Positions 1 to 64,000 of a stretch of 64,000 nt of DNA are shown one piece after another; the first letter of the stretch is position 1; the number at the start of each line of letters is the position of its first letter. A program made the translations under genes and the position numbers. The stretch covers positions 81,964,001 through 82,028,000 of the forward strand of contig OZ024741.1 in the NCBI GenBank assembly GCA_964016885.1, written 5' to 3'. Below the pieces are notes generated by a model. The model was given only the letters and a program-made list of their open reading frames with translations, did not search any database and was not told the origin of the DNA. The DNA comes from Eledone cirrhosa (taxonomy: Eukaryota).

Positions 1-21
1 TCTTAGGGAATGATTGTTCAT

Positions 22-267
22 CTACTGGAAACGTAGAACACCAGCAGGCCGAATCCAGTCGTGGGTTGATTGCGGAAATCCTGTATCCTGTATGCGAAAG
101 TCTGTGAGCGCTGCAGTATCTTTTAAATTGTGCTTGGGACTTACATGCTTTGTTGCATAATATCTGTTGGAATCCAGTCCTTCCATAATTCGGTATATCA
201 GTCTGAACACCATTATGTACTTCTGAACGACTTGAATGTCCTGACTCATCCATGAGCTCTCTGCCAC
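22..267 (-). pseudogene. Degenerate 3' end of a non-LTR retrotransposon ORF2 (CR1/L2/RTE-X-like)
   Basis: YRIMEGL...FPQSTHDWIRP resembles the YKI.HGL...FFPRTIRDWN.LP C-terminal motif of LINE ORF2 proteins. Confidence 0.45.
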
Positions 268-399
268 ATGTACCTCATCTTAAATTGGCTGCAAGGAACT
301 GGCCGTATTCAACTTGTAGCATGTATCTCTGCTTATATATGTGACTTGTAAAGTTAGGTTTTGAAATGCATATTGAGGCACATGCACTGCATACAAACT

Positions 400-830
400 A
401 AAGTACAGAAGTCTCTACATGCTGGTCTTTCTTAGCTGCATGCTTAATGTTAACCCATTCTGAAGTAGATTCTTGAAAAAGGCATACACCACTGGATATA
501 GCAATGCACCAATTGTTTCTATTTAATGCCATGACCTCCCAGCTAGCTGCGTACATTTTACACTGCGTTAAGGAATCTTCCACGCAATCTTTGAAACGCG
601 GTTATGGTTTGTGTTGTGGTTTTGCACATGTATTAACTAAACGAAATGACTTGCTTTGGGATTCTGCTGTCGTCACATTTAACAACGTGGCCTACCCATC
701 AGAGTCGGTACTTGTGGATGTAAGCTTCAATGCTGAGTGCTGCTGAATTTTCGGTACGGGAAGCTATTTCATCTTCTAGTATTGCTGATTAATTGTACTT
801 CCGAGGTATGGAAACATATGGACTACTTTG
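400..830 (-). pseudogene. RTE (BovB-like) LINE ORF C-terminal fragment
   Basis: Minus-strand frames read YRL*WVGHVVKCDDSRIPKQVI and PRFKDCVEDSLTQC...WEVMALNRNNWCIAISSGV, matching RTE LRW.GHV.RM.D.R.PKQ and RFKD..K.SL...WE.LA.DR..W motifs. Confidence 0.7.
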
Positions 831-852
831 AGGTTTTATCCGTCAACGTTAG

Positions 853-938
853 TTCTTCTTCTTCTTCTTCTTCTTCTTCTTCTTCTTCTTCTTCTTCTTC
901 TTCTTCTTCTTCTTCTTCTTCTTCTTCTTCTTCTTCTT
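853..938 (+). repeat. (TTC)n microsatellite
   Basis: Perfect trinucleotide run. Confidence 0.98.
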
Positions 939-999
939 GTAAGATCACACGTAAGGGTTGGCACGAATACCGAATTGAATATAGCATGTTTCGCCTTCT

Positions 1000-1950
1000 T
1001 CTGATTACCAAATCCTGAAGCTGGCGCATTATTGCACCAGTTTCTGAAATTCATGCACTTAATTCAGGCTTCTGCTTTCCATTACTCGCGAAAACAGCCG
1101 CGAGATACTTGAACGTCTTCATCTGATTCAGTGGAACTTCATTCATATGTAGAATGCACTGCATAGGCTTCATTGAGAGGATGAATGCCTCAGTTTACGC
1201 AGCCCTGATTTACATTTCCACCAACCTATCAGTACAAGTCGGAAATCACCTTCTGTCGAGTTCAGTAATCCCAAGTCCTCTGCAAATTTCGGCCGACTAA
1301 AATAATGAACAAGAGAGGTGACACGACACCCCCATAGTGGCGTCCGAATCCCAGCTTGAATGATTTCAATTTAGCACCATTAATCTGAACACAAATAGAC
1401 GGGCATTGGTATAGAGACATCAGGGCAACAGGAAGCTGACCAGAAATTTTCACAGCAGGTCCTATGGAATGTTACCATATGCTTTTTAGGGGTCTACAAT
1501 GCCAGAATACCCCTCTTAGCAGTACTCCTACAATTTCTTAAATACCTGCCGCAGTGTGAATATTTGGTTGGCTGTGCTGAGTCATTAGCTAGATTGGACT
1601 CGACAATATCCCTACATTTCTTAGCCAGACTAGTAGCATAGACTTTACCGGGGAGGCTAAAGAAAAAGATCCCTCTATAACTGGATAAATCTCTCTTCTC
1701 TCCTTTTTTGAAAATTGGGATCATCATTCCCGACTGCCACTGCTTAGGTGCCTTTCCAGAGATCCAGGCCACCCGACACACACGAGTCAGCCTGAGAATA
1801 ACTGATGACAAAGTAGCAAAATTAAAAGTTAGCAAACTGTTGTTGCTTTTTAACCACGGGTCATTTTTATCCAGTAAACATATGGACCGCTTATCTGTTT
1901 TTACTTTCTAGCATTTCTTATCCAGGGGTACATTCTTCAGTGTCTTTTCC
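1000..1950 (-). pseudogene. Decayed RTE-clade LINE reverse transcriptase fragment
   Basis: WISGKAPKQWQSGMMIPIFKKGEKRDLSSYRGI..SLPGKVYA (RT domain 0/1) and FKLGFGRHYGGVVSPLLFII (degenerate G.RQG..LSPLLF); frameshifted. Confidence 0.8.
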
Positions 1951-2249
1951 ACCAAAAAGAAATAGGACAGTTTTTGAAAGGAATTATGCAGTAGGCCGAA
2001 TACCGGCATATGTTCTTTTTCTCGTTGCCTAATTTAAAATAGGTCTCTTTATTTCACAAGGACCTAAAGTCAATCTTACTAATAGTATGAGCGACTAAAC
2101 ACTTTCAGCCCCACTGGCAACAACATCGATTACTTTGCCAGTTATTCCTGTTTCCTAGAAGTGATGAAAGATCGCCACCTATGAAAGTTGCAAGCGGATA
2201 CTATTCTGCTCCCGGTCCAGGCCTATGTCTTTCAGAACCTTCTCTCCAT

Positions 2250-2470
2250 TCATCAACCTGGACAGGTTAGCCTCGCCAGCTATGCCTGTCCTCTGATTTC
2301 CACTCAAGAGTGTCTCTCATTAATCGTTTCGTAGGCATGTGTAGCACGTTGTCGTGCAACTTTCGGTGTCTTACGGTAATAGCATTCCGTAAATTACCGA
2401 GGCTAGCACTTTCCTTGGCCTCTTCATTCGTGATGTGGTCACTCCCCAAAATTGTTAGAGCGGTACTATG
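2250..2470 (-). pseudogene. RTE-like LINE C-terminal fragment
   Basis: HITNEE...RHRKLHDNVLHMPTKRLMRDTLEWK resembles RRL.W.GHVLRM...RL.K.AL.W. Confidence 0.55.
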
Positions 2471-2966
2471 GGAAATTTCATTGCTATATTGTATTTCTCT
2501 AAATTAACGTTTCATCACAACCAGATATTTCACCTTGTCTCCTCTATCAAGGGATGAACATTTACCTCAATATATTCTGCAAATTAGACATTTCTTTCAG
2601 AATTTTGTGAACTGAAATCTCCTGACATATTTGCCATGATCCGTTTCAAGAACATGATATATGTCATATTATATACATGAGCTTTGCTTTCTTTCACATG
2701 CCACTTTAGAAATTATGCACGCAACTCATATATTGCATTTCACTATGCCTGCATTGCATATGTGCAATACAACATGAGCGACTGGCAATTTAATCAGGTG
2801 CGTTGAGATATGGAATTTGTCAATGTATTTCAGGACATCTTTTGACACTGTCACTTTTGCTATTAGATGTTACAGATGTTACAATCAATGTGAAAAATGT
2901 GAAAGGCAATGCAAATACAATATTTTCAGATAGGGTAAGGTATCATTATTGATATAATCATATTGG

Positions 2967-3120
2967 TATAATGAAGATATGATTATATCAATAATTGTTT
3001 CTATTTTAGGCACAAGGCCAGCAATTACCCAGTGAATAAAGTACCAGTAATGCACTAGGTATTTGCTGGCCTTGTGCCTAAAGTAGAAACAATTATTGAT
3101 ATAATCATATCTTCATTATA
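2967..3120. repeat. Fold-back palindrome made of a SINE 3' tail plus its flank
   Basis: tataatgaagatatgattatatcaataattgtttcta..aggcacaaggccagcaa is mirrored by ttgctggccttgtgcctaaagtagaaacaattattgatataatcatatcttcattata. Confidence 0.85.
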
Positions 3121-3839
3121 CTCCAAATTGCCTTCATTAAGTTCGATTCTATTTAACATTGTTCACTTGGTTTACATGAAACGGAAGCATCCCCTCAACT
3201 TGTTCCTCTTATATTAGTCATTAGCACCCCTTCATATCTGAACTTTCTTGTATAAATTCATGTGAAAGTTGTCATAATTTAGCCGTGGGTCGGCCATGGT
3301 TAAGATAATAAAATAAAAGACGGATGCTTTGTCGAGTAGACTTCAATGAAGACGGTATACAGTCAAAATAAATTAATCCTATATGTTTTTCTTTCTGAAA
3401 GCAAGGGTACAAATATTCTTGGGATCGACTTCGCCTTTCCTCTTTATCAAGGCCAAGAATCGAAGTACCTGTAATAAAATGTAGCTAATAAATTATATCA
3501 GTAAGTAGACCCCATATATTTACAATATCATTTAAATAAATTCTCAAATATTTTTATAGAGTCCTTTTTTTAGCAAAATAACCATTGTTCCTAAAACAAC
3601 AGAAAGAAAATTATTGACCCTAGTATAGAAAAAGGGTCACTTTTGTCTAGGGAGAAGTGAAAGGAGCTATTCCAAATGCGAGAAAGTTAAACCAAATCTA
3701 CCTGGTATTATATTCATCCAAGCACGATAATTTCCAATAAAAAAGGAACGATAAAAAGGGAACAAAAGATATGGATGGTATAAGGGTAATGTGGGAGAAA
3801 ACGAAGATGATAAGGACGATAATGATGATGCTGTGAGTA

Positions 3840-4025
3840 ATAACTTTCTACTTTTAGGCACAAGGCCAGCAAATACCCAGTTCATTACTGGTACTTTATT
3901 TTATCGACCCCGTAAGGATGAAAGGCAAAGTCAACCTCGGCGGGATTTGAACTCAGATCGTAAAGGGACGTAACTATGCTGGAAAGCATGGCGTCCGACC
4001 CTCTACCGATACTGCCAATCCACCG
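3840..4025 (-). mobile_element. tRNA-type SINE (family also at 12040, 24175, 37326)
   Basis: Reverse complement of ggtggattggcagtatcgg (A box)...gagttcaaatccc (B box)...ggccttgtgcctaaaagtagaaa; several dispersed copies in window. Confidence 0.85.
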
Positions 4026-4379
4026 TGAGTAATAACGATGATGAGAATGAGAATAATGATAATAATGAACATGGTAATGACAAAGACGACAATGGTGATG
4101 AGATTGATGATGATAATAATAATTGTTTCTACTTTAGGCACAAGATGATGATAATAATAATGATTTCATTTATTAGCCACAAGGGCAGACATGTAGGGGA
4201 CAATACAAAGACAGGGACAGTGGGGGTTTACAATAAGGTCGAGTAAAAGTGCACAATGGCAAGACTAATTTAACAATGAAAATATAAAAATATAAAATAA
4301 ACTATGCATAAATATAATAAAATAAATTCCCCGATAGGGGTGGACGACCTGGTGTGATTCGGGTACCCCACCAATCCCT

Positions 4380-6173
4380 GAAGACAAACTCCAGATACCG
4401 ATGGTCGACCCTATCGAATGCTTTCGATTGATCTAAATTGATCAGTGCCCCACCGAAGCCAGGTTTACACCCGACCCTCTCTATGATGTATCGCATGAGG
4501 TGGAGATTGTCGTGTATGGACCTGGCTGGGATTGCGCAAGTTTGTGCCTCCCCAACCAAATCCTCGACGACAAGCGCCAAACTCTTTGCTAACACCTTGG
4601 CCAAAATCTTAAACTCTGTGTTGAGCAGAGTTATGGGCCTGAAGTTGTCTAATGTATCCCTCTTGTTCTCGTCTTTCCTTATCAGCGTCACCACTCCCCT
4701 GCTCACAGAACTGGGAATACTCCCATTCTGCTGCCAGTTGCAGTAGAGTGCTTCGAGGAGTTCGGAGAACAAGTCTGGCATATTTACGTAAAGCTCGTAG
4801 GGCAGGCCACCAAACCGGGTGACTTGCGCCTCATGCAGCCGACAAGGGCGTACTGAATTTCGGCTGAAGTAATCGGCCTTTCGTAGCGCTCAGCGTCGAC
4901 CGTCGAGATGCGCGGCAAGCCGTCAAGGTAGGGACTGAAATCCGCTATTCTCTCTGACTCGCCACTCTCCCTGAACAACCGAACAAAGTGCTGGCGAAAG
5001 GCCTCACACATCCGCTTGGAATCGCTTATCTCGTGTCCGTCTCGGTCCGCCAAAGACCGAATTGTGGTTTTATTACCACGCTGCGCCTCCGCCAGGCGGG
5101 GGCCCATCGAACAGCTTTAGTTCCCTCGTTTCTCAGCGCACGCGCCTTAGCTCTGACAATGCAACCTTCGTGTTTGGCGTTGAAGAAATGGTCTATTGCC
5201 ATTCTCGCCGCTAGCACGTCAGTTACGATGCCACTACAAATAGCCTCGTCTAACTTATCTACCAGCCCCCCCTCCTTTCTATTTTTCTCTAACGCTAGTT
5301 CTTTGCTGAACTCTATCGAAGTTACTCTAATCTCTCTTTTGAGAGCCCCCCACCATCTGTTGTTGATGATCCCCCCTGTCAACTTTTGCTTAACTAAATT
5401 GTTGACTCGGTCCCTGTAAGCCTTACGTGCCGGAAATGACATGTTCAGCTTCCAGTAACCCGGTCCTAACCTACGCGTTTTATTTAGGTCGACCGTACAG
5501 ATCACAAATTTGTGATCTGAATAGGCGACCGTTTTAAAAAGTGGACAGCCCACACTATTTCTATCTATTTTCCTAATGAAGATCCTGTCTATATACGATC
5601 TAGATGACCCCATTCGGTTGGTCCATGTCCATACTGGCACATTGGGGAAATCTAGTCGATACCTGTCAGACAGTTGGAACTGGCTTAGTAGGTGCTTGAG
5701 GCTTTTGCACCCCCCGCTCCTATCAGCTACTCCCACACAATCCCATCGTGCGTCTAAGATGCCATTCCAGTCCCTCGCTAACAGTAAAGGGCGAGACGTA
5801 CCCAGAAAGGTCTCCAGGCGCCTAAAGAAGTCAGGTCGTAGACGGCCAGCAGTCTAAAGGCACCACCTTCGCTACTGCTCACATCCAAGACCACACACTT
5901 ACCGTCCGGGTCCCGGAAGATCGACCTTACCTCGAGATCCAGTCCTTTCCTAAACAGCACTGCCACCCCACCCCCCATTCCCGGCCTGCTAACAGGTGCG
6001 AAGATCTGATAGTCGTCGAAAATGGGGGATAGTGCACGCGTGTCGGAAATTCTGGTCTCGCTTACGGCAATCACATCCATTTCCAGCGACCGGAGGTCGT
6101 TGAGCAGGCGACCCTGCTTCCAGGGTGACTCCAGGCCACGAACATTTAAACTTCCTACTCTTAATATGGCCAT
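4380..6173 (-). pseudogene. Tx1-like ORF2 (APE endonuclease + N-terminal RT), frameshifted
   Basis: MAILRVGSLNVRGL, VSETR, SYIDRIF, SDHK, GPGYWKLN, NFRPITLLNTEFKILAKVLA, DQSKAFDRVDH spread over ORFs 5778-6173, 5026-5736, 4784-5107, 4302-4781. Confidence 0.9.
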
Positions 6174-6904
6174 ATTAGTAAGCTAAGAGAGAGAGAGGGA
6201 AGGTTTACTTACCTCCCGGGTCTTGTGAAGGTCGGGTGGTTCGACCTCCATGGTTGGTGGGGTTTCTTTTGGGAACGCCTTTAAAAGTCTTGATGTGGGT
6301 TTCACATTCGGGGTTCCCACGTTTGAGGAAAGCTCTCTCGAATTTCTTTGAAGGAATTGAGTGACATTCGGACCAGAAGCAAATCTTCTGGCACGCAAAA
6401 TGTGCTCATTTAAAACATCTCCCCCTCTGTTTGAATGTCCTTGCTTCGCGCTAAGAGGGCCATCAGTTTATCGTTGGCCCTTCTGACAAGCACGAAGTTT
6501 TTAACATTTTGTTGGTGTGGTTTTATTTGTTTTCGTTTTGGTGAAGGTGGTGGCGATGGTTTTGGTGGTGTTGTTTCGGGTATGTATGTCTATGTTTGTT
6601 GTAGGTGTGGTGTCTGCAATTTCAGGTATTTGTGTGTTTATTTGTACTTGTGTTTGTTTAGGTTGTTTGCGTTTCGGGGATTGAGGAGGTGGTGTCGATG
6701 TTGCTGATGGTGCTGATGTTATTGGGGAAGTGTTTGCGTTAGTGGTGTCTGTATTTTTTGTTGTGTGTGTTTTTGTGTTTTGTTGGGGCTTTTTTTTTTT
6801 TGTGAGTTTTCTCTGTTCTTTTGCACTTTTGGGTTTTCCTTCATCTTCGCTGCTGGAAGACAAAGGGTCTGTGTCTGTGAGTGTCTCTGTGTCTGTGTGT
6901 GCGT

Positions 6905-7876
6905 TTATTTTTTTTTGTCTATGTGTATAATTGGGGAGGTAGGGGGAGTGGGAGAGCTTTCCTCGTTTTCTCCTTGGATTAGTTTTGGTGTTGGTGGTGA
7001 TCCGGCTGCTTTTGATGTTGGTGTCCGTGTTTTTGTTGATGTTGTTTTTGGTGGTGGTGGTGGTGCAGCTTTCCGTGCTGACATTGGCGTTGGCAACAAA
7101 GGAGGTTTGCGACCCCCTGCATTTTTGCGCTGAGGGCAGAAGGCTTGAAGATGCGTTGCTTCCCCGCAAACGAAGCAGCGTGGCCTTCTTCCGTCAATCA
7201 TTAGTTGGATTGTTGTCCCGTCCTGCAGGCGGGCAAAATCCGGGATGTTATTCATATCCTCCGGTTTCATTTGGAGAAGAATCTCCAAATCCATTCCGGA
7301 CCAGTCCTCTCTCTCTGTCCTTTTGATGTCCAGGAGGGTGGTGTCTGTCCCCTCCTCGATTACGCATCCCAGCAGCCACCATATGTTCATTCCTGGTGGG
7401 ATGCTGGGAATGCGTACCTTCACTGTCCTTTTACCCATATAGGACGGATGCATGATAATGCGTTCCGTTCTGCAGGGGGTCACCGTGTGCTTAATAGCGA
7501 GGGCCTCGGTTTTGAACAGTACCGAAATGGTACCGAACTGTTTGCCTCTTTCTTTGTACTCTATGTTACTTCCGATGTACTCCAAAGCAGCCTCTACCTC
7601 TGCTTGGCTCGCAAGTTCCACTTTTCGTGTCTGCACCGAAATACATCGAAAGAGCATCGTCCTCCTTTGCATGGCCGCTATTGCTTCGTCCGGGATGGTC
7701 AGGTTTGCCCAGGACTTCTCCCGTTTAATTAGCCTCCACGCTTTGGCCAACTGTTCGTCTTTATCGCTAATATCAATATCAATATTCAATAAGCGCTTTG
7801 TTTTTGCTGCTGCAAAATGTGGTGTTTCTGATGCTCTTATTGTTGTTGCTGTTATTCTTGCTGTTGCCACCGCCAT
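6905..7876 (-). CDS. Tx1-like ORF1 (gag-like nucleic-acid-binding protein)
   Basis: 323-aa ORF with RRM-like region and CFVCGEATHLQAFC zinc knuckle; T/K/P-rich tail continues in another frame (6501-7169). Confidence 0.75.
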   Translation of the reverse strand: MAVATARITATTIRASETPHFAAAKTKRLLNIDIDISDKDEQLAKAWRLIKREKSWANLTIPDEAIAAMQRRTMLFRCISVQTRKVELASQAEVEAALEYIGSNIEYKERGKQFGTISVLFKTEALAIKHTVTPCRTERIIMHPSYMGKRTVKVRIPSIPPGMNIWWLLGCVIEEGTDTTLLDIKRTEREDWSGMDLEILLQMKPEDMNNIPDFARLQDGTTIQLMIDGRRPRCFVCGEATHLQAFCPQRKNAGGRKPPLLPTPMSARKAAPPPPPKTTSTKTRTPTSKAAGSPPTPKLIQGENEESSPTPPTSPIIHIDKKK

Positions 7877-8373
7877 CTTTGTTTACATTGAAGCTGTCGG
7901 TGTTATTGTCGTTATTGCTCTGAGTTGTTGTTGTTGTGGTGGTGGTGATGTCGTTTTCAGATGATACTGCTGCTATGGCAGAAGGTTGTGATGGTAGCTT
8001 TTGAGTGTTTCCTTCACATTCAGTAGAGTGGATGACAGGCATGACTGTAGCCGTCGTAGTCGTGGCAGTGGCTGCCTTTAAACTTTTGACCTGAACGTTG
8101 TTTACCGTTTCAAGGTCGAACATTTCCATAATTTTCTTTTGGTGGGGAAGCGATTTTTTTCGAAGTTTTTTAAAATAAATCTGAATATTAGGGCTTAAAG
8201 CCCGAATATTGAGAGGTATCCCTCTCTTTAAATCAAGATGTGTACCTTAAGTTTCGTTAATGACAAGAAAATACAAAAAAAAGACACTTTAAAACAGCTT
8301 AAAGCTACGAACCTTTTCCCCGCAGACTTGTCTGTCTTCACACATGTGCGGCAAAAAAAAAAAAAAAAAAAAA

Positions 8374-9400
<1,027 letters not shown>

Positions 9401-10234
9401 CATATATACAAACATGCCATTTTCTGCTGTAATACTATTTTGTGCTTATATATTTAAATATTCGCCATCATATATCCCTGTCAGCTTTTAACGACAGATT
9501 TACTCATCATGCTACAAACTGCTGATTTCGCACACTAAATTCCCCTCCCCTTTTGCAAGGTCCAACATAACACATCCATTAACCCTTTTTAATAGGAAGT
9601 ATTTTCTTTTACTTTATTTCTTTTGTTTTTTAACCTCTTTCTTTGCTTATTTATTTATGTTTTAGTGTTGTTCCTTTTCATACTTTTATTCCGTTCTGCA
9701 ACACTAAAATAATGGGATCTGATTCGCTTTGCAGCAGGCTGCTATTCCAAAGCCATGTATTATTTAAATATACTATCAGTACACTACTTTATTTAAGTAA
9801 CATTATGCTGTACATATGAACGCTGCATCAGTTTCACGCTTACCTACCTATATAATCTACTTTCTTTCCATGCGTATTTTTTATGGTTGTTTATAGCTGG
9901 TAATCAGTTTAAATTTAAGTTCAGAATATGGCTGAGAAAATGTGTTCCAATCGTTAAACCAATGTGATGTTGTATCATCTCTCTATATGCTAAACAATAA
10001 AACGAGACATTATATAATATAGTTCTAAATATATTGTCTGAAAGAAAACATGATGTGCAAGGTGGCAACGTGTTTACTTACAGGTTTATTTAATAGAAAT
10101 TATCACCACGAGCAATTACAGGTGCAGTACTAAGCCCACATGGATAGAAATAGGATAAAAATAAGATAAAAATAGGACAAAAATAACAGTCTTCGTATTA
10201 TCTTACACACTGCCATCTTTAAAAAACATAGCAA

Positions 10235-11290
10235 GTCCCAGCATGAGTCTAAGATGCCATGCCAGTCCCCCGCTAACAGTAAAGGGCGAGACGTACCCAG
10301 AAAGGGTTCCAGGCGTCTAAAGAAGTCCGGCCGTCCTGCCCCGGAAGGGGCTTCGACGGCCACCAGTCTAAAGGCACCATCTTCGCTATTGTTCACGTCC
10401 AGGACCACCAACTTACCGTCAGGTTCCCAGAAGATCGACCTTACCTCGAGATCCAGGCTTTCCCTAAACAGCACTACCACTCCACCTCCTATTCCTGGCC
10501 GACTAACAGATGCGAAGATCTGATAGTCATCGAAAATGGGGGCTAGTGCGCATGTGTTGGAAATCCTGGTCTCACTGACGGCAATTACATCCATTTCTAG
10601 AGTCCTGAGTTCGTTGAGCAGGTGATCCTGCTTCCAGGTCGACCCCAGGCCTCGAAAATTTAAATTTCCAACTCTTAATATGGCCATGTTGGCAGTCTAA
10701 AAGAGAGAGGAGAGGTTTATTTATATCCCGGGCTCTTGTGAAGGTTTGCTTGTTCGACCTCCATAGTTGGTGGGGTTTCTTTTGGGAACCACTTTAAAAG
10801 TCTTGATGTGGGTTTTACGTTCTGGGTTCCCACATCCCGAGGAAAGCTGTCTCGAATCTTTTTGTAGAATCAAATCTTCCGGCACGCTAAATGTGCTCGA
10901 TTTAAAAATGTTCCCCTCTGTTTGTATTTCTTTACTTTGTGCTACGATAGCCATCAATTCCTTGTTGGCCCTTCTAACAAGCACGAAGTTTTGTATGTTT
11001 TGTTGGTGCGATTTTATTTGTTTGCGTGGTTGTGGTGGTGACGGTTCTGTTGGTATTGTTTCGGTTGTGTCTGTGTTTGTTGTGAGTGCGGTGTCTGTGG
11101 TTTCAGATGTTTCTGTGTGTATTTGTTCTTGCATCTGTTTAGATTGTTTGCGTTTGGGGGATTCTGGTGATAGTGATTGTGTTGATGTTGGTGTTGTTGG
11201 GGAGATGTTTTCGTGTGTGGTGTCTGCATCTTTTATTGTGGGTGTTTTTGTACTTTGTGGAGATTTGTCTTTGTGTGTTTTCTTTTTGTA
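10235..11290 (-). mobile_element. Second, diverged Tx1-like fragment (ORF1 C-terminus + APE N-terminus)
   Basis: MAILRVGNLNFRGL...VSETR...LLLAGDW closely parallels 5740-6800. Confidence 0.85.
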
Positions 11291-11299
11291 TTTTGGGGG

Positions 11300-12825
11300 A
11301 AATGATTGGAATGATGATGCAATCCCTGATGCGGATAGAAGTAAGAAGTGTGGAGTGGCTGACTGACATTAAACATGACATTGGAGATATTCGTACAGTG
11401 AGAATTGGAGATAACTGATATGGTAACTATTCAGTGTAGAAAGATGCCAAATTGGAAAGTTACTAGCAGAGACGGTGTGCGCGAGTTCTGGTTGAAAATG
11501 CTGAGGGCCCTTCATGGAAGAGACGTTGAGTAACTGAATAAGATCTTGAACGGAGAAGAGAGGTTGCCAGTATGGCAAGTACGGAAATACAGTTGACAAC
11601 TTTGGACATACTTCTTGACTCCCTCGTATGTGGAAACATATAGCAGGTATCATTGCTGAGGCAATGCATGAATACTTGGAGGAGACACTACTGAGCAAAA
11701 GAGATGTAAGAGAAAAAGCAGGGCGTTGTGAAGGTCAAGAGGGGAATATTTCAGGAAGAAAATATTTCGCCTTTGCTGTTTGTACTGTGTATGGTTCCAC
11801 TTCCATTGGTGTTGAGAAGTCAAAGGCTAGTTAGGAGTGGGCAGGACGCGAGTTTATGATAAAACACCGGCTGTTCATAGATGACCGAAAATTTATGAGA
11901 AATCCTATAAATATATTGATTCCGTTGTACAGACAGTTCATACATATAGTACGGACATATGAATTGAATTTGGTATAAAAAAAATGTGGAGGCTACTACT
12001 GAAGCGAGGTAGAATTGATAAGATGGAAAGAATTGTATTGGTGGATTGGCAGTATCGGTAGAGGGTCGGACGCTATGCTTTGACGCATAGAGTTACGACC
12101 CTTGCCCTTCTGAGTTCAAATCCCGCCGAGGTTAACTTTGCCTTTCATCCTTACGGGGTCGATAAAATAATGTACCAGTAATACACTGGGTAATTGCTGG
12201 CCTTGTGCCAAAAGTAGAAACAATTATTAGACGACAAGTTATGAATGAAATTGCCAACAACGGGTATAACTACTTAGGTAATCTGCAATCAAAACAAATA
12301 AAAGAGAATGAAATGAAACAACTATTATCATAATACTATAAACGGAGACATAATTTGGTGTTAAAGACGAGGTTAAGTCGTAGGAATAAGATACTGGCTA
12401 TCAACACATGGGCTGTTGAATTTCTAAGGTATAGCGCTGCTGTGATAGAGTGGATATGTGATGAACTCGGGGAGTTTGATAGATAGACCAGAAAAAGTTA
12501 GCAGTACAAGGAGCTCTACAGAACAAAAGTGATGTGGGCTGTTTTATCTATCACGACAGAGATTAGGAAAATATCTCATTAATTATGAAGTATGTGTGAG
12601 CTCAGAGGAAAATAATCTGGCATTGTATATAAAGAATTCAAAAAAGAGATCGATGACAGGTGTAAGAAAGATAAAGGTGCTAAATAATGATGAAGCAAAA
12701 GAAAAAGGATAATTTGAACAAGACAGACAGAATGATACATTGAATAGATGGAAGAAAAAGATGTATTGTCAATTCTTTCGTGAAATGCCTGAGACAGTTG
12801 ACAAAGTTAGAAAGTGGGAATATTG
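11300..12825 (+). pseudogene. Decayed R4/Dong-like non-LTR RT fragments (11300-11735 and 12235-12825), split by a SINE
   Basis: [62 protein letters not shown]...ELGEFDR.TRK match R4-clade RT/thumb motifs. Confidence 0.7.
12040..12228 (+). mobile_element. tRNA-type SINE
   Basis: A box tggcagtatcgg, B box gagttcaaatccc, shared 3' tail. Confidence 0.85.
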
Positions 12826-13009
12826 TCGAAGTTAAATTCGTTGTATTTCCGAAGGTTTAAAAATATATTGTCTATATATATATTTACTAGTAATGGTCAG
12901 CCCCAGTCTGTTTCTTGATCCGTTGTATTAATAGTGATTTCACGGAATTAAAATTTACAACATATTTTACAGTACGGCCTTCTGTTGTCGTTTTAAAAAG
13001 TATATATCA

Positions 13010-13075
<66 letters not shown>

Positions 13076-13380
13076 GTGTGTGTGTGTGTGTCTGTGCGTC
13101 TGTGTGTGTGTGGCTGTGTGTATGTGTGTGTTTGTGTGTATATGTGTATGTGTGCGTCTGTGTGTATATGTGTGTGGGTGTGATAGTGCATAAGGGTGTA
13201 TGTGGGTGTCATTTTGTGTAATGTATCCTTAGATACGAATTCATTGACAAGTGATGACAATTCTCTTGAAGAATTTAAAATATGTTCCTCTCGTTCTTCT
13301 TAATCTAAATTTCCATAATCTAATATCCTGTTATCAAGATATTGATAAAAATATAAAAGTCCGCGAATTATTGCTGTTCT

Positions 13381-13430
<50 letters not shown>

Positions 13431-13767
13431 GAAAATATTATTGAAAACTACAAAAAGAAAAAAGAAAATGTTGATTTAACTGATAATCAATATTGTATTG
13501 GTAAATCTGAGTTAGATTTTAAACTATTGAAATTGTAACCAAATATATTTCAGAAGATGTCTTATACTGAAAAGCAGAACCGGAAAAATCTAAATAAAAC
13601 AAACGAAACAGATAATATTAATAATAGGTAAAAAAAAGTTTTTACATTTTCAAGTTGTCATTGTATTGGTAAATACTGATGTAATTGAAAGAAATTGGAT
13701 TATATCGATAATTTCTTTGCTGTGTTCAATGAAAATACACATCTCTATTAAGCTGGGTTATTTATTT

Positions 13768-13853
<86 letters not shown>

Positions 13854-14237
13854 TAATCAATGTGCAATGTTATGTATCTCTTTTTAGTAAGAAAGTAGAA
13901 ATATGATGTTGCTGTTGCTTCTACTGTTGTTGGTGAAGGTATATTGAAACCATGTCCGTTAGATGTTGTATATATATGTATATATATATATATATATACA
14001 CAGCTACACATAACCACACACACACGCATGTATATGTGTGTGTGTACGTACGTGTGTCCGTCCGTGTGTCTGAAAAAGTGTGATGTTTATATTAAATTAA
14101 ACTTGATAAATGAACTTCTTCATGTAACATCAATATTGATATGATATAGTTTTTTCTCTCTACCACTCTCTTTGTCTCTCTCACTAGACCCCCCCCTTAT
14201 ATATATGTGTATATATATATTTATATACATATATCTA

Positions 14238-15068
14238 TAAACATAATTTTAGAGAGATTGAATTTCGGCAGTGGTCGAAAACAAGGCGGAACGCAATATC
14301 CCAGTTATGTTGCAAGCGCTCCGTGAACTAAAAAAAGACCAGAGCAATAAAGATAGGTTATAGATGCCAAACAAACTGAGAATGGCGATTAAGAAGCCAT
14401 CAGCCACCTAAGCCAAAAAAAACGAAGCAAGCCAAACAGGTCAAACAAAAAGTATTTACCTGGACACCTGGAATTGATGGTATAATCCAGTAAAGGGTTT
14501 CTGCGACGCGTAAATCAATTATACTGCCTGCTTCCATATTAAGCTTTTGGTATAATGATCGAACAAGTCTACCACTTCGTCAACAGGTATTTTGTTATCA
14601 ACCAGCATGCGGGATTACTGCAGTAGTAATATGTAGTAGTGAAACCCCACGTGTATTACTCTGCAATGGAGGTAAACCCAGTTCTTGGCAGATGAATTCA
14701 GCATGTGTAAAATTAATGCAACAATTGGAAAAACTGCACAAATCGAATTAAGGTCTCGACCGGGTTGTTTTAAAAATAAACTTAAGCAATTAATCAGTCA
14801 ATAGAATTATCTAATAGAATTAACTGGTTAATTTCTAGGCTCAGGAGATTAATACAAACATAATTTTAGAGAGATCGAATTTCGGCAGTGGTCGAGAACA
14901 AAGCGAAACGCAATATCCGAGTTATGCAGCAAGCGCTCCATGGACTAAAAAAAGACCAGAGTAATAAAGATAGGTTATAGATGCCAAACAAACTGAGAAT
15001 GGCGATTAGGAAGCCATCAGCCACCTAAGCCAAAAAAAAATGAACCAAGCCAAACAGGTCAAACAAAA
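14238..15068. repeat. Partial tandem repeat, about 618-bp period (about 210-bp block duplicated)
   Basis: aaacataattttagagagat...caggtcaaacaaaa at about 14238-14450 and 14856-15068. Confidence 0.85.
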
Positions 15069-15073
15069 GAATA

Positions 15074-15940
15074 TACGAGGTGTGTCAGAAAAGATTTATT
15101 TCAAACCCAAACTTCACACTATGAGTTTTCTCCTTCAAAGTCATCCCCCTGGAGTATGTAACTGTAATCTTAGCTCTCTGCAGCGATCAAACTTTTTTCT
15201 TCATAATGTTATATACATGTCCTCTGTTTCAGGTCGTCAAGCAATGAGCACAGAGCAACGAACAAACTTGAAAACTCCGTCAGAAGCACTGGGATTGCTA
15301 CAGTAAATGTATGGAGATGAGACGATGTCACGCTCACGTGTTTTTTAGTGGTGCAAGAGATTTAAAGAAGGACGCGAGGACGTGGAAGATGATCCCAGCA
15401 ACGGAAGGCCCTCAACAACCAGGACTGAGGTCAACGTTGAGCGCGTCAGGCAGATGGTGCGTTACGATCGTCGGCTGACTGTTCGACTGATGGCAAATGA
15501 GCTGGGCATGGATCGGGACAGCGTCTGGAAGATTCTCGCTGAAGATTTGGACATTCGGAAAATCTGTGCAAAGATAGTGCCAAAACTGCTGAACGATGAC
15601 CAGAAGGGTCGACGCATGCAAATGTGCCAGGACATCCTCAAGCGTCTTGAAACCGAACCAGACTTGCTAGGGACAGTCATCACCGGTGATGAGTCATGGA
15701 TCTTCGAGTACGACCCGGAGCGAACTCGTTTTGAAGACGAGGACGACATCATAAAGGCCGTGACGACGGAATTGCGGAAGACGACGGAACTTCCGGAAGA
15801 ATCCTTCCAGGAGTGTATGCAAGCGTGGTAGAAAAGGATGGAAAAGTGCATTAGACTCCAAGGGAAAACTCTTAGTGTGAAGTTTGGGTTTGAAATAAAT
15901 CTTTTGTGACATCAATCCTGGAAGTTTTCCGATCCACCTC

Positions 15941-15943
<3 letters not shown>
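15074..15943 (+). mobile_element. Mariner transposon with internal deletion
   Basis: Termini tacgagg...cctcgta in TA context; subterminal inverted aaaagatttatttcaaacccaaacttcacacta; transposase motifs WCKRFKEGR..VEDD..GRP, IVPKLL, ITGDESW; catalytic middle missing after EYDPE. Confidence 0.92.
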
Positions 15944-15994
<51 letters not shown>

Positions 15995-15999
<5 letters not shown>

Positions 16000-16204
16000 A
16001 ACCAGTAAGACCCCGACAGCTGAGCTCAAGCCGTTTCGACGGCTAATTCTGGACTAATTCTGCATTTAGTCCAGAATTAGCCGTCGAAACGGCTTGAGCT
16101 CAGCTGTCGGGGTCTTACTGGTTCCTATTACCCACTCTACTACCCCGAGTATTGAGTACTTTGGTGCGTTATGGTCCACCTGGTTCCTTACCACATTTCC
16201 TTCG

Positions 16205-16205
<1 letters not shown>
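15995..16205. mobile_element. Perfect 63-bp-arm hairpin plus single-copy tail in (TA)n; PLE pLTR-like remnant
   Basis: Arms 15995-16057 and 16066-16128, 8-nt loop; contains GAAAC ggcttgagctcagct GTC (3' half of a hammerhead). Confidence 0.6.
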
Positions 16206-16292
<87 letters not shown>

Positions 16293-16346
16293 TAAAATAT
16301 AAAAGAGAAAACACAGGTAAGCATTAAGAGAAGGGTTTTATCCAGG

Positions 16347-16448
16347 TATTTACGACAGTTTCATTGGTAAGTGCAACCTTATATTGCTATACTGCAAATA
16401 GCAGCCACTCAATTATAATTGTTGTTCACAGTCCAAATTTTCAAAATA
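16347..16448 (-). ncRNA. Candidate type I hammerhead, U3-A8 core, long helix II
   Basis: Minus: tatt TTGAAAA t ttgg...ccaa t GAAA ctgtcg TA aata. Confidence 0.4.
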
Positions 16449-16758
16449 GTGAGTAAGCTGCTCTTGAAATAGTTCTTAATATATAGAGAAAAACATTTTT
16501 GGGGAATTGTATTTACTAGTATAGAGAGAGAGGAATTGGAAGGTGAGGGGACAGACGGAATAGTATAGAGACAGAGGAAGGGGAGGGGTTAGGGAGTAGA
16601 GTGACAAACTGAGATGGAGGGAGGGGTAGAGGTGGAAGGATTACTTGCTCAGTTTTGATATGTAGACTTCATGTCGTGGAATGTAGTGAGTTAAAGAGAA
16701 TTAAATTGATAATAGTGGGAGGGAGGGATAGAGAGAGAGAGAGAGAGAGATAGAGAGC

Positions 16759-16791
<33 letters not shown>

Positions 16792-17530
16792 GGGGAGAGA
16801 TAAAGAGCTCAAACTCACGAACCAAGCACGCTAACCAGTTAATTGTCTTCAGATTTTGATATTAGTAACGCTTTCATAGTTGCTTGTTTCGTGAACAGTT
16901 CCATATAGAATTATAATGTTATCAACTAATGTTCTTTCTCCTTAATGTTGCTGCATATGCAACAGTTATTTGCTTGCAATGCACGGAAGCATCCCAATAT
17001 ATTACTGAACAGTACATGGAAGACATATTGGTCTATATACATGGGCCCTATGCATGTGAGGGTATCTTAGTGTCAACGTTGTGCCATACGATGTGTATTG
17101 GGCATTTAAACCTGGTGGATACTATCTGCATACGGATGAGAATATGTTGAGTTTTTTCCTGACAAAATTAGCGAAAATGATAGCGGGGAGGAATAGGACT
17201 CAATATTGGTATTTTCCTTTATCATCCTCGAAGTTTTGAAAGGCATTGTTCGCTTCGGAAAGGTTTGACCTCAGAACGATTTGAGCCAAAGCAAATAAAC
17301 ACCAGATCATTGTATTCGACGCTCTAAAGGCTCTGACGAGGCACCATCCCCGTAGTCTGTTATAAACTGTTTGAATGAACTCAACGATATGTTTACACAT
17401 ATGGATTTGGTCATATGTCTCATTTAATGAACTGACTCGAGGATTAAACAAAAACGACAGCGACAATTCAATAACAGAAGCTAAAATTCACATAACTATA
17501 TATCTATTCTTGCAAGACAGATTATAGGAT

Positions 17531-17694
17531 ATGATGATGGTGGTTGTGGTGGTGATGATGATGATCATGATCATGATGATGATGATGCGGATGATGAGGA
17601 TGATGATGATGATGATGATGGCGATGATGATCATCATGATCATCATCATCATCATGATGGTCATGATGATGATGATGATCATGATGATGATGGC

Positions 17695-17728
<34 letters not shown>

Positions 17729-17785
17729 GTGTTCATGATGATGATGATGATGGTGATAATGATGATGGTGATGATGATGATGAGG
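17531..17785 (+). repeat. Imperfect (GAT)n microsatellite
   Basis: Direct reading. Confidence 0.95.
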
Positions 17786-18858
17786 GGGAGGAGGAGTAGG
17801 AGAAGAACTGTAAATCCGTTGAGTATAACATAGATACATTCACGCTTAACGCAATTCTTAAGCCGAGTCAGCTTGACATGATAAGTAACAAAGTTGGCCT
17901 TTTGAATTGCAGATAGAATCTATCTTATATAAAGTAAGTGTTTGAGTTTACACAGGCATGTTCATCCATACAATAAATGTCAGGCTAAATCAGAATGGCG
18001 TAACATGTGACAAGTTGAGACATTTGAATCACAGGTAAAATCCATTTGACAGTTTCTGTCAAGCAAATTTCCCTCGCAGCGCATAGTAAAACATTTATAG
18101 AATACGAAATCCTAAATAAACTGGTCGCATTTACTCCTACACCGAATGCATATAATTAGACATATAAATATTGGTAAATCGAATAATATATTTTATCAAT
18201 AACTGTAGTATCTTTATTATTTTGTGAATATCTCTGTAGTATCTAGCATATTTAGCATGCTTCAATAATTTGATTATATTGCCATGTTGTTTCTATTGAC
18301 ATCACATGGGACTCTCTTTGATAAGAAGATAAGAGACAAAGGACATGACAAGACCAAATAACAGCTTTGTTATTGGTTTCATTACTTTGGTCAAGAGAGG
18401 GAATTGTGATTTCTAAGTGAATTCGCTGAGATAATTAGTAACATGAACATGATATGACATCTGGGATATTGTCTATCATTGCCGATACAAGGAGAATAAA
18501 TTCCAAAGGAAAGCCTGGCTTGCTTAATCAAGGAATTCAGATTGTAGTTTCATGATGTGTATAAGAAGACGTTTGAGAATTGTCAAGGCCTACGTTAACC
18601 CAATTCCCCTAAAACAAACTAAAACAAAACAAAACAAAAGAAACATTTAACTTTCATAGCCAACTAAAGAACCTGAATTCATGTTCAATACTAAAACACG
18701 AGAAATAGCTGTCAAAATTCCTTCAAATTACATTAATCTTTTTGAGAATGAAATACAGATAATAACGCACGTTTAAAAAACAAATCCAAAATATTTTGAA
18801 CACAGATTTTTCCAACAATCTTTGAGAGAAAGCAACAATAAGAGCAATTATAAGAATG

Positions 18859-18985
<127 letters not shown>

Positions 18986-20612
18986 TGCATTTTCAGTTGA
19001 CATAGCAGGAGCTACGGGAAATTAATTGTCTTGTTCACGGTCAAGCTGCGTCGCCCTGTTTCAGAACCGTACCAACGATTATATGGTCATGAACACGCGA
19101 AAACTATCCATGCACCTTTACGAAAAAATGATTGTAACTATGTTCAACCGTTATTCTGCATAAAAATCAAATATGGCGATTGGAATTTTTAACAACCAAG
19201 AACATTGTCTATATTTTATATGTATTGTACACAGAATAAATGAGTTGTGATGTTAATCTGTATATTTACAAGACTCATAAATACATTGAAAATATATTTC
19301 AGTGTAACAAATGACTGTAAAAATTCGCAATAACAATGGATCTGAAGCTTTGCTATAATAATAGATTAAATATACATTTTGTTTTTACAATGGATGTAAA
19401 TTTAATATAATAAACATATTAACTCCATAATAGAAAATAATATGGCGATAAATTATTCATTTATAGCATTTCCCCCAGATTAAATTTTCTTATTTAAAAA
19501 CCATAAAAAGTGTAGTATAAAATACACTATTTATTTCAATTAATGCAGTTTGATGGAAAATAGATAATTATTTGGTGTGTTCAGCAGGCGTCAATATTCT
19601 ATTTTTGTTTTGCTGCTTTTTCCCTATGAGAGTTCTTTTGTTTGTTTGTTTGTTTTATAACATACTGTATAACATTGAATTATATATTGGCAAGAAGGAA
19701 AGTTTTACATTAAAATGTAAAAATGGTTCATTGTACATTGCAAATTTTTTCATCTATTTATGATGTAGGGTTACCAAAAAGTCTAAGTATACAACTGCAA
19801 CCAATATGACGACCAAGATTTCAAATTTGGTTTCGCGAGATTAATACAATAGACGATATATTTTTCGTTGGTATTTATATAAATATAATTTATTGAATAT
19901 TATTTCCCGCACGGCTTCAATACCATGTTTTTGAATACAGTTCCCACTTCGTTTGAAATCGAATTAAATAGTTAAAGCAATTTCTATTTTACAGAGTCTT
20001 CACACAGCTGACTGAGATACATCGACGCCTGTTGCCTTCTATACCACAATGATATCAACAAATGCCACGCTTAATACAACATCGATTAAAAAATCACAAT
20101 GTTTAATTGAAAAGACTCATTTTAATCTAAAATTATTTAATATAGTTGGCAATAAAAAGCTATTTATGAATAATGATACATTAAAAAAAATTAATGTCAA
20201 TAATAGCCATTAACTAATATTATCTAAACATTTTTGGGCAGTCGCAAAGACAATAGGTACAGTGAAATCTATAGTTTTCTGATGAGATGACAATGACAAA
20301 GTAACAAGTAATGGATAGTCAGCTGTACTTTATTTAAAACTATATTAGCGCCTTGAATTGCACCCCCCCCTCCAACCACAACTACAATAAGACTGCCAAT
20401 TATTGTTATCAAAGATATTATTTAGATTTTCTATTTGATTAGAGGTTCCTAATCAAATAAAGTTCGCAGACTGTATAACATACAGTATTTATGTCTTACA
20501 ACAGCCACATTATGATACATACGTAAACACAGGTGTGTGTGTTTGTGTACATGCGCATTCGTATATTTGTATGGACGCGTACGTGTACGTGTCTATCTCA
20601 CTCTCTCACTCA

Positions 20613-20661
<49 letters not shown>

Positions 20662-20821
20662 GATATATAGAGAAAAAGTAGAATTGGAAACACAACAGAA
20701 ATTATATTAAAACAATATGATTTTTTTTTTCTTCTTGGTCCGTCAAAGTGACATTATTGAAAAATGAGAGGAACAATTATTTTAGAAAAAAGGAGTTGTA
20801 TAATGTATATAGAATATATAA

Positions 20822-20868
20822 AATATTACCGGTTTCGATGTATCGGTGCAATCCATCTTATCAATATT
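20822..20868 (-). ncRNA. Minimal type I hammerhead, U3-A8 variant, in a PLE pLTR-like arm
   Basis: Minus: aata TTGATAA gatggattg cac cgatacatc GAAA ccgg TA atatt; palindromic helix III; helix I is off by one nt. Confidence 0.55.
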
Positions 20869-21476
20869 GAATATTATAATTAAAAAGCATTAAACAAGAA
20901 TGACAAATTTCAAATGTAAGATTAGGTGCTGAAGAAGGTCTGTTCATCTTTCTTGTTGAGAAGAAGACTCGGTTTAAAATGGAACGTTATATATTTAGAG
21001 AGAGAGGTTGTCTTATTAGTAGTAGTAGTGGTGGTGGTAGTTGTGTGTTTTCACAGGAAAAAATATTTTTAGGGAGAGGAATTTTTCTGTGTATATGTGT
21101 TTGTATTTCAATTGTGTTAAAGGACTGGTCAAGAGTTTACATGGAGGTGGCGAAGAGGGGAATGTCAGCTAGAGAAAATTGCTATAGGTATCTAGAATTG
21201 TAAAAGAAATTCCATTTTACGAGTATCGTTTTAGAGAGTATGAGTGTGTGTGTGTGTGTGTGTATGTGTGTACCTACACACACACACACACACAAACGCC
21301 CCCCCCCCACACAAATATATATATATATATATATATTGTGTGTGAGTGTGTGTGCTTATTTTTATTTTCCAAAAGTAACCCCTTTCCAAATTCCTGACTG
21401 AAAGTCATCACTAATACTATACTCCGTTTTTTAATTACCCACCACAAACACACCCGTGACAAACAAACAAACTAAA

Positions 21477-21510
<34 letters not shown>

Positions 21511-22225
21511 ACACACACTACAAAAACAAACAAATATATATATATATACAATATAGCTAAATAGCTCTTTTTTTTCTTTCTTTCCTCCAAATATATTTCT
21601 CTAAGATTTGATCTAAACTCTTGACCAGTCCTTTAACACAAAGCTTCTCAACCCATTTCGAAAACACGAAACGACCCCTACCCTATTTTTCCATTTTTTC
21701 AATATACTACTGATTTTGATATCAGTAGATTACTAAAAAATTGATTAACAATATTCCAAAGATACCATTGCAGGCAGTTGAGTGTATAAATACATTCCTT
21801 GAAAGGAAGTATATAAATTTCAAAAAAAGGAACATAAATGTTCTTTTTTTAATGAATAAGGACCAGTTGAATTTGTTATATTCCCATCAGACGATACCAG
21901 CTGTTTTGAACATTTATACAAGAGCAACTCTGTCTATGCAAAGCGCGCTCTTATCTGGAAGAAAGTGGCAATTATATCATTTCAAAGCTTTCCAATTTTC
22001 CCTTTAATGAAACGGACAGAATAAATGTTGATATCTAACTTGATGCCCTTCCGCTTTGTGAGCTTAGAGACCACGGAAGAGGGTTTTCATGACCACGTAA
22101 GAAGGTATATTCATTAGTAAACGGTAAAATATATACAACAAATGAGTAAGTGAATTGTGGTAGATGGTTCCCAGTCCAGTCAGACTGCAACTACAAATAA
22201 AAAATCGACTTTCTTTGACCTCATT

Positions 22226-24006
22226 TCAATGGGACCCTTGAACTTCATGGAGTTTAGCTAACTCTTTGACGTCAGGCTGGATTTTCGTAAGATGTAGCCA
22301 GAGATCTCCCCGTGCAATCACATTGTAGCGGTTGCGAGCCTTACTATGCCGTCTGGAAACAGCGCCAAACCCCCTCTCGACTAAGTATGAGCTAGGAAAA
22401 GGCATAGCAAATCTCTTAGCCTCTGCATGTAGGAGTGGAAATCGACGCTGAATTTCCTCTTGCATCCAAAAAAGGGGTTCGCCTATTTTGGAAAATTTAA
22501 TTTTGATAATGTCATCTGTCTGAAGTTCAATTAATTCTTCCTGAAATTTAACGTCCAAATCGTCAACGTTAGCTATGAAGGGATCTGCTATCCCCATTTG
22601 GATGTCCATCTGCAAAAGGTCGACAAACCGTTCTCTCATGTTGTGTTGTAGTGCACGGAGGTGCGCGGTATAAATTTGGAGTTGGTCATCGCTCACAATG
22701 TTTTGAACATTGGCGACTCTGGGAAAATTATAGAATTCCCGTCAACAAAGATTCCTTTCGATGACTTTCAATTTGGCCAGGAATATTTTCACAGCACTCC
22801 TTACTTTAAACAAGGTGATCTTTTTCCCCTGGAAAGCCATAATGAGGCTATTGCATTTGTCGAAGATGTCGGCGAGGTAGGCGCAGTTTTGCCTCATATC
22901 GAAGGTTTTTTATACAGTCATGTGTTGTGTCCTCGAAGAAACTCAATGATAGTGTCGAACAGTTCAAAGAAGCGAGTAAGGCACTTGCACTTTGAAAGCC
23001 ACCTCACTTCAGTATGAAGGAGCAGCTAGACAAATTCTTCGTCATTATCTTCGCACAGTTGCAGGAAAATTCGTTCATTGAGGGCATGGCGTTTGATATA
23101 ATTGATGACATCAATGGCTACCTGCAAAGACTTGCTCAGCGGCTCGCTGAGTTTCTTCGCAGCCAAGTGTTGTTGATGAATGACACAATCAACAGCAAAT
23201 ACAGATGTATTTTCCCTCTTCAGAAGAGAGACGAAACCCTTATGTTGGCCGACCATTGTTCTTGCGTCGTCCGTTGCATATGATACAATATTGTTAAGAG
23301 GTATCTCTTTTTCTTTGAGGTATCCCTTGACAGATTCAAAGATGGTGGCACCTTTAGTATCTGTGCCTAGATTCAGAGTGAAGAGAAGCTCTTCGTGCAT
23401 TTCGTTTTGGGCGAGAAATCGCACGTATCCCAGTAGAAAGGACTGATTCCCAGAAAGTGTGCTTTCATCAAGATGCAAAGCGAATTGTGTCGATTTCAAG
23501 ATGTTGCATAATTTTTGTTCAACATTTTCCGCCATTTCGTCGATACGTCTCCTTTTTGAGTCGTTACTCAACGGAATACATTTCAAGGTCTTTAACGGGT
23601 TCTGATGTAGTACTGTTGAAAGAACTTCTGAGATGACAGGAGCTACCAATGTTTCACCCAAGTAATGAGCCTTGCCACAGTTTGCGATTATGTTGGCAAT
23701 ATTGTAAGATGCGACAAGTCCATCAACATTTGAAGCTTCAACTTTTGAAAAGGCAGAATAAATTAGTGTTGTTTTCTGAAATTGGTCCCTAAGAGACTGA
23801 AAGTATGCTAAATCTTTACATCTCTTATCGGGGTGCCTCACCTCCAGGTGCCTACTCAAACGCGATGGCTTCATCGCCTCATTCGAAAAGGACTCCTTGC
23901 AAATTAAACACATGGGTGACAGGTGGTTCGACGGCGATGGAATGAATCCGAACCCTAAGTAATCAACGCTGTACTGCCTGCATTTTTTCTTCATTGCTGA
24001 GGCCAT
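22226..24006 (-). pseudogene. Buster/Charlie (ZBED5/SCAND3-like) transposase, disrupted
   Basis: RQYSVDYLGFGF..PMCLIC..NEAMKPSRLSRHL..H (BED finger), FALHLDEST, CVIHQQHLAAK, FPSSYLVERGF, C-terminal QGSH; broken into pieces. Confidence 0.92.
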
Positions 24007-24174
24007 TTTCAGTTTATCGAATCTGTTTGGTAAAATTACGCAAAGATTTGCGTATATAAGCCTATAAAATTATGTATAAGGAACTTACTATAATGAGTCC
24101 TGTTCCAGTATGATAAAGTTTCAAGTAATGTTCTGGAATAACGCTTTGTAATAAACACAATTGCAATGAAAAAC

Positions 24175-24345
24175 ACGGCAGAGGGTCGGATGCCATGCTT
24201 TGAAGCATAGAGTTACCTCCCAGTATGATCTGAGTCAAATCCCGCCGAGGTTAACTTTGCCTTTCATCCTTCCGGGGTCGATAAAATAAAGTACCAGTAA
24301 TGCACTGGCTAATTACTGGCCTTGTGCCAAAAGTAGAAACAATTA
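24175..24345 (+). mobile_element. tRNA-type SINE, 5'-truncated
   Basis: Matches the 12040-12228 copy. Confidence 0.8.
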
Positions 24346-24895
24346 ATTAACCAAATCGTGACAAGTTATATATGAAGATTAACCAGTCTTTCATGTAGGC
24401 ATAGTAATAACTTAGCTTGAGGGAATTAAGGTGGCAGACTCAATAAAGGATCAATGAGGCAACGAGCTCAATAGAACTTAATGCAAGAATGACTAGTAAT
24501 GTGCTATTTTGAAATGGAATTCATCAATTAAGCACGTAGTGATAAGACGCGATAATACTAACTTAAGACATTACTTATTAGTCAGTTACTCAAATTATCG
24601 CCCTTACCTTAATGCATCACTGTGATATTCTTGTAATGGTGCTGCAATTATAATGGATGACTGTTGAAGACTACAAAAGCACTCCCTTAAGCCCAAGGCT
24701 ATAACAAGACTTGATCGTAGTATAAACAATCAGTTTATATAGGAATAGCAACAACCTAATTATAGAATAAATGATGTGGAAATGCAATGAAGAGAAGATG
24801 AGGTCAAGCAAACCGAATGTTAGTAAGAATGAGCTGAAGTATCGAGGTCAAGCCGAACACAGTGAATTCAATTCATGAATAATGTTGCACTTTTC

Positions 24896-26310
24896 CAGGG
24901 GCATCGTTTGCCTTAAAAATGTGAGGGGGACAAACCAACATTTGTTGGAGCATTTTAGTATTACTCATGGTGTCTTTCCTGAACCCTATCACATAAGTAA
25001 AATTTTACGCTAATTAGACTTTATATATTCAAATGAAGTTCAGATATAAAAAAATAAGCTTAAAAAGTATTTATTATATCAAATAAAAAAAAAATAGACG
25101 TTTGAATAAAAATCATATAAAGTAAATTTATTGTCTTTTAGAACTTTTCAAATGTATCATATCTCGCATCATTGCTGTCAATAAATAATTTAGAAACTTC
25201 TTCACAACTAATTTTTTTCAAAAACATCTCTATGAACGTGGCATATTAGAATATGATTCAACCTTTGCTAAGTCATGGTCGATCGCAATCAAGTTTTGAG
25301 TCTCTGCAGAGCGCTAAAAGATCTTTCAGCTTCACAAGAACTGGTTGGAAACATTAAAAGTAGCCTGAGCAATCGCTCAACATTTAGAAACATGCGACGG
25401 ACTTCTGGTTGCATTTCAGCGAATATGTTACGATGATCCTCGAGAGATGATCCATTATGATGATTTCTAGAAAAAAGTATTTCTTTCCTTAAAGAAAATT
25501 CATCAAGCTCTGGATAGTGCATGATCACTTCAGCACAAACATTTCCATTGAGTAAAATATTGCTCAGTTTTTCATAATCTGCTAAATCCTGTGAAAAAGA
25601 ATAATCTTTCAAATTTGATATTGCAGTATCCACTACCTGCAAATACTGTATGATCCAAAGCAGTGCAGTGTTGATATTTTAACGCATTTCCTTCCTGGTA
25701 TCTTCTAGGAACTTTTCGTTGCCTGGGTAGCTCCAAAGGAGAAATATCGAGTTGATAAATCATTTTTTCTGCTGTATTGCACAGCTCCTTAAATTTTTCT
25801 TCACTGCATAGATTTTTTAGCTCCTCCTGCACCAGTTTGACACTATGCAACATGCTACCTAGATTGACGGTTGTACTTTGAAAAGATTTATTCAATCCTT
25901 CAAGGGATTGAAGTAATGGAACTACAACGTGCAATCCAAGAACACATTGGCCCGGAGAGTGAGACGTAAGAATAACATTAGCTCTGGATGCAATGTTGGT
26001 GCCAAACTCATTTGTTGTAAAGAAATAGGGACATCTGAATAATTGTCAAGAAGGGCTTTGACTGCAGAAGGTCGTGTTAGCCATCGAGTAGGGCACACAG
26101 ATTTTAAGAAGCGTGGTGATGATACTTTATTTTCTTCATCATGTTGTGATAAATATGCGTGCTTAAATTTCCCTGATGTACTATATAGTTTCCGCAATTC
26201 ATTCACGTAACCTAGAACAGTTTTGATAAGTGAAGCTTGTTGTATGGACTTAGCTATAATAAGTTGAGAAATATGAATGTCGCAGTGCAGGTAATGGGCC
26301 AAAGCAAGTT
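24896..26310 (-). pseudogene. Second hAT (ZMYM1/Tip100-like) transposase C-terminal half with probable 3' terminus
   Basis: LKSVCPTRW, LPRQRKVPRRY, LLRLLLMFPTSSCEAERSFSALQRLKT.LRSTM dimerisation motif; cagggg terminus near 24896. Confidence 0.85.
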
Positions 26311-26924
26311 ATGTTAGAATTTTTAAAAGGATCTTTAAAAAATACCCGTACGAATTAAATACAAAAAAGGTTTCAGTCCAAAACAAAAGCAAGCTATTTC
26401 AAATTATATATTTTTGAAAAATAGACGTGTTCTCAGACTTGATTTCAGTCGAAAAAGCTTTTTTTTCAAATTTTATATTTCACTGTTAGCTGTTGTAAAA
26501 TTTTGATTGGATAAACAATTCTACAATTCAAACTGTAAAGTCAAAATGCGAAAGATATAAAATATGAAGAATGTCTTACCTTTCTCTGAAATCACAAACT
26601 CAGGGGAAAGATAGTACCTTGCAAAATAAAAGACGTCGTAGCAAAATAAAATACTTAGCAACGAATGAATTGAGAAGCTTGGTGGCAGTGAGAAAGTAGT
26701 ATTTGTATCCCTTATATATACATAGATAGATACACAGACACACACACACATAGACGCGCACGCACACACACACACACATAGACACACATATACATACACA
26801 CACCCAAACTTGCGTGTGTGTGCCTAGGTTTGGGAACAGAAAGAATTTTGTCTACTGTTTTTTATTGCGTGGTCAAAGGCCACTGCTCTTTTCAACAACG
26901 CCATATAACAACGCCATACACACG

Positions 26925-26962
<38 letters not shown>

Positions 26963-27106
26963 AATGAAGAAAGAAAGAGGGAGGGACAGAGAGAGTAAGA
27001 AATGCGCGTGTGTGTGTTTGGTACACATCTATCTATCTATCTATATATCTGTCTATCTTTCTATCTTTCTATCTTTCTATCTTTCTATCTATCTATATAT
27101 CTCCAA

Positions 27107-27509
27107 CAGGGGGTTCAAACATGCGGCCCGCGAACTACCTTTCTGTGCCCCGTGGTAGAACCAATATTTCATATTGCATTATAACTGGTGAAAATAAGGC
27201 GGTGAGCTGGTGGAATCGTTTGCACATCTGGCGAAATGCTTAATGGTACTTCTTCGTTTTTACGTTCTGAGTTCAAATTCCGCCGATCTCAACTTTGCCT
27301 TTCATCCTTTTGGGGTCGATGAATTAAGTACCAGTTGTGTACTAGGATCGATGCAATCGACTGAACTCTGAACCTCAAATTTCATGCCTTGTTCCTATAG
27401 TAGAAATGATTATAACTGGTGAAAATCTTCACCCACCACCTCGTTTAGCCCACTGTGCCTCTGCTCCAGGACGTAATGGCCCTTTTGTGTCCTTGAGTTT
27501 GAGACCCCT
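27107..27509. mobile_element. hAT-type MITE carrying a nested SINE
   Basis: Imperfect TIRs cagggggttcaaac / gtttgagacccct and the tgcggcccgcg subterminal motif typical of hAT MITEs. Confidence 0.6.
27196..27408 (+). mobile_element. tRNA-type SINE (second subfamily) with 18-bp TSD
   Basis: B box gagttcaaattcc; TSD attataactggtgaaaat at 27178-27195 and 27409-27426. Confidence 0.88.
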
Positions 27510-27511
27510 CT

Positions 27512-27586
<75 letters not shown>

Positions 27587-27863
27587 TTTACTTTTTTTCT
27601 GTCTCGACTAAGCCCATGCTGGAGCAACACCTTGGTAAGTTATGGGAACGTCAACAAACCAACAAGCATTGGTGGGAGGGCAAACAAAAATGCAAATACA
27701 CACACAGACATATATACATATATACGACGGGCTTCTTTTAGTTTCGGTCTATCAAATCCACTCACATGGCTTTGGTCGGCCCGAGCAGTGGGACATAATC
27801 CGGAAATATGTGGTTGGGAAGCAAGCTTCTTGTCACACTGCGTATATATATATATATATATAT

Positions 27864-28980
27864 ATTAGAATTGGTGCTCTGAAATAGCGATATATATATG
27901 AATGTATATATAGTGTATTTTGCAATACACTGTATGCTTAATTAAAAGCATTTCGAAGACCTTACGCTATTGTTTTAGAATAGTGACAGTCTCCCTTACT
28001 TTAATTTTCAGCAAACAGGGGAGATAAAGCTGACGGAGCTCTGTTTCGCACTTTTTGGTGCTTATCAAAGCTAACTACTCCTCCTGTTTGCTGAAAATCA
28101 TGAATGTTTGATTCTTATAGAATTCTAGTAATAATCAGGAACTGGTTATACAGAGCGGTTGGCGGTCAAGCAGAAATTGAAAATTAGAATTGGTGCTCTG
28201 AAATAGCGATATATATATATGAATGTATTTATAGTGTATTTTGCAATACACTGTATGCTTAATTAAAAGCATTTCAAAGAACCTTACGCTATTGTTTTAG
28301 AGTAGTGACAGTCTCACTTACTTTAATTTTCAGCAAACAGGGGAGATAAAGCTGACAGAGCTCTGTATAATCAGTTCCTGATTATTACTTGAATTCTATA
28401 AGAATCAAACATTCATGATTTTCAGCAAACAGGAGGAGTAGTTAGCTTTGATAAGCACCAAAAAGTGCGAATCAGAGCTCTGTCAGCCTTATCTCCCCTG
28501 TTTGCTGAAAATTAAAGTAAGAAAGACTGTCACTATTCTGTTTGCTGAAAATTAAAGTAAGTGAGACTGTCACTACTCTAAAACAATAGCGTAAGGTCTT
28601 CGAAATGCTTTTAATTAAGCATACAGTGTATTGCAAAATACACTATATATACATTAATATATATACCGCTATTTCAGAGCACCAATTCTAATTTTCAATT
28701 TCTGCTTGACCGGCAACCGCTCTGTATAATCAGTTCCTGATTATTACTAGAATTCTAAAAAAATTAAACATTCATGATTTTCAGCAAACAGGAGGAGTAG
28801 TTAGCTTTGATAAGTACCATAAAGTGCGAAACAGAGCTCTGTCAGCTTTATCTCCCCTGTTTGCTGAAAATTAAATTAAGTGAGACTGTCACTACTCTAA
28901 AACAATAGCGTAAGGTCTTCGAAATGCTTTTAATTAAGCATACAGTGTATTGCAAAATACACTATATATACATTCATATA
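27864..28980. mobile_element. Retrozyme-like inverted tandem array, about 319-bp monomer, with U3-A8 hammerheads
   Basis: About 1.6 units minus then about 1.8 units plus; HHR agct TTGATAA gtac cataaa gtgc GAAA cagagctctg TC agct at 28803-28847, further copies 28444-28488 (+) and 28028-28072 (-). Confidence 0.85.
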
Positions 28981-29186
28981 TATATATATATATATATATA
29001 TAACCTTACACACTTAAATATAAATGCATGTATATATACAAATGTATAAATGAATAGCTATATACATACGTAAATGTATATATGTATATGTGTATGTATG
29101 TATGTAGATTTATATATATATATGTATGGATGTAGATTTATATATATATATATGTAGATTTATATATATATATATATATATATATT

Positions 29187-29610
29187 TAGTTTCTGAATTT
29201 GTTTAGCAAGATTCTTTATCTAAAAACGTGTGTTGAAACCGATATTGTGGTTGTACTTTGGGAGAGTTATGTTGGCAATAAGAAACACACGCACCATGCT
29301 TTCACTCCAATTTCTTATAAATTTATAAATTTAAGAAATTTGTTAATTTCCGGTTGTTTGGTTGGTTCCACAACCGGACGGTTGTTCATATATTGGCAAA
29401 GTTCTTTCATCACACATTCTGTGACCTCTTCAGTGACTGGGGATTCTATATATGACAATATATGAACAACAATCCGGCTGTGGAACCAACTAACCAACCG
29501 GAAATTTACAAATTCCTTAAATTTATAAATTTAATTTATAATTGGAGTGAAAACAACTGGTGCGTGTGTTCCTTATTGGCAATATGACCCTCCAAAAGTA
29601 TAACAATATA
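29187..29610. mobile_element. PLE pLTR-like fold-back element with HHR (same family as 56125-56702)
   Basis: Inverted arms; minus strand gtca CTGAAGA g gtcac agaatgt gtgat GAAA gaac TT tgcc at about 29394-29437. Confidence 0.7.
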
Positions 29611-30346
29611 TATATATATATATATATACATACATACATATATACATACATAAATTTACGTGTGTATATAGCTATGCATTTAAACATTTGTATATATACA
29701 TGCATTTATATTTAAGTATGTAATATGCTGATATGATCTATGTGTTCTTTTTTGTTGAGGAGTAAAATTTTGTCGCCAGATTTTATTACCTAGGAAGATT
29801 AAATACCACACCGCTGGCTGAAAGCTGACCGGGTTCTCAACCTCATCAAACACTAACGCCGGCCTGTCTGTGTATATATATATGTGTGTGTGTGTATGTA
29901 TGTATGTATGTATGTGTGTGTTCACCACCCACCATTGCATCTTTTTGTTGTCATTTCTGTTGAAGTAGTCCTTATTTTCATTCTCTTTGATTTCTTTTGA
30001 TTTTCTTTTATCTCCCTAGGGAATTCGTTGACAAGCTTCTTTTATTTATTTTATTCGTTTCTTCATTCAAATCCATTCACACTGGCTGTCTAAGAGACGT
30101 ACAAATATGACTTATAAAACTTACCAAACTAAAGGGTCTTCTAGCGCCCCCAACATTTCAAACGCCCCCCCACCCCCCACCCCCCTGGAGCTACGAAACG
30201 CCCCCACCCCCCTTGAGAACCTTTGCTTTAACACAATTGAGATACACACACATATATATACAGAAAAATTCCTCTCTCGAAAAATACGTTTTTCTTGTGA
30301 AAATACACAATTACCACCACCACAACCACTACTGCTACTACTACTT

Positions 30347-30386
<40 letters not shown>

Positions 30387-30387
30387 C

Positions 30388-30455
<68 letters not shown>

Positions 30456-31166
30456 CTCTGTCTTTCTCTATATATAAGGTTTCATTTTACAGCCAGTCTT
30501 CTCAACAAGAAAGCTGAGAAACCATCTTCAACATTTAATTAAAATTAAACATTTTTCTTTTTAATTGTAATATTCAACAGTTGATTCAACATTATACGGC
30601 GTCAATAAAATAAAGTACCAGTAATGTACTGGGTATTTTGCCGGCCTTGTACCCAAAGTAGAAACAATTATATATTGATCACTTGATATTTATGTTTCCC
30701 GTTTCTAGTTCTGTTTTGCGACTTAGTAAGTGAGCTATTTCTTGTATTAGCTTTAGAACATTCATCCTATAGAACGTTGTAATTTTATTTTTATACTGCA
30801 CGTGGCTTGAGGAATGGCTGACTTCCCGTTCTTCAGCAACAAATATTTTTTTAAAGAATTTACAAGATGCATACTGATGTTTGCTAGCTCTTGGCTTCAC
30901 TATTTGCCGATATTAACCAACAGTAACCGTTGATGATATGTGCTGCAAGAAATGGTACATAAAACCCTCATAATCCTTAGTTGCTATGCAGGCATTATAA
31001 TTATTCTGTCTTTGTTTCTTTAGCATAATTATATTAGATATGTGATTTTGTAGGATATTGTCAATGTGCAATCTCTGCGAGGTCTTGGAATTTAGCTTCA
31101 ACTCCCTCAGTGAGCCATCATAAACCCGCCGCATGATAGTTATATATTACGTATCGATCGCATTCG

Positions 31167-31217
<51 letters not shown>

Positions 31218-32380
31218 TGTGTGTGAGTTTTCTGCTAAGATAAGGACAATGTTTTAGAAATATTAGATATATAAGTAGTGGGGATGTGAATACTCAATTG
31301 ATAAAGAGTGATATCTACTTATGATCCCCTCCTATGTCAGTGTGTAGTCGAACTAGATTCAAATAAATACAAAATGTTGGAAAATATAACAATGAGAAAA
31401 CAATCAGGTCTTTATCCATCCAATATTTTACAATCCTTTCAGCTGAGCAGACAAATATGCATACCTTTTTCAATTGTGTAGAGGTAAATCTATTCAACCG
31501 AAGCCTACAAAAAGGATACATTTCAAGCCTGATGGAAATGTTTTTCTTTTCTTCCATTGTACAAGAGGCTCTGTCGAAACAACCATAAGGCAATACATTA
31601 ATAATTACCATGGTTTTCCTCGCTTATTCATTCATTATTCAAAATTATGCATATATGAATATATAAATATATATACATACCCATGAAGACGCGTGGTTTA
31701 ATTGTTAGGGTGTATGTGCAGGATTGTAGGCCCCAGAGTTCAGTTACCGGCTGCACGTAGAGTGATTCAGCTAGACACTTTTATTTCACGTTGCTCCAGT
31801 CCACTCCTCTTGCAAAAACTGCATCATGTAGAATCTCCCTGAGAAATCAGTTATGGGTACACATGTCTATGGAATGCTCAGTTACTTACAAATCAATTTC
31901 CAATTTCACGAGACAGATATTTGAAAGACGGGAACACATATGCTAATCCAATTTTACACAACAAGGAGGAGGGCAGTGAGGAACTTTGCCGAGAATTATG
32001 CTAACAAGAAGCGAATTTACACGCAAACTCATACTTACATAACTATTTCTTTGCTGTCTTCACCCTATTAACTGGTCCTGGATTTCATGGCTTGGAAGGA
32101 TGAAACGCAAATCTGAACTTAATGGGATTTGAACTAAATCCAACAAATTACTCTGTCGGGTGATTTAACGATTATGATACCACATAGAGAACGTACTCAT
32201 ATAATACTGAAGTGTTCATATACTTATAGACGGAAAGAAAATAATTCTATAAATATTAAAATTCAAGATTGAAGCAATAAGTGTAAATTTTTTTCAATGG
32301 AAAATTTATGTATATATGTATATACTGACTTTGTTTTAGCCTCCAGTTTCTTCAATTTAAGTGAGAGTTGTATACACAGT

Positions 32381-32416
<36 letters not shown>

Positions 32417-32518
32417 CATATATATATATTTACTTATTTATATATTTATATAAATACCTGTTTGTATGAGGGTGTGTGAGTGAATGTGTGGGTGTTTCTG
32501 TGCGTGTTTCTCTATGTA

Positions 32519-32594
<76 letters not shown>

Positions 32595-33002
32595 GAGAGA
32601 TAGTGAAAGAGAATAATGGGCACATCATATACGACAAATAATCAGTCTATATATGAGGAGCACTTCCACATTATGAAACATCTTCGCCGACAAATACGTA
32701 TTGATATATATTAACACACATACCACAGACCGTACACTACACCCTATTGCGGCATATTAAAGAAAGTGTTTAAATAATGCTTTACGCTTATATTTAACTC
32801 ACAGATACAAACCTGGAAAAACAAAACAAAGGGAATTTTTCCATTACATTTAAACATACAAGAATTTGGAAATTAAATATTGAATATTTATATATGTGTT
32901 TTGAATAAGTGTCTTTATGTCACTGGAGGTGTGTGTGGTTTTGTGTGTGAGTATATGCGATGTAATTTGCTTATGCACACTTATACACAACACAGAGACA
33001 CA

Positions 33003-33139
<137 letters not shown>

Positions 33140-35066
33140 TATATTTATATATATATGCGCGCGTGCGTGTGTACGTGTAAGTGAGTGTCAGTGTGTGTGT
33201 TTGTATATGCTCGTATGAGTGTGTGTGTGTGTGGCTAGCTGTGAGTGTGGTTATGAGTTTGTGGTTTCCATTTTGTCATTTCCTATAAAAACTGCTGGGA
33301 ATTCGTAAATGTTAAGACTTGTTCCACTATAAACAAAAGGAAAGGATTTGCCTGGAAGGTCTGTTCTGAAAAGCGTTTATTTCTGTATAATGTATAATAT
33401 TGTAGAAAATTGACTTCAATTTGATTTGACTTCACAATAATTGCTTTAACTGTTGAATATATCTCTCTGGGATTGTGAAGAACCGGACTGCTATTGTTTA
33501 GTGTAACGCAAAGCTTCTACGATTGAAAGCGTCCAAAAACGTACGACCTACTCGCTATACCACTTTCTATTGCTAATTTAAAATTAAAATAGATGCAGAT
33601 ATTTCTGCTACTATGTTTCTTGTGTTGCAGAATTGGAAAATCGAATAATAAATATGATTTAGTCAACAAAAAATGGTGAATAATGAATTCATTTGAAAAC
33701 AGTCACACATACACACATAAACAATATCTACGTATTTGTAAAAGTAGAGTATTTTTCACATAAAAAGTATCCCGCATTGTGAGATAACCATTAGTGTGAT
33801 ATTACCTAACAGCCATCAATATATATTGAGTTGGCAGGAGGCAATTGCTCAAGATCTGCTTAATATGTGGTAACTTAGGGATAAAGAGGATACATGCATT
33901 GCTGATTAGTTAAGCGGTTTGCTTTGTAATCGCGATGTTGGATTGCATGACATTCTCAGCAAGTGTCTTTGCCAGTGCCTCATATTGATCAACGAACTTC
34001 CAGTAACATTGAAGAGATGGACAAATTTTGTAATCCCGGATAAATTGCGCCTGTAATTTGGATGCTACATTTGTCTGTGAAATACTCAACAACTTTCACA
34101 TCCATTTACGTGTACAGTTGAGCGAATGACTAAATGCTCATCTTTAAAACTAAGGGTTCACCAGTATGAATGAAGAATAATATAATTTAGGCTCATAAAG
34201 TAATGCGCAAAGCAAATGTGTGTTTGTTGGCAGTGCGACCTATGTTTAGAGGTAGACAATGTAATGGGAGACAGTGTAATGTGTGAACGGTTTATAGTTG
34301 GGCAGAGCTAAGATGTCAGACTCCTTTGTAGCGATGAACCTTCTGTGGTTTCATACAGTTTATATCAATGTTTGAGACATTTCATTTTACAAAATGCATC
34401 AGTGCGAATTATATAATAATATGTAAATATATGAATAGTGTTTAAAGTTCCATGTGTAGATCACGGAAACACAGAAAGCTGCGGTATAAAATAAGTTGGT
34501 ACACGAGAAAAGAACATTTACAATATATGATTAAATTTAAAAGAAAATGACTATGTTAATTCAAAAGCATAGTTTCTATTTAACAAAGGATGGAAAAATA
34601 CTCAAATGGTTCAACGCCATTTTATTGAAGTAGGTATAGATTTATTTTATTACAATAGTTTATAAATTTACAAGCAAGAAAACCATACCATTTGTTTTCA
34701 AATTTGACACCATAATTCTATGTCAAAATTCCCTTCCCTTTCATCTTTATTATATTTTCTTAAAACATATTTCATTGTTCCATTGTATTGTGAAGCTTAT
34801 TGTTGCAAATTAATCGAGATACCCACCCCCCCACTCACTCTCTCTCTTTTGATTGGTTGTTTTATGATTATTTACTTCTATAATTTATGGACAGTTTTCC
34901 TCTTTAAAGTTGGCTTTTGTTTTGGAAGGATTTTGGTATATAAGTAATTTTATTTATATCGATTTCGTGAATAAAATAATCTTTTCAATGCCACTTTTAT
35001 GTTATATTTTGAGATCTATCTGTATGTTTTGATTATATATATACATGGGTCTGTGTGGGGCGTATT

Positions 35067-35099
<33 letters not shown>

Positions 35100-35118
35100 A
35101 TATGGGCGGGTATGTGTG

Positions 35119-35188
<70 letters not shown>

Positions 35189-37325
35189 TACGAGGAGAGT
35201 TAAAATGATGAAATAACTTAGAAATCCAATTACTTCTTCCTGTACAAAAATGTACTTTGATGAAGTATTTAATTGTTAGAAATACGGAGACCTGTTGAAT
35301 GATCTGATAATGAAGAAGAAAGGAAACGAAGTGTAGAAGGATTTCTGAAAACACTATTCTAGTTTCAATATTCTACACAGAAAATTCTCTTTGAAGTATA
35401 ACCCGGAAATACCTTAGCTTGTATGGTTCTAATAAACACTTTTGTTTGAACAAGATTTCGTCTAGATGTATATTCCCAGAAAGAGAAATTAAAAAGCAAT
35501 TTACTTCATACAATGAAATCATGCTGGAATTTCTTTCTCTATACACAATCTATGAAGTCTAAGAAGAACTATTGAAGTTTTCTGATAGTTTTAATAGCTT
35601 AGAAAGCATACACAAAGATTTATAGTAAAGACGTTCTTTATAAAGTTTTGTTAAAACGTATTGTTTTGATTAAATTATGATTTGTGTATTTTCGAAATAT
35701 AAAGCATATGCACAGAAAAAACTTTAAAACAAATTTAATGTTTTTTCCAGATAAAGGAGTAGAAACTAACATATAATATCTTCTATTATTATATCTCAAG
35801 CAAGTTGCATATATTTTTTCAAATTAATGAGTGGAAAGCAACGCGTATACAATTTTTATTTATTTACATAATGCTTAAGAGTGTTTCAGATATGACATAA
35901 AGAATATTCATCAATTAGATGATATATGTAATAATATGGATTACAGGGTATCTTCTGTTTTCTATGCATGAACACAAGCCATTAGTTTTATTGATCTCGT
36001 ATATGCTATCATCTTATTTTGTGTATTACAAGAATATGATATTAGTAACAAATATTGTTTTAATACTTTTATTTTCAATAGATGTCACGGAAGACATTAA
36101 TAAAAAAAAATGTTGTTTATTAGAGAGAGACAAAATGTGAATTTAAACTTCCAGTGATTTTGAAACGCTTCGAAACAATTTGCTATAAACCATGCACAGC
36201 GAAACCTCTAATTGGTGATTGGAACCGATAGAAATACACATCAGTGCTTACTATCTTACATCAGTGCTTACTATCTTAAATAAGGAAGGACATATTGAGA
36301 CAATGACATCCATGGATCCAATGCCTGTCATCATAGATCTGCTTGATTTGGGAGCCAAACAGTTACACACACGGGAAAACATGTGTCGTACATACAATCA
36401 TACCTCACACAATCATAGACACATCTGTAGAATGTCAGACAAATATCATGTAGTGTTTAGTTACATTGCGTAATATTGTGAGTTCAGCCCTAGTTTAGGT
36501 CCGCTTCATCATTCATCCATTCGAAGTCAATGAAAGGAACCACGATGTCGCTTTACGCAGTTATACAGTAAAAAATCGGGACCCAGCCTGTTGATTGACC
36601 AATGATAGAAAGCAGTAAAAGGCCAGTAATTTTGGAGAGGGAAAATATATTAAATCGACCCCAGTACTTTAATGGTACTTTATTTTATTGACTCATGAAA
36701 TACGAAGTAAAAAGCTGCCGTAAACAACCGTAAGCAAATATTACAAACATTTTGTCCGACACTTTAACTATTCAGATATCCCACTGCCTTTAATAAAAGA
36801 ACAAAATAATATGCATTGTCTTGTAATATATGAACCTCAAACCAAGAGGACGACCCAAGACTGAGCCTTTATCGGTATATTGCTAGAAAAGACAGTAAAA
36901 TATTTCGTGAAATATTAAAATAGGAAGGTCCCCATAAGATATTAAGGACCGAGGTGCACTGTGCTCGAGAAATATACAAAAAATTACGGGAGGGTAATAG
37001 GATGAATGCCTTTGATAGGGAGTCTATTCAAACAGAAGCAACGTTAAAAAACAACCGTGTAAACCTCCGTTTTACACAAGCAATATACATGTAGGATGAT
37101 GTTGACTTAGAAACATACAAAAACAACATATCCACTAATGCGAATAATTCAACAAACAAAACTCACACCACTATCAACAATACGGACAGCAACGCCATCA
37201 CAACTAATATGGACTACTCACAAACGCAACACCCACAACACGAACTATACCAATATGAAATATGGCAATAACATCAAAATCACCACCAATATGAACAATA
37301 CACACTATTATCAATAATACTAAAT

Positions 37326-37515
37326 AGGCGGTGGATTGGCAGTATCGGTAGAGGGTCGGACGCCATGCTTTGACGCATAGAGTTACAGCCCTTGCCATTC
37401 TGAGTTCAAATCCCGCCGAGGCTAACTTTACCTTTCATCCTTACGGGTCGATAAAATAAAGTACCAGTTATGCACTGGGTATTTGCTGGCCTTGTGCCAA
37501 AAATAGAAACAATTA
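37326..37515 (+). mobile_element. tRNA-type SINE
   Basis: Full-length match to the 12040 copy. Confidence 0.88.
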
Positions 37516-37519
37516 TCAT

Positions 37520-39052
37520 TAATACTAATAACAACATCATCACCACCAATACACCAAAAGAAAAGCCACTCACAACACCATAAATAATGACACCACCAAC
37601 ATCATAATCCCAAACAGAACACATCATACACAACCAACACAACCTCTACCGTCAACATCACTAGCATAGCACCACCTACGTCATCCTACGCCACCAACTC
37701 AAGCTGATCCATCACCAACACCAGATATCCTACCACCACAACAACAACAACCACCACAACATCAGCAGCAGCACCTAGACTACAATCACCCCCAACTACC
37801 ACCAGCACCACCAACACAACCACAACCAATACCATTTCCTCAACCACTAAATATACCACCATGGCTCCCACAATCACACCCCGCCCCACCACCAATACAA
37901 ACTCCACCACCATCACAACAACAACAACAATGATAACATGAAAACTAGAACGTATGTACAATAAAACAATAAGGTAATTAAAATAAAATAATGAAAATAA
38001 AAGAAATTTAATAGATTAATTGAATAATATATGGATTTTAAGTGAAGAGTGAGGAAAGTAATGGCTGATTTAATTATAACGTATATGTGTGTTAATGTGT
38101 GTGTGTGTTTATGTGTGCGAGTGTTTATGTGTGCGAGTCTGAGATAATGTGTATGTGTGATATTGTGTATGTCTGCATGTATTTGTCAATACTTATGCAT
38201 ATGTCCATGTGTCAGTGTGTATGTATTTGTGCAAATGTGTGTGTGGATATATGGGTATGTGTTTTAAAGATTGTATGTGTGCGGTGATATGTGTGTCTAT
38301 ATATATATATATGTCATTGCATGTTTGTCAGTATGTATATGTGTGTCTGTCAGTATGTATATGTGTGTGTAAATGTGTGTATGTTTGTATGTGCGCATTT
38401 TAATTCATATGTATGTGTGTCTATGTGTCTATGTGTATATATGTATGTTAATGTGCGTTTAAGTGTGTTAATGTGTGTATGCATGTGTTAATGTGTGTCT
38501 CTGCGTAATAATAAATGTATGTGTATGATAATGGCCTGTGTGTTTTAATCTGTGTGTTCTAATATATGTGTGTTAATGTATGTGTGTGCATGCTAATGTG
38601 TGTATGTCTGCGTGAGAATGTGCGTACAAGTACGTCAATGCATATGTGTGTATATGCGTGTACATGTGTGGATGCATATGTTAAGGCGTTTATAATGTGT
38701 GTATTTGTGGCTAATGTATGTTTCAATGTGTACGTGAATATTCTGCATGTATTAATGTGTGTATGTATGTGCACCTAATGATGGGAATGTGTGTGTGTAT
38801 GTGAAAGTGTTTGCGTATGTGTTTGAGTGTATAAATGTGTGCATGTGGATGCGTGTGTGTATGTGTTTGTGTATGCTTGCTTATGATTGTGGGTATGTGT
38901 ATGTGTGTGAGCATGTGAATGTACCTGTATCAGTGTGTGCATGCACGTGAATGTGTATGTGTGTTTATATGTATGAGTGAGTATGATGAGTGTGTGTTTG
39001 TGTGCGTCTATGTGTGTGAGTATCATGTGTGTGAGTATCATGTGCGTGTGTG
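37520..39052. repeat. Degenerate (ACC/ACA)n tract followed by about 1 kb of degenerate (TG)n
   Basis: Low-complexity composition. Confidence 0.85.
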
Positions 39053-39236
39053 TTGGAGAGTGGGCAACAAAGCATGAATTTCACTGCTTATGAAGATGTT
39101 TTATACTAGAAAATGCTCGTAAAATACGACAATTCGAAGAATTGGTTTATCCTTTGGAATGTATGCATGCTTTTAAATATATTCAGTGAAATTATATTTC
39201 CGTCCGATACCCCTCTCTCTCTGTCTCTCTCTATCA

Positions 39237-39327
<91 letters not shown>

Positions 39328-39472
39328 AATAGCGTTCACCGTGTTTTTTTACTAAAGAAATTTTAGTCTGATAATGGGGTTCAGAACCATTATCAGACTA
39401 AAATTTCTTTAGTCAAAGAATACGGTGAAAGCTATTCTATTTTCTAATTTCAAACCTGCTCACTGTTTCAAA

Positions 39473-39473
<1 letters not shown>
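39328..39473. repeat. About 50-bp-arm hairpin plus about 37-nt tail, embedded in (TA)n
   Basis: aatagcgttcaccgtg..actaaagaaattttagtctgataatgg / ccattatcagactaaaatttctttagt..tacggtgaaagctatt. Confidence 0.8.
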
Positions 39474-39525
<52 letters not shown>

Positions 39526-39625
39526 GGTAGAACACTGGAAGGTAAAATAAAAATATAAGAAATATCAAAGTAAGGTTGAGGGAAGAAGAAAAAAAGATTA
39601 TAAATAATAAGTATATAAACATACG

Positions 39626-39711
<86 letters not shown>

Positions 39712-40160
39712 TAAAAAATAAGCTATCACATCGACAGGCATATACATGAAGTTATAATAATAAATAAATAAATAAAAGTAAAAAAATAATTAAAGTCAAA
39801 TATAAAAATAAAAAATGAAAAAAATAGCACGTATACAACGATACGAGAGAGGAAAAAAAATCAATAAAAATAAACAAATACAGGTGGAAAGCAATTGCAC
39901 AAAAAAAATATATATATATGTATATGTGTATATATATATAAATGAATTACTTCCGTCGGAAAGGTCCAGGAAAAAAGAGTTCTCTATGTAGGTTACAGAG
40001 CTTAATAGTTATGAAATAAACAACATAAGGCAATTATTTCATTTACTAGTGGTTTGAAAGCAAACAAAGTTTGATTTCAATCATCAGAATGAAAAAATCC
40101 TGGTGTATTTATTGACAGTGGATTTTCTAAAATCCAATGTCAATAAATACACAAGGATTT

Positions 40161-40221
40161 TTTCATTCTGATGATTGAAAGCAAAATTTGTTTGCTTTCA
40201 AGAAACCACTGGTAAATGAAA
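40161..40221 (+). ncRNA. Canonical type I hammerhead inside the 40008-40250 fold-back
   Basis: tttcatt CTGATGA ttgaaagcaaa atttg tttgctttcaa GAAA ccactgg TA aatgaaa; the inverted copy at about 40027-40095 has lost part of helix II/GAAA. Confidence 0.85.
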
Positions 40222-40247
40222 TAATTGCCTTATGTTGTTTATTACAT

Positions 40248-40385
<138 letters not shown>

Positions 40386-40425
40386 ATTATAAATAATAAG
40401 TATATAAACATACGCACACACACAT

Positions 40426-40478
<53 letters not shown>

Positions 40479-40644
40479 TAAAAAAATAAGCTATCACATC
40501 AACAGGCATATACATGAAGTCATAATAATAAATAAATAAATAAAAGTAAAAAAATAATTGAAGTCAAATATAAAAATAAAAAATGAAAAAATAGCACGTA
40601 TACAACGATAGGAGAGAGGAAAAAAAATCAATAAAAATAAACAA

Positions 40645-40737
<93 letters not shown>

Positions 40738-40772
40738 CATATATACACATACATATACATACATATATATAT

Positions 40773-41575
40773 GGTGGCTGCCAACTCGTTTTCGAGTACG
40801 GCCACTACTTTATATCCATGTAGGAGAACCCCTACCGATGCACTGAACGACTGTATATATATATACATACGAGTGAACATACATATATACATACATATAT
40901 ACACAAACATGTACACAAATAAGTGTATACATACCAATATATATACACATATATATATATGGTGACTGCCAACTCTTTTTCGAGTACGGCCACTACTTTA
41001 TATCCATGTAGGAGATCCCCTACCGATGTGCTGAACGAGTGACTTTTTAGCCCAGCCGGCGACTTGAAAACTCTGGTACAAATACTGCACCTGTGACAAT
41101 TATTGACACATAGTGCTGGGCCCATGGTACCATGTGACGACAAGTGTAGAGAGATCAGAGATCTCCAGATATAAAGCAATGCCTGTGCCGTGAAGCTTTT
41201 ATAGTGAGCAAAGGCACTGCACAAAGCCAGTCCCACTTTCTTAACCAAGATGATATTTACCAAAAAGAAGAACAAGTCAACATCATTGGATACCATCAGG
41301 GTTGCAGGTGTTATATCAGAGTTTTCCTTCTCCTAGAATTCTGCCTTGACAAAGGCTAAGGGGTAATCTCTCCCAGTGATTTTGGATGGCCATTGACTCT
41401 TAAGAGCTCCTTTTCCCTTTGACAGGTTTTGTTTTTAGTCCTGCAGGATGTCCAAAGTCACCCTCCTCACCAGGAAACCTTTGTGGGGTTGCCAGTTTAG
41501 TCGCCAACGACCCGACCATGAGACAGGTTGTACTGGGATACATGTTACCAGTAGCACCAACTAGTGACCTGACGA
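40773..41575 (-). mobile_element. RTE-derived non-autonomous remnant with a duplicated about 78-bp block (40773-40850, 40961-41038)
   Basis: C-terminal CSICTRVFKSPAGLKSH zinc-finger-like motif; ctaggagaaggaaaactctgat typical of RTE 5'UTRs. Confidence 0.45.
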
Positions 41576-41577
41576 TA

Positions 41578-44000
<2,423 letters not shown>

Positions 44001-44008
44001 TGTGTGTG

Positions 44009-44048
<40 letters not shown>

Positions 44049-44050
44049 TA

Positions 44051-44235
<185 letters not shown>

Positions 44236-44813
44236 TATATATCATAAATCATGTCTTTAGAATCAGCAGATAAAATATATACTATTTCTTCTTCTAATTA
44301 GCATAAGTAACCATATAAAAAATCAATTAGATCAAGCTATAAGAAGAAAGGCTCTTATGGAGAAATCTCCGACAAATAATCGAACGTAGCCTCTTCGCGG
44401 TGGCCCCAATCGAGTATTTATCCAACATTTTGACAGCATGTAGAAACTGACTAAATATATCATCAACCATACACAATCAGGTGTAAAATTAAACTTAGAA
44501 GAAATGCGTACATACCGTAATTATATCTCTACCATGGTTTCATCCTTATTTTTAGACATCCAAATAATAGGAATGTCCTGAGTTAGAATTCATCAGGAGA
44601 CAAACTCAAAATCAGACATCTAGTTTTTCAATCCGATCCCGCCAAAAATAGATCCAAAAATGGCTAAGAATCGCTATGTGGCTGTGGTCAAGCCAAAAAG
44701 AATGTGATTGTTTGCTTACGGCGCGTAGGCTTGCTGCTAGAAAGCGCAGCCAAATATCGCCAAATTTAATCTTAACCTATCGGGAGATTATTAAATATAT
44801 ATATATATATATC

Positions 44814-46243
44814 ATAAAATAACAGGAGGCTGGACTCGTGTAAATCGTTGAAAGGTTTATTATACTATGATCATTTCAATGACTGGGTTCCGTATGAATC
44901 CGGTGATATCATCAGGTATTCGAAATATAATAAATGAATGTAACAAATAAAATCCATCGGGCTGAAAATCATAGACCCGAGGACGACCGACCATCTAGCA
45001 TCTTCCACTTCAGCCGGCTGCCCTCAATTGCTGGCTATTCGGTCTACTGAAGGCTATCTGGTGAGGGGGCGAAAGCTTATAATGTGCTGCTAACCTCGCG
45101 GTCAAAGAGAGAAAAAAACAGAAAGAAAGGAGAAAATTCAGCGTTAATGTCATGCTGCAATCAGTCTAGGAATTGCCGCGAAAAATGTTATTCTAAAGAA
45201 CCTATATCTTTACAGAGGTATATATTATAACAGAAGTATATATAGTGGGCGTCTGCATGGTATAATGTATGAACAGAAAATTGGAACGTTAAATTTTTGT
45301 TTAGATATTTAGGATGAAATTTAAAAAAATTAAATTAAAGATTAAAATTATAAAATTAAAAAAAAATAGAAAATTAAACAGTTTTAAAAAAATTAAGGTT
45401 TGGGTTGCGAAATTTAGTTAAAGAATTTGCAGCGAGAGTCTTTTCTGAAAAAAATTTAAGTGTATTATAGAGATCCTCGATAAGTTTTCAGAGTGGGATA
45501 TAGAGTAAAGATTAAGTCCTTTTTAGCAGTCAAACAGCACGCGACGAATACAGACTCCGGCCAGCCCATCCTAACCACGTGGCAGCCATTCCGAGTGAAA
45601 TCGTCTTGCGAAAGATATGGAAATCAATTTTTCCGAGCACTAGGCTTCGGGTGTGCTAGTGGGATGTCAGCCATTGTCGTTAGGCCATCGTTACACCAAA
45701 CGAGTACTATTAATTAACACAGGAGGGGGATTTGTTTAAGTGCCAGTAGAGGGAGGAATGATACAGCTAATAGTTATGATTAAGCCTAGAATTTAAAGGT
45801 ACTATATGGCGGTCAAAAACGGTGGCAGCGCGGGCCCCGGGGCGAAGCAATCCGCTCCGAGTAATTTCATTTACCGAAAGAAGGGGAAATTTATTTTTCC
45901 AAGCACTCAAGGGAGGCTTATGCACCAGAGCGTCGGGCGCGCAGCCAGGAAAACCACCACACCAGTCGGATCATCGCGTGTAATCAATTATAAAACCCGA
46001 TGAAAAGCGCAAATAGACTATATCTAGGTCCCCAGATAGTCCGGGTTATAAGTATTGTGGTTCTCAGGGGGAGATATTCTAGTGTCGTGTGCTAATGAGT
46101 ACAATGATAAGTACTTAATGAGAGTAAAGCGAGTGAAAACCTAAGTAAAAGGAACAGTAAGCAAAGAACAAAAAAATACATAGATAAATAGAAGCAGAAT
46201 ACGAAGATAAAACAGATTAATAAAGTAAAAAGGTAGACATATA

Positions 46244-46286
<43 letters not shown>

Positions 46287-47237
46287 AACGCGGTCAAAGC
46301 TAGGATGGTGGTGGAGTAAAACGGAAGTATATAAGAACATATCGGAGAAATCAAATAGAAATACAATATAGATCAAGTTGCAGTTAGATAATGCATATAG
46401 ATATAGAGGATGGAAGAGATGGAATCAGTGAGTGTTCGAGTCTCAGAATTCAGAGTGAATTACAAAGGCCCTGAAGTATAGGGTAGAGAATTCAGTCAAT
46501 ACAGTACAGTACAAAACAGGTATAATCCGTAGAATTTTGTCGAAGTTTGAATATTCCCGACAGGGAAGTAGCATTGGACCAGGTGGGCGGTAGACAACGC
46601 GCAGAGTAGCCAAAGTCCGAATGGTGGGTAGATCAAGTCAGTCCCATGCCGCTGTTCATTATTACATCTGGAAGTGCTCAACATTTCAGGAGCATTATTT
46701 ATTTAGGTTTGAAGGTTTACCACTGGATAGAGTTGGTCATTCCGTATGGTCAATCTTGATGTAATAATATGGAGTGTACTCAACGTAAAGCAGCTCAACC
46801 GTCTTCGTTTGTGTAGTTGGTGGTGCGAGTACGGGGTTAATTATTATAATAAAATAACAGGAAACTGGACTTGTGTAAATCCTTGAAAGGTTTATTATAC
46901 TATGATCATTTCAATGACCGGGTTCCGTATGAATCCAGTGATATCATCAGGTATTCGAAATATAATAAATGATTGTAACAGATAAAATCCACGGGGCTGA
47001 AAATCATAGACCCGAGGACGACCGACCATCTAGCATCTTCCACTTTAGCGGGTCACCCTCAAGTGCTGGCTATTCGGACTACTTAAGGCTGATTTCGTCA
47101 CCCAGGTAACGGAAAGTGTCTACTATTTCTATAGAACCATCTGAGCAATAGAAGGGGCTCTCTTTGACCGGGAGATTAGTAGCACATTATAAGCTTTCAC
47201 CCCCTCACCAGATACCCTTAAGTAGGATAAAAAGCCA

Positions 47238-47240
<3 letters not shown>
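44814..47240 (-). mobile_element. Non-autonomous PLE/retrozyme-like element: two HHR-bearing direct repeats 2035 bp apart plus a terminal inversion
   Basis: Repeats about 44814-45056 and 46849-47091; HHR atac CTGATGA t..t GAAA tgatca TA gtat at 44862-44919 and 46897-46954; 47158-47240 inverts 45030-45110. Confidence 0.75.
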
Positions 47241-47296
<56 letters not shown>

Positions 47297-47378
47297 GAGG
47301 TGAGTTTTATTGTAGCACAATAAAGCAATCCAAATATCGGATAAGTACCACTCAACAGTTTATAGGACTGGAGTATAA

Positions 47379-48150
47379 ATAATATAAAATCAAAAGATGG
47401 TTAAAAGAGTTCCATGTATTTTATTATGCGAATTTCAAAATACAAATATCATCATGGGATGATAATTTGCGTTCTCATCAGATAAAATAGGGAGACATGA
47501 TAAAATAGGGAGACATGAGACATGATATGAAGCTTAAAAAACACTTGCGAAGTGTTAAATCAACATATGAAAAATAAAATAACATGGATATATGAGATTG
47601 GAAAAAGGAAAGGAAGGGGGGGGGGATAAGGAAGAGGAAAACAGAACATAGATAGAAAAAAAAAAAAATAATATGAAAAGGATGACGGAGGAGGAGTATA
47701 GAAGGAAACCATTCATAAACCTCATTAACTTTTAATTTACAACGTTTTTTTTTTATTTTTCTCTGTGAGACAGTGTTTCTCAGTATTAAAGGTTATCTCT
47801 TTCTGACTCATTTTCTCCTTCGCTCTCTTCCTTCCTTCTTATACTCCTCCTCCGTCATCATTTACTTATTATTATTTTTTTTTCTTCTATCTATATTCTT
47901 TCTTCCTCCTCCTTACCTTTTCCTTCCCTCCTTCCTTTCCTTTTTTCCAATCTCATATATCCATCTTATTTTATTTTTCATGTGTTGATTTAACACTTCA
48001 CTGCTCGCAAGTGTTTTTTAAGCTTCATATCATGTCTCCCTCTTTTATCTGATGAGAACGCAAATATCATCCCATGATGATATTTGTTTTTGAAATGCGC
48101 ATAATAAAATACATGGATTTCCTTTTAACCATCTTTTCATTTTATATTAT
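47379..48150. mobile_element. PLE pLTR-like fold-back (about 325-bp arms) with a canonical minimal HHR in each arm
   Basis: ttttat CTGATGA gaacgcaaatatcatc ccat gatgatatttgttttt GAAA tgcgca TA ataaaa at 48043-48109; minus copy 47419-47487. Confidence 0.85.
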
Positions 48151-48424
48151 ATATATTAAATTGTTAATATATATTTATATATATATATATATACATTTAT
48201 TTATTTTTTGTGCAATTGCTTACCACGTGTGTTTGTTTATTTTTATTGATTTTTTTCCTTTCTCGTATCGTTGTATACGTGCTATTTTTTCATTTATTAT
48301 TTTTAAATTTGACTTTAATTATTTTTTTACTTTTATTTATTTATTTATTATTATGACTTCATGTATTTGTCTATGCCTGTTGATGTGACAGCTTATTTTT
48401 CATGTGTGTATATATATACACACA

Positions 48425-48512
<88 letters not shown>

Positions 48513-49127
48513 ATAAAAAACAACAATACAATATAATTACCTCATTAACAGAGGTTTCCCGAATAAGGCGAATACGAAAGAAACGTCTTCATTCGTTCGT
48601 CGGACGAGGCAATACAAAACATAGCTAAATATTTGGAAAGTCTCCTCAAGAAATGCAAAAAAAATTATGTAAATATAGGTGAAGGTAATACAATAGACAT
48701 ATAAAACATATAAAAATGTTTTTAAGAAATATAGTTAGGTGTGTGTATATGTATGTACATACACTCACTGATGTACATATGTATGTATGTACAAATGTGT
48801 GTGTATAGTGAAACTGTGTGCGTAAATATATATATGAGGGTAAGTATCTACAGACAGAGACATGAATGTCCAGTTGACAGATACACAGAAAAAAGGGTAT
48901 TAGATACATTATAAGAATATGAAGGCACGCGTATAAACACACACACGCGCGCGTACACTTATATGCGGAAGAAAAAGAGGTAAGGGAGTGTAATAGTAAA
49001 AAGAAAGTATCATTCTCGATATATTTATAAAAATGGAACAATCATTTAGAAAGAAAATTGCAAAGTAAAGAAAACAAACAAGGTACACGCGTACATACAC
49101 ACATATCTATAAGAAACGTATATCTAT

Positions 49128-49182
<55 letters not shown>

Positions 49183-49799
49183 GCAAAACGTGCAGACAAA
49201 AGCGTATGTAAGTATACATACGCACACAGGATGCACACATATACATACACATCGCCCCATGCATATCTAATCACGCGTACGTACGCGACTGTATACTCAC
49301 ACACATACACACACATTAATATATACATACATATATACATACGCGCACTTACACATCCATACATTCAGTACGTACACACACACATACACACATACATACA
49401 CTCACGCACGTTGACCCGCTTACATGCGCACACATAAAAATAAGAATGTAAACAAATAGATGTAAAAACACAGATATAAAAACACACACACATACACATA
49501 TATATACACACGTACGCGCGCGCACATACGGAGGCGTTCGTGTACATATACAGAAAGTATACACACATAAAGACGCTCAGACACATAGATATAGGGTGTA
49601 ACAACGGCCTTGTGAATAAGTGAGTATAAATATAAAAAAATATAAGAATGGCTGCGAAATAACAGAAAATATCTGAGGTGGAAAACGCAAGTGACTTCCG
49701 TAATCAGGTAGTGAAGAAAATAGGGAAGTAAAAAGTGGAAAGTGAAGATATTATATAAGTGAATCAGAGAATACAGGGGGGGGTTGTGGTGGATGTGAA

Positions 49800-50195
49800 G
49801 TAAAAATAAGAATAAAAATAAAAATAAAAATAAAAATAAAAATAAAAATAAAAATAAAAATAAAAATAAAAATAAAAATAAAAATAAAAATAAAAATAAA
49901 AATAAAAATAAAAATAAAAATAAAAATAAAAATAAAAATAAAAATAAAAAAAAAATAAAAAAAAAAATAAAAATAAAAATAAAAATAAAAATAAAAATAA
50001 AAATAATAAAAATAAAAATAAAAATAAAAATAAAAAAAATAAAAAAAAAATAAAAATAAAATTAAAAATAAAAATAAAAATAAAAATAAAAATAAAAATA
50101 AAAATAAAAATAAAAATAAAAATAAAAATAAAAATAAAAATAAAAATAAAAATAAAAATAAAAATAAAAATAAAAATAAAAATAAAAATAAAAAA

Positions 50196-50226
<31 letters not shown>

Positions 50227-50382
50227 TAAAAATTAAAATTAAAATTAAAATTAAAATTAAAATAAAAATAAAAAATAAAAATAAAAAAAATAAAAATAAA
50301 AATAAAAATAAAAATAAAAATAAAAATAAATATAAAAATAAAAATAAAAATAAAAATAAAAATAAAAATAAAAATAATTAAA

Positions 50383-50413
<31 letters not shown>

Positions 50414-50637
50414 TAAAAATAAAAATAAAAATAAAAATAAAAATAAAAATAAAAATAAAAATAAAAATAAAAATAAAAATAAAAATAAAAATAAAAATAA
50501 AATTAAAAATAAAAATAAAAATAAAAATAAAAATAAAAATAAAAATAAAAATAAAAATAAAAATAAAAATAAAAATAAAAATAAAAATAAAAATAAAAAT
50601 AAAAATAAAAATAAAAATAAAAATAAAAATAAAAATG
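49800..50637 (+). repeat. (AAAAAT)n tract inside pLTR; mirrored by (TTTTTA)n at about 52455-52922
   Basis: Direct reading; about 840 vs about 470 bp. Confidence 0.97.
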
Positions 50638-50704
50638 AAATTAATAATAAGGTTAAAAATGAAAGTAAATCAGAAAAGGTAGTCTTAAAGAGAATAATAA
50701 GAGC

Positions 50705-52013
50705 TTATGGAGGATAAGTATCTGAAAGTGTGTTAAGTTTATATGAGCTGGAAAGCAGGTGTGATTTCATGTGTGGGCAACTGGTGAAAATTTCTGTCTT
50801 TGTGTTTAGGCAGGTCTTAGGTGATTTAAGGTTTTGCAAAATCCAATATTTTTCATTTATACAGAGCGTGCATTTTCTTGTTCCTCTTGCATATTCTTTA
50901 GATTGGTTCAAAATTGACCAATCCAATTTATATTGGATACCTTGGTCTTTCAAATCCCATATTCTGCTAGCCAGAGCTGTTGTAAATGCGACATGTGATT
51001 AATAACGCGTTTTGAATTTGTCTTGCGTCATACCGACATATCGTTCACTGGTGGATGGTTGGTTGTTGCTGATGATTGTCACTTTAGCCTCATATACAAT
51101 GGCTTTGGTGTTGGATTAACCTTGTAATGTGCATTCACTTTTGACTCTACAGGAGCAATTTTGATGTTCTCTAGGTGATTTTTTGTTGATTATATAAGAT
51201 TTAATAGGGGGAGCTAATTTTGACACATGTGTTCTGGGGAAATGTTTATCTAAGATCTCTAGGAATGTTTTGCCTACATTAGTTTTAACTGCTAGAGAGT
51301 AGGGGTGTGTGTACCAGATTATTTTTCTTTTCCTGTTTTTATGTTTAATAGAGTTAGTATAGTTGGGTATGTATTTAATCGATTCGCTAAAACCGCTATT
51401 TTGGAGGGCTTTATCATAGTAGGTGGATGGCTTTTTGAAAATAGCTTCTGAGGAAGAGAGGGTGGAGATCCTACGGCTAATATTAGGGATAAGGTTTTTA
51501 AAAACTATAGGAGGATAGCGAGAGCCTATATTTATATATTTTAAGTTTTCATTAGGTTTATGGTATGGTTTATAAGAAGCAGTAGGCAAATCTAGGTTTA
51601 TATCTAGGAAATTTACATTGGAAAGATTAGTGTCAATAGTAATTTTAAGATTAAAACTAGCAAAGGTTTTTATTAAGTCTTTCCTTAATCTATCTAAGTT
51701 ATGGTGGTATGGGAAAGTATTAGACCATCGTCGCGATAAAGCTAAAAAATATGGTTAGGGAATTTTTCTTTAAGTGTGTGTAGGAGGAATAGGCCGACTA
51801 AATCACAAACATCAGCACTATCATAAGAGCCCATTGAGACATCGAATGGGCTCTCTGGGTTAGATATTTTTACCTAAGTGTCATTATCGGTAAAGAGTAG
51901 AGTGTTTCTAGCGTGCAAGATGACATTCTCTTCAATATCAGAGATATTGGTAAACTTTCTAGCGAAATTTAAAGCTTTCGCTAAAAGAGTCTGAGTGATA
52001 GATGGGTAGAAAG
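50705..52013 (-). pseudogene. Neptune-type PLE reverse transcriptase + GIY-YIG endonuclease, frameshifted
   Basis: FYPSI, FDVSMGSYDSADVCDLVGLFLL, LYRDDGL, VNFLDINLDL, KRKIIWYTHPYS, AIVYEAKV..RYVGMT..FKTRY, CTLCINEK, CPH. Confidence 0.93.
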
Positions 52014-53546
52014 CCACCAGTGAACGATATGTTGGTATGACGCAAGACAAATTCAAAACGCGTTATTACTCACATGTCGCATCCTTTCGACATCCAGAAA
52101 AAAGATTTACAACAGCTCTGGCTAGCAGAATATGGGATTTGAAAGAGCAAGGTATCCAATATAAATTGGATTGGTCAATTTTGAACCAATCTAAAGAATA
52201 TGCAAGAGGAACAAGATAATGCACGCTCTGTATAAATGAAAAATATTGGATTTTGCAAAACCTTAAATCACCAAAGACCTGCCTAAACACAAAGACAGAA
52301 ATTTTCACCAGTTGCCCACACATGAAATCACAACTGCTTTCCAGCTCATATAAACTTAACACACTTTCAGATACTTATCCTCCATAAGCTCTTATTATTC
52401 TCTTTAAGACTACCTTTTCTGATTTACTTTCATTTTTAACCTTATTATTAATTTCATTTTTATTTTTATTTTTATTTTTATTTTTTTTAATTTCTATTTT
52501 TATTTTTATTTTTATTTTTATTTTTATTTTTATTTTTATTTTTATTTTTATTTTTATTTTTATTTTTATTTTTATTTTTATTTTTATTTTTATTTTTATT
52601 TTTATTTTTATTTTTATTTTTATTTTTATTTTTATTTTTATTTTTATTTTTATTTTTATTTTTATTTTTATTTTTATTTTTATTTTTATTTTTATTTTTT
52701 ATTTTTATTTTTATTTTTATTTTTATTTTTATTTTTATTTTTATTTTTATTTTTATTTTTATTTTTATTTTTATTTTTATTTTTATTTTTATTTTTATTT
52801 TTATTTTTATTTTTATTTTTATTTTTATTTTTATTTTTATTTTTATTTTTATTTTTATTTTTATTTTTATTTTTATTTTTATTTTTATTTTTATTTTTAT
52901 TTTTATTTTTATTTTTATTTTTACTTCACATCCACCACTAACCCCGCCCCTTTATTCTCTGATTCACTTACCTAATATCTTCACTTTCCACTTTTTACTT
53001 CTCCATTTTCTTCACGACCTCATTACGGAAGTCACTTGCGTTTTCCACTCTAGATATTTTCTGTTATTTCGCAGCCATTCTTATATTTTTTTATATTTGT
53101 ACTCACTTATTCACAAGGCCGTTTTTACACCCTATATCTATGTGTCTGAGCGTCTTTATGTGTGTATACTTTCTGTATATGTACACGTACGCCTCCGTAT
53201 GTGCGCGCGCGTGCGTGTGTATATATATATGTGCATGTGTGTGTTTTTTATATCTGTGTTTTTACATCTATTTTTTTACATTCTTATTTTTATGTGTGCG
53301 CATGTAAGCGGGTCAACGTGCGTGAGTGTATGTATGTGTGTGTGTGTGTACGTACTGAATGTATGGATGAGTAAGTGTGCGTATGTATATATGTATGTAT
53401 ATATTAATGTGTGTGTATGTGTGTGTGAGTATACAGTCGCGTACGTACGCGTGATTAGATATACATGGGGCGAGGTGTATGTATGTATATGTGTGCATCC
53501 TGTGTGTGTATGTATACTTACATACGCTTTTGTCTGCACGTTTTGC

Positions 53547-53587
<41 letters not shown>

Positions 53588-54119
53588 ATAGATATGCGTT
53601 TCTTGTAGATATATGTGTGTATGTACGCGTGTACCTTGTTTGTTTTCTTTACTTTGCAATTTTCTTTCTAAATGATTGTTCCATTTTTATAAATATATCG
53701 AGAATGATACTTTCTTTTTACTATTACACTCCCTTATCTCTTTTTCTTCCGCATATAAGTGTAAGCGTGCGTGTGTGTGTTTATACGCGTACCTTCATAT
53801 TCTTATAATGTATCTAATACCCTGTTTTTCTGTGTATCTGTCAATTGGACATTCATGTCTGTGTCTGTAGATACTTACCCTCATATATATATTTACGCAA
53901 ACATTTTCACTATACACACACATTTGTACATACATACATATGTACATCAGTGAGTGTATATACATACATATACACACACCTAACTATATTTCTTAAACAA
54001 ATTTTTATGTTTTATATGTCTATTGTATTACCTTCACCTATATTTACATAATTTTTTTTGCATTTCTTGAGGATAATTTTTGCATTTCTTGAGGAGACAA
54101 ATATTTAGCTATGTTTTAT

Positions 54120-54197
54120 ATTGCCTCGTCCGACGAACGAATGAAGACTTTTCTTTCGTATTCGCCTTATTCGGGAAACCTCTGGTAATGAGGTAAT
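54120..54197 (+). ncRNA. Hammerhead of the Neptune pLTR with U4-to-C core (CCGACGA)
   Basis: attgcctcgt CCGACGA a cgaatgaag...cttattcg g GAAA cctctgg TA atgaggtaat; mirrored at 48536-48613. Confidence 0.7.
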
Positions 54198-54300
54198 TAT
54201 ATTGCATTGTTGTTTTTTATACATACAATTTTGCTCTGGTACTTACATAGAGCACTCTTCACTCCTATGACTTTTTCTGTTTTCAACGAAAACTTCAATA

Positions 54301-54366
<66 letters not shown>

Positions 54367-54566
54367 TGTGTGTGTGTATGTGTATTTATGTGTGTGTATA
54401 TGTATATTTATATATATATATGTATAATTGTGGGTGTGTGTGTGTGTGTGTGTGTGTGTTTATATACCTATTATTTATAATCTTTTTTTTCTTCTTCACT
54501 CAGCCTCACTTTCATATTTCTTATATTTTTGTTTTCAAATCCACTTTCAATAAAAATCCCATTTTT

Positions 54567-54626
54567 TTTCATTCTGACGACTGAAAGCTGATTTGTATAC
54601 TTTCAAGAAACCGCTGGTAAATGAAA
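54567..54626 (+). ncRNA. Type I hammerhead, same family as 40161-40221
   Basis: tttcatt CTGACGA ctgaaag...ctttcaa GAAA ccgctgg TA aatgaaa. Confidence 0.8.
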
Positions 54627-54661
54627 TAATTATCTTATGTTGTTTATTACATAACTATATA

Positions 54662-54752
<91 letters not shown>

Positions 54753-55334
54753 TCTATTATTTATGTCTATATATATATATCGATTTTTACTCGTGTATGT
54801 GAACCACAGGTTGCCAATGGCTTATCCTGAACATGTAACGTGGAAAATCTTTTAATTCATTTTAAAAATGTTATTATAAATTTAGAGGACGGTAGGAGAT
54901 GGGTTTGGAAGAAAGCGTAATTATATACATAAATATATTTACTGTTGAATTTAAATTTATTAACTCCCGAGTTTTTATTATGACTACATCTTAACGACCT
55001 TTACTAATTAAGTTTTAAAACAATTTATTTCGTAATTAATAACATTCCACGTATATAATTTGCTAAAAAATATACTAATCGAAAAAAATTGGAATAAAAT
55101 ATAAATCTGTAAAAAGAATAACGAAACAACGTAAAAACGGTTAATTATATTAAGACGTAAATATTATAAATACGTATATTAAATTTGCCTTAAACAATTA
55201 AAATGATTCATTAGTTTTAATATCTTTCTATTGGTGGGGAAAATACGATAAGTAAAACGAGAGAAAAGAGAAAATTTATGTGTCTAATTTTCAGATTCAA
55301 ACAATTATGTATATAAGTGAATGTGTGTGTGCAA

Positions 55335-55373
<39 letters not shown>

Positions 55374-55380
<7 letters not shown>

Positions 55381-55905
55381 CGTCGTTTAGAAAGCCACAA
55401 CAATGCAGAGGGAAATCTCGAGGTAGGAAGTGAATGATAGATAGGAAAACAGGAGAAAGTGAAAATTGAGAGAGACAAAGATGAAAACAAAACAAAGGTA
55501 GAAGGGTTACCATAGTGGAGATTTAATCCCAATATTTCGGGCTCACGCCCATCAACGGGGGAAAGTTCCAAAGGGGGGGAACAGGCCAAGCGGAGAAAGT
55601 TGTGATGTCGTTAAGACAGGAATGCCGTTTTAACGACATCACAACTTTCTCCGCTTGGCCTGTTCCCCCCTTTTGGAACTTTCCCCCGTTGATGGGCGTG
55701 AGCCCGAAATATTGGGATTAAATCTCCACTACGGTAACCCTTCTACCTTTGTTTTGTTTTCATCTTTGTCTCTCTCAATTTTCACTTTCTCCTGTTTTCC
55801 TATCTATCATTCACTTCCTACCTCGAGATTTCCCTCTGCATTGTTGTGGCTTTCTAAACGACGTATTTTACACATTTCACAATGCTTCAAGCAAACTTTA
55901 ACACC

Positions 55906-55908
<3 letters not shown>
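55374..55908. mobile_element. Young fold-back element (about 244-bp near-identical arms, about 9-nt loop, 38-nt tail) with HHR-like motif
   Basis: Arms 55374-55617 / 55627-55870; tccc CCGTTGA t gggc gtga gccc GAAA ta TT ggga at 55682-55717. Confidence 0.75.
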
Positions 55909-55985
<77 letters not shown>

Positions 55986-56124
55986 AGTATGTATTCGGGC
56001 TGCTCGTTTACAAACAAACCGAACATTATAATAAATGTTCGGTAAACCCATACGTACATATATATAAGATAGTGAGAAATAGAATTTCGTTTCATACTTT
56101 TCCATTTATATATATATATATAAT

Positions 56125-56702
56125 TCGTTTCTGAATTTGTTTAGCAGGATTCTTTATCTGAAAACGTGTGTTGAAACCGATATTGTTATACTTTGTGAGG
56201 GTCATGTTGCCAATAAGAAACACACGCACCAGTAGCTTTCACTCCAATTTATAGAAAACATGAATGGAATAGCAACATCACAACTTTCAATTAAGGACAA
56301 AATGAAAACACACACACATAGAACAAACAACCAACCAGTAACATGTAAATAAACAAATAAATAAACAAATAAAAACACACACACAGACACTCGGATGTAA
56401 CACATGCGCAAACTAAGCACACAACACACACAAAAACAAGATGGCGTAGGATAGAACAAAAGAGAGGCACAAAACAAAGAAAAGAATCCCCAGTCAGTGA
56501 AGAGGTCACAGAATGTGTGACGCAAGACCTTTGACAATATATGAACAACCGTTCGGTTGTGGAACCAAACAACCAACCGGAAATCATTTTTTTTTTTTTA
56601 AATTAAAAACAAAAATGTTTTTAATTTATAATAAATTGGAGTGAAAGCACTGGTGCGTGTGTTTCTTATTGGCAGCATGACCCTCCAAAAGTATAACAAT
56701 AT
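56125..56702. mobile_element. PLE pLTR-like fold-back element (family of 29187-29610), HHR core mutated
   Basis: Shared terminus tttctgaatttgtttagca.gattctttatct; gtca GTGAAGA g gtcac..gtgac GCAA gacc TT tgac at about 56493-56535. Confidence 0.7.
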
Positions 56703-56729
56703 ATATATATAAGATTGGTTACTCATGAA

Positions 56730-56785
<56 letters not shown>

Positions 56786-56787
<2 letters not shown>

Positions 56788-59700
56788 TGGAATAAATGCT
56801 CTGAAATAGCGATATATATGTGAATATAGACATAGAATATTCGAAAATATTCTGTATGTTTATAATAAACATTTTGAAGACCTAATCGCTATAGAATAGA
56901 ATACGTCACGTATTACAATTAGATTCTCGATAAAAGCAAGGGAAGTAATCTACGCGTTTCATTCTCGTTAGAAATCATCAGGACTACATATCCAGTGCTT
57001 TTATCGAGAATGACACAGCTAGAGACTTATAGAATACTTAGCTGTGTACAGGAACTGGTTTGAAAGAGCGGTTGCCGGTCCGGCAGAAATTAGAAATTGG
57101 AATAAATGCTCTGAAATAGCGATATATATGTGAATATAGACATAGAATATTCGAAAATATTCTGTATGTTTATAATAAACATTTTGAAGACCTAATCGCT
57201 ATAGAATAGAATACGTCACGTATTACAATTAGATTCTCGATAAAAGCAAGGGAAGTAATCTACGCGTTTCATTCTCGTTAGAAATCATCAGGACTACATA
57301 TCCAGTGCTTTTATCGAGAATGACACAGCTAGAGACTTATAGAATACTTAGCTGTGTACAGGAACTGGTTTGAAAGAGCGGTTGCCGGTCCGGCAGAAAT
57401 TAGAAATTGGAATAAATGCTCTGAAATAGCGATATATATGTGAATATAGACATAGAATATTCGAAAATATTCTGTATGTTTATAATAAACATTTTGAAGA
57501 CCTAATCGCTATAGAATAGAATATTCTTGCTTTTATCGAGAATCTAATTGTAATACGTGACGTATTCTATTCTATAGCGATTAGGTCTTCAAAATGTTTA
57601 TTATAAACATACAGAATATTTTCGAATATTCTATGTCTATATTCACATATATATCGCTATTTCAGAGCATTTATTCCAATTTCTAATTTCTGCCGGACCG
57701 GCAACCGCTCTTTCAAACCAGTTCCTGTACACAGCTAAGTATTCTATAAGTCTCTAGCTGTGTCATTCTCGATAAAAGCACTGGATATGTAGTCCTGATG
57801 ATTTCTAACGAGAATGAAACGCGTAGATTACTTCCCTTGCTTTTATCGAGAATCTAATTGTAATACGTGACGTATTCTATTCTATAGCGATTAGGTCTTC
57901 AAAATGTTTATTATAAACATACAGAATATTTTCGAATATTCTATGTCTATATTCACATATATATCGCTATTTCAGAGCATTTATTCCAATTTCTAATTTC
58001 TGCCGGACCGGCAACCGCTCTTTCAAACCAGTTCCTGTACACAGCTAAGTATTCTATAAGTCTCTAGCTGTGTCATTCTCGATAAAAGCACTGGATATGT
58101 AGTCCTGATGATTTCTAACGAGAATGAAACGCGTAGATTACTTCCCTTGCTTTTATCGAGAATCTAATTGTAATACGTGACGTATTCTATTCTATAGCGA
58201 TTAGGTCTTCAAAATGTTTATTATAAACATACAGAATATTTTCGAATATTCTATGTCTATATTCACATATATATCGCTATTTCAGAGCATTTATTCCAAT
58301 TTCTAATTTCTGCCGGACCGGCAACCGCTCTTTCAAACCAGTTCCTGTACACAGCTAAGTATTCTATAAGTCTCTAGCTGTGTCATTCTCGATAAAAGCA
58401 CTGGATATGTAGTCCTGATGATTTCTAACGAGAATGAAACGCGTAGATTACTTCCCTTGCTTTTATCGAGAATCTAATTGTAATACGTGACGTATTCTAT
58501 TCTATAGCGATTAGGTCTTCAAAATGTTTATTATAAACATACAGAATATTTTCGAATATTCTATGTCTATATTCACATATATATCGCTATTTCAGAGCAT
58601 TTATTCCAATTTCTAATTTCTGCCGGACCGGCAACCGCTCTTTCAAACCAGTTCCTGTACACAGCTAAGTATTCTATAAGTCTCTAGCTGTGTCATTCTC
58701 GATAAAAGCACTGGATATGTAGTCCTGATGATTTCTAACGAGAATGAAACGCGTAGATTACTTCCCTTGCTTTTATCGAGAATCTAATTGTAATACGTGA
58801 CGTATTCTATTCTATAGCGATTAGGTCTTCAAAATGTTTATTATAAACATACAGAATATTTTCGAATATTCTATGTCTATATTCACATATATATCGCTAT
58901 TTCAGAGCATTTATTCCAATTTCTAATTTCTGCCGGACCGGCAACCGCTCTTTCAAACCAGTTCCTGTACACAGCTAAGTATTCTATAAGTCTCTAGCTG
59001 TGTCATTCTCGATAAAAGCACTGGATATGTAGTCCTGATGATTTCTAACGAGAATGAAACGCGTAGATTACTTCCCTTGCTTTTATCGAGAATCTAATTG
59101 TAATACGTGACGTATTCTATTCTATAGCGATTAGGTCTTCAAAATGTTTATTATAAACATACAGAATATTTTCGAATATTCTATGTCTATATTCACATAT
59201 ATATCGCTATTTCAGAGCATTTATTCCAATTTCTAATTTCTGCCGGACCGGCAACCGCTCTTTCAAACCAGTTCCTGTACACAGCTAAGTATTCTATAAG
59301 TCTCTAGCTGTGTCATTCTCGATAAAAGCACTGGATATGTAGTCCTGATGATTTCTAACGAGAATGAAACGCGTAGATTACTTCCCTTGCTTTTATCGAG
59401 AATCTAATACGTGACGTATTCTATTCTATAGCGATTAGGTCTTCAAAATGTTTATTATAAACATACAGAATATTTTCGAATATTCTATGTCTATATTCAC
59501 ATATATATCGCTATTTCAGAGCATTTATTCCAATTTCTAATTTCTGCCGGACCGGCAACCGCTCTTTCAAACCAGTTCCTGTACACAGCTAAGTATTCTA
59601 TAAGTCTCTAGCTGTGTCATTCTCGATAAAAGCACTGGATATGTAGTCCTGATGATTTCTAACGAGAATGAAACGCGTAGATTACTTCCCTTGCTTTTAT

Positions 59701-60437
59701 CGAGAATCTAATTGTAATACGTGACGTATTCTATTCTATAGCGATTAGGTCTTCAAAATGTTTATTATAAACATACAGAATATTTTCGAATATTCTATGT
59801 CTATATTCACATATATATCGCTATTTCAGAGCATTTATTCCAATTTCTAATTTCTGCCGGACCGGCAACCGCTCTTTCAAACCAGTTCCTGTACACAGCT
59901 AAGTATTCTATAAGTCTCTAGCTGTGTCATTCTCGATAAAAGCACTGGATATGTAGTCCTGATGATTTCTAACGAGAATGAAACGCGTAGATTACTTCCC
60001 TTGCTTTTATCGAGAATCTAATTGTAATACGTGACGTATTCTATTCTATAGCGATTAGGTCTTCAAAATGTTTATTATAAACATACAGAATATTTTCGAA
60101 TATTCTATGTCTATATTCACATATATATCGCTATTTCAGAGCATTTATTCCAATTTCTAATTTCTGCCGGACCGGCAACCGCTCTTTCAAACCAGTTCCT
60201 GTACACAGCTAAGTATTCTATAAGTCTCTAGCTGTGTCATTCTCGATAAAAGCACTGGATATGTAGTCCTGATGATTTCTAACGAGAATGAAACGCGTAG
60301 ATTACTTCCCTTGCTTTTATCGAGAATCTAATTGTAATACGTGACGTATTCTATTCTATAGCGATTAGGTCTTCAAAATGTTTATTATAAACATACAGAA
60401 TATTTTCGAATATTCTATGTCTATATTCACATATATA
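56786..60437. mobile_element. Retrozyme-like satellite: 310-bp monomer, about 2.4 units minus + about 9.4 units plus, one hammerhead per full unit
   Basis: CTGATGA at 57795, 58105, 58415, 58725, 59035, 59345, 59649, 59959, 60269 (+) and 56975-56981, 57285-57291 (-); one 6-bp deletion near 59408; flanked by (TA)n. Confidence 0.92.
57789..57831 (+). ncRNA. Minimal type I hammerhead (representative copy of the 310-bp unit)
   Basis: gtagtc CTGATGA t ttct aacg agaa t GAAA cgcg TA gattac; predicted cleavage after GUA at 57825. Confidence 0.88.
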
Positions 60438-60462
60438 TATATATATATATGTGTGTATGTAA

Positions 60463-60494
<32 letters not shown>

Positions 60495-60497
60495 TGT

Positions 60498-60540
<43 letters not shown>

Positions 60541-60553
60541 TTACATACACACT

Positions 60554-60643
<90 letters not shown>

Positions 60644-60662
60644 CATATATATATATATATAT

Positions 60663-60819
60663 AGCAGGTGAAGCACTGTCCTGGTGAGAGCCAGAGCTCG
60701 AAATGCACATAGGTAGTTGTCCCGCTGGCCTTTCCAAATGTTTATTTATTAAACAAACCGTATAATCTTCAGATAAACGAAATTCAATTACATGTATGCA
60801 TACAGCTATGCCTAGGCAA

Positions 60820-60865
<46 letters not shown>

Positions 60866-61095
60866 TTTTTTCGGTATAGCTGTTTAATAAATAAACATTT
60901 TGAAAGCCCAGCTACCTATGTGCATTTCGAGCTCTGGACAGTGCTTCACCTGCTCTCTGCAGGAACTTGAAACAGGCGAAAATATATAGTTTATCACCAG
61001 TGTAGTAGGGATGATAAGCTCATTTGCATATGAAGCTGTATAAATCGGTTCAACTTAAAAGTAGAATTTGAATTTAGCTTCAGCATAGCTATATA
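60663..61095. mobile_element. Third retrozyme-like family, decayed, inverted arrangement
   Basis: actgtc CTGGTGA gagc caga gctc GAAA tgcaca TA ggtagt at 60675-60717; inverted partial copy about 60883-60955; shares aaatgtttatt..taaaca with the 310-bp unit. Confidence 0.65.
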
Positions 61096-61489
61096 TATAC
61101 ATGCATCTGACTTTCGTAAATGTAAGCCAAACATCGAAATACGCATGGACAGTTGACCCCCGCCGCTTCTGCTGGAATCTGCAAGATAGCGCTGGCCGTC
61201 AGCCTTTCAATATTCATATCACGTTGTTGAGGTGAACATTTCTATATTTGTTTTGATAATTTAAGAAGATAATGAGTTAATAAGATTCTAATGAAAAGTT
61301 CATTGCATTGTTGATTCTGTTGGAGAGTAGTAAACACGCTGGTTTTCGACAATTTTCATCCGTTGTTACCAACTAATTTTCCCCTCTTTTGTATTTCATA
61401 GCTCGAATGGGTGCCAGAAATGTATTAACCCAAAAGCTCGTTAAAACAAAATTGATCTATTGATTTTGTTTTTCATCTTTCTTAGAGAA

Positions 61490-63050
61490 TAAGAAAATAG
61501 AAGCCAAAAAGACAATTTGGCTGCTTGAGAGAAACCCTGAGAGGCAGTTACCTCAGACTCGTCTCCCCTTCAAACTACAAGTGCTCTTTTGTTTTCTTTA
61601 CCATCACGTCGCACTCGGGGAGACAATTTCAGTTGTTGTAAAAACCACTAGCCAGAAGATCCAAGAAGTGTGTGTGTGTGGGGGGGGGGGGGATGCCCCT
61701 ACCTAAACGGAAAACAAAACACCTGCACTTCAATCTAGAAAGAGTGTCAAGGATGAAAAGTAGAAAAGTCAAGGATGACTGATGAAGCAGTTGCAAAGCG
61801 TGAGATATGGAACGGTGATATCACTGACATTTTTGTGATTGCCAGCCAGGCAGTTTTCGACAAAAAATGTCCTGTCTGAAAACAACGCTTTCCTTAAGAC
61901 ACAGCGGGAAGATCGGATGTCTTTATTTCCGGCTAGTGTTGTTCCAGAATATGTGACAGCAATTTAGTTGAAGGAAAAGATGATTCATGATATAAAAATA
62001 AGACAAACAAAGAAGAATGAAGGAGAGATGATGTCCGAGATAGAGCTCTTGAATAGCCGAAATGCAGCTCAGCCATTAATGATCCTGATGATGATGAAAT
62101 CTTCAAGCCAGCACTTCACTGAACATCAACGCAAATAAAGCCGACTCTCGGCGCCACTGTTGTTGTCACAAAAAAAGGTATCGATATGGCAAGCAAGTGT
62201 TTCTCATATCGCAATTGCAAGGATTCTTGATAATGATGTGTCTGAACTCTCCGTTTCCCTCTCAACTGTTTATCGTGCAAGAAAAAGTCACCGAGAGAAG
62301 ATGGCTTAGGAAATCGAGTGAAGACAGGCGCTGGCTAGTTCTCCACTGCGTTAGAGAGTTATTACCATCAGCTTCCTAATCAAGCACATTCGAAGATTGG
62401 AATGACGACTTAATTACAGGAAAAGGAAATAAGGAAACCTTTGATGTTCCGATTGCAAGATAGAACCGGATAACAAATCACTGGTATTATTTTGAAGGAA
62501 ATTAAACGCCTCAAAATTGAGAATATAATAATTGGTATGTCCTTCAACTCCACCGGCAGTAACAGCAGCATGCATCAAGAAGCTAATACGAAAATTGATG
62601 TATCTCGGAAACAATCCCTATTTTAGCAGGCTTGCCGCCATCACATTCTTCAACTGGTTTTGAAGAAAGTATTCGAGATCTTTTTTCGCATTATCCGGTC
62701 CCGGAATCCGAAAGTTACAAACGTTCCAGGAACGTTGGACTCCATTGATTAGTCTCATTATCAATCTATCCCGTGCGATGATGAGCCAGTACAAGATTTT
62801 TATAAACAAAAGAGAGGGGAGGTCGTTGAAAATCTACTGACTACTGTTTTCTGGAGATTATTACCTAGAAGAATATGCTGAGTTCATAAAGCTCTCCCTT
62901 CTCTATCCTGATGGTCGGTTATCTTCCCAGTACCCCAGCAGCTTGCCATCAGGCTCGTTGGATGGCTAAGACCATATATATGAACAGATAATTATGTTCA
63001 AAGAACAACTTAAGCTTACACCACGTGTGTCGAACGTGTTTCACGCTTTA
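61490..63050 (+). pseudogene. Highly decayed hATm-like transposase
   Basis: RLPFKLQVLFCFLYHH, GMSFNSTGSN (cf. CFDTTASNTG), ACRHHILQLVL, HQARWMAKTIY. Confidence 0.75.
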
Positions 63051-64000
63051 CCTCACAAGTTATTGTATATTTTGAATGTCTTCTTTCTGCTTATTTCCAT
63101 TTTATTTATCTACTTATTAACATCTCGAAAAGTGTCGCATGGGACACAGAGATCTGTTTCGGGTGATAGATTTCATCCATACAAAGTATTTCTTTATTTA
63201 ACCCTAATATTATTGTGTATTTAGAATATATTCCACCTGCTTATTTTCATTTGATTTTGTTCTGTTGCGTGGTTTCCTCATTGGATACATTAATATGATC
63301 AGAAAAGACAATATACCAGTGGTCAGGTCCAAACGATGATTCTAAATATGTGAAACTGTGCAACCCTTAGATATTACTCGGCATTCATCGTTATTTAATT
63401 AATTCAAACACGGTCGTAATGAATATGAAGTGACTGGCGATCAGTTTGGAAAATAGAACATCTTAACTTACATAGATACATAGATAGAAAGATACATGGA
63501 TACATGCATACATACATATAGGCATACATATATACATATTTATATTGCATACATACATACTTACATAAATATATATATATATACATTCATACAAAAATAC
63601 ATACATACACAAATACATACATTGGATGCATCTCAGTTTTGAGAATTGCAATCCCTAGGTCGTTTCTTCATACACGGGTGCCACAAAGATGACGTTTTAA
63701 CCGTAGACAGTATTCTGCATATGCTGCATTGAAAGAAAAACGAAACAGTCATGCTCACGCAACACACGTAAAAGTTAATTATATCAATTGTTATCTGTGT
63801 TTGAAGATTTATTAAGTGAAGATAGGTCATGCACTTGACCAATTCCACTCTCTGAACAAGGGTGACAATATTCAAAAACAAGAACAGTTCAACATCATTC
63901 GCAGATTTTACACTAGTTTTCCATCTATTAGACAGATTCCTTAACACGAACTAGAGGTCTTTCACTCCCAGTGGGCTAATCTCGCACTCGGGTACCAAAA

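Follow-up and report, generated by a model that had tools for sequence, protein, structure and literature searches.

Metazoan non-LTR retrozymes are the described elements closest to those analyzed here. They are reported to be low-GC, non-coding tandem units of ~300 nt, each with one type I hammerhead and a short palindromic helix III, and Penelope-type elements (PLEs) have been proposed as their mobilising partner (PMC7229834; bioRxiv 10.64898/2026.07.22.740005). The second system of interest is that of the Neptune-type, endonuclease-bearing PLEs. Their insertions are described as having an inverted truncated copy, a 30-40-nt tail on one end, and a bias towards (TA)n (PMC8557442, Craig et al. 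2021). According to an in vitro study (PMC11167929, Frangieh et al. 2024), a purified PLE protein cuts and extends both DNA strands, and copying by its reverse transcriptase (RT) begins at two sites within the RNA, which flank the tail and one of which lies in an AC-rich stem-loop. The same report indicates that ~55 nt of RNA beyond the start site are needed, that ribozyme cleavage is dispensable for insertion in vitro, and that the start site is non-homologous to the target; its text does not mention retrozymes.

We analyzed a stretch of 64,000 nt of the genome of Eledone cirrhosa, hereafter the window, and identified two insertions of this general type. The insertion of family A (319-bp unit) spans positions 27864-28984 and that of family B (310-bp unit) positions 56786-60438, and both are made of two back-to-back arms bounded by (TA)n runs (Table 1). 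A previous reading of the sequence alone had placed both monomers in the range 28620-28975. That range corresponds to part of the right arm of family A and holds the 319-bp unit only. The A and B units are homologous along their full length (BLAST E 4e-29; ~64-69% identity), and their sizes and lack of coding capacity fit the range of non-LTR retrozymes, roughly 150-400 nt. No long ORF covers the unit at 28667-28984, and the ORF and domain searches identified no RT plus GIY-YIG ORF at either the A locus or the B array. Judged from their sequences, A and B represent sister subfamilies within a single hammerhead element without coding capacity, of the non-LTR retrozyme kind.

Table 1. Features of the family A and family B insertions, in coordinates of the window.
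Feature	Position	Strand	Remarks
Left inverted arm of A, ~1.6 units	27864..28366	-	3' end at tail end (+26), against (TA)n
Type I hammerhead of A left arm, U3-A8 core	28028..28072	-	predicted cut after 28032
Right arm of A, ~2 units	28360..28984	+	3' end at site 0, into (TA)n
First hammerhead of A right arm, position 15.1 A to U	28444..28488	+	likely inactive, from the hammerhead consensus
Local 40-nt tandem duplication	28498..28579	+	lengthens its A unit to 359 nt
Helix P, 5' strand	28586..28591; second copy 28905-28910	+	complementary to first 6 nt of tail (28667-28672)
Hairpin Y, 6 bp, A	28605..28622; second copy 28924-28941	+	one compensatory pair
Hairpin Z, 8 bp, 4-nt loop, A	28625..28644; second copy 28944-28963	+	two compensatory pairs, one G-U
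Hairpin V, small, AU-rich, holds site 0	28645..28666	+	likely first RT start site (putative role)
Block first half, Penelope-type tail, A	28667..28692	+	terminates at the second fixed insertion end (+26)
Block second half, A	28697..28739	+	downstream of both fixed ends; carries 3' strand of helix Q (pairs with tail)
Helix I extension, 5' arm, A	28777..28792	+	both bases changed in 10 of 15 counted pairs
Intact type I hammerhead of A, U3-A8, 4-bp helix II, palindromic helix III	28803..28847	+	predicted cut after 28843 (GUC)
Helix I extension, 3' arm, A	28856..28871	+	pairs with 28777-28792
Left arm of B array, 2.4 units	56786..57523	-	3' end at tail end
Right arm of B array, 9.4 units, 9 hammerhead motifs	57526..60438	+	3' end at site 0, into (TA)n
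Helix I extension, B	57765-57780 with 57838-57853	+	
First B hammerhead, C3-G8, U.U at helix II base, 6-nt palindromic helix III	57789..57831	+	predicted cut after 57825 (GUA)
Hairpin Y, B	57904-57920	+	
Hairpin Z, B	57923-57942	+	
B tail and remaining block	tail 57965-57990; block 57965..58037	+	

Other repeats were found in the window. Positions 29190-29610 and 56600-56700 hold another two-armed (TA)n element, whose minimal hammerhead motif has its core on the minus strand at 29433 and whose family also flanks several of the loci that we fetched (L129, L162). Long arrays of a 6-nt tandem repeat, A-rich and then T-rich, occupy 49801-50669 and 52423-52923 and are roughly inverted around 1.7 kb of other sequence. 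Finally, fragments at 4302-4889, 10130-10696, and 15349-15831 match the Pfam profiles RVT_1, Exo_endo_phos (LINE-like), and HTH_32 (transposase-like).

Each unit carries one type I hammerhead motif, with its core, helices I to III, and an NUH site, as identified from sequence patterns and covariation. At the gathering score Rfam reports no hammerhead in the window, and gives a weak match to HH9 for the intact motif at 28803-28847 (16.2 bits against a gathering score of 52). In B the core pair is the usual C3-G8, helix II has a U.U at its base, and helix III is a 6-nt palindrome. The U.U is also described in the axolotl retrozyme HHR_Amex2 (PMC7229834), and subfamily F (see below) has a C.A pair in this place. 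The core of A has U3-A8 and a 12-nt palindromic helix III. The same compensatory core change was reported in Schistosoma PLE hammerheads (PMC4209133, Cervera and de la Peña 2014), where it occurs in minimal PLE-borne motifs, whereas here it is found in retrozyme units with full helix III and has arisen or reverted three or more times. At the A locus, damage to the plus arm consists of the 40-nt duplication and the alteration of its first core at position 15.1. With its altered core and its intact core spaced 359 nt from each other in this arm, the A copy is probably unable to release a monomer. In contrast, the right arm of the B array has nine intact motifs consecutively. Li, Clavereau and Pollet (2026, bioRxiv 10.64898/2026.07.22.740005) regard a copy as active when it has at least two consecutive intact hammerheads, which is the case of the B array and not of the A locus.

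The units share a primary-sequence block, already noticed in the sequence-only reading, which lies at 28667-28739 in A and starts at 57965 in B. Its first half, which we call the tail, is identical at 22 of 26 nt between A and B. In the second half 35 of 41 columns are identical, against 97 of 170 in the rest of the unit. Searching the genome (3.0 Gb) with sequence patterns, we counted 17,517 exact matches to the second half of the block and 21,315 to the tail, with B-type tails numbering 19,149 and with no match for either control. The element is thus dispersed and in many copies, as are non-LTR retrozymes. Searches seeded by divergent copies revealed seven subfamilies, A to G, whose majority sequences are 65-91% identical to each other and which are 92-99% identical within. 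All of them keep the tail and most of the block, in which F has a 12-nt insertion. A more distant family, H (323 nt; 30 loci fetched, with 11 full units), was reached via weak profile matches (E 0.012-0.029). Judged by eye, its parts follow the same order, i.e., a hammerhead with palindromic helix III, a long helix I extension, helix P, hairpins, tail, and helix Q, and its insertions have two ends in (TA)n. Hairpin Y is missing from H as fetched and is present in a related copy (L248). Common descent of H with A to G is probable. The presence of the block in other members of the family, which the sequence-only reading had made a condition for its proposal, therefore has two answers: the block is found in seven subfamilies, and is absent as a sequence from family H and from the PLE ends that we examined.

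These searches also returned other hammerhead-bearing repeats. A non-coding family (L120:7790-8010, L129:3200-3330, L116) has a hammerhead helix II nearly equal to that of family B, with ends and a ~60-nt tail unrelated to B, which suggests an exchange of ribozyme modules between lineages. A tandem repeat of ~490-510 nt with a hammerhead-like core (L121:8154-9727, L247:2051-2139) is likely another retrozyme family.

The ends of the insertions are fixed. Among 203 arms from 118 loci of A, B, C, and E, 180 end in two windows that cover 9% of the unit: 99 of them at site 0, which immediately precedes the block, and 81 within the block, at about +26. Most of these ends (143 of 180) adjoin (TA)n. 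We found 77 two-armed insertions, and both ends could be classed in 56 of them; 52 of the 56 have one site 0 end and one tail end, which is the PLE-type footprint of an inverted 5'-truncated arm with a tail on one end only. The exact place of site 0 comes from subfamily C, where the sequences listed have a G in 6 of 6 read-through copies and in none of 9 terminal copies, which carry the A of the target. This places site 0 in the loop of hairpin V and gives a tail of ~35 nt, against 26 nt when counted from the start of the block, in line with the 30-40 nt of PLE tails. The likeness to Neptune-type PLEs (PMC8557442, PMC11167929) thus extends to the inverted truncated arm, the one-end tail, the (TA)n targets, the hammerhead near the end, and two fixed ends that correspond to the two reported RT start sites, the first in a small stem-loop. 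Unlike these PLEs, the elements here have no ORF, carry a full three-helix hammerhead with a 15-20-bp extension, and form arrays of up to 14 or more identical units. Their site 0 also lies in a UA-rich stretch resembling the target, unlike the start site described in PMC11167929.

The position of the block at the fixed insertion ends makes it the likely place where a Penelope-type enzyme starts copying. Counted from its own start it covers 73 nt, 47 of them beyond +26, which places its second half where the binding region of a PLE would be expected, and by analogy this half is likely a protein-binding region. The earlier suggestion of an RT/endonuclease recognition element thus agrees with the location of the block, whose first 26 nt lie between the two fixed ends, and we infer the binding itself. 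Two helices link this region to its surroundings: helix P joins the start of the tail to a strand upstream, and helix Q joins the tail to the second half of the block. The pairing probability of P is 0.96-0.99 in C, 0.5-0.6 in B, and 0 in the copy of A that was folded, and that of Q is 0.5-0.9 in A, B, and C; the reference for E had a mutated tail and was uninformative. These two helices and hairpin V were defined from majority sequences, folds, and listings judged by eye. Taken together, we consider it probable that these are sister retrozyme subfamilies whose stems are kept by compensation, and that their block, at the fixed ends, is the start and binding region for a borrowed Penelope-type RT.

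The best surviving alternative, which we find unlikely, is that of the same element with a block that is mainly an internal promoter or transcription start derived from the 5' end of a PLE, its place at the insertion ends being a by-product. A promoter had also been proposed in the sequence-only reading. In the full-length PLE L111 the tail is followed by an ATG after 27 nt, which gives the second half of the block the position expected of a 5' UTR, and PMC8557442 mentions that the Penelope 5' UTR has an internal promoter. The block is moreover better conserved in sequence than the rest of the unit, as given above, and shows no covariation among A to G. However, neither strand of A, B, C, and E contains an exact Pol III B box or, even with one mismatch, an A box, on which ground a Pol III SINE was also rejected. 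Family H provides the second argument. The block is considered gone from H as a sequence because pairwise comparison with A, B, C, and E gives scores in the range of shuffles, yet helix P folds with a probability of 0.99-1.0, closing the 8-bp hairpin and hairpin V, and helix Q with 0.76-0.94. By eye, three of the six Q pairs and one P pair differ from A to G on both sides. The loss of the sequence with the apparent conservation of its helices favours a structural signal over a promoter, which thus lacks support in our data. An internal Pol II promoter in the block is still conceivable, and the roles of promoter and start region can coexist.

If the block is a start region for a Penelope-type RT, the nature of the template has to be considered. 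Most arms (152 of 180) run 5' past the predicted cut site, and 6 start within 5 nt of it, as by chance; the loci are mostly best matches, a choice that favours long arms, and in a less biased set 48 of 58 run past the cut. Since the 5' ends of arms do not pile up at the cut, a cleaved linear monomer was rejected as the usual template. Within the B arrays, 62 of 64 units are identical to the type that prevails in their array, counting the two arms together, and nine arrays hold seven unit types. The copying of one RNA monomer many times, as a circle, accounts best for this uniformity, and related animal retrozymes are reported to accumulate as circles (PMC7229834). Closed 310-nt contigs were found in two of four sequencing runs of unknown kind, and, as tandem DNA is expected to give them too, they carry no weight here.

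Uncut multimeric transcripts of the genomic arrays could also be the template, the ribozyme being kept for another use, e.g., the release of transcripts. Arms that cross the cut site and uniform arrays suit multimers as well, and unprocessed RNA was the dominant substrate in vitro in the data described in PMC11167929. Multimers from many source arrays would leave arrays like those made from circles, but seven unit types in nine arrays, common to both arms, would require many homogeneous sources. The repeated compensation in the catalytic core (see below) points to selection on cleavage within the copying cycle. With the circles reported for related elements, this leads us to regard uncut multimers as improbable, slightly more so than the promoter, and to favour a circular monomer copied from a start region in the block.

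The sequence-only reading had described a conserved structured RNA, with a long perfect stem extending helix I and two hairpins at equivalent positions. The extension has 16 bp and is perfect in both A and B. The 8-bp hairpin Z (agaatatt/aatattct versus agtgtatt/aatacact type) was likewise found in both units. The 6-bp hairpin Y is present in both and is the weakest element: it has a single compensatory pair and is missing from the RNAalifold consensus and from the lowest-energy fold of B. We rejected the class of the tetraloop as a conserved feature, since subfamilies C, F, and G carry other 4-nt loops, and a further hairpin (X) is not kept in B, where three of its five pairs are broken in the 42-row alignment described below. 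The z-scores of the circular folds are -7.8 (A) and -4.7 (B), and those of the reverse strands are -5.2 and -4.4, so that the energy of folding alone does not fix the strand. The occurrence of five G-U and no A-C pairs among the subfamily majorities points to that of the hammerhead.

Covariation was judged by counting pairs, and nhmmer profiles were used in place of a covariance model. The three stems named have 29 pairs, of which 11 are different in A and B, each of these being a Watson-Crick pair in both (null mean 1.35; none of 200,000 randomizations reaches this count). This test has some circularity, as A and B had served to select the stems. Out of this sample, 7 of 9 changed pairs are compensatory between A and C (P 5e-6), 6 of 9 between E and C, and 2 of 3 between A and E (P 5e-4). 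We then aligned 42 of the 126 extracted units, taking the most central ones per subfamily and two singletons. In this alignment 95.4% of the cells are paired, against 37-47% in slid controls, cells that count related sequences and not independent events. Changes on both sides affect 23 of 47 pairs, a result reached in none of 500 shuffles and in none of the slid controls, and a measure of pair types falls below its shuffles. Helix I with its extension, helix II, and hairpin Z also emerge from RNAalifold when no structure is supplied. The proposal of a structured RNA therefore holds in a larger alignment and in subfamilies beyond the original pair.

Among 240 rows, the core pair 3-8 is U-A in 98, C-G in 96, and C-U in one, with 45 unparsed, and neither C-A nor U-G occurs. 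On a tree of 142 rows (one per locus, sufficiently long, and with a parsed core), C-G and U-A replaced each other a minimum of three times, whether or not the core columns were included, and selection on the ribozyme is the simplest reading of these switches. Template switching of DNA or cDNA that re-copies one arm of an inverted repeat could produce paired changes with no selection on RNA structure, as in both units the stems named above form perfect inverted repeats and elements often fold back at inversion points, but this is very improbable, because pair 3-8 sits outside any inverted repeat and switched repeatedly without mixed states, and because G-U pairs and U.U mismatches that arm-to-arm copying would erase persist in subfamily majorities.

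Retrozyme subfamilies kept by RNA-level compensation and started at their block would move as follows. Arrays would be transcribed and cut by their hammerheads, probably as dimers via the palindromic helix III, and the monomers ligated into circles, with the long helix I extension holding the ends together. A PLE protein would bind a module made of helix P, hairpins Z and V, the tail, and helix Q, and nick both strands of a (TA)n target. One strand would prime copying at site 0 and the other at +26, around the circle or along an uncut multimer, which would give two inverted arms of identical units with the tail on one only. Structure would be kept while sequence drifts because only the variants that keep the ribozyme and the module spread. 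A bolder possibility, which we put forward tentatively and hold to be less likely than not to be right in full, is that this ~110-nt module (P closing Z and V, the tail, and Q) serves Penelope-type RTs as a portable start signal encoded in structure, one that survives complete turnover of its sequence, as in H, places both start sites, and permits rolling-circle target-primed reverse transcription of ribozyme-made circles from both strands.

We searched the genome for an autonomous partner. There are 10,598 GIY-YIG candidates, of which 150 were scored, and the 70 PLE loci (L081-L130, L233-L252; 69 distinct) make up ~7 families, most with a Neptune-type cysteine linker as judged by eye. Two of them look near full length (L111, with a 938-aa frame, and L113, with a 1096-aa frame), and several families have two ends in (TA)n and U3-A8 hammerhead motifs. 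We failed to identify a PLE sharing the block in these 70 loci by BLAST, by local alignment against shuffles, or by nhmmer: local scores of the PLE ends against the block are within those of shuffles, and nhmmer returned separate retrozyme insertions only, the next best match having an E-value of 0.76. By comparison, Li et al. report a link to PLE termini in 24 of 57 Xenopus families. The PLE tails of four families share a short motif absent from the retrozyme tail. A screen with variant-tail and variant-block patterns turned up subfamilies F and G and family H, and none of the loci inspected (12 of 12 variant-tail and 30 of 64 variant-block) runs into a PLE frame. Retrozyme copies lie in (TA)n at or beside PLE ends (L082, L139, L248), as a shared target preference predicts.

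On the basis of its organization, we would classify the element as an animal non-LTR retrozyme with a PLE insertion footprint, for which cleavage, circles, and protein binding are expected. It differs from the metazoan retrozymes described so far (PMC7229834; bioRxiv 10.64898/2026.07.22.740005) in that seven subfamilies and a distant one give covariation for the monomer fold, that C3-G8 and U3-A8 alternate within one lineage, and that a two-armed footprint with a tail is present. What is new here is the covariation across subfamilies, the repeated switch in the core, and the case for the block as a structural start region and not a promoter; a literature search outside subscription journals, repeat databases, and preprint supplements found no paper on covariation across subfamilies in retrozymes or on this family.

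These results bear on two questions, the way in which animal retrozymes move and the features that a PLE RT recognizes in its RNA. The mobilization of retrozymes by PLEs has so far been proposed from co-occurrence and terminal similarity, and the in vitro study of PLEs maps start sites, but no conserved fold (PMC11167929). The lineage described here offers a fold backed by covariation, compensation in the core, and a short and defined region of RNA with natural variants. If the module is indeed a start signal encoded in structure, the series of subfamilies would be a natural mutagenesis map of the choice of internal start sites by a telomerase-related RT.

Follow-up and report, generated by a model that had tools for sequence, protein, structure and literature searches.

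The tandem array considered here lies in a 64,000-nt stretch of contig OZ024741.1 of Eledone cirrhosa (hereafter the window, meaning the whole stretch analysed). It is probably, at about 0.7, the product of one insertion of a non-coding 310-nt hammerhead retrozyme, in which the reverse transcriptase (RT)-endonuclease of a Penelope-like element (PLE) cut (TA)n and both DNA ends served as primers on a single monomer RNA that is likely circular. Directly observed in this family are outer ends at two fixed sites, with one end of either kind in each insertion, inner ends that scatter, a haplotype shared by the arms and microhomology at the joints. Its significance lies in the family-level mechanism, not in the coincidence that the strand switch of the window array falls near the predicted ribozyme cut.

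In the window array the 310-bp units are arranged back-to-back in a minus arm and a plus arm, with (TA)n tracts on both sides (Table 1). The sequence of arm B is identical to a multimer of the unit (exact match), and arm A carries a single 6-nt deletion near 59405. Unit position 1 is the first base past the predicted cut between GUA and GAUUAC. An earlier note on this DNA let the minus arm stop at 57523 and the plus arm start at 57526, 10 nt past the predicted cut; these coordinates hold, with the plus-arm start ambiguous (unit 11-13) because of the palindrome at the joint. The plus arm indeed terminates in the ATATATAT tract and is followed by (TA)n, and the minus arm is 26 nt longer, where about 25 nt had been claimed. 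This excess, mentioned there only in passing, is the real signal. The joint AGAATATTCT likely consists of a 4-nt snap-back insertion plus CT microhomology. Other inverted-repeat elements adjoin the array (56180-56252 / 56631-56702 and 60666-60955), and the first of them also flanks two other loci, L041 and L058.

Table 1. Features of the window array, in window positions
Feature	Position	Strand	Remarks
Left (TA)n target tract	56733..56785	.	
Arm B	56786..57523	-	inner end at unit 48, outer end at unit 165 (tailed site B); length 738 nt or 2.38 units
26-nt 'tail', unit 140-165	56786..56811	-	this array end only
Hammerhead core, arm B	56951..56981	-	second copy 57261-57291
Inversion joint, palindrome AGAATATTCT	57518..57527	.	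TT sits between the arms
Arm A	57526..60438	+	inner end at unit 11, outer end at unit 139 (site A); length 2,913 nt or 9.40 units
Extension of helix I, 16 bp, unit 250-265 with 13-28	57765..57853	+	
Stem I of first arm-A core	57789-57794 with 57826-57831	+	
First of nine arm-A cores, CTGATGA..GAAACGCGTA	57795..57825	+	predicted cut after 57825
Site A, ATATATAT tract, unit 132-139	60431..60438	+	complementary to (TA)n target
Right (TA)n-rich target tract	60439..60663	.	

Each unit (310 bp, GC about 35%) contains a minimal type I hammerhead. Its elements are CTGATGA, a short helix II with a basal U-U, GAAAC, helix III formed by the palindrome ACGCGT, the GTA triplet and a stem I of 6 bp that is extended by a further 16 bp. 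Eleven such cores are present in the window array. The assignment is based on core motif, stems and variants; Rfam returned 40 matches at E<=1 over positions 50000-64000, none of them to a hammerhead family. Across 144 loci the catalytic core shows no variants except at N7. The recurrent stem variants 20G, 259G, 260G, 2G, 276G, 277A and 287A all retain pairing as read from the fold, several of them only as G-U wobbles on the hammerhead strand, while the private variant 14T disrupts one pair, a pattern suggestive of RNA-level selection. No open reading frame of at least 130 aa occurs inside the array and the unit is non-coding; the RT plus GIY-YIG frame of an autonomous PLE is absent from it. 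Judged from its sequence, the element is a non-LTR retrozyme on every feature examined, namely a tandem, low-GC, non-coding unit with a length inside the range of about 150-450 bp, at least two consecutive type I hammerheads and dispersal.

The family is large. Exact core matches number 4,204 in the 3.0-Gb genome, and the retrozyme is dispersed and multi-copy, with more than 1,000 insertions that form near-unmutated records of a young family; when the complete unit was used as a DNA query against the genome, no matches were returned, likely because common words were skipped. We fetched 173 loci plus two extensions (10 by core, 85 by A end and 78 by B end, as defined below), all from C1 and part of C2 and all but 10 chosen via one end, and mapped them with locus-specific units. 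After removal of duplicates (L089, contained in L090, and duplicate events in L048 and L195) the set comprised 150 two-armed events, the window array among them. Another 27 arms appeared single, although several conceal a very short second arm. The end classes leave out four events truncated at the limits of the fetched sequence as well as L185, which contains an N gap. L188 was moved by eye from A+A to B+A, as a variant at 139 had halted the parser and the arm continues to about 159, and L213, with arms 252 nt apart, was excluded as an event. An older subfamily of the unit was seen at about 300-1000 of L160, inside the TA tract of a PLE 3' region. Compared with window positions 57400-58300, sequencing runs X1 and X2, which bear different organism labels and give no library type, each yielded one 340-base contig (unit plus 30) of the window haplotype, and run X3 yielded 610 pieces with joints at scattered places.

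The outer ends of the arms fall into two classes, A (unit 125-139) and B (about 153-172). All 145 scorable two-armed events combine one A with one B end (66 AB and 79 BA, one reassigned by eye), and so do 9/9 of the loci that were chosen regardless of their ends. Genome-wide, 1,006 B ends are found at 165 and 1,214 A ends at two positions (497 at 139 and 717 at 130), a number that bears out the proposal of the ATATATAT end as a fixed priming site. The B end lies about 26-35 nt beyond the A end, mostly at 165, and a tail, typically of 26-35 nt, is present at one end only in 145/145 events. Site A is the ATATATAT tract and can pair with the (TA)n target; site B has only AT in common with it. A TA run of at least 6 nt follows immediately past 138/148 A ends and 137/144 B ends. 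Candidates for target-site duplications were found in 12/146 events, mostly as simple repeats in (TA)n context. The clearest is L032 (G000:C1:15431500-15440500), where about 40 nt of flank sequence occur on both sides, possibly a long target-site duplication. The one-sided tail, the inverted arm and the TA runs beside both ends agree with the PLE-style insertion in (TA)n that had been suggested for the window array, and the outer-end tail, by our comparison, matches the Penelope 'tail', for which 30-40 nt at one end was taken as the criterion.

The haplotypes of the arms provide insight into the template. In 122 of 124 loci both arms agree at all 17 recurrent sites, against 12.8% between loci, and 52 haplotypes occur in the 144 fully covered loci. 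A further 22 private variants are fixed lap after lap, in one arm as in the other, and single-lap minority alleles are unshared between the arms in 114 cases and shared in register in 7 (two loci). No indel was observed at the 310/1 joint in 1,416 passes across the cut site. The shared haplotype, the fixed private variants and the lack of indels point to a one-unit, apparently closed template that would have been copied independently from both ends; rolling-circle copying, as previously suggested for the long arm, is thus favoured by the haplotype data, here of a monomer circle. The available text of PMC7229834 (Cervera & de la Pena 2020) reports that axolotl motifs with a weak palindromic helix III cleave better as dimers. 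As helix III is similarly weak here, a monomer circle of the 310-nt unit would be stable. An RNAcofold run with two hammerheads gave a swapped dimer in which the active fold is not clear, and it was excluded from the evidence.

A few loci depart from this pattern. L103 (G000:C1:136717483-136726483) and L054 display an identical haplotype series in both arms, counted from the priming end, with two laps of one type and then another. These in-register mosaics likely stem from a multimeric template or a joint template switch; they speak against a monomer circle and suggest that some events, at the least, used a multimeric template. The alleles of L082 and L106 are discordant between the arms. In J056 (G000:C1:97460500-97477500) and L078, which are among the longest arrays, variants are periodic at 27 and 7 units. 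This may be due either to later tandem duplication or to an assembly effect, the former meaning that some arrays grew after insertion.

The mosaics would fit two-ended PLE priming on a linear multimer that had been transcribed from an array already in place and had not been cleaved. Such a template would also agree with unprocessed RNA as the main in vitro substrate of the Anolis PLE (available text of PMC11167929), with the eight of nine Xenopus dimers left uncleaved (available text of Li et al., bioRxiv 10.64898/2026.07.22.740005) and with the weak helix III, owing to which cleavage may be slow. Donor singletons, however, should then recur in register, which they do in only two loci against 114 unshared alleles, and the 22 all-lap private variants need a one-unit bottleneck, though one may have occurred in unsampled donors. 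We consider a linear multimer unlikely as the usual template. The one-unit bottleneck would follow as well from a linear self-cleaved monomer, its ends held by stem I, on which the RT jumps from the 5' end to the RNA's own 3' end in each lap. Insertions after unit position 2, which are recurrent haplotype variants in 12/144 loci, count in its favour. RT jumps usually leave scars, so the clean 310/1 joint (0 indels in 1,416 passes) counts against this template; likewise there is no excess of stops at position 1, and we regard it as very unlikely.

Alternatively, the arrays may have grown after insertion by unequal exchange, or one arm may be a fold-back copy of the other, with gene conversion equalising the two. 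Later growth finds some expression in the periodic variants of J056 and L078, but single-lap differences are not shared between the arms and more than 1,000 dispersed loci retain exact RT-type ends. Under fold-back, one of the two arm classes should in no case be the longer one; in fact, A surpasses B by more than one unit in 49/145 events, and B surpasses A by as much in 59/145. Since either arm may be much the longer, fold-back is excluded, and the combined explanation is, in our view, highly improbable. This variation, together with the correlation between the two arm lengths (rho 0.28, p 0.0006), counts in favour of two-ended copying.

In the earlier note the strand switch was tied to the ribozyme: the RT would have reached the 5' end of a self-cleaved multimer, and the switch would mark the cut. 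The window plus arm, which begins 10 nt past the cut, agrees with this, but neither of the two locus sets nor the genome-wide counts show any enrichment there. The 149 other events supply 298 inner ends. Distances of up to 5 nt from the cut were found for 9 of them (9.6 expected), of up to 10 nt for 18 (19.2 expected) and of up to 15 nt for 25 (28.8 expected). Ends within 10 nt made up 11/208 in the first set (13.4 expected) and, before one duplicate was removed, 8/92 in the second (5.9 expected), which was fetched only after the tests had been written down. An end as close to the cut as that of the window is present in 16/149 loci (20.4 expected; about 14% by chance). The inner ends occupy 177 distinct unit positions, so that inversion points are scattered across the whole unit, an outcome that the earlier note itself had named as contrary to its proposal.

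Genome-wide, arms start 5 times at position 1, 16 times at 11 and 16 times at the control position 192, counts that come from three patterns of unequal sensitivity (a not-T/not-A flank and the position-2 variants lower the count at position 1; roughly 13 vs 23 after rough correction) and that therefore show no excess at the cut, not a depletion. Arms that end at the cut and continue into TA number 0, as opposed to 1,214 and 1,006 at the two real sites, which disfavours a linear, fully self-cleaved template. The window switch within 10 nt of the predicted cut is chance, and we give hardly any credence to a switch that marks the cleavage site.

A mild excess of inner ends falls in the first half of the unit (175 vs 123; Rayleigh p 0.005, 10-bin chi-square p 0.06). 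The skew of the first set, centred near position 67, is not significant when corrected for passes (p 0.40), and an apparent stop cluster noticed post hoc at unit 13-40 was not replicated in the new loci (10/104 vs 9.4 expected). Of 146 simple joints, 98 have microhomology, 16 are blunt and 32 contain inserts. Microhomology thus accounts for 98/114 of the joints without insert, against 47% for random pairs, and long inserts are mostly copied from unit sequence nearby. We take this pattern to resemble polymerase theta-type joining.

Two-ended copying of a one-unit RNA circle, for which the circle itself, its cleavage and the partner enzyme are inferred from sequence patterns, may have proceeded as follows. 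An array would be transcribed, adjacent minimal hammerheads would cut as dimers, and the monomer would be ligated. A PLE would cut (TA)n, upon which one DNA end could anneal to site A, the AUAUAUAU tract at unit 130-139, while the second could start about 26-35 nt downstream (site B, mostly 165, with a 2-nt pairing). By strand displacement, each RT would then go repeatedly around the circle and end synthesis at random positions, and the two cDNA ends would be joined through microhomology-mediated end joining. The strand switch in the window would accordingly be the place where both cDNAs stopped. As a further step, to which we give even odds, a dimeric Penelope-type RT may act on one RNA circle, with its active sites loaded at two fixed points about 30 nt apart, one for each DNA end, and with two rolling-circle cDNAs made simultaneously on the same molecule. 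If so, programmed double priming would account for the PLE tail and the inverted copy in general, and the arrays would document, for the first time in a genome, that a ribozyme circle is retrotransposed by a two-ended rolling-circle process.

Two-ended priming has a parallel in the twin priming of L1 elements, in which both target ends prime and an inverted segment is joined by microhomology. In L1, however, the internal position of the second primer varies and the two cDNAs represent neighbouring stretches of the RNA, whereas here both sites are fixed and both arms repeat the same sequence. Closer similarities exist to EN+ PLEs (Poseidon PAc, PMC11167929; Hydra/Naiad, PMC8557442), for which the available text describes a 5'-truncated inverted copy, a one-sided tail of about 30 nt, two internal RT starts downstream of the hammerhead and (TA)n targets. 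According to the accessible part of PMC8557442 the PLE tail is often one-sided, beside an inverted truncated copy, in (TA)n; that of PMC11167929 ties the tail to two internal RT starts and has the protein, a predicted dimer, cut and extend both strands. In contrast to those elements, the retrozyme lacks an ORF, and in each of its arms a single unit is repeated over many laps. Its site A shows complementarity to the target, which the start sites of PAc, being non-homologous, do not, and each insertion has one A and one B end, whereas the start site of the Anolis PLE in vitro, where unprocessed RNA was used, shows no strand difference (PMC11167929, as far as available).

The animal non-LTR retrozymes described in the available text of PMC7229834 and bioRxiv 10.64898/2026.07.22.740005 likewise have a non-coding, low-GC tandem unit of about 300 bp with one type I hammerhead per unit, and PLEs co-occur with them; the axolotl motifs share the weak palindromic helix III and the U-U at the base of helix II. 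Unlike the retrozymes in these texts, the present insertions are back-to-back two-armed arrays with fixed asymmetric ends, and the word 'inverted' is absent from PMC7229834 in the form available. Both sources, in the parts at hand, propose PLE mobilisation and circle templates without end-by-end evidence, so that movement of animal retrozymes is proposed but not shown, and PMC8557442, again in part, calls the way in which PLEs make tandem, inverted and tailed insertions undefined. More than 1,000 records governed by a strict rule, namely one end of each class, a single haplotype and stops at random, bear on both questions, which become directly testable in vitro with a 310-nt RNA and a (TA)n target. 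Neither obligate A+B pairing nor two-armed rolling-circle retrozyme arrays were described in the literature that a search covered; older papers on Penelope structure and the bioRxiv supplements were outside its scope.

PLEs are abundant in the genome, where a first look gave 45,686 candidates. One family has long open frames of up to 719 aa with the RWK, DKT, CxCx5C, CxxC and CxH marks of the Hydra clade, and a Pfam search of a 715-aa PLE frame gave no match. No PLE partner that shares sequence with the unit was found among the matches listed, in about 1.2 Mb of fetched loci plus the flanks of 30 loci of one PLE family. The window itself contains a decayed coding copy of this family (RT plus GIY-YIG, Hydra-like), inserted in (TA)n at 48510-54300 as two inverted arms. 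Each arm carries an expanded (TAAAAA)n, one of the two has a tail of about 78 nt, and a motif resembling a hammerhead is located near 54125-54195. The copy has no sequence in common with the 310-nt unit.

Further elements in the window are of a similar kind. A related family of two-armed retrozymes is represented at 27864-28987. Its identity to the unit is about 75-78% over positions 59-235, its hammerhead core was recognised by eye as of the U3-A8 type, and its ends obey the same rule, one lying in an ATATAT tract and the other being tailed. Hammerhead-type motifs of another family occur at 40168-40214 and 54575-54625 (the second by eye). A short two-armed element occupies 55376-55909 within (TA)n. 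Its right arm bears a tail of about 40 nt, and a hammerhead-like motif is found near 55690-55715; its perfect hairpin explains the miRNA matches that Rfam reports there.
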